A DNA stretch of 46,105 bases from Thermodesulfobacteriota bacterium (GTDB lineage Bacteria; Desulfobacterota_D; UBA1144; Nemesobacterales; JAJCZQ01). The position numbers and the translations under genes are program-made. The stretch lies in the NCBI GenBank assembly GCA_965203965.1, contig CBDBDR010000012.1, positions 1-46,105 on the forward strand, in the 5' to 3' direction. Every line of letters starts with the position of its first letter. Positions within the stretch are counted from its first letter, which is position 1. Shown here piece by piece: positions 1 to 46,105 of the stretch. A model generated the notes under the pieces. That model had not been told where the DNA came from and searched no databases. It saw only the letters and a program-made list of their open reading frames with translations.

Positions 1-3917
<3,917 letters not shown>

Positions 3918-4052
3918 CTCTAATGTACTTCATGAAGAACTGGAAGCTCAAATTTTTTTATTTATGAAATTCAATTTATTGCTAATAAATTCTATCACAG
4001 GAATTTGTATTGTTGACTTGGAAGGGGAATGAGTAAAATAGAAGTGAGGTTG

Positions 4053-9445
<5,393 letters not shown>

Positions 9446-9583
9446 TTCAATCTTGTTAGCGCCGTTTCAACGCCAGCCACGCCTCTACGTCTGGTGCGCA
9501 TCAATTGGAAAAACATTGTTGCGCTTTAAATAGAATGAAATTACAGCAACAGCACTCGTATCTCGCGCTGGGTAGCTGCTAAA
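9446..9583. promoter_or_regulatory. Putative bidirectional promoter between WD40 gene and AMPK beta
   Basis: 138 bp between divergent ATGs (9445 minus, 9584 plus); CpG-rich. Confidence 0.55.
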
Positions 9584-11384
<1,801 letters not shown>

Positions 11385-11599
11385 CTATTCAATAACACAA
11401 TATATCACTGTCACCTACATGTAGTCTACCTCTGCTCTCTCTCTCTCTCTGTGCTCTATGATACAAATTTATCACAAGCAGCTAGCTGCTCCAAAATTTA
11501 ATGTCATTTTGGGGAAATTTTGTACTTTTAGGTGTGGTCTACGTTAATAACCGTTAACCCACGCCTTCGATTATTTTTTTGCAGACCAGCAAATCAGCA

Positions 11600-13247
11600 A
11601 TGGCTGTCGTGGCGATTGTGCTTCTCTGCTTGCTTACCGTGTGCAGCGCCTCGCAGCCGTCTCTACAGGCTTACGATGTCCATAACCAGCTACTAGGGAC
11701 CTTGCAGAACAACACGTACGCCAAGTATTCTCTCAGCGAGCTGTTCTTCCCACGAAATGGCAGTAGCCCTGTGTGTGTTCCCATCCGCTACAACCTGACT
11801 TGTGAAAACGAGGCCGAGTACAACGTGTCCTACCTATGGACAATGTACGACACTGAGTCGTTCGCGGGGCAGATGCTGCTCAGTTCAGCTTACTTTGGCT
11901 TTACTCTCTGGGGGTTCAACTACTGGCAGCAGCAGTGTAGCTTCGACCACTTAGATACAACTGAAATTAGCTTGGTAGTGGAAGGGATAGATTGCAACGA
12001 GTCAGAAGATATCCTGCTGGCAGAACTGAAAGTTCTAACTTCAGCTGTAAGTCACTGTTCCTTCTTGTCTATTTATTGTTCCTTCCTCCTCTCTGTAGTT
12101 GAAGGGGTATGTCAGCCAGGGTGATGTTACTACAGTAACTGGTCCTACCCTTACCACATATAGGGCCTATGCTATAAAATGGATTAGCACTGATGACCTC
12201 GCCTTCCGTACTGGCTTGACCATCCTGATTCTTTTAGTTGTTGTACTCAACGTGTTTATCTTCTTCTTGTCTCTCGGAACAAGCGAAACTGTCTACGATG
12301 CTGTGTTTAAGAATATTCGACACAAACGCAATCCTTACTACCCAATATTCTGGTCCGTGGTTATCCTGTCCATTGGTTGGAACATCTGGCCGGGCTGGGC
12401 GGTATTGACCATCAACGTTAGCGGTCTGCATTATTTCATACCCACCATTGTGTTCCTGCAGTTCTTCACGGCTCTTGTGATGAGGAAATACCTTGAGTTT
12501 CCTATTCCAGGACTACGTTGGAAATCACCGCCACACAAATTCTTCAAGTCAAAGAAACCTGAGCCTTTACCACCGAAATACTTCTTTTGGCAGATCTGTC
12601 AGACTCCTCAAGTTGGTCGCGGGGTCATATCTTTCATAGTGCAGACGGCGGCTGTGTGGAGTCTACTGGTGCTGTTCACTCTGATTGTCTATTATGCTGT
12701 GACGATTGCTGTAGCGTTGTATCTCGATCCAATTCAGACCCTGGTGAAGTTGCTGTTTGTGAAGGCAATCGCTATGTGCGCCATGTTTGCCGTAGCTCTG
12801 CTGTTTGCCTCTAACTCTCTTGAATGGAAGTGCACCCAAAAATCTTGTTATATCAACTTCATAGTCGTCACTCAGTTCCTCTCCGCTCTGACGTTCCTTC
12901 CCGTCCTTGCTTATCTCGCATACATGATAGGCGGAGTCATCTTTGTAGCTAGCTCCACCCAGCTCAGTGGTATACAGGGAGTCCTAGCCATTCTACCATC
13001 TGCTTTCTTGATCATCATTGGTTGGGTCAGCCATGGACAGCTATTCCCAGAGAAGATAGTTCCAACAGACAGCATGGCAGAGGTCAGCAAGGATGTCCAG
13101 GAAGCAGCCAGTCATTCTGAAGACGTTGACGGAGATTCTACAAAGACAGACACTGACCAGCATCCTGGCTATGGGACCATGGACGTGCAGCAAAATGGTA
13201 ATGGGAATGACCAAGATCTACTTTTACCGTCATCTAAAGCTGTCTAG
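11600..13247 (+). CDS. Uncharacterised signal-peptide, Cys-containing ectodomain, ~7-TM protein (~531 aa, 2 exons)
   Basis: Exon 11600-12046 (MAVVAIVLLCLLTVCSA signal peptide, several N-x-S/T sequons, Cys residues), phase-0 intron 12047-12098, exon 12099-13247 with about seven hydrophobic segments and an acidic C-tail. Confidence 0.85.
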
Positions 13248-13345
13248 CAATATAGGTACATTCTGTCACAGTAACACAGGCTACAATTGTTCTCTTCATG
13301 TGATGTATTCCCATTATACTACATGTTTGTATTTTATTATGCTGT

Positions 13346-13891
13346 TTATATTTTGTGTTTGACTTTATCTTCTGGTGCAAGAGGGTTCTCTCCCTTATAA
13401 AACTGCTGTAACAGAGCAATCGCTTCGTCTTCCATAACTCCTGAGGTTATGCGAAGAGGTGGAAGAGGTAGTCTTTCCACTCTGCTATCTGTTTGTGGTG
13501 GATAGAGTTCTATGGTAGCTGCTTGAAGTACTGACCCACAGCCTCCAAATCTGCCATTGCTGCAGCCAAAGATAACTCTAGTCAGTCCAACAGATCTCAG
13601 TGCATAAGTGCACATCACACAGGGCTCAACTGTGACGTAGAGTGTGCATCTGGAACACATGTCTCTCAGATCAACTCCCTTCTTCTTGCTAAGCTCTACA
13701 AGATGGTCAATGATGATCATCTCGGCATGTCTGGTCGCGTTCCTGGTTGCATTCACCTGATTGCAGCCCCTGGCTATGATAGTGGAGCCATCTTCGTCCA
13801 CCACCACGCACCCAACTGGTACTTCTCTCTGGGTGAGTGCTTGCTCCGCCATGCTAAACGCATCTCTCATCAGTTGAGCATTAGTCGTCAT
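13346..13891 (-). CDS. ADAT2: tRNA-specific adenosine deaminase 2 (A34-to-I), intronless
   Basis: EVPVGCVVV, NATRHAE, LYVTVEPCVMC (HxE...PCxxC zinc motif), FGCSNGRFGGCGSV, FYKGENPLAP; first ATG at 13891. Confidence 0.95.
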   Translation of the reverse strand: MTTNAQLMRDAFSMAEQALTQREVPVGCVVVDEDGSTIIARGCNQVNATRNATRHAEMIIIDHLVELSKKKGVDLRDMCSRCTLYVTVEPCVMCTYALRSVGLTRVIFGCSNGRFGGCGSVLQAATIELYPPQTDSRVERLPLPPLRITSGVMEDEAIALLQQFYKGENPLAPEDKVKHKI

Positions 13892-14130
13892 CTTTGAAGT
13901 GGGAAGCCACGCACGTGTCGTCACCCTTTATTCAGCGTGGTCCGGCCGGCCATTATTCAACGCTATGGCGCAGGCTTGCGCTGCGGGATAAGCCTCAAAC
14001 GAAAAGTTAGTGGATGGCTGCGCATTTGCTGTGATTGGCTGGAGAACGCATCTAGCTAGCAGAGCAGCAAAGCACACGTGGTGTTGTGTCTGTTATCATC
14101 CTGTTGTCCTGGTGCATCTACAAGCAAGGT
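13892..14130. promoter_or_regulatory. Putative bidirectional promoter / non-coding first exon between ADAT2 and the collagen locus
   Basis: CpG-rich stretch between divergent genes, GATTGG (reverse CCAAT) near 14033, CACGTG boxes, possible donor CAAG|GTATCG near 14129. Confidence 0.45.
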
Positions 14131-14342
14131 ATCGTTTGTACTGCCACCATGTGTTACTCGTATAAGATAAACTAGCCTTGTGTTTTGTTTTGACTGCAGT
14201 ATAATAGTGTATTATGCATCTAAGTATACTGAATGTGCAGCCACGTTATTTTTCCATGCAGTGACAGAGTCTGTAACTACTGGTAGTTGTTAACTGGTGC
14301 AGCATTGCAACTAGCTAGCCAGCCACAGAGCTCCAGCTAGCG

Positions 14343-17300
14343 ATGGCTAGTAGCAGCAGCAGCAAGGCACTTGTTGCATCTCTTCTTCTTCTCTCTCATC
14401 AACTCCATATTGCATCCACTTCAGCTATAGGTGAGCTCATTGTCTGCATTATAAGCTAGAGAGTCTGATTTTGAGTGATGTGGGACAGCCTCAAAGGATC
14501 AGTAAATTAGAAAAACTATTGTGGTTTACTATGTGTGGATTGGATAGTGTCACAAAAACATCTGTTCCCACTTGTGTTGGTGATCCTAGCTTTGCCAATT
14601 GAAGCCATTAGGTAGCTATTACCACCTTCATTAAGGCACTGTGGTCTGTGTTTTCTCACAGTGGATATCCTCAGCACAACTGGAGTATCAACCAGTCTCA
14701 CATCTGAGAATGGAACTTTTACGCTAACTATGGACTTCACAGGCGCAACAAGTTCTTCAGCGTGGAGCAACATCAGCAGTCAATTTTCATCTGAGTTTGG
14801 GTTCTTTGCTCACACAGTTCTTGGCGCAGGCCCACGCAATATATTCTCGACTAATTCACCAGATCCGTTTGTAGTATCAATCACAAGTGACAATAGACTG
14901 CAAGTAGACTTGCCTGGAGTTGCTCCTCAACTCTTTGATATTCCCACCGACAATATGCTTCATCGATTGGGTGTTTTTACCAGAAACGGTCAAGATTTGA
15001 TAGTATCTGTAGACTGCAGAGAAGGACAGACACAGCGGTTACCATCCACAATAGGCACTCTAGCAGTAGGAGATACAATAAATGCTGTTGTAGCAGGTCC
15101 CTCAATGGTGAGAGCATCACTGGTAATGTAGAATCTGTCACTTTTTCTCGATTTGCTTCAGGTTAATGAAATGTTACTGAGCGGCGATGCAGCAGTTGCA
15201 CTCCGTAGCTGTGCAGTAAGTACTACACTAGTTATAACTACAGTAACTCAATGTTGTTACGTATATATAGATAATTCAAGGTCCAAAAGGAGAAAGGGTA
15301 CATTGTCTCTTATTTCACCACAAAATTATTACGGACACATTTTATGATAGGGTATGAAAGGTGAATTAGGTGATGCAGGAGCGAGAGGACGTCCTGGAAA
15401 AGATGTAGGCATTCCCTCTCATGTAGTGATGTCTATTTTATTTTTCTTTGTTTTGCAGGGTGTAGATGGGCCTCCTGGCACAGCAGGTGATCCTGGTCTA
15501 CCAGGAATTAATGGTACAGTTGGACGACAAGGACCACCAGTGAGCAACTTGAGTGTGAAGATGAAGAATTGAGACATTAAATTTTTTTGTATAGGGAGAA
15601 AAAGGAATGATTGGTAATTCCGGTCCAGCTGGACCTAATGGAACAATTGGACCAGAGGTGGGAATAGTGTTTTACTAAACTTTCTTACATTACTGGATTG
15701 TCAATAGGGTCCCATTGGGCCCCCAGGGCCTCCTGGTGAGGATGGTACTCAAGGAAGAAAGGGTCCCCCAGGACCACCTGTGAGTGAACCAGTCGGTATG
15801 TTGCTGTCACTCTATAGCATGTGTAGGGTACTAACGGTCTGCCTGGTGCCCCTGGTACCAATGGTACTGATGGACAGAGAGGACCTCCTGGGGCACAGGT
15901 AAGTGACATTAGGTTACACACACTGACTACATTATGAGTCACGGCAGGGTGAACAAGGTGAACAAGGGATGAAGGGTGACTCTGGACGAGCAGGAAAGCC
16001 TGTATGTCACAACGCATGACAACATGGTACGCAGTGTTTGATTGTATTGTATTCTAATGCAGGGAACTGATGGAGAGAAGGGTGAAGTGGGTCCTCCAGG
16101 ACTTCAAGGTGAACAGGGAGAACAAGGCATACAGGTAAGTGATCATTGCTTATCTTGCTCTACTGAATACCATGGTAGGGCGAAGCTGGCCCACCTGGAC
16201 AAAATGGAATGAATGGAACAGATGGTGAGAAAGGAGAGCCTGGTGCTCGAGGACCGCAAGGAGTAAATGGAACAAAAGGAGAGATGGGTGACACTGGACC
16301 TCAGGGTAGTCAAGGAAGAAAAGGACTCCCTGGGCCTCCAGGAATGCAAGGACCAGATGGAATGAAGGGTGATCAAGGACCCAATGGGACAGCTGTGAGT
16401 GCTGTGGTCTGATTGCAGGTGCCCTAGTATGAAGGTCTTCTTTCCAACCAAGGGTCCCATGGGAGAGAAGGGAGAACCAGGTGCCACTGGGCCACAAGGT
16501 ATAGATGGTCCACAAGGAATGGAGGTATGTGTGATCATTTCTCTGGTCTGAGCTGTATTTTATTTGTTTCATTTTCAGGGTGAGAAAGGCCAAAGAGGAG
16601 AGATGGGTCTTTCTGGAGTACCAGGTGTCAATGGATCTGCTGGTGAACCGGTAAGAATACTAGCGGTCTGTGTCAATGGTGATAGCGTTATTGTGTTATT
16701 CCAGGGAATGAGAGGAGAGAAAGGCGAAAAAGGAATGCTAGGAGCAGCTGGTCCTCCTGGATTAAATGTAGTTTGTCTCTCTCTCTGAGTGCATGAATGC
16801 TGTATGATGTTGCTGCAGGGTACAGAGGGTCCCCAAGGACCAGCTGGAAATGATGGTCAAGATGGTGCTGATGGAATGAATGGTGCAATAGTAAGTGTTG
16901 TGAGAGCATTTCTTGCTGTGTTGTTACCGTACATGCACCAGGGTCCACCAGGAGACCGCGGAGAGAAAGGAGACGAAGGTCCTCAAGGCCGTAAAGGATT
17001 CCCTGTCAGTAATTCTGCATAGCTTGCACATTGCTTATTGTTGTTGCTATAGGGTGATAGAGGTATTGATGGTGAGAAAGGCGCTACTGGTGAAAATGGT
17101 AGTCCAGGAGTGCCTGGTCGCAATGTGAGTATCTGGGCGTGTATTGTCTCTGTGCTATCAGCTTGGTGTGTATACAGTAGTAACATTCCATTCATAGCAC
17201 GCATAGCGAGACTGTCTTGAGGTTAAAACCACAATTATTGTAGGGCACTGATGGTAGTGATGGTTTACAGGGAGAGAGAGGAGAACCAGGAAAAGATGGT

Positions 17301-20300
17301 TTGAATGGTACAGCAGGTCCACCGGTTAGTTGGCTCATTTTAGTATCATCAGTCATTCACTTTATGGTTGGTAGGGTTTGCCAGGTGATATGGGGCTCGT
17401 TGGTCCGGTGGGTATGAATGGAACGACGGGTCCTCGAGGACGCACTGGAAAACCAGTGAGTTAGATCGTAGTGCCCATCACATGCAGTGTCTTGCTGGTT
17501 GCTGCAGGGACCATCTGGTATGAAAGGAGAACCTGGGTTGAATGGAACAGCTGGAGAGAGAGGAGAACCAGGAAAAGAGGTGCTTAGTTTGTGAAGTGTG
17601 TCTAGTGTTTGTGGTTTACTGATGTTTTACAGGGTTTAAGAGGACCTCCCGGTCTGAATGGAACACAAGGAATGATGGGAGAGAAGGGAATGAATGTATG
17701 TGTGAACCATGTTGCTATGGCTACAAAGAGTTTATTTGGTTGCCTAGGGAAGTGTTGGTCCATCTGGAGAAAAAGGAGATCAAGGCATGCCAGGCTCACC
17801 AGGAAGCGATGTAATGCATTTGTGATGTTGTTTACAGTGATAGCATAGGTCTTTGATGTTGTGTATAGGGTGATCCAGGTGTGCAAGGTAGAGCTGGCAA
17901 GCCTGGTCCTATGGGGCCTTCTGGGCAGAAGGTAGGATGGTACATCATTCTACCACAATATCCTACTGTTTGTATTAGGGTGAGAATGGTACTGCAGGAG
18001 AAATGGGTACTCCAGGAGCCACAGGCCAACCAGGACCAATGGTGCATTGTGCTATTGTCCCCAATAATGTATGATTATCATGTTACTAACTGCAGGGCAT
18101 GCAAGGTGATCCTGGTGTCCCTGGAAGAAACGGTACACCAGGTCAAATGGGACCGCCTGGAAAGATGGTAATTTTTGACTGCAAATATAACTTCTAGCTT
18201 ATTTACTGTGTTGTGCAGGGTGATGCTGGACCTCCTGGACGTAATGGTTCTGATGGAGCTCCTGGACCACGTGGAGAACCAGGGAAAATGGTTTGCAACA
18301 AGGATATTACTGAGATCATCATGAGAGTGCTGTATGTAGGGAAACCCTGGATTGAATGGAACCGCTGGACCACCTGGAATGGCTGGCCCTCCCGGAACAA
18401 ATGTGAGTAGTAATAGCACTTTGATCAGATCTATCATAACTTCCATTTGTAGGGCAGAAAAGGTCCTCCTGGGCCCATTGGTTTAAAGGGAAATCAAGGA
18501 GATGCAGGTCCTCCTGGTTTTAATGTGAGAACTAATGTAAAAACTGACTCTTATCCACTGCACTGTTTCACAGGGAACTGAAGGCCCTGTAGGACCAGCT
18601 GGACCAAAGGTACTTATCGAAATCACTTCTCTAATACACATCGATTATATTATTTTTGCCCAGGGTTGTCTAGGATTTAATGGTAGTCAAGGTGAACCTG
18701 GTCAGCCAGGACAAAGAGGTCCTCCCGGTGACTTGGTTAGTCTGATTAGTTGTCTCTAATTATGACTTGATTATGTGTTAATTACAGGGTCCAGTAGGAC
18801 CGGCAGGGCCTCCAGGCACTCCGGGAGGACAAGGAAATTCTTCTGGAAATGGAGAAAAGGTGGTTGAGCATAGTGTGTCGACATGTTTTACATATTTTGT
18901 GCTGCAGGGAATGAAAGGAGATGTAGGTAGCAGAGGTCTGCCTGGTAAATCAGGACAACCAGGTATTCCTGGTCAGAGAGGACTGCCAGGAAAACCAGGA
19001 GAGTCTGGTGAAGCGGGAATACCAGGATCAACTGGTTTGTGGTATGAGTGATGTCACTATTGTAGTGCTGTGAACTGCAGGAATACCTGGTAAGATGGGA
19101 GCTGCAGGAGAACCAGGACAGAGAGGGCTGCCTGGAAAAATGGGTCCATCAGGAAGCAGAGGAGTACCAGGAAAGAATGGTGCTCCTGGTTCCGATGGAG
19201 AGAAAGGAGACACTGGAATGGATGTATGCAGTAGTGTGTATCATGGGATATACTGTCACTAATATGCTGCTAATACAGGGTGAACCTGGTAGCAGAGGGC
19301 TTCCTGGGAAACGAGGCATACCTGGAATGGCTGGTTTACCTGGAAAAACAGGTATGGATGGGTTGCCTGGAGCCAGGGGTCTACCGGGAAAGAACGGTGA
19401 ACCTGGAACTAATGGAAGGGCTGGTCTACCTGGAAAAACTGGTGAAACGGGTCAATCTGGTGTTCCTGGCAAAACTGGTTTACCTGGCATACCTGGAAGA
19501 GCAGGACTACCTGGCAAAGGTGTGTGATGAGTACTACAGCAACTCGTTGTACTACAGGCAATTTCTTTCTCAACAGATGGGCCGCCAGGAGGGGATGGTC
19601 CACCAGGTCCTCCAGGCCCTAATGGTACCAAAGGTGATGCTGGCCCTATAGGACCGGAGGGTCCACCAGGAAGAGCTGGACTTCCTGGTAAAATGGGAAC
19701 AAATGGTTCACCAGGTGCAGACGGACAACCAGGCAGCCCAGGATTAAGAGGATCCACAGGAAAACCAGGACTACCAGTGAGCAAGAATTACAAATTAGTT
19801 TTAGTGATCTATATGACTTGATTGTTACAGGGTGATGCTGGTATGAAAGGAAATGATGGTGCACCTGGACCACCTGGAGATGTCATAGGGGTACCTGGTC
19901 TGCCTGGCCCACTTGGTGATACTGGACGCAAGGGTCCACCAGGATTCCAGGGTCAACCAGGAATGCCGGGAGATCCAGGTGTTCCTGGCGTGAGAGGGCC
20001 TAAGGGAGACACTGGAAATGAGGGTAGGTTTACAGGCTGCAGCAAGCGTTTAATAATACTGTTGGTGTGTTTAGGACCAAAGGGTTCCATTGGAAACAAT
20101 GGTACTGCAGGCCCAATGGGATTAAAGGGAAGCAAAGGAGATCCCGGAGGAGAGAAGGGACAGAAAGGAGAGCTTGGCTTACCAGGTTTGTAGGAGAGCT
20201 AATTTTACTCCAGTAATAATTGTGATGATATTCTTAGGACCGAGAGGAGAAATGGGAAATCCTGGACTGAACGGCACTGAAGGAATGCAAGGGGAAAGTG

Positions 20301-20634
20301 GTGAAAAGGGAGATCGAGGTCCAATGGGCAGAAAGGGACAAATGGGTGAAGAAGGTGAAAAAGGAAGTAGCGGTGAAAAGGGAGACACAGGTGCTGATGG
20401 CATGAAGGGAAATGTGGGAGATACTGGAGGCAATGCAGTGGTAGGCAATCCATGTAGAATCGTAGTGAAGTGTGCGCTTGATACGTCATTACTCTTCAGG
20501 TTGTGGACACGTTCGATGAATTACCAAATAATGCAAGTGACGGGCAGTTGGGCTTTGTTGTATCCGATCAGCAGCTTCATGTGTACTTTGGTCCCAGAGG
20601 ATGGCTTAGTGTCAGCCAGAACTGCACATCTGAT
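14343..20634 (+). CDS. Collagen module A: signal peptide, TSPN/LamG-like domain, interrupted Gly-X-Y domain, collagen XV/XVIII-like trimerisation motif
   Basis: Exon 14343-14430 ([18 protein letters not shown]..) then exon from 14662 ([32 protein letters not shown]-like), then dozens of small Gly-X-Y exons with ~50-bp introns (15271-20440), then exon 20500-20634 [38 protein letters not shown]. The 3' end is ambiguous: read-through stop at 20641-20643, terminal exon 20677-20796, or splicing to 21240. Confidence 0.9.
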
Positions 20635-21239
20635 GTAAGCTAGTGGTTTGTTTCGTGTATCATTTCATCTCTTCAGTGTCAGTCCAAGCAGTTTAGTCAA
20701 ATTCGAGATAGTTTCGCATCCATTTTTGATTATAATTTATTATTATTATTGAAAGTAAAATTAAACATTAACTGTATTTCTTGTTTGCTGTGTTGAAGAA
20801 ATTAATATTAATTTTTATCACTGATTAACCGCATTATGAATCCACATCAAAGCAATTTCAATAGACGCCAGACGTGATAACAAGCTTGCGAGGGGCGTTA
20901 CTGTAGCCAGCACCAGTCTCGCCTACCAGGCGTATGCCGAATTGCTCGAGAGAAAGTGTTTCACAACTTTTGTATCACCGGTTGATAAAGAAAACATTGA
21001 CTTGCAGCGGTTCCGATGCCTTTGCTGCATTCAGCTGGCAGCCTTCAACGACCAGCTTGTTTTTTTCAATGCGTCATCGCTGCGTCGTTCTCTGTCGATC
21101 GATGCTTGCCGATCTATGGCTAGCCTCCGTTTTTTTTTTAAACAAAGCTATTTGGAAACGCACAGATAACTAAACTGTGAGAACTAACACTGTTCATGTT
21201 CAACATTTAATTTTCAATTTTTACTTTTGTTCTTTGTAG

Positions 21240-24200
21240 GACAATGACACTTACCTCGAGGGACTCTGCGGCTGTCCAGTAAGTTCAGAGAAGAATCGTT
21301 GTTGTTAGTTTTTCACACAATAATGTATTCTCGCGCTTGCATATGCTACTAAAGTAGATACACGTGCTACAGTTATTTTAGTAGGTATCATATTACGTAC
21401 TGTAACGTCACAAAATATGCGCAGTGGTCATGTCAATGACTGATTCCCAAGTACATATGGTTAAGATATATAGCTGTGCTGTGGTTTTCTCGCTGTTACA
21501 ATAATTTTTATAAATTTTAGGGTTTATTAGCTGTAGTTTGCATTTGCATTTGCAAAAGTGTAATGTTTTAGATCACATCGACAACTGCGACCATGACCAG
21601 CTCAACGCTCATCACACCAGTGGTATCATCAACAATTCTACCGCCTACCAATATGTCATCAACACCATTTCAATCATTCACAATGGTGTTCTCATCAACT
21701 CCTATGATCCCATCGTCCACAATGGTGTTCTCATCAACTCCTATGATCCCATCGTCCACAATGGTGTTCTCATCAACTCCTATGATCCCATCGTCCACAA
21801 TGGTGTTCTCATCAACTCCTATAATCCCATCGTCCACAATGGTGTTCTCGTCAACCCCTGTGGTCCCATCGTCCACAATGGTATCTTCAACTCCTGTGAT
21901 CCCATCGTCCACAATGGTATCTTCAACTCCTATGATCCCATCGTCCACAATGGTGTTCTCATCAACTCTTATGATCCCATCGTCCACAATGGTGTTCTCA
22001 TCAACTCCTATAATCCCATCGTCCACAATGGTGTTCTCGTCAACTCCTGTGATCCCATCGTCCACAATGGTATCTTCAACTCCTATGATCCCATCGTCCA
22101 CAATGGTGTTCTCATCAACTCCTATGATCCCATCGTCCACAATGGTGTTCTCATCAACTCCTATGATCCCATCGTCCACAATGGTGTTCTCATCAACTCC
22201 TATGATCCCATCGTCCACAATGGTATCATCAACTCCTATGATCCCATCGTCCACAATGGTATCATCAACTCCTATGATCCCATCATCAACAATGGTATCA
22301 TCAACTCCTATGATCCCATCGTCCACAATGGTATCATCAACTCCTATGATCCCATCGTCCACAATGGTATCATCAACTCCTATGATCCCATCGTCCACAA
22401 TGATATCATCAACTCCTATGATCCCATCGTCCACAATGGTATCATCAACTCCTATAATCCCATCGTCCACAATGGTGTCGTCAACTAGTACTGTAGTCCT
22501 ATCACCATCACTCGTGTTCACCCCAACACCTATAGTAGGTTGCTTATGTCATTGTGATCTTAGTTGTGACCGTGAGCTTGGAGGGGTTGGAGGGTATCAT
22601 GATAGAGCTAGCCAAGGGGTAGTTGCTTTTTAGACTGATAACTGATAACTTAGTCGAATGGAACTGAATTGGTAACTGATTTTAAATTACAAAAAGAAGA
22701 CTATTTATAGTAAATAGAAGTTTCTAGAAGTAGAATGATCAAGAAGTGTCAAGTAAGGTCTATAAAATATAAGAACAGGTTTAAAAATGCGGAAAATCCC
22801 AGGGGCTACAGGTATTATTTGGGGGACTAAGGTTGATGGTGAGTTTGGTATACATCCCTAGAGTTATAAAATAGATGATAGCATTGTTCTGAGGTAGCTT
22901 TTGGGTTTTATCAGTAAAAGAATGACTGATGTGTGCTGGTTGCAATCTATCCAGTGCAGTACAGCGGTTCTTATACTAAAGCACAAACCATAGACCATAA
23001 TATTTCAGTATTATGATTGTCAGATGTGGGGTCAATTATAATAGAAAGTCATAACAGTAGTAATTATTTCTACTTGATTACTACGTTTACTGAGATACTA
23101 CTCATCTAGGGAATGTTTGCATTCATATTGGTCTAAATATTATGCTAAACAACCATTCTATTGCTATACTACTCATTTTGATGACTAAAAATTAATAATA
23201 CAAAATGGAAGTTTGCCTGTTGTTCGCATAGTTTGTGTCTATTACTATATAAGATGACTCTCTACAGTTTATTGCAAAAACTGTTGTACCAACTGTTCTT
23301 TAGCTTACCTTTTTACAATTTTTCATCCTCAGCTAACTGGACCAGTCACCTCTCTGGTCTATTACCTGCCTATTGGTCATCCTTTGACTTACTAGCATTA
23401 TAGTCCTTTCATATCGGCATGCGTTAATTAAATCTCATCTTTTAAAACATAGAACATACAGGTGGTGTCTGCATGAGATCAATAATAATTAGTCACTATA
23501 TTGAGAAGGAATGAGCATAGATACTATCTAGTTTAGGAGAAAGCTAGGTACAGAATGCTCCTGCTAGGTACCATTCCTTGTTCAAATCAAAAAACTTATT
23601 CTCAAAAAACTTATTCTGATTTCCTTAATGCAGGTCTATAGTCTTTACTTTGCTTTAGTTGCAAAAACACTTGATATTGTCTCATCCAATGTATGGCTCT
23701 GTATACATCTATACCAGTATGTAGCAGCAGGTTTCTTATACCATCTTCTCTGGGTTTTAGTTCCCCACAAGGAACATTCATGTCCTTATCTTGCTATGAC
23801 ATGTCAAGGGCATCTGCCTTCAGAGCAGATCACTACAGTATTAGTATAGCTTTCTGCGGTAATCTTACTACATGTATAAGTAGTTTCATTGCTTGATAAT
23901 CAGAATCATTGTTGTGAATATGATTAGAGGAGCATGCATGAATTTAATTCTGATTCTAGATGTGTAGGGCTTCTAAAAATTAACCTTAGTCCCTCCAGAT
24001 GATACCGCCAGCCAACATTTTGCCCCCAAGCTCACGGTCTACAATTACTGATATTTCAAAAGTACGGAAAACAGTGGCTGCAATGTTTTTGAGATTATTT
24101 TTTTTCTGACATAGCCACGTCCTGAGCTAATACCAGGACTACCAGGAGAAAAGGTAATTCATAGTAATGATAGTTGTACTATTAGTATTATCATGTTGCA

Positions 24201-27200
24201 ACAAAGGGCTGGAAAGGTGAAGTAGGTCTTCCTGGTCGGACTGGTTTTCCAGGAATACAGGTTTGTTATCAATGATAATTATTTTTCTCATGCTCATTTG
24301 TTTTTGATGATCAAAGAACACTGTTGCCGGTCCTAAAGGTGAACAGGGTCTACCAGGAAGAGATGGTACTCCTGGTGACCAGGGAGAGCCTGGAAAACAG
24401 GTAACATGAGTTGCTTCTAGTCTACACTATAATTTTGAACCATTCTTCTCAGGGTACGAAAGGTATGCCTGGATCAGGTGTTGGACCACCAGGACCTAGA
24501 GGGTTGCCAGGACCACCAGTGAGTATGAGACAGCTTGCTGATGATGGTGTACTAGTGTCTTGCTATAGGGCCCAGCTGGTAGTGAGCCAGGAGTACCTGG
24601 TCGTGTTGGGCCAGTAGGTGAGAGAGGTCCACCAGGACAACAAGTGAGTTGAACATGGCAGCATATTGTTGACATGCTTGATTTGTTCGTTGATGATTGT
24701 CAGGGAAATCCAGGGACACCAGGATTACCTGGTATTGATGGCTTCCCCGGAGAGATAGGAAAAATTGGTACAGAGGTATTAGTCTCAAAATTTACTATAG
24801 ATCATTTTAGTCATGTTTTGCAACAGGGAATTCCTGGCATAAAGGGTGAAAAGGGCTCTGATGGGCGCATGGGCAAACCAGTGAGATTGAAACTGACTCT
24901 TATTTGAAAAGTATTACTACTTGCGTCTAGGGATTGACTGGAATGAGAGGAGCTCCTGGTATGAATGGAATCAAAGGAGCTAATGGAACCGAAGGAAACA
25001 TGGTACAGCAGACCAGCCATTGTATCAATGTACTATTGTTGTGGTGTACAGGGCATACCTGGACCAAGTGGGGCCCCTGGTAGCAATGGTGTTAGAGGTG
25101 AAACAGGAGAGCACGGAAGAAAGGGAATCCCAGGACATAATGGAATGAAAGGAGAGACTGGAGAGAGAGGAGCTGATGGACCAAATGGAAGGAGAGGTCT
25201 TCCTGGAGTTAAAGGTATCAAGGGTAATGATGGACTTGATGGCATGCAAGGATTTGCTGGACCACAGGTAAGCTTGTCTTATGTTAGTCCAAACTTTGAA
25301 CATTTATGAGAAACTGCTTAACAGGGACCTAAAGGAGAAGATGGTCAAAATGGAAGAAAAGGAAAACCAGGCAACGATGGAGCAAAGGGAGTGAATGTGA
25401 GTCTGCTGTAAGATGAGATTATGAATTTTTTAAAACACAAAAAGGGTGAAAAAGGCAACGAAGGAGTCTCTGGTCAGCCAGGTAGAGCAGGTATACCTGG
25501 AATAAATGGAGCTAAGGTAGTGTGTACTGCATACAGTATCATATGGTACTGTGCTGTTAGGGAGCCGATGGTATGGCGGGAGACAAGGGAACGATGGGAG
25601 AGAGAGGTCCAGCTGGAGTTATGGTACAGCGTCAACTAGTGATCATGACTACTGATTATGCTGTGCTTCACAGGGAGGGCGTGGTCAACCAGGACTACCT
25701 GGACGAGATGGAAGGAACGGCACTGACGGAGTCTCAGGAAGAAAGGTGCTATACTGTGATGGTGCACAGTTTGAATTTGTGTCTAAATGTGCAGGGTCCA
25801 CCTGGTTTCAAAGGTCAGGTAGGGGACAGAGGCAGGAGAGGAACAAATGGGAAACCTGTAAGTTGAAGATATTGCTCATAACTAGTGGTTAACAATCTTA
25901 CAGGGAATCCCAGGAATTGATGGTATGATAGGTGATGATGGAGAAGCGGGAGATGATGGACCACCAGGAAGCAATGTAAGCTGGACCGTGTGTCATCCAT
26001 GACAGCTGCATGCACTGTCACTGGCTCGTAGGGAATTCCTGGTACTGATGGAACACCGGGCGTAACAGGAGAACCTGGAAATCAAGGGATGCCCGGTGAA
26101 CGCGGACCTAAGGTGATCAATTAGCGTCTTTTAAACAATAAATTATTTGTACTCATAGGGAGATACAGGTGATCGTGGACCAGCAGGAAACGCTGGTGCT
26201 GATGGTCCAGTAGGAAGGAGAGGGGAGCCTGGACAATCAGTTAGTACACTATGACAGTCTCTAGTGATGCTGTGGTGGTGTGTGTGATGTAGGGTCAAAA
26301 AGGAATTCCAGGAGATCCCGGTATTGATGGCATTGATGGACGAACTGGATTTCCAGGAGGAAGGGTATGTTAGTAGATGCAGCTATACCAGTTGAGTGTG
26401 TTGTGCTTGCTGCAGGGTCCACAAGGATTCCCAGGTGCTGATGGTGCCAAAGGAATGAGAGGAGACACGGGAGATATTGTAATTAGACGTCTAAACTGTT
26501 ACGTAGTATAGCGAATATTGCTTGTGCATGCATATAGGGTGGAACTGGAGAAAAAGGAATGATGGGAGATCGTGGTATGAATGGATCACAAGGCATGCCT
26601 GTAAGTGTTGTCTATTGATGATGTAATTATTCACTGTTCTACTAATACTCGCTAAGGGTGCAAACGGAAGAGATGGAAGAATGGGAAAGCCAGGAATACC
26701 TGGATTGAATGGTGAAAAGGTAAGCTGAAGGACGATTTTAAAGTCCTACTGCATTTTTTTGCTCAATGAAGGGCTCTCCTGGGCCCAGGGGTCAGATGGG
26801 TTTTGAAGGAGAAGAAGGGAAGATTGGAATCAAGGTACGTACAGCTAGTTGCATCGATTGATAGTGAGGTCTGTTCTGCTGACTAGGGTGTGATGGGCAT
26901 GCCAGGACCACCTGGTGTAGATGGCTATCCTGGTAGAACAGGTGTACCAGGAATGAAGGCAAGTCACTACTACAGTAGAGGCATGTGATCAGCACATGCA
27001 CACTGCAGGGAATGGCTGGTCCAGCAGGAGCACCTGGTCGACAAGGATTGAAAGGAAGAACAGGATTCCCTGGCAGCAGGAGCACCTGGTCGACAAGGAT
27101 TGAAAGGAAGAACAGGATTCCCTGGCGGTGATGTTAGCTTAATCATAGATATATTATCCATGTTTATTACACACTTCTCACACACAGGGACCTCCTGGTC

Positions 27201-29646
27201 AGCCGGGCATTATGGGACCACCTGGTGACAGAGGTAGTAGAGGTGCTCAGGTATAATGTAATAAAGCAAGCAGCCAAAGCCATTGTAATTACATCATTGT
27301 ACAGGGCGGTATGGGTATACCTGGCATCCGTGGACCTCCTGGAGACGTGGGCCCACCGGGAGAAGTTGGAAATAGAGTACGTATGAACAGCGGCTTCTGA
27401 AATAAGTGTTTGATTTTCATTTGACAATTAGGGTCCGATTGGGCCTCTGGGAGTTAAGGGTGAAATGGTATGGTAATTAACCGCACAGGTTTATTAGTCT
27501 TATAATTTCTTAACAGGGTGAAGTAGGTCTGCAGGGCCCTCTTGGTCCACAAGGAGATATAGGAGAACAAGGAAAGAATGTATGATGGCAGTGATATTAT
27601 CACAAAGTGTTGAAATTGGTTTCTTGCTGTAGGGCAACAGAGGGCCTCCAGGTGGTTTTGGGCTGCCAGGTCCTCCAGGCCCGCCCGGGATAAAGGGAAG
27701 CAAGGTCTGTGAGTGGTTCGTGTGTAGCGTGTTACTGTGTGTACTCTGGTAAAGGGAGAAAATGGTGATCCTGGTCAAAGAGGAAGAAGCGGATTCCCAG
27801 GACCTGATGGAGAACCAGGAACTAAGGGACGAACTGGTGTAAACGGAGAGAAGGGTGAAAGAGGGCTACAAGGAGGACCGGGTAAGCAGTTGAGGATTTT
27901 AGAATCTCCGCTATGAATCGAGGTTCACTGTATAGGTGAACAAGGCAAGGATGGAATTCCTGGTGTCAATGGAAGCATCGGAGATCTAGGCCCAGATGGA
28001 CCTCCTGGAGTTAAGGGCAGGAGCGGACGACCAGGATCGGATGGTATCAAAGGAGCTAAAGGAGTAGTTGGTGACAAGGTATGCGTTTAACTACTCTTCC
28101 ATGTAATCTTTGTTCCTCAACTCAGGGTAGCCAAGGATTGTCTGGTGAAGAAGGCAAGCTAGGGGAACCAGGCACTCCAGGAGAGCCAGGAATGAATGGA
28201 ACTGATGGAGTACCAGGTGTAAAGGGTCGTGTTGGTTTCCCTGGTTTACCAGGACCAAAGGGAAGGCGTGGTAGAATGGGCAAGAATGGAACTAAAGGAG
28301 CCATAGGAGAACCTGGAAAGATGGGTCTACGAGGACCCAAGGGGACTCGAGGAAAACCAGGAAGAGGTGAACTCTGAGACAACTAGCAAACTGACATTCA
28401 TGCGTTTCTTTATAGATGGAATAAGTATTGACGGAGATCCTGGACAACCAGGTGTGGCTGGTATCAAAGGAGAAGCAGGAGATGTGGGTCCTGTTGGTCC
28501 GATGGGCATACCTGGAGACGAGGGCAAACCAGGAATTAATGGTACAGACGGAGTTCCAGGCCGGAACGGAACTCCAGCATTGAAGGGAAGAACAGGAAAA
28601 CCAGGATCACCAGTCAGTTGTGGTAGTGTGCATGAATTATTGACTAACTCATGATAAAGGGAATACCCGGAGTGAAGGGAGAACTAGGAGATCTAGGACG
28701 ACCAGGAATGACCATTGGTGAGAAGGAGCTAGAACAACATTCTGTGTCTCTATAATATTTTTACACTTCACAGCTGTTGTGGGACCACTGGGAGAGAAAG
28801 GACTGCCTGGTCCAATGGGAATACGTGGTCCTTTGGGAGTGCCTGGTAGTGAGAAGGGAAGGCGTGGACAGCATGGTGAATCAGGAGAGAAAGGGACACA
28901 TGGTCAACCAGGTTAGCATGCTCCATGACACCACACACGTGCCCTATGCTCAACAATATAGGTCAACCTGGTGAAAGAGGATTTGATGGTCCAGACGGCC
29001 CCCCTGGCCCTGTTGGGGATCCTGGAGGCATGATACCAGGAGATCCCGGTGAACCTGGAGAGTTCGGTATGGTGGAAAGCTCTGTAGACTTAAATGATTA
29101 ACTATCTGTTGCTGCAGGTCGAAAGGGTCCACCTGGAAGAAATGGGATCAATGGAGAGAAGGGAGAACCTGGTGAAGAACCAGTAAACGGTGATCGGGGT
29201 AGGGTTGGGTGGCCGGGAATGAAAGGAGCCAAGGGAATCGTCGGAGACAAAGGAGATAGAGGTAACCTTGGAAACAAAGGAATGCAAGGAGATAATGGTC
29301 GCACAAGCAATGTACCGGTAAGTGACACCAAGAACTCTGATCCATCTGCCTCTGATCTATCTGTTTGTAGTGCGTGTGCTCTCAAGGAGATCTTGAGCAA
29401 CCCCAGAACAATACTACAGGTGTCATCAGACTGGTTGCCAGAGAGAAGTCTCTCTATGTCTACACCAGGCAGCTGGGGTGGGTTAAGGTACTCAACAACG
29501 GAAGGACAAGCCAGCGAAAAAGACGATCCACAAAACAACAACAATTTGACAATGGCGGAATAAACAGAAACACATCCACGAAAGAGTCTAACAGAGAAAT
29601 AGTCGCACGAGATTCTGTCAAAAGATCTAATCAGCAGCTGCTATAA
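21240..29646 (+). CDS. Collagen module B: CGCP micro-exon, mucin-like exon, Gly-X-Y domain, second trimerisation motif (continuation of module A or a tandem paralogue)
   Basis: Phase-0 exons 21240-21278 ([13 protein letters not shown]), 21572-22534 (S/T/P/M repeat), 24115-24153 ([13 protein letters not shown]), many Gly-X-Y exons to 29317, final exon 29371-29646 [35 protein letters not shown]. No convincing start codon or signal peptide of its own. One exon is frameshifted (27022-27125). The Gly-X-Y exons are better supported than the two upstream exons. Confidence 0.8.
21680..22487 (+). repeat. 39/36-bp minisatellite, probably coding ([12 protein letters not shown][F])n, ~21 units
   Basis: Unit TCATCAACTCCTATGATCCCATCGTCCACAATGGT(GTTC/A); unit lengths differ by exactly one codon; flanked by a phase-0 acceptor (21571) and donor (22535). 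Confidence 0.9.
22561..24047. mobile_element. Degraded ~1.5-kb TIR DNA-transposon derivative in the collagen intron
   Basis: Left end TAGTTGTGACCGTGAGCTTGG pairs with right end CCAAGCTCACGGTCTACAATTA; subterminal GGGACTAAGGTT (~22823) pairs with AACCTTAGTCCC (~23982); AT-rich interior with no long ORF. Confidence 0.65.
27022..27125 (+). repeat. Perfect 52-bp tandem duplication inside a collagen exon
   Basis: CAGCAGGAGCACCTGGTCGACAAGGATTGAAAGGAAGAACAGGATTCCCTGG at 27022-27073 and 27074-27125. Confidence 0.95.
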
Positions 29647-29791
29647 CGCGCCAACAAACTCACTCTACAGTGCGATGGCTGCAAAAAAACTATAAAATTA
29701 TAAAAATTCAGTTTTTTTTTAGATCTGTGAGATTCAATGTTAGTAGTGATACTTAGCTATGAGCTGTAATAAAATTATTGACTGTTTAGAA

Positions 29792-40527
<10,736 letters not shown>

Positions 40528-40878
40528 GTTTTTTTCAATTTTAAACTTTCGTATAAATAAACTAAACGTACAAATTTGAACGGTATCGCCTACAAGTACG
40601 CATAATTTTGTTTGCTGTATAAATAAAGCAATTATTACTACATGTAAAAGTCAGCTAAAATTTACCAATGAAAAGGTGAAAATCATGTATGGCTTGCATG
40701 CATATAATGCATGTCTGTCAGAAAAAAAAACTGATGGTTACAAAATAATTAATCAAAATTAAATGCAACTATAAAAATACGATGTAAATTACAATGATTA
40801 TGAGAAATCAGTTGTGCATACATACACATGCATGTATATAAAAAAATAGTCTCAAACAGCTAGAAAATAACAAGGACG

Positions 40879-43044
40879 CTAGTTCATTTTTGTTAAATTC
40901 ATGTAGACATTTTCGATAACATGTTCAGGCTTCCTAAAAAAACGACTTGGCTGCAATGTACCAAAGCCACGATCATTGCTGTGAGTGCCACCGTTAGTGC
41001 TTATCTCACGTAGAAGCTCCTTCATGACCCAGTGGTTGTGAAACCTTTCTGCTAGAGCAGGGTCACACTTCTTTTTGAGGCATTGCAAGATCAAGCAGAT
41101 AAGACCGGCTACAGCTGGGGCAGCATAAGAAGTACCATTTGCACATGTTGCTTGATCAGCATACTTCAAGTTATTAGCTGCTCCAAGTATATTTTCTCCA
41201 GGAGCCAAAAAATCTAAGTGTTGTCCAACAGGCGAAAAAGGTGAAGACTTTCCATGCATATTGTGAGAGCCAATGCACAGTACATTACCGAGACGTGCTG
41301 GGTAGCAAATAGGGGTTTGAAGTTGGTGACCTGTATTACAAGCAGCACATACTATGATGACTCCAGCACAAATTAAGTCAGAAATAGCTTTGGCAATTGG
41401 TTCTGAATAGTAAGGACTACCAAATGACATTGATACGACATCAACCCTGATCTCTGATGAAGGATCACTATTTCTGTTTTTGATGTCAACCAAGGCGTCA
41501 ATAACTGCTAGATCTGAGTATTCGTTGTCACCGTCCCGTTTTACTTTGTACACCAACAGCTTAGTATCAGGAGCAACACCTGAAGAGACTAGAACTTCTT
41601 TACTACCTGATACACTAGGATTTTCAGAAGCTGTAAAACTATTCCCACAAACTATACTGGCGCACATTGTACCATGGCCATCGGTGTCTGTGTAATCAGG
41701 AGCTTTGTTAAGGACTTTGCCAGCACTACGAAAAGCTATGTGCGAATCATCTAAGCCAGTATCCAGAATAGCTACTACAGTTCCCTCCCCTTTACATGAT
41801 TCATGAATAGACTTGAGGTTCCAATATTCATACGCAGTGAATTTATAGTTAACCTCTTGTAGAACCAAAGGGAATCCATCGTTAGTGAATGACTTTATAT
41901 CACTATTTTTTTCCAGTGTGTCCAATGATCTCTTCTTCATTCCCAATTTTTTCTTTTTGGGTGATCTTTTCTTCTTTTGGCTAGTTTCCTTGCTTTTTGA
42001 GGCCCCTTTCTTGCTTGGTCCAGATAATTTTAATTTAAAGATCTTGACTAATGGAGGCTTTTCCATAGTGCTCGAGCATTTTTCTGACGTCTCTTCTTGG
42101 AGAGTCTTCCAGCGTGCTTTTCCTAGTTCATTGCGTAAATTGCCAAACGTATTCAAAGGGTCAGTGAAGCAAATCTTGGGTGCATTAAAGAGAATAATAG
42201 CACCAACAGCATTTGGTACACAAGCAGCTATAGAATCTATACTCGACGCTCTGATTGGGACTTCAATACAATCTATACTGATACCCTGAGAGAGGCTGTG
42301 AGACAGAATATCAGCCAAGTTACTGATATCGACTACTGCAAAAAGAACTTTGTCAACCTTCTTCACACCTTGTTTGACCAACTCTTCTGTTGAACAAGTC
42401 AGTATCTGCTTAAGTAAATAGCTATTGTTTCCAAGCTCATTTGAATAGTTATCAGGCAGACGTAGATCTATCAGGCTCAGTTCTGGTTTCAAGGTTAGAG
42501 ATTTCATTTTTTCTCGAAGTATTGGTACAAGAGTACTAATAAGCTCATCTGGTTTATTACGAGAAGATTCCGCTACTTTGGCAGGAAGATACTCGGATAG
42601 CAGAAACTTTGGTTTAGCTTTACGTCCACGTTGCTTAGCTTGGATGGGAGCTTCTACATAGCTTTCAGAAACAGCACTACAACTAGCAGCATCATTATCA
42701 TCCTCAGATGATTCAGATGATTCTGATGGCTCTACACTAAGTTCTACTCTGGATTGCTTGGAGGCTGATGTGAAGCTATTTTCTGGATCCTTAGGACGCT
42801 TTTGTAGCAAAGAATCATTTTTACTCACTAGTGCATCTCTAGGGCTGGTTTGGTCAGTTGGTTGAGTAGCTAAAAGATCGGTACTAGCAGATTCCCTTTC
42901 ATCTTGTTCTTGTGAAGCATACCTCTCAGGAACAGAAAGTTCTTCAGCATCTTTATCTTGGAAATCTTCACATTCGTTAGATCCTGGGATATTAACCACT
43001 TGTGTTGGTTCATGTTGTTCATCAGTCACAGTATCATCAGCCAT
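40879..43044 (-). CDS. Subtilisin-family (S8) serine peptidase with long acidic N-terminal extension, CDS intronless, 721 aa
   Basis: Catalytic motifs in S8 order: VAILDTG (Asp), DGHGTMCAS (His), VVSMSFG, CAACN (oxyanion Asn), DFLAPG, NGTSYAAPAVAG (Ser). No signal peptide. Confidence 0.93.
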   Translation of the reverse strand: MADDTVTDEQHEPTQVVNIPGSNECEDFQDKDAEELSVPERYASQEQDERESASTDLLATQPTDQTSPRDALVSKNDSLLQKRPKDPENSFTSASKQSRVELSVEPSESSESSEDDNDAASCSAVSESYVEAPIQAKQRGRKAKPKFLLSEYLPAKVAESSRNKPDELISTLVPILREKMKSLTLKPELSLIDLRLPDNYSNELGNNSYLLKQILTCSTEELVKQGVKKVDKVLFAVVDISNLADILSHSLSQGISIDCIEVPIRASSIDSIAACVPNAVGAIILFNAPKICFTDPLNTFGNLRNELGKARWKTLQEETSEKCSSTMEKPPLVKIFKLKLSGPSKKGASKSKETSQKKKRSPKKKKLGMKKRSLDTLEKNSDIKSFTNDGFPLVLQEVNYKFTAYEYWNLKSIHESCKGEGTVVAILDTGLDDSHIAFRSAGKVLNKAPDYTDTDGHGTMCASIVCGNSFTASENPSVSGSKEVLVSSGVAPDTKLLVYKVKRDGDNEYSDLAVIDALVDIKNRNSDPSSEIRVDVVSMSFGSPYYSEPIAKAISDLICAGVIIVCAACNTGHQLQTPICYPARLGNVLCIGSHNMHGKSSPFSPVGQHLDFLAPGENILGAANNLKYADQATCANGTSYAAPAVAGLICLILQCLKKKCDPALAERFHNHWVMKELLREISTNGGTHSNDRGFGTLQPSRFFRKPEHVIENVYMNLTKMN

Positions 43045-43399
43045 TATTTCTAAAGAGATTTGTAAAGATTGAAGTCATAATACACAACACAGCTACTAGT
43101 TTGTAATGTCTGTTTACAAAAACCTGAGTGGTTGCTAGCGATCATGTACATTTTACCATGCTTGAATTTTGTGTTATTTAAGGGACTACATGTCGAACTA
43201 GAGAAACGGCTCAATTTGCAATTGCGTGCTGTTTTTTCTGGCTCACCATCTAGTACTCTACAGTGACTTTACAAACTGCTGTGCGGTCCTAGGGTGAAGC
43301 TAGAGGGCTGAGGGACCCAAATGTTTTACGACATAGTTTTTTCATTTTAAAGTAGCAACCAGGGTGGGTGGGTGGGAGGGCAAGCAGAGCGGGGCACCT

Positions 43400-43681
43400 T
43401 GCCTACCTCTTGCACCACAAGTGACCTTACTGCGTTCTTAGCTGACCTCTGTAGCTCAATTCTTGTGCAAATCACGAACTAATTAAATATTCGCAGCCTT
43501 GTAAGTTGTAACTGACAGACTAAACACTGTACGTATAAAAACGCATGCCTACCTCTTGCACCACAAGTGACCTTGCTGCGTTCTTAGCTGACCTCTGCAG
43601 CTCAGTTCTTGTGCAAATCACGAAACTAATTAAATATTCGCAGCCTTGTAACTGACAGACTGAACACTATACGCAAAACGC
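43400..43681. repeat. ~146-bp tandem duplication (2 copies) between the S8 gene and UBA3
   Basis: TGCCTACCTCTTGCACCACAAGTGACCTT..CTGACAGACT starts at 43400 and 43546, with a few substitutions and indels. Confidence 0.9.
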
Positions 43682-43973
43682 GTTTGCTCACCACATGCAC
43701 AGTTCACAAATCCATTTCGGTGGGCGTGGCTTGTCCGCCCTTTGAGTTTCTTACTGAACTGTCGTCATTCTGATGTTCGACTTGAAGTCCCTTAAAGGCT
43801 ACAAATTCACACCAACTATGTTACAATATTGCCTATAGCTGCACATGATAATTCCACGATCATACCTCAATCAAAGACTTGATTTGTCCGATCGGTTTGT
43901 GAAGTCGGAGCAAAATTCAGGGGCGTACGCGTTCCAGGCATGCCAGGGAGACGCTCGCATTACGTCATAGAAA

Positions 43974-46105
43974 ATGGAGGTCAATAGAAGATGGAATGAC
44001 ATTCAGAAGTTGCTGACAAGAGGGAGTCCCTTGGCTCATCCAGACTTCGAGCCGAGTGAAGAGGTGACATTTTACCAGCGTCTAATATATTATTGTTGCT
44101 CTAATTTTTGCCAGACCTTGCAATTCATAAGAGATGTGTGTCGTTTAGTAGTAATAGGAGCCGGTGGGCTAGGCTGTGAGCTGCTGAAAGATCTGGTAAT
44201 GCACAGCCAGTGAGCTGGTGTCACTATACTAGCTGTGTGTGACTGCAGGCTCTGATGGGATTCACTAAAATGGACTGTATTGACATGGATACGATCGATC
44301 TCTCTAACCTCAACCGTCAGTTCTTGTTCAGGTACACCACCCACACACCTACACGTTTATATCAGCACATGTTTTGTGATTGCTTTCTAGACCTAAGGAT
44401 ATTGGTAAGCCCAAGGCTGAGGTGGCAGCACAGTTTATTAACGCTCGTATTCCTGGAGTACAAGTGACTCCGTATCCTTATACTCTGCTGTACATTAGTG
44501 TCGTCATGCTAGGTGTCATGTGACTTCCTTAGCAACCACTCTATAGTCACTATGCTAAAATACAAGACTTTGACCCAGGCTTCTACCGACGTGAGTCACC
44601 ATGTAGCATGTAGATCTTCACCAACATTGACAAAAATGTGCATTCACAATTATTGTATTCTGTAAAATTTAGCAAGTTGATATTATGTTACCTCTCATCT
44701 TGTTGCCTCTTGCATGCTGAAGAGGAACAAATAAAAATTTTATTGCAATGAAAAAAATTTTGCAATGAAATAAAATAAAAATTTGAAGTACCAACAAGTG
44801 AAAATGCAGAAAGACTTGATTCATTTTTTTCTCAGAGTTTCATATCATTGTGTGTGGATTGGACTCAGTAGCTGCTCGACGCTGGATCAACGGAATGGCT
44901 GTCAGTATAGCCCTTCTTGCATTGACTCACTATTTTGTGTTCCTTTCAGTTGAGTCTACTGAGGTACAGTGATGCAGGCGAGCTGGACCAATCGACCGTC
45001 ATCCCGCTAATAGACGGCGGGACTGAAGGGTTCAAAGGTCATGTCAGGGTCATTCTACCTGGTCTAACAGCCTGCATGGACTGCACCATGGATCTCTATC
45101 CTCCTCAGGTCAGTACCACACATACCAGCAAAGAGCAGCATTACTGACTAGCTCCAGCAGATTAACTATCCTCTGTGCACGATCGCCTCGAAACCACGCC
45201 TACCTGAGCATTGTATCGAATATGCTAAAATCCTTCTCTGGCCGAAAGAGAAGCCATTTGGAGGTATAGTCTTTATGTGGTGTAGTGTGCAGTGTACGAA
45301 ATAGAATGCAAAAAGTGTCAGGACATATGTCTGAGCATTGTCAATTGTGTCCGGACATTTATTATATTTGATCTGCCATTATTTTTTTCTGAAGCATACG
45401 TTGCAACACAAGTGCCTTGTTTTTGGGCATTTTCTTTTTTCAGCAAGTTCATTGCGTGCACGTGTTGGTCAGACTTGCCATGATCAACCACATTCGAAGT
45501 TCTGAAAGAGTCAGCTCTACTCGTGATGCACTTGTCGTTGAAGTGTTTCGACCAACAATACGTTCCTTCTACTTAGTACAGACTCGATCGAGTTTTGTCC
45601 GCTACTTTAGCTCCTCCGTCGATCGCCGTCTCGCAGTCAAGCCACGTCATGGTTTGATACTGTCTATCAAACTGCCTCATCCATTTCTGGTAAGTTTCGT
45701 GCTTCACTTTTCTTCGCCTGGCGTTCGAGGAGGTAGAAGCAAGACTTCTCTTCATGGCGATCGTCGAGATTCAACGTGCTCACGTTGTGGGCGGGGCTTA
45801 CGTAGTAATTATTATTGCGCTCGTGCTTGCGCACTCGATCGTAAAAGTAAAATTCATTTTGCGTGCAGCTTGCGCATACACACTCATCCGGACAAATTGG
45901 CAGAACGACTTTAATTTTGCTCGGACAAATACTAGAAATGGTCGGAAAATGTCCGATGTCCGGCTGCTATTTCATACACTGGTGTGTGAGTGTATCAGTT
46001 TTGCAGTTGGAGTGGGGATTGATGGTGATAGCCCAGACCATATTATGTGGATATACGAGAGAGCCCAAGAGAGAGCTGATGAGTACGGTATTCAGGGAGT
46101 AACTT
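43974..46105 (+). CDS. UBA3: NEDD8-activating enzyme E1 catalytic subunit, 5' part (runs out of window)
   Basis: Exons 43974-44063, 44115-44195, 44249-44331, 44391-44471, 44547-44590, 44836-44900, 44950-45108, 45161-45263, 46007->46105. [56 protein letters not shown], catalytic Cys in [19 protein letters not shown]. Confidence 0.97.
44472..44546 (+). other. U12-type (minor spliceosome) GT-AG intron in UBA3
   Basis: 5' site GTATCCTT matches the U12 consensus RTATCCTT; TTCCTTAGC at 44525-44533 resembles the U12 branch site TTCCTTAAC, ~13 nt before the AG; splicing gives ..VTP|HYAKIQD in frame. Confidence 0.85.
45290..45981 (-). mobile_element. Non-autonomous hAT-type DNA transposon (internal deletion derivative) in a UBA3 intron
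   Basis: 15-bp TIRs CAGTGTACGAAATAG / CTATTTCATACACTG (14/15 match); degenerate 8-bp flanks GTAGTGTG vs GTGTGTGA; minus-strand remnants [32 protein letters not shown] and [18 protein letters not shown] resemble the N-terminal zinc finger of ZNF862-like hAT transposases. Confidence 0.8.

Follow-up and report, generated by a model that had tools for sequence, protein, structure and literature searches.

A probable sponge collagen locus in which two tandem rod modules may form one transcription unit with short and long mRNAs

The window analyzed here, a 46,105-nt stretch of DNA taken as a whole, contains a collagen locus that is probably of animal, and specifically sponge, origin. By a modest margin over even odds, we interpret this locus as one collagen transcription unit that arose when the body of a collagen gene was duplicated in tandem long ago and that gives rise to both short and long mRNAs. 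In such a unit, a single set consisting of promoter, signal peptide, and N-terminal globular domain would lie ahead of module A, and module B would be a copy of A, from the third coding exon to the C-terminal domain, that lacks a separate start. The unit would produce two or more kinds of mRNA. In the short mRNA, position 20634 would be left unspliced, such that Val-Ser is added before the stop at 20642-20644 and the transcript ends at about 20780-20817; its product would be a 1339-aa chain with a signal peptide, the N-domain, a 1091-residue helix, and a 45-aa C-domain. In the long mRNAs, 20634 would be joined to a 39-nt Cys-Gly-Cys exon, followed by either a 63-nt exon or a 321-aa mucin-like exon, and then by module B, with every form in frame and predicted products of 2559 to 2880 aa. 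RNA assemblies suggest that both the short single-rod chain and the long in-frame double-rod chain are made. The features of the locus are listed in Table 1.

Table 1. Positions of features of the collagen locus within the window
Feature	Position	Strand	Basis or remark
5' untranslated first exon	13993..14128	+	transcript 5' end ~13977-13993
Start-codon exon, ATG 14343 and signal peptide	14262..14430	+	ends phase 1; sequence
N-terminal non-collagenous domain, 148 aa, beta-rich	14662..15107	+	RNA contig piece 14660-15106
Two small exons, N-domain to helix	15162-15215, 15271-15297	+	RNA joints
Module A triple-helical region, 35 exons	15351..20440	+	exon model and RNA contig sums
Module A C-terminal non-collagenous domain, 45 aa, VVDTFDEL...	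20500..20634	+	RNA joint, homology
Short-mRNA read-through end: GTA AGC TAG (20642-20644), 3' UTR, ATTAAA 20760-20765	20635..20817	+	contigs
39-nt linker exon, Cys-Gly-Cys motif, phase 0	21240..21278	+	AG/GTAAGT sites and bin depth
Mucin-like exon, 321 aa, ~21 units of 39 or 36 nt, SSTMV(F)SSTPMIP	21572..22534	+	TRF, RNA depth
Multi-copy insertion, 897 bp, intronic, outside protein	22964..23860	.	DNA contig skip and depth
63-nt exon	23999..24061	+	putative linker in A-B contig; absent from the original prediction
Module B triple-helical region, 37 exons	24115..29317	+	exon model, X4 contig coordinates
Exact 52-bp tandem duplication in B exon	27022..27125	+	TRF 2.0 copies, 100%
Module B last exon: Cys-Val-Cys, C-domain core, RKRR, 45-aa tail, TAA	29371..29646	+	RNA piece 29370-29919

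To define the exons, we used Logan contigs, which are unstranded graph walks, from three RNA runs of one study (X1, X3, and X4) and from one DNA run (X5). Module A (14343-20644) was verified by the RNA contigs as a complete collagen gene encoding 1339 aa. At its 5' end, pieces 13977/13993-14126 were connected to 14260 through a GT..AG joint in all three RNA runs and not in the DNA run, and an Illumina adapter adjoined 13993 in the X4 contig. The joints 14428->14660 (cut +2), 15106->15161, 15215->15271, 15296->15350, and 20439->20499 were likewise found in all three RNA runs. In each of the four intervals compared (548 and 1629 nt in A; 1622 and 699 nt in B), the exon models agreed to the nucleotide with the coordinates of the RNA contigs. 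The two triple-helical domains that had been predicted were evident as Gly-X-Y exon runs on the plus strand (15351-20440 in A and 24207-29317 in B), with Pfam Collagen matches on both of the exons tested, one in each module (19279-19518, E 8e-21; 28126-28365, E 2.5e-19). Of the 36 module A exons between 15351 and 20634, 29 have lengths that are multiples of 9 nt and most start with an intact Gly codon, and the helix (residues 200-1290, or 1091 residues) has three small imperfections.

Module B (23999/24115-29646) lacks a separate start codon followed by a signal peptide, and its helix of about 1086 residues has about nine imperfections. When the comparison was started at the 54-nt exon of A and at 23999 in B, 26 of the first 34 exon pairs were equal in size and the other eight differed by 3 to 12 nt; the median intron was about 52 nt in both modules. 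Protein identity between A and B was 48%, and identity at non-Gly positions was 24%, compared to 7 to 13% in shifted registers. The two C-domains are homologous (34% over 35 aa; E 3e-4 by tblastn within the window). Relative P0001 is 82% identical to the module A C-domain and likewise ends in ...DVS, and relatives P0006 (83%) and P0007 (58%) retain the CVCSQ, core, basic site, and ...QQLL of the B last exon. The presence of both A-type and B-type ends in relatives shows that the duplication is an old one and that B has remained a coding sequence. The 52-bp duplication shifts the frame in the window only, where B then stops at residue 608 of 1206. It was absent from an X5 DNA contig, which skips 52 nt (27021->27074), and from the RNA contigs of all three runs, in which the 72-nt exon is single copy. 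The 1188-codon B frame is open across 39 exons. The RNA piece covering the last exon, with AATAAA at 29768-29773, was recovered in all three RNA runs, and an AF2 model of this exon had three strands at residues 20-40 (pLDDT, ~84).

The end of module A was found in two forms. Contigs colinear past 20634 (20499-20817 in X1 and 20499-20694 in X3) represent an A-only mRNA in two of the three RNA runs. The X1 contig indicated that the short form results from leaving 20634 unspliced, with the stop TAG at 20642-20644, and not from the alternative terminal exon at 20677-20796 that had been proposed. The phase-0 donor predicted after 20634 was present (GAT/GTAAGC), and its use in one of the three RNA runs was supported by X4 record 6, a contig of 9735 nt with pieces on both A (13993-19517) and B (25051-29919), in which the piece after joint 20439->20499 is 136 nt and ends at 20634. 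Between 20634 and the 216-nt B exon, this contig holds 618 nt (206 codons), a multiple of three, and thus A and B share one frame. After subtraction of the 516 nt belonging to B, the interval from 20634 to 24115 holds 102 nt, matching the sum of 39 and 63 nt (21240-21278 and 23999-24061); the 963-nt mucin exon was therefore skipped in this contig, and the 63-nt exon was most likely used in its place. The 63-nt exon is the only open AG..GT exon of its length in the bins with X4 cover, is the counterpart by position of the 54-nt exon of A, and is followed by a 53-nt intron before 24115. X4 depth agreed with both linkers: the value of 4.69 in bin 20911-21457 equals 39 nt of a depth-65.7 contig, and that in bin 23646-24192 was 11.8 versus the 11.77 expected for 63 plus 35 nt. 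The joined frame of A, both small exons, and B is an open reading frame of 2559 codons. The same contig continues past 29919 into a convergent neighbor gene on the opposite strand, and these assemblies thus merge overlapping transcripts; two genes covered by one contig need not lie on one RNA molecule.

The mucin-like exon (TRF period 39 x 21.3, with all unit lengths multiples of 3) is 48% Ser plus Thr and 63% Ser plus Thr plus Pro, lacks charged residues, and had RNA depth in both of its bins in all three RNA runs. B contigs from X1 (record 2) and X3 (record 5) extend 86 nt beyond 24115 on the upstream side. The same 86 nt was predicted when the junction 22534/24115 was simulated in a k=31 de Bruijn graph, in which the unitig starts at 22449. 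This agreement points to joining of the mucin-like exon to 24115 in these two of the three RNA runs. The three exons originally put forward (21240-21278, 21572-22534, and 24115-24153) were all AG/GT flanked, open, and phase 0, and, without the 52-bp duplication, a spliced chain of A, the 39-nt exon, the mucin-like exon, and B has an open frame of 2859 codons. The linking joints 20634->21240, 21278->23999, 24061->24115, and 22534->24115 are putative and were placed by coordinate and depth arithmetic, none being among the 15 of 85 joints that were listed; joint 21278->21572 was not seen among them either, so that the exact chain of the original prediction is putative as well. The insertion downstream of the mucin-like exon was skipped by one X5 DNA contig (22963->23861), and DNA depth reached 23194 in bin 23099-23645 versus about 330 to 630 elsewhere.

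Two separate tandem collagen genes, with the A-B contig reflecting minor read-through ("conjoined") transcripts that have no functional weight, would be a less likely but serious explanation. Read-through chimeras of tandem genes are common. Here A would terminate with a stop and poly(A) site that belong to it, and B would have the mucin-like exon as its N terminus, a promoter at about 20820-21590, and a start either at ATG 21593 or in a first exon that begins at ATG 21016. The A-only X1 contig, unspliced to 20817, and the separate B contigs in X1 and X3 agree with this arrangement. ATG 21593 does open the mucin frame, and the peptide from ATG 21016, MPLLHSAGSLQRPACFFQCVIAASFS, includes a hydrophobic core, with a phase-0 GT present at 21093/21094. 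However, the 21093 donor is weak (TCT/GTCGAT), and the 21593 peptide is weakly hydrophobic without a clear core. These were the best of 90 ATGs examined from 20645 to 24207, none of which opened a frame with a convincing signal peptide, as had been predicted for B. Moreover, the linkers keep A and B in frame and stop-free over 102 nt, for which we estimate a chance of about 1 in 15 (1/3 for frame times ~0.2 for 34 stop-free codons). The exon-for-exon copy also starts exactly after the A N-domain, as expected if B never bore a promoter, and the 39-nt exon, which the A donor enters in X4, is bounded by strong sites (pyrimidine tract, GTAAGT).

It is improbable that the bridging contig is an assembly artifact, or B a transcribed but untranslated relic, with only the 1339-aa A chain being real. 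Such a reading is favored by the unstranded nature of the contigs, by the fusion of B with the opposite-strand neighbor in the X4 contig, and by the frame-breaking duplication in the window. However, a graph artifact would not yield a spacing that fits AG/GT-flanked exons of 39 and 63 nt and that ends exactly at a GT donor, and the duplication is missing from the DNA and RNA contigs. In addition, the B frame is open, and its last exon, including the tail, is conserved in relatives. Least probable, and very unlikely in our view, is an obligate giant chain in which the mucin linker is always included and A alone arises only via the terminal exon at 20677-20796. The three phase-0 linker exons, the open 2859-codon frame, and the transcribed mucin exon joined to 24115 favor that chain, but the X1 and X3 contigs run straight past 20634 to the stop with no splice to 20677, and the A-B contig has space for 102 nt and not for 39 plus 963. 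Because the A-only mRNA carries its own stop, the single giant collagen is not obligate, although A and B do occur in frame in one contig. Overall, the original prediction was partly supported.

The proposed names of the terminal domains did not hold. For the N-domain, a "TSPN" label was not borne out by Pfam (no match at E<=1); its only lead came from the ESM Atlas, where the best matches were Laminin_G_3/ConA-like clusters (0.96), and it is possibly Laminin-G/ConA-like. Two relatives (69% and 58% identity) were its sole true matches among 1.84 billion representatives, and the AF2 model (pLDDT, 45.6) was too low for use. The C-domains, predicted to be multiplexin-type trimerizers, had no match in Pfam, in a six-frame PF20010 scan, or in PDB sequence/profile and fold searches. 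Their motif presumably resembles multiplexin NC1, and the C-domain, including the 45-aa domain of A, is presumed to nucleate and trimerize the helix. No endostatin domain was found, nor was a COLFI (PF01410) fibrillar C-propeptide in six frames of the window. Since the A helix is almost uninterrupted and these domains are absent, "multiplexin" is a loose analogy.

Multiplexins (vertebrate XV/XVIII, Drosophila Multiplexin, and the Nematostella collagen XVIII-like protein) carry at their N terminus a domain of the Laminin-G/TSPN type, for which there is only a lead here, and they share with the locus a collagenous region directly followed by a short non-collagenous domain. In contrast to multiplexins, the locus lacks endostatin, neither C-domain is matched by PF20010 or by PDB sequence or fold, the A helix is nearly unbroken (3 small breaks in 1091 residues), and the helix plus C-domain module occurs twice in a row. 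A mucin-like insertion is reported for the Nematostella protein (PMC12549020). Clade B fibrillar collagens (V/XI and the sponge and sea-anemone B-clade) resemble the locus in their long, almost uninterrupted helix of >1000 residues and, as far as the Laminin-G lead goes, in their TSPN-type N-domain. Fibrillar collagen genes likewise have exons that open on a whole Gly codon, close on a whole Y codon, and come in sizes based on 9-nt steps (54, 63, 72, 81), and the exon description in PMC2852846 matches the pattern found here. Unlike these collagens, the locus has a 45-aa domain in place of COLFI, lacks the minor helix/telopeptide layout, and has a second module without parallel.

The membrane collagens XIII/XXIII/XXV, with their two separate oligomerization sites, have more than one helix-nucleating site per chain, and their collagenous domains can fold independently; they are type II membrane proteins with coiled coils and short collagenous domains, whereas the chain proposed here would be secreted and would bear two rods of full length, with a small beta-rich domain after each. 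As with conjoined transcripts and genes with internal poly(A) sites, one promoter would serve short and long products, according to whether transcripts stop after the first unit or splice on. In contrast to conjoined transcripts, the downstream unit seemingly lacks a promoter and start, the linkers keep frame, and the unit is conserved; the impression is one of a designed long isoform and not of noise. The long mRNA would exist as a single, translated molecule. Each 35- to 45-aa beta-rich C-domain would nucleate the triple helix that precedes it, the Cys-x-Cys motifs (LCGCP after the A domain and PCVCS before the B domain) may act as disulfide trimer locks, and the basic RKRR site after the B domain would be a furin-type cut. 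The product would have two rods of about 310 nm each, separated by a hinge that is either short or O-glycosylated. A double-rod collagen formed from joined duplicate modules would be an arrangement undescribed for collagens.

The contig lies in an assembly of 1.99 Mb in 17 contigs that was scored as a prokaryote, 99.48% complete and 0.07% contaminated. The region contains dozens of short exons, and its GT..AG introns of about 50 nt are absent from the RNA contigs and kept in the DNA run; it is intron-rich animal DNA inside a bacterial genome bin. Animal-type contamination in this assembly escapes marker-based completeness checks. Runs X1, X3, and X4 were taken as RNA on the basis of GT..AG joints that are missing in the DNA run X5. 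The bin 20911-21457, in which the 39-nt exon and any first exon of the downstream collagen copy (module B) would lie, was without cover in X1 and X3, as were 20635-20817 in X4 and 23099-23645 in X1, X3, and X4; contig depths (in X1, for example, 42.2 and 14.4) were not taken as a ranking of the upstream gene (module A) against module B. Nearly all Gly-X-Y blocks were preceded by AG, followed by GT, and began with an intact Gly codon. Exon models were obtained by phase-aware chaining of the blocks and then corrected by eye. In the longest RNA contig (record 6 of X4, 9735 nt), anchor intervals of 548, 1629, 1622, and 699 nt equaled the exon-model sums exactly, the 1622-nt agreement requiring that a 52-bp duplication at 27022-27125 be counted once.

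Features of the collagen locus and its surroundings
Feature	Coordinates	Strand	Remarks
Acidic (GDSSD/E)n repeat	2207-3064		Long; open in several frames on both strands; GC skew 0.64
Deaminase-like ORF	13346-13927	-	Single exon; cytidine/adenosine-deaminase zinc motif HAE...PCxxC, ADAT2/TadA-like (by eye)
N-terminal domain exon of A	14662-15107	+	148 aa; two small exons after
Gly-X-Y blocks, A	15351-20440	+	
Last exon of A	20500-20634	+	45-aa non-collagenous domain
ATTAAA	20760-20765	+	Sequence
39-nt exon	21240-21278		Cys-Gly-Cys
Mucin-like exon	21572-22534	+	39/36-nt minisatellite, period 39, 21.3 copies
Insertion in intron	22964-23860		897 bp
63-nt exon	23999-24061		
Gly-X-Y blocks, B	24207-29317	+	
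Convergent gene	29792-31228	-	Overlap with the module B 3' UTR; TPR-like repeats (by eye)
Intron-less ORF	36231-38225	-	Long; 664-aa multi-pass membrane protein (by eye)
Intron-less ORF	40879-43074	-	Long; 731 aa, subtilisin-like C-terminal half (by eye)

Module A forms a complete gene, with its 5' end at 13977-13993 (an adapter adjoins 13993 in X4); the start codon at 14343 is followed by a good signal peptide. The deaminase-like ORF stands head-to-head with the 5' end at 13977-13993, and a bidirectional promoter may be shared. The helix of A comprises 1091 residues with three breaks of 1 to 3 residues, giving Gly-X-Y runs of 227, 86, 24, and 25 triplets; from 15351 on, 29 of 36 exons are sized in multiples of 9 nt, and most have AG before them and a GGN start. 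Asn-x-Ser/Thr sequons, mostly G-x-N-G-T, are unusually frequent in the helix, numbering 30 for the A chain and 42 for the A-B chain. Contigs of X1 (20499-20817) and X3 (20499-20694) run colinearly past 20634, indicating that the GT after 20634 is unused in those RNAs and that the frame continues as Val-Ser-stop (TAG at 20642-20644). The chain then ends 13 residues past a GW motif, and the short product has 1339 residues. A separate terminal exon at 20677-20796, which the original prediction had offered for a short isoform, was not seen, and it is unnecessary because A reads through 20634 to its own stop codon. At 20631 the window has T, and all four runs, DNA and RNA, have C, a synonymous change (TCT to TCC).

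Judged from its sequence, module B repeats A but lacks the head. When exons were paired from the 54-nt exon of A and the 63-nt exon of B, 26 of the first 34 pairs agreed in size and the remaining 8 differed by 3 to 12 nt; near the 3' end, exons of 193, 111, and 203 nt in A are matched by 58 plus 138, 105, and 200 nt in B. Between the two proteins, identity is 48% overall and 24% at non-Gly positions (7 to 13% for shifted registers), and the C-terminal domains are homologous (34% across 35 residues). The helix of B has about nine breaks of 1 to 4 residues and Gly-X-Y runs of up to 260 triplets. The N-terminal domain is single copy, with no second one found within the window. Among the 90 ATGs scanned in 20645-24207, none gave B a convincing in-phase signal peptide and only two (ATG 21016 and ATG 21593) were weak start candidates, which upholds the earlier claim that B has no clear signal peptide or start of its own. 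Two relatives of the last exon of B, at 83% and 58% identity, keep its Cys-Val-Cys, beta core, R-x-K/R-R site, and ...QQLL end. The basic site after the C-terminal domain (29500-29515) is present in all three B-type sequences (RKRR in the window, RRRR in P0006, and RKRR in P0007) and points to cleavage of the 45-aa tail of B by a furin-type protease. The A-type end is present in one relative, 82% identical; since both types of end occur in relatives, the duplication is older than those relatives.

The longest X4 contig carries pieces from both A and B. The piece that follows the 20439->20499 joint measures 136 nt and ends at 20634, the predicted donor, and from 20634 to the first base of the 216-nt exon of B there are 618 nt, or 206 codons, so that A and B share one frame regardless of the exons between. 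Subtraction of the eight upstream exons of B (516 nt) leaves 102 nt. The mean X4 depth in bin 20911-21457 (4.69) equals 39 nt at a depth of 65.7 and fits the exon 21240-21278; the remaining 63 nt fits 23999-24061, and no other open AG..GT exon of this length lies in a covered bin; this exon also accounts for the X4 depth of bin 23646-24192 (11.8 versus 11.77 expected). The four joints linking A to B are absent among the 15 joints listed and are deduced from this coordinate and depth arithmetic. A 63-nt exon at 21537-21599, where an X4 bin depth of 7.55 also equals 63 nt, was rejected for its stop codons, its GC donor, and its overlap with the start of the mucin-like exon. The frame of A plus the 39- and 63-nt exons plus B is open for 2559 codons. 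The part of the original prediction in which one chain can run from A into B in frame through the donor at 20634 is supported by one of the three RNA runs, but the spacing in X4 is that of the 39- and 63-nt exons, and a short A mRNA exists.

The mucin-like exon is 48% S+T and 63% S+T+P, in 20 units of 12 to 13 aa. Every unit has a length divisible by three, and it is the S/T/P-rich frame that matches the phase of the flanking exons; since three frames of the exon are open, openness by itself means little. RNA depth was present across this region in all three RNA runs. Because of the repeat, X1 and X3 contigs must break in this exon; the B contigs of both runs reach exactly 86 nt upstream of 24115, and in a de Bruijn simulation (k=31) of the mucin-like exon joined to the sequence from 24115 on, the junction unitig starts at 22449 and retains 86 nt. 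There is, then, good indirect evidence that the mucin-like exon is spliced to 24115 in X1 and X3. The mucin linker originally predicted is transcribed, but it is not in the A-B contig of X4, which has only 102 nt. The frame of A plus the 39-nt exon, mucin-like exon, and B is open for 2859 codons, or 2880 with the 63-nt exon added. No homologue of the mucin-like exon was accepted among 8000 scored protein candidates. For Nematostella, a Laminin-G/TSPN collagen with an inserted mucin-like part has been reported (PMC12549020). The 897-bp insertion downstream is skipped by one DNA contig and its ends are GC..GT, so that it is not an intron; DNA depth within it reaches 23194 versus about 330 to 630 nearby, as in a polymorphic, highly repeated element, and no terminal repeats were found.

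A Pfam scan for Laminin-G/TSPN, collagen, and trimerization domains recovered collagen, with Pfam Collagen (PF01391) matching both exons tested (E 8.4e-21 for 19279-19518 and 2.5e-19 for 28126-28365), but neither of the others. For the N-terminal domain, a search of 1.84 billion representatives gave just two true relatives; P0004 and P0005 were rejected as repeat proteins with low-complexity matches. It matched no Pfam family at E<=1, and its AF2 model (pLDDT 45.6) was too poor for a fold search. In the ESM Atlas, all of the 10 best family-bearing matches were of the Laminin-G/ConA-like clan (top 0.96, Laminin_G_3). The TSPN label first given to this domain is not confirmed, and the ESM Atlas matches give a Laminin-G-like lead only. 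For the C-terminal domains, a multiplexin-type trimerizer had been predicted and was not confirmed: PF20010 had no match in the window at E<=10 in six frames and none by hmmscan, searches of the PDB with single sequences and profiles gave no relevant match, and the model of the B domain (pLDDT 61) gave a best Foldseek E of 0.9, to an unrelated chain, and no VIA-align Z>=2. AF2 predicts a three-stranded meander for the conserved core (pLDDT ~84), and a three-copy complex prediction of the A domain scored 0.11. Its top ESM Atlas matches (0.88) were unnamed clusters, and a "phage tail-like trimerisation" cluster at 0.87 is a lead only. The protein search with the A domain gave two candidates, one of them a genomic ORF of a relative, and no transcript-derived full-length protein was found. 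Four loci from metagenome and genome contig scans (L001, L002, L006, and L007) were judged spurious, with 15- to 28-residue matches on bacterial or unknown contigs.

A six-frame search at E<=10 gave no match to endostatin (PF06482), and the 45-aa tail of B is unrelated to it. COLFI (PF01410) had no match in six frames of the assembly at E<=10, a search for which the control genomes, being prokaryotic, provide no validation. Exons of fibrillar collagen genes start with Gly, end with Y, and vary in 9-nt size steps (PMC2852846). The gene studied here shares with fibrillar collagens a nearly uninterrupted helix of more than 1000 residues and Gly-start exons in 9-nt steps, but differs in having no COLFI domain and, instead, a small C-terminal domain of no matched family. 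To multiplexins XV/XVIII there is an analogy of layout, a helix with a C-terminal domain, but without endostatin or PF20010. From the exon design, the lack of endostatin and COLFI, and the failed C-domain searches, the gene looks like a fibrillar-type helix gene with a Laminin-G-like head and an unclassified small C-terminal domain.

On balance, we favor a partial tandem duplication that yields short and long mRNAs from one locus. The duplication would have left a second body without a promoter, which would be expressed by splicing from the donor three codons before the stop of A; where that donor is not used a short chain would result, and where it is used, long chains whose hinge is either short or mucin-like. 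It is unlikely, though a serious alternative, that A and B are two independent genes joined by incidental read-through. A contig of X4 that spans two genes is not proof of one transcript, and past 29919 the same contig enters the opposite-strand neighbor; on the other side stand the shared frame and the lack of a clear start for B. RNA contigs run from the last exon of B past 29919 to 30176 and further, merging B with the convergent gene.

That B is an artifact or is untranslated is improbable. The exact 52-bp tandem duplication lies within a B exon and would shift the frame and stop B at residue 608; the X5 DNA contig skips 52 nt, and RNA contigs of all three runs have a normal 72-nt exon, so that module B is intact there. 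The duplication is probably an assembly artifact or a rare allele of the window. Least credible of all is the strict form of the chain first proposed from the in-phase candidate exons, an obligate single giant chain, which is contradicted by the colinear ends of A in X1 and X3 and by the 102-nt A-B spacing.

Under the favored duplication with two mRNA classes, we propose tentatively that the long mRNA encodes a single secreted chain of 2559 to 2880 residues with two helices of about 310 nm each, each with a nucleation domain, in which splicing would select a 34-residue Cys-Gly-Cys hinge or a predicted 334-residue O-glycosylated hinge, and an internal stop and poly(A) would give a single rod. 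From position and conservation, each C-domain may nucleate its own helix, the Cys-x-Cys motifs may form interchain knots, and the basic site of B may be cut. Given the choice of hinge and of internal stop and poly(A), trimers could be of the single-rod, double-rod, or mixed kind.

Folding of a collagen helix starts at a nucleation domain. To our knowledge, all known collagen types have one such domain per folding unit, and we know of no type with two complete helix-plus-trimerizer modules per chain. A literature search, narrow in that most of the collagen literature lay outside it, found no collagen in which one chain has two helix-plus-C-domain modules. In practice, an animal contig is filed in a bacterial bin; the 52-bp duplication on it looks like an artifact of the assembly or of an allele. 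If the model is correct, an optional two-rod chain driven by one promoter would represent a new route to matrix molecules that bridge or form networks, and it would allow the independent folding of two long helices within the same chain to be tested in a natural case. Moreover, a partial tandem duplication without a promoter would have been kept functional via a splice donor recruited at the end of the upstream copy. The unclassified C-domain in place of the fibrillar C-propeptide, on a gene that looks fibrillar, bears on the diversification of collagens in early animals, and, if the model holds, one locus could determine how the sponge matrix is cross-linked in its geometry.

Follow-up and report, generated by a model that had tools for sequence, protein, structure and literature searches.

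A collagen gene, probably from a sponge, with two long rods each followed by a module of predicted collagen XV/XVIII-type fold

Introduction

The multiplexins (PDB 3n3f, 3hsh, 3hon, and 9bnb; Pfam PF20010 and PF06482) combine a collagen rod with a C-terminal trimerisation module. According to PMC7852327, multiplexin triple-helix domains are split by non-collagenous linkers of 7–45 aa into 3–9 COL domains, and a collagen XV domain of about 50 residues starts in-register helix assembly. In two reviews, collagens XV/XVIII are listed starting with the cnidarians, and the demosponge genome available at that time is said to lack the basement-membrane toolkit, laminin-related genes excepted (PMC3308698, PMC5395295). 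According to PMC12549020 and PMC2852846, the TSPN domain is also present in B-clade fibrillar collagens; TSPN is therefore not diagnostic for multiplexins.

The fold of the trimerisation domain is also known from phages. PMC8822698 reports it, at 1.34 Å, for the N-terminal domain of a lyase from a Klebsiella phage, and it occurs in phage tailspikes, so that the fold alone is no proof of descent from a multiplexin.

Host and transcript data

Genome bin G000 consisted of one gene-dense 1.5-Mb contig (44 tRNAs and a tmRNA) and 16 small contigs, mostly with low coding density. The window, i.e., the whole 46,105-nt stretch analyzed, was contig C12 of this bin. It was intron-rich animal DNA, with a median intron of 53 nt, and therefore was most likely host DNA binned with the prokaryote genome. 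The host was probably a sponge, judging from the compact introns and from gene families of demosponge-like character. The bin was rated as a 99.5% complete prokaryote; its small contigs (C1–C16) amounted to about 0.48 Mb and were mostly animal-like, C9 being phage-like and C13 bacterial-looking.

Three RNA-like runs and one DNA run were compared with positions 13900–21660 of the window. The RNA-like sets X1, X2, and X3 were assembled contigs from one study; their RNA nature was guessed, and they behaved as spliced RNA. The 15 joints listed, out of 42, were all GT..AG, and none was present in the DNA run.

Block 1 and the short form

The N-terminal part, the first rod, and the short-form end of the collagen gene were as follows.

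13993..14128, + strand: exon 1, 5′ UTR (X2 and X3 contigs start here; GT..AG joint)
14262..14430, + strand: exon 2, with the ATG at 14343 and a putative signal peptide (hydrophobic 10-mer mean 2.5)
14662..15215, + strand: N-terminal LamG/TSPN-like domain of about 170 aa, in exons 14662–15107 and 15162–15215 (ESM Atlas features)
15271..20440, + strand: collagen block 1, with 1,093 aa in 36 exons, amounting to about 362 triplets (translation and RNA-like contigs)
20500..20643, + strand: module 1, of predicted collagen XV/XVIII-type trimerisation fold (exon 20500–20634 directly after an AG acceptor)
20644..20817, + strand: short-form 3′ UTR, with ATTAAA at 20760 (3′ limits 20817 in X1 record 1 and 20798 in X2 record 3)

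The 41-exon gene model agreed with X1 record 1 at eight of eight anchor positions. This record continued past the GT at 20635 as far as 20817; the short chain therefore ends at the TAG at 20641–20643, 47 residues past the helix. In block 2, 91 residues follow the helix. The donor after 20634 was used by the long form and read through in the short form. The short form was a chain of 1,339 aa, and its expression was shown by the RNA-like contigs. Block 1 contained four imperfections of 1–2 residues, and its longest run was 227 triplets.

The peptide that the preliminary description had noted at 20500 was a real plus-strand translation, located after an AG acceptor and spliced in the RNA-like contigs. 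It had been placed after the last Gly-X-Y exon, which held for block 1 (exon 20238–20440) but not for the locus, as a second block lies downstream. The absence of endostatin, also noted there, was confirmed by the end of the short transcript and by the search of G000 with Endostatin (PF06482), which gave zero matches at E ≤ 10 (controls were prokaryotic, none above the cut-off). Open frames of at least 45 aa past the short-form stop contained nothing endostatin-like. The C-terminal fibrillar propeptide COLFI (PF01410) gave zero matches on the contig, its control also being silent, and the C4 domain (PF01413) gave no match on C12.

The N-terminal domain had an ESM Atlas Laminin_G_3 score of 0.96, with 114 of 256 features in common. 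No Pfam, PDB, or homologue match was obtained for it (homologue search of 2,673 candidates), and the single-sequence fold model of the LamG-like exon had a pLDDT of 40. Multiplexin or TSPN reference sequences were absent from the returns of the homologue searches. The TSPN-type N-terminus assumed at the outset was thus retained as LamG-like by language-model features, but not by any database match.

Block 2 and the probable long form

Downstream of module 1, the following features were located.

21240..21278, + strand: linker exon of the long form, 39 nt, phase 0-0, with a C-G-C motif (joint deduced from contig depths)
21572..22534, + strand: candidate optional mucin-like exon, 321 aa, phase 0-0 (AG/GT-bounded open frame)
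24115..29317, + strand: collagen block 2, 1,083 aa, paralogue of block 1 (translation and exon sizes)
29371..29646, + strand: module 2, with a C-x-C start, then a putative furin-type site (R-K-R-R) and a polar tail of about 50 aa to the stop (translation and homologues)

Block 2 contained eight imperfections of 1–4 residues, and its longest run was 261 triplets. Comparison of the two blocks showed that 27 of 35 exon sizes were equal at the same rank and that the non-glycine identity was 0.236, against 0.176–0.219 in 10 triplet shuffles. N-x-S/T sequons numbered 26 in block 1 and 8 in block 2; the rods may therefore differ in glycosylation and packing. Module 2 shared 34% identity with module 1 over 35 aa (E 1e-6). 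The R-K-R-R after it is presumably a furin-type site. The candidate mucin-like exon was composed of 30% Ser, 18% Thr, and 15% Pro, with a 39-nt repeat present 21 times.

In X3, record 4 (9,735 nt) had one base of depth past 20634, exactly 39 nt at 21240–21278, and 5.4 kb more. The depth in the bin 21152–21410 corresponded to 65.7 × 39.0 in X3 and 14.3 × 39 in X2, and three X2 contigs branched at 20631 with depths that summed accordingly (23.6 + 22.5 + 14.3 = 60.4). The spliced block-2 junction 24643/24704 was reproduced by one X1 loose end. The block-2 loose end added no extra depth in X3 and was therefore part of the same record 4; in X1 it did add depth. The joined long-form frame was open over 2,531 aa, or over 2,852 aa when the candidate mucin exon was included.

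The contig depths thus point to two transcript forms, one encoding 1,339 aa and the other about 2,530 aa, with both rods linked through exon 21240–21278 in the latter. The long-form joint was deduced from depths and is absent from the 15 of 42 joints listed, and a contig spanning two genes is no proof of a single transcript. The length of X3 record 4 exceeded that of the gene model, taken up to the stop codon, by about 1,900 nt, and a 3′ UTR together with overlap with a convergent TPR gene ending near 29795 could explain this excess. RNA-like cover of X1–X3 was absent at 20893–21151 and 21572–21660, which proves nothing.

Three further observations concerned the sequence of this region. The collagen poly(A) signal AATAAA at 29768 adjoined the stop of the convergent minus-strand TPR-like gene (near 29795), so the 3′ ends of the two genes probably overlap. 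The CpG o/e ratio was 1.0–1.3 at 20701–21600, resembling the known promoter region (0.84) and unlike 22501–24300 (0.1–0.4); this CpG-rich stretch, in the intron after module 1, resembles a promoter-like or mobile-element-derived island and hints at a second promoter. An exact 52-nt tandem duplication was present at 27022–27125, inside a block-2 exon whose paralogous exon is 72 nt. It shifts the frame if read straight, and a 43-nt GT..AG intron (27037–27079) made from the duplicate restores the frame with one additional triplet. The duplication, which lies outside the RNA-compared stretch, may reflect an intron gained through the tandem repeat, a mistake in the assembly, or a null allele.

Sequence relatives of the modules

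Profile search of the window gave no Pfam match for module 1 or module 2, and PF20010 matched neither; the profile match expected for a collagen XV/XVIII trimerisation motif did not materialize with this family. Neither the single sequence nor any of the motif-only profiles (A2, A3, and A4) retrieved collagen XV/XVIII in PDB sequence searches. The A4 profile also matched beta-propeller blades, at 4–6 bits per repeat.

Four close homologues of the modules were found in other assemblies, P0001 for module 1 and P0002, P0006, and P0010 for module 2. P0001 ended at the same residue as the module 1 short chain, so that the stop position was kept, and the other three kept the module, the C-x-C, and the basic site of module 2. 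Judged by sequence, the motif is not a chance occurrence, given the second copy after block 2 and these homologues.

The representative search used alignment A1, whose Gly-X-Y columns from P0001 favoured collagen-like proteins among the matches listed (the best 150 of 263, all with E ≤ 0.001), so module-only animal proteins could have escaped it. A motif-only profile applied to 151 proteins found a copy of at least 8 bits in 27 of them, with the four homologues at 55–97 bits (P0001 being inside the profile) and the 23 others at no more than 27 bits. From their partner domains (Phage_T7_tail, Peptidase_S74, Mtd_N, and Phage_tail_C), these 23 carriers were judged to be phage or prokaryote-type. 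Among the 26 proteins scanned, PF20010 was above the cut-off in one (P0045, 35.9 bits, also with Phage_T7_tail) and sub-threshold in another, and endostatin was found in none of the 55 proteins scanned among the best 150 of 263 matches.

Of 150 non-sponge-like proteins, 77 carried the module, with 139 copies in total, of which 96 were flanked by Gly-X-Y on both sides. Pfam neighbours of the phage-type module were DUF2793, Mtd_N, and Phage_T7_tail; a weak lead pointed to PF26696 (score 0.87, 45% of members). The module of about 39 aa between short Gly-X-Y runs, as in P0007, P0076, P0096, and 74 other phage/prokaryote-type proteins, was largely unannotated in the Pfam copy searched and may deserve a family description of its own.

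Alignment of the module with 17 prokaryote-type copies by hhalign gave a Prob of 98.9. An HMM built from these 17 copies only placed modules 1 and 2 on top among 43,074 six-frame segments of G000, with E values of 1.7e-11 and 1.2e-7, the next segment having 1.7. Because the query itself had retrieved the prokaryote-type rows, how close they stand to the modules is partly circular; at the level of sequence, the HMM result shows kinship to that family, not proof of a closer tie than to multiplexins. Identity to module 1 was 24–41% for the prokaryote-type copies vs 9–23% for the human domains in structural alignments. The module tree (81 rows, 42 columns) resolved nothing and contained no multiplexin row.

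Searches for related loci gave none in the genomes scan and none among 65 viral contigs, and phage tblastn gave E values of only 0.5 and 8. Two metagenome loci (L002 and L003, from 28 stretches) were chance matches.

Predicted fold of the modules

The AlphaFold (AF2) monomer of the module had a pLDDT of 89 and showed a short strand, a helix, and three strands. The underlying alignment had 23 rows, no collagen XV/XVIII row among them, and was shaped by query-selected prokaryote-type rows. VIA-align against 48,161 chains ranked the collagen XV domain 3n3f first (Z 5.5, rmsd 4.4, 46 aligned), although this Z lies under the level that the program calls specific. Phage CBA120 TSP3 (5w6f; Z 4.9, rmsd 1.7, 39 aligned) was tied with 3n3f within 1 Z, and collagen XVIII 9bnb had Z 4.3 (rmsd 4.3, 45 aligned). 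The other rows with Z of at least 3.2 were mostly phage tail or tailspike chains.

Foldseek placed collagen XV/XVIII domains at ranks 2, 3, 6, 8, 9, and 10, with no match at E ≤ 0.001 for the module model. In BFVD there were at least 500 matches at E ≤ 10, and the named rows among those listed were phage proteins (best E 3.7e-3). The likeness to the collagen XV/XVIII trimerisation domain claimed in the preliminary description was thus upheld by the predicted monomer fold, but not by the PF20010 sequence profile. The best reading of the model is that the module belongs to a predicted fold group common to the collagen XV/XVIII trimerisation domain, phage tail-fibre and tailspike proteins, and prokaryote-type collagen-like proteins.

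Comparison with known collagens and phage modules

Like the multiplexins, the gene has a collagen rod followed by a module of about 45 aa with the same predicted fold; from ESM features, an N-terminal LamG/TSPN-like domain is a further candidate for a common trait. It differs from them in its near-continuous rod of about 1,090 aa, in the tandem arrangement of the unit, and in being without the hinge, endostatin/restin, and a PF20010 match. The family membership implied by "multiplexin-related" was not supported, since the rod is without multiple interruptions, PF20010 is unmatched, and the fold also occurs in phage.

Phage tailspike and tail-fibre modules (PDB 5w6f, 7w1c, and 1yu0) and prokaryote-type collagen-like proteins had the same predicted fold and were the best non-self sequence relatives. 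In many of the prokaryote-type proteins the module lies between Gly-X-Y runs, like module 1 in the long form. In contrast to them, the gene studied here is a 41-exon spliced animal gene with rods 10–50 times longer.

The fibrillar collagens of the B/C clade (types V/XI and their sponge relatives) are alike in the LamG-like N-terminus and in a similar rod (about 338 vs about 362 triplets here), whereas the present gene is without the COLFI C-propeptide and without the minor helix. Against the 54/45-nt fibrillar exon series given in PMC2852846, exons of 72 and 63 nt dominate here; exons of the 54/45/99/108/162 class were 2 of 35 and 3 of 37 in the two blocks. Collagen IV and the spongin short-chain collagens, present in sponges and likewise non-fibrillar, end in an assembly domain, but the contig has no C4 domain match and the rod is far longer than in spongins. 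The gene is neither a multiplexin nor a fibrillar, type IV, or spongin collagen.

In the literature searched, whose scope left most subscription papers outside, no description of such a sponge collagen was found, nor one of a nucleation domain placed internally, with a rod of about 1,090 aa on either side, in combination with alternative 3′ ends. It looks like a new architecture for a collagen, built with a known and widely common fold.

Discussion

On balance, the locus probably encodes one secreted non-fibrillar, non-multiplexin collagen in which each rod is nucleated by a module of collagen XV/XVIII fold, with tandem duplication of the unit and two forms. The gene may have arisen by tandem duplication of a long Gly-X-Y rod plus C-terminal beta module of about 40 aa, behind one LamG/TSPN-like domain, and this would have given each rod its own nucleator. 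Three module copies would associate and fix the register, and the upstream helix would zip from C to N, as in collagen XV/XVIII. The nucleator role is suggested by the predicted fold, by the position directly C-terminal to each rod, twice, and by the short chain, in which the module is likely the nucleator because no other C-terminal domain is present.

On the scale given in PMC2852846 (338 triplets = 300 nm), polyadenylation in the intron after module 1 would yield the short chain with one rod of about 320 nm. Splicing onward would yield the long chain, of about 2,530 aa or, if the mucin exon is included, 2,850 aa, with two rods, a Cys-containing hinge, and a length of about 630 nm. Cysteine residues in the hinge and at the beginning of module 2 could lock the chains to one another, and a furin-type convertase probably removes the tail that follows module 2, cutting at R-K-R-R. 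The tissue role might be that of a non-fibrillar tether or spacer, which is a guess.

The main competing account of the architecture alone is that two neighbouring paralogous genes are present, block 2 having its own promoter and leader and the joined contigs being read-through or an assembly join. In its favour, a stop and a poly(A) signal belong to block 1 itself, and the stop position is kept in P0001. In X1, block 2 lies on a record of its own that lacks exon 21240. The CpG-rich stretch at 20701–21600 points the same way, as do candidate exons with weak leader-like features at 23628 and 23920 (6 of 34 ATG..GT candidates having a hydrophobicity of at least 1.8). This account is nevertheless rather unlikely, as the joint is canonical, in frame, and the path of the main X3 contig, no hydrophobic leader candidate was found between 20643 and 21570, and the LamG-like domain is not repeated ahead of block 2. 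A small generic beta-meander or disordered tail without a trimerisation role, resembling the collagen domains by convergence, would fit the missing profile match, the modest structural scores, and the beta-propeller blades picked up by A4. We regard it as very improbable: the module is kept directly after the rod in both paralogous units and the four homologues, the model is confident with leading matches mostly to collagen XV/XVIII domains and phage tail/tailspike chains, and the short chain has no other C-terminal domain to register 362 triplets.

Two further accounts concern the origin of the module. Horizontal transfer into this lineage, with a collagen-like gene of a phage or bacterium as the source, independent of multiplexins and replacing the C-propeptide of a TSPN-bearing long collagen, would agree with the prokaryote-only HMM placing both modules first in G000 where PF20010 finds neither, with the higher identities to prokaryote-type copies, and with the finding of only four close homologues. 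However, these identities can be accounted for by biased selection and by how large the prokaryote family is, the 42-column tree resolves nothing and is without a multiplexin row, and no donor was identified; transfer is accordingly judged unlikely. That the gene is a true multiplexin relative, an orthologue or stem member of collagen XV/XVIII from which endostatin was lost or to which it was never added, seems to us less credible still. The domain order is the multiplexin order minus endostatin, the collagen XV domain is the best structural match, and a candidate mucin exon is present here, PMC12549020 describing a mucin-like insertion in a Nematostella collagen XVIII-like protein. Against this stand the near-continuous 362-triplet rod in place of 3–9 COL domains, the lack of a PF20010 match and of endostatin in 55 proteins scanned among the best 150 of 263, and a TSPN-type N-terminus that B-clade fibrillar collagens also possess.

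If the single-collagen reading is extended, the gene may stand for an early-branching animal collagen class in which a phage-tail-fibre-type module caps and chains very long rods, switchable between single and double length (about 600 nm). The XV/XVIII domain would then be an ancient module common to, or captured from, phage/bacterial collagen-like proteins and present on animal collagens before endostatin. This extension is tentative and leans towards the doubtful.

A XV/XVIII trimerisation fold without endostatin outside the multiplexins separates the history of the domain from that of the multiplexins, and an origin of the domain in the phage/bacterial collagen-like pool becomes testable. 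The tandem rods offer a natural test of register in very long helices, and the module, as modelled, is a candidate small trimerisation tag.

Other genes and transcripts

An intron-free tRNA-deaminase-like gene (ADAT2/TadA-type) was located at 13349–13927 on the minus strand, head-to-head with the collagen promoter. On the same strand, a 731-aa open frame at 40882–43074 carried a subtilase (Peptidase_S8) domain.

Loose ends of the RNA-like contigs at 16868–16874, 17291, 18105, and 19457 were cross-matching short pieces of at least two other collagen-like transcripts, several-fold deeper than the contigs of the present gene. The longest RNA-like records were 10.9–15.6 kb, a hint of further giant collagens in the host animal.
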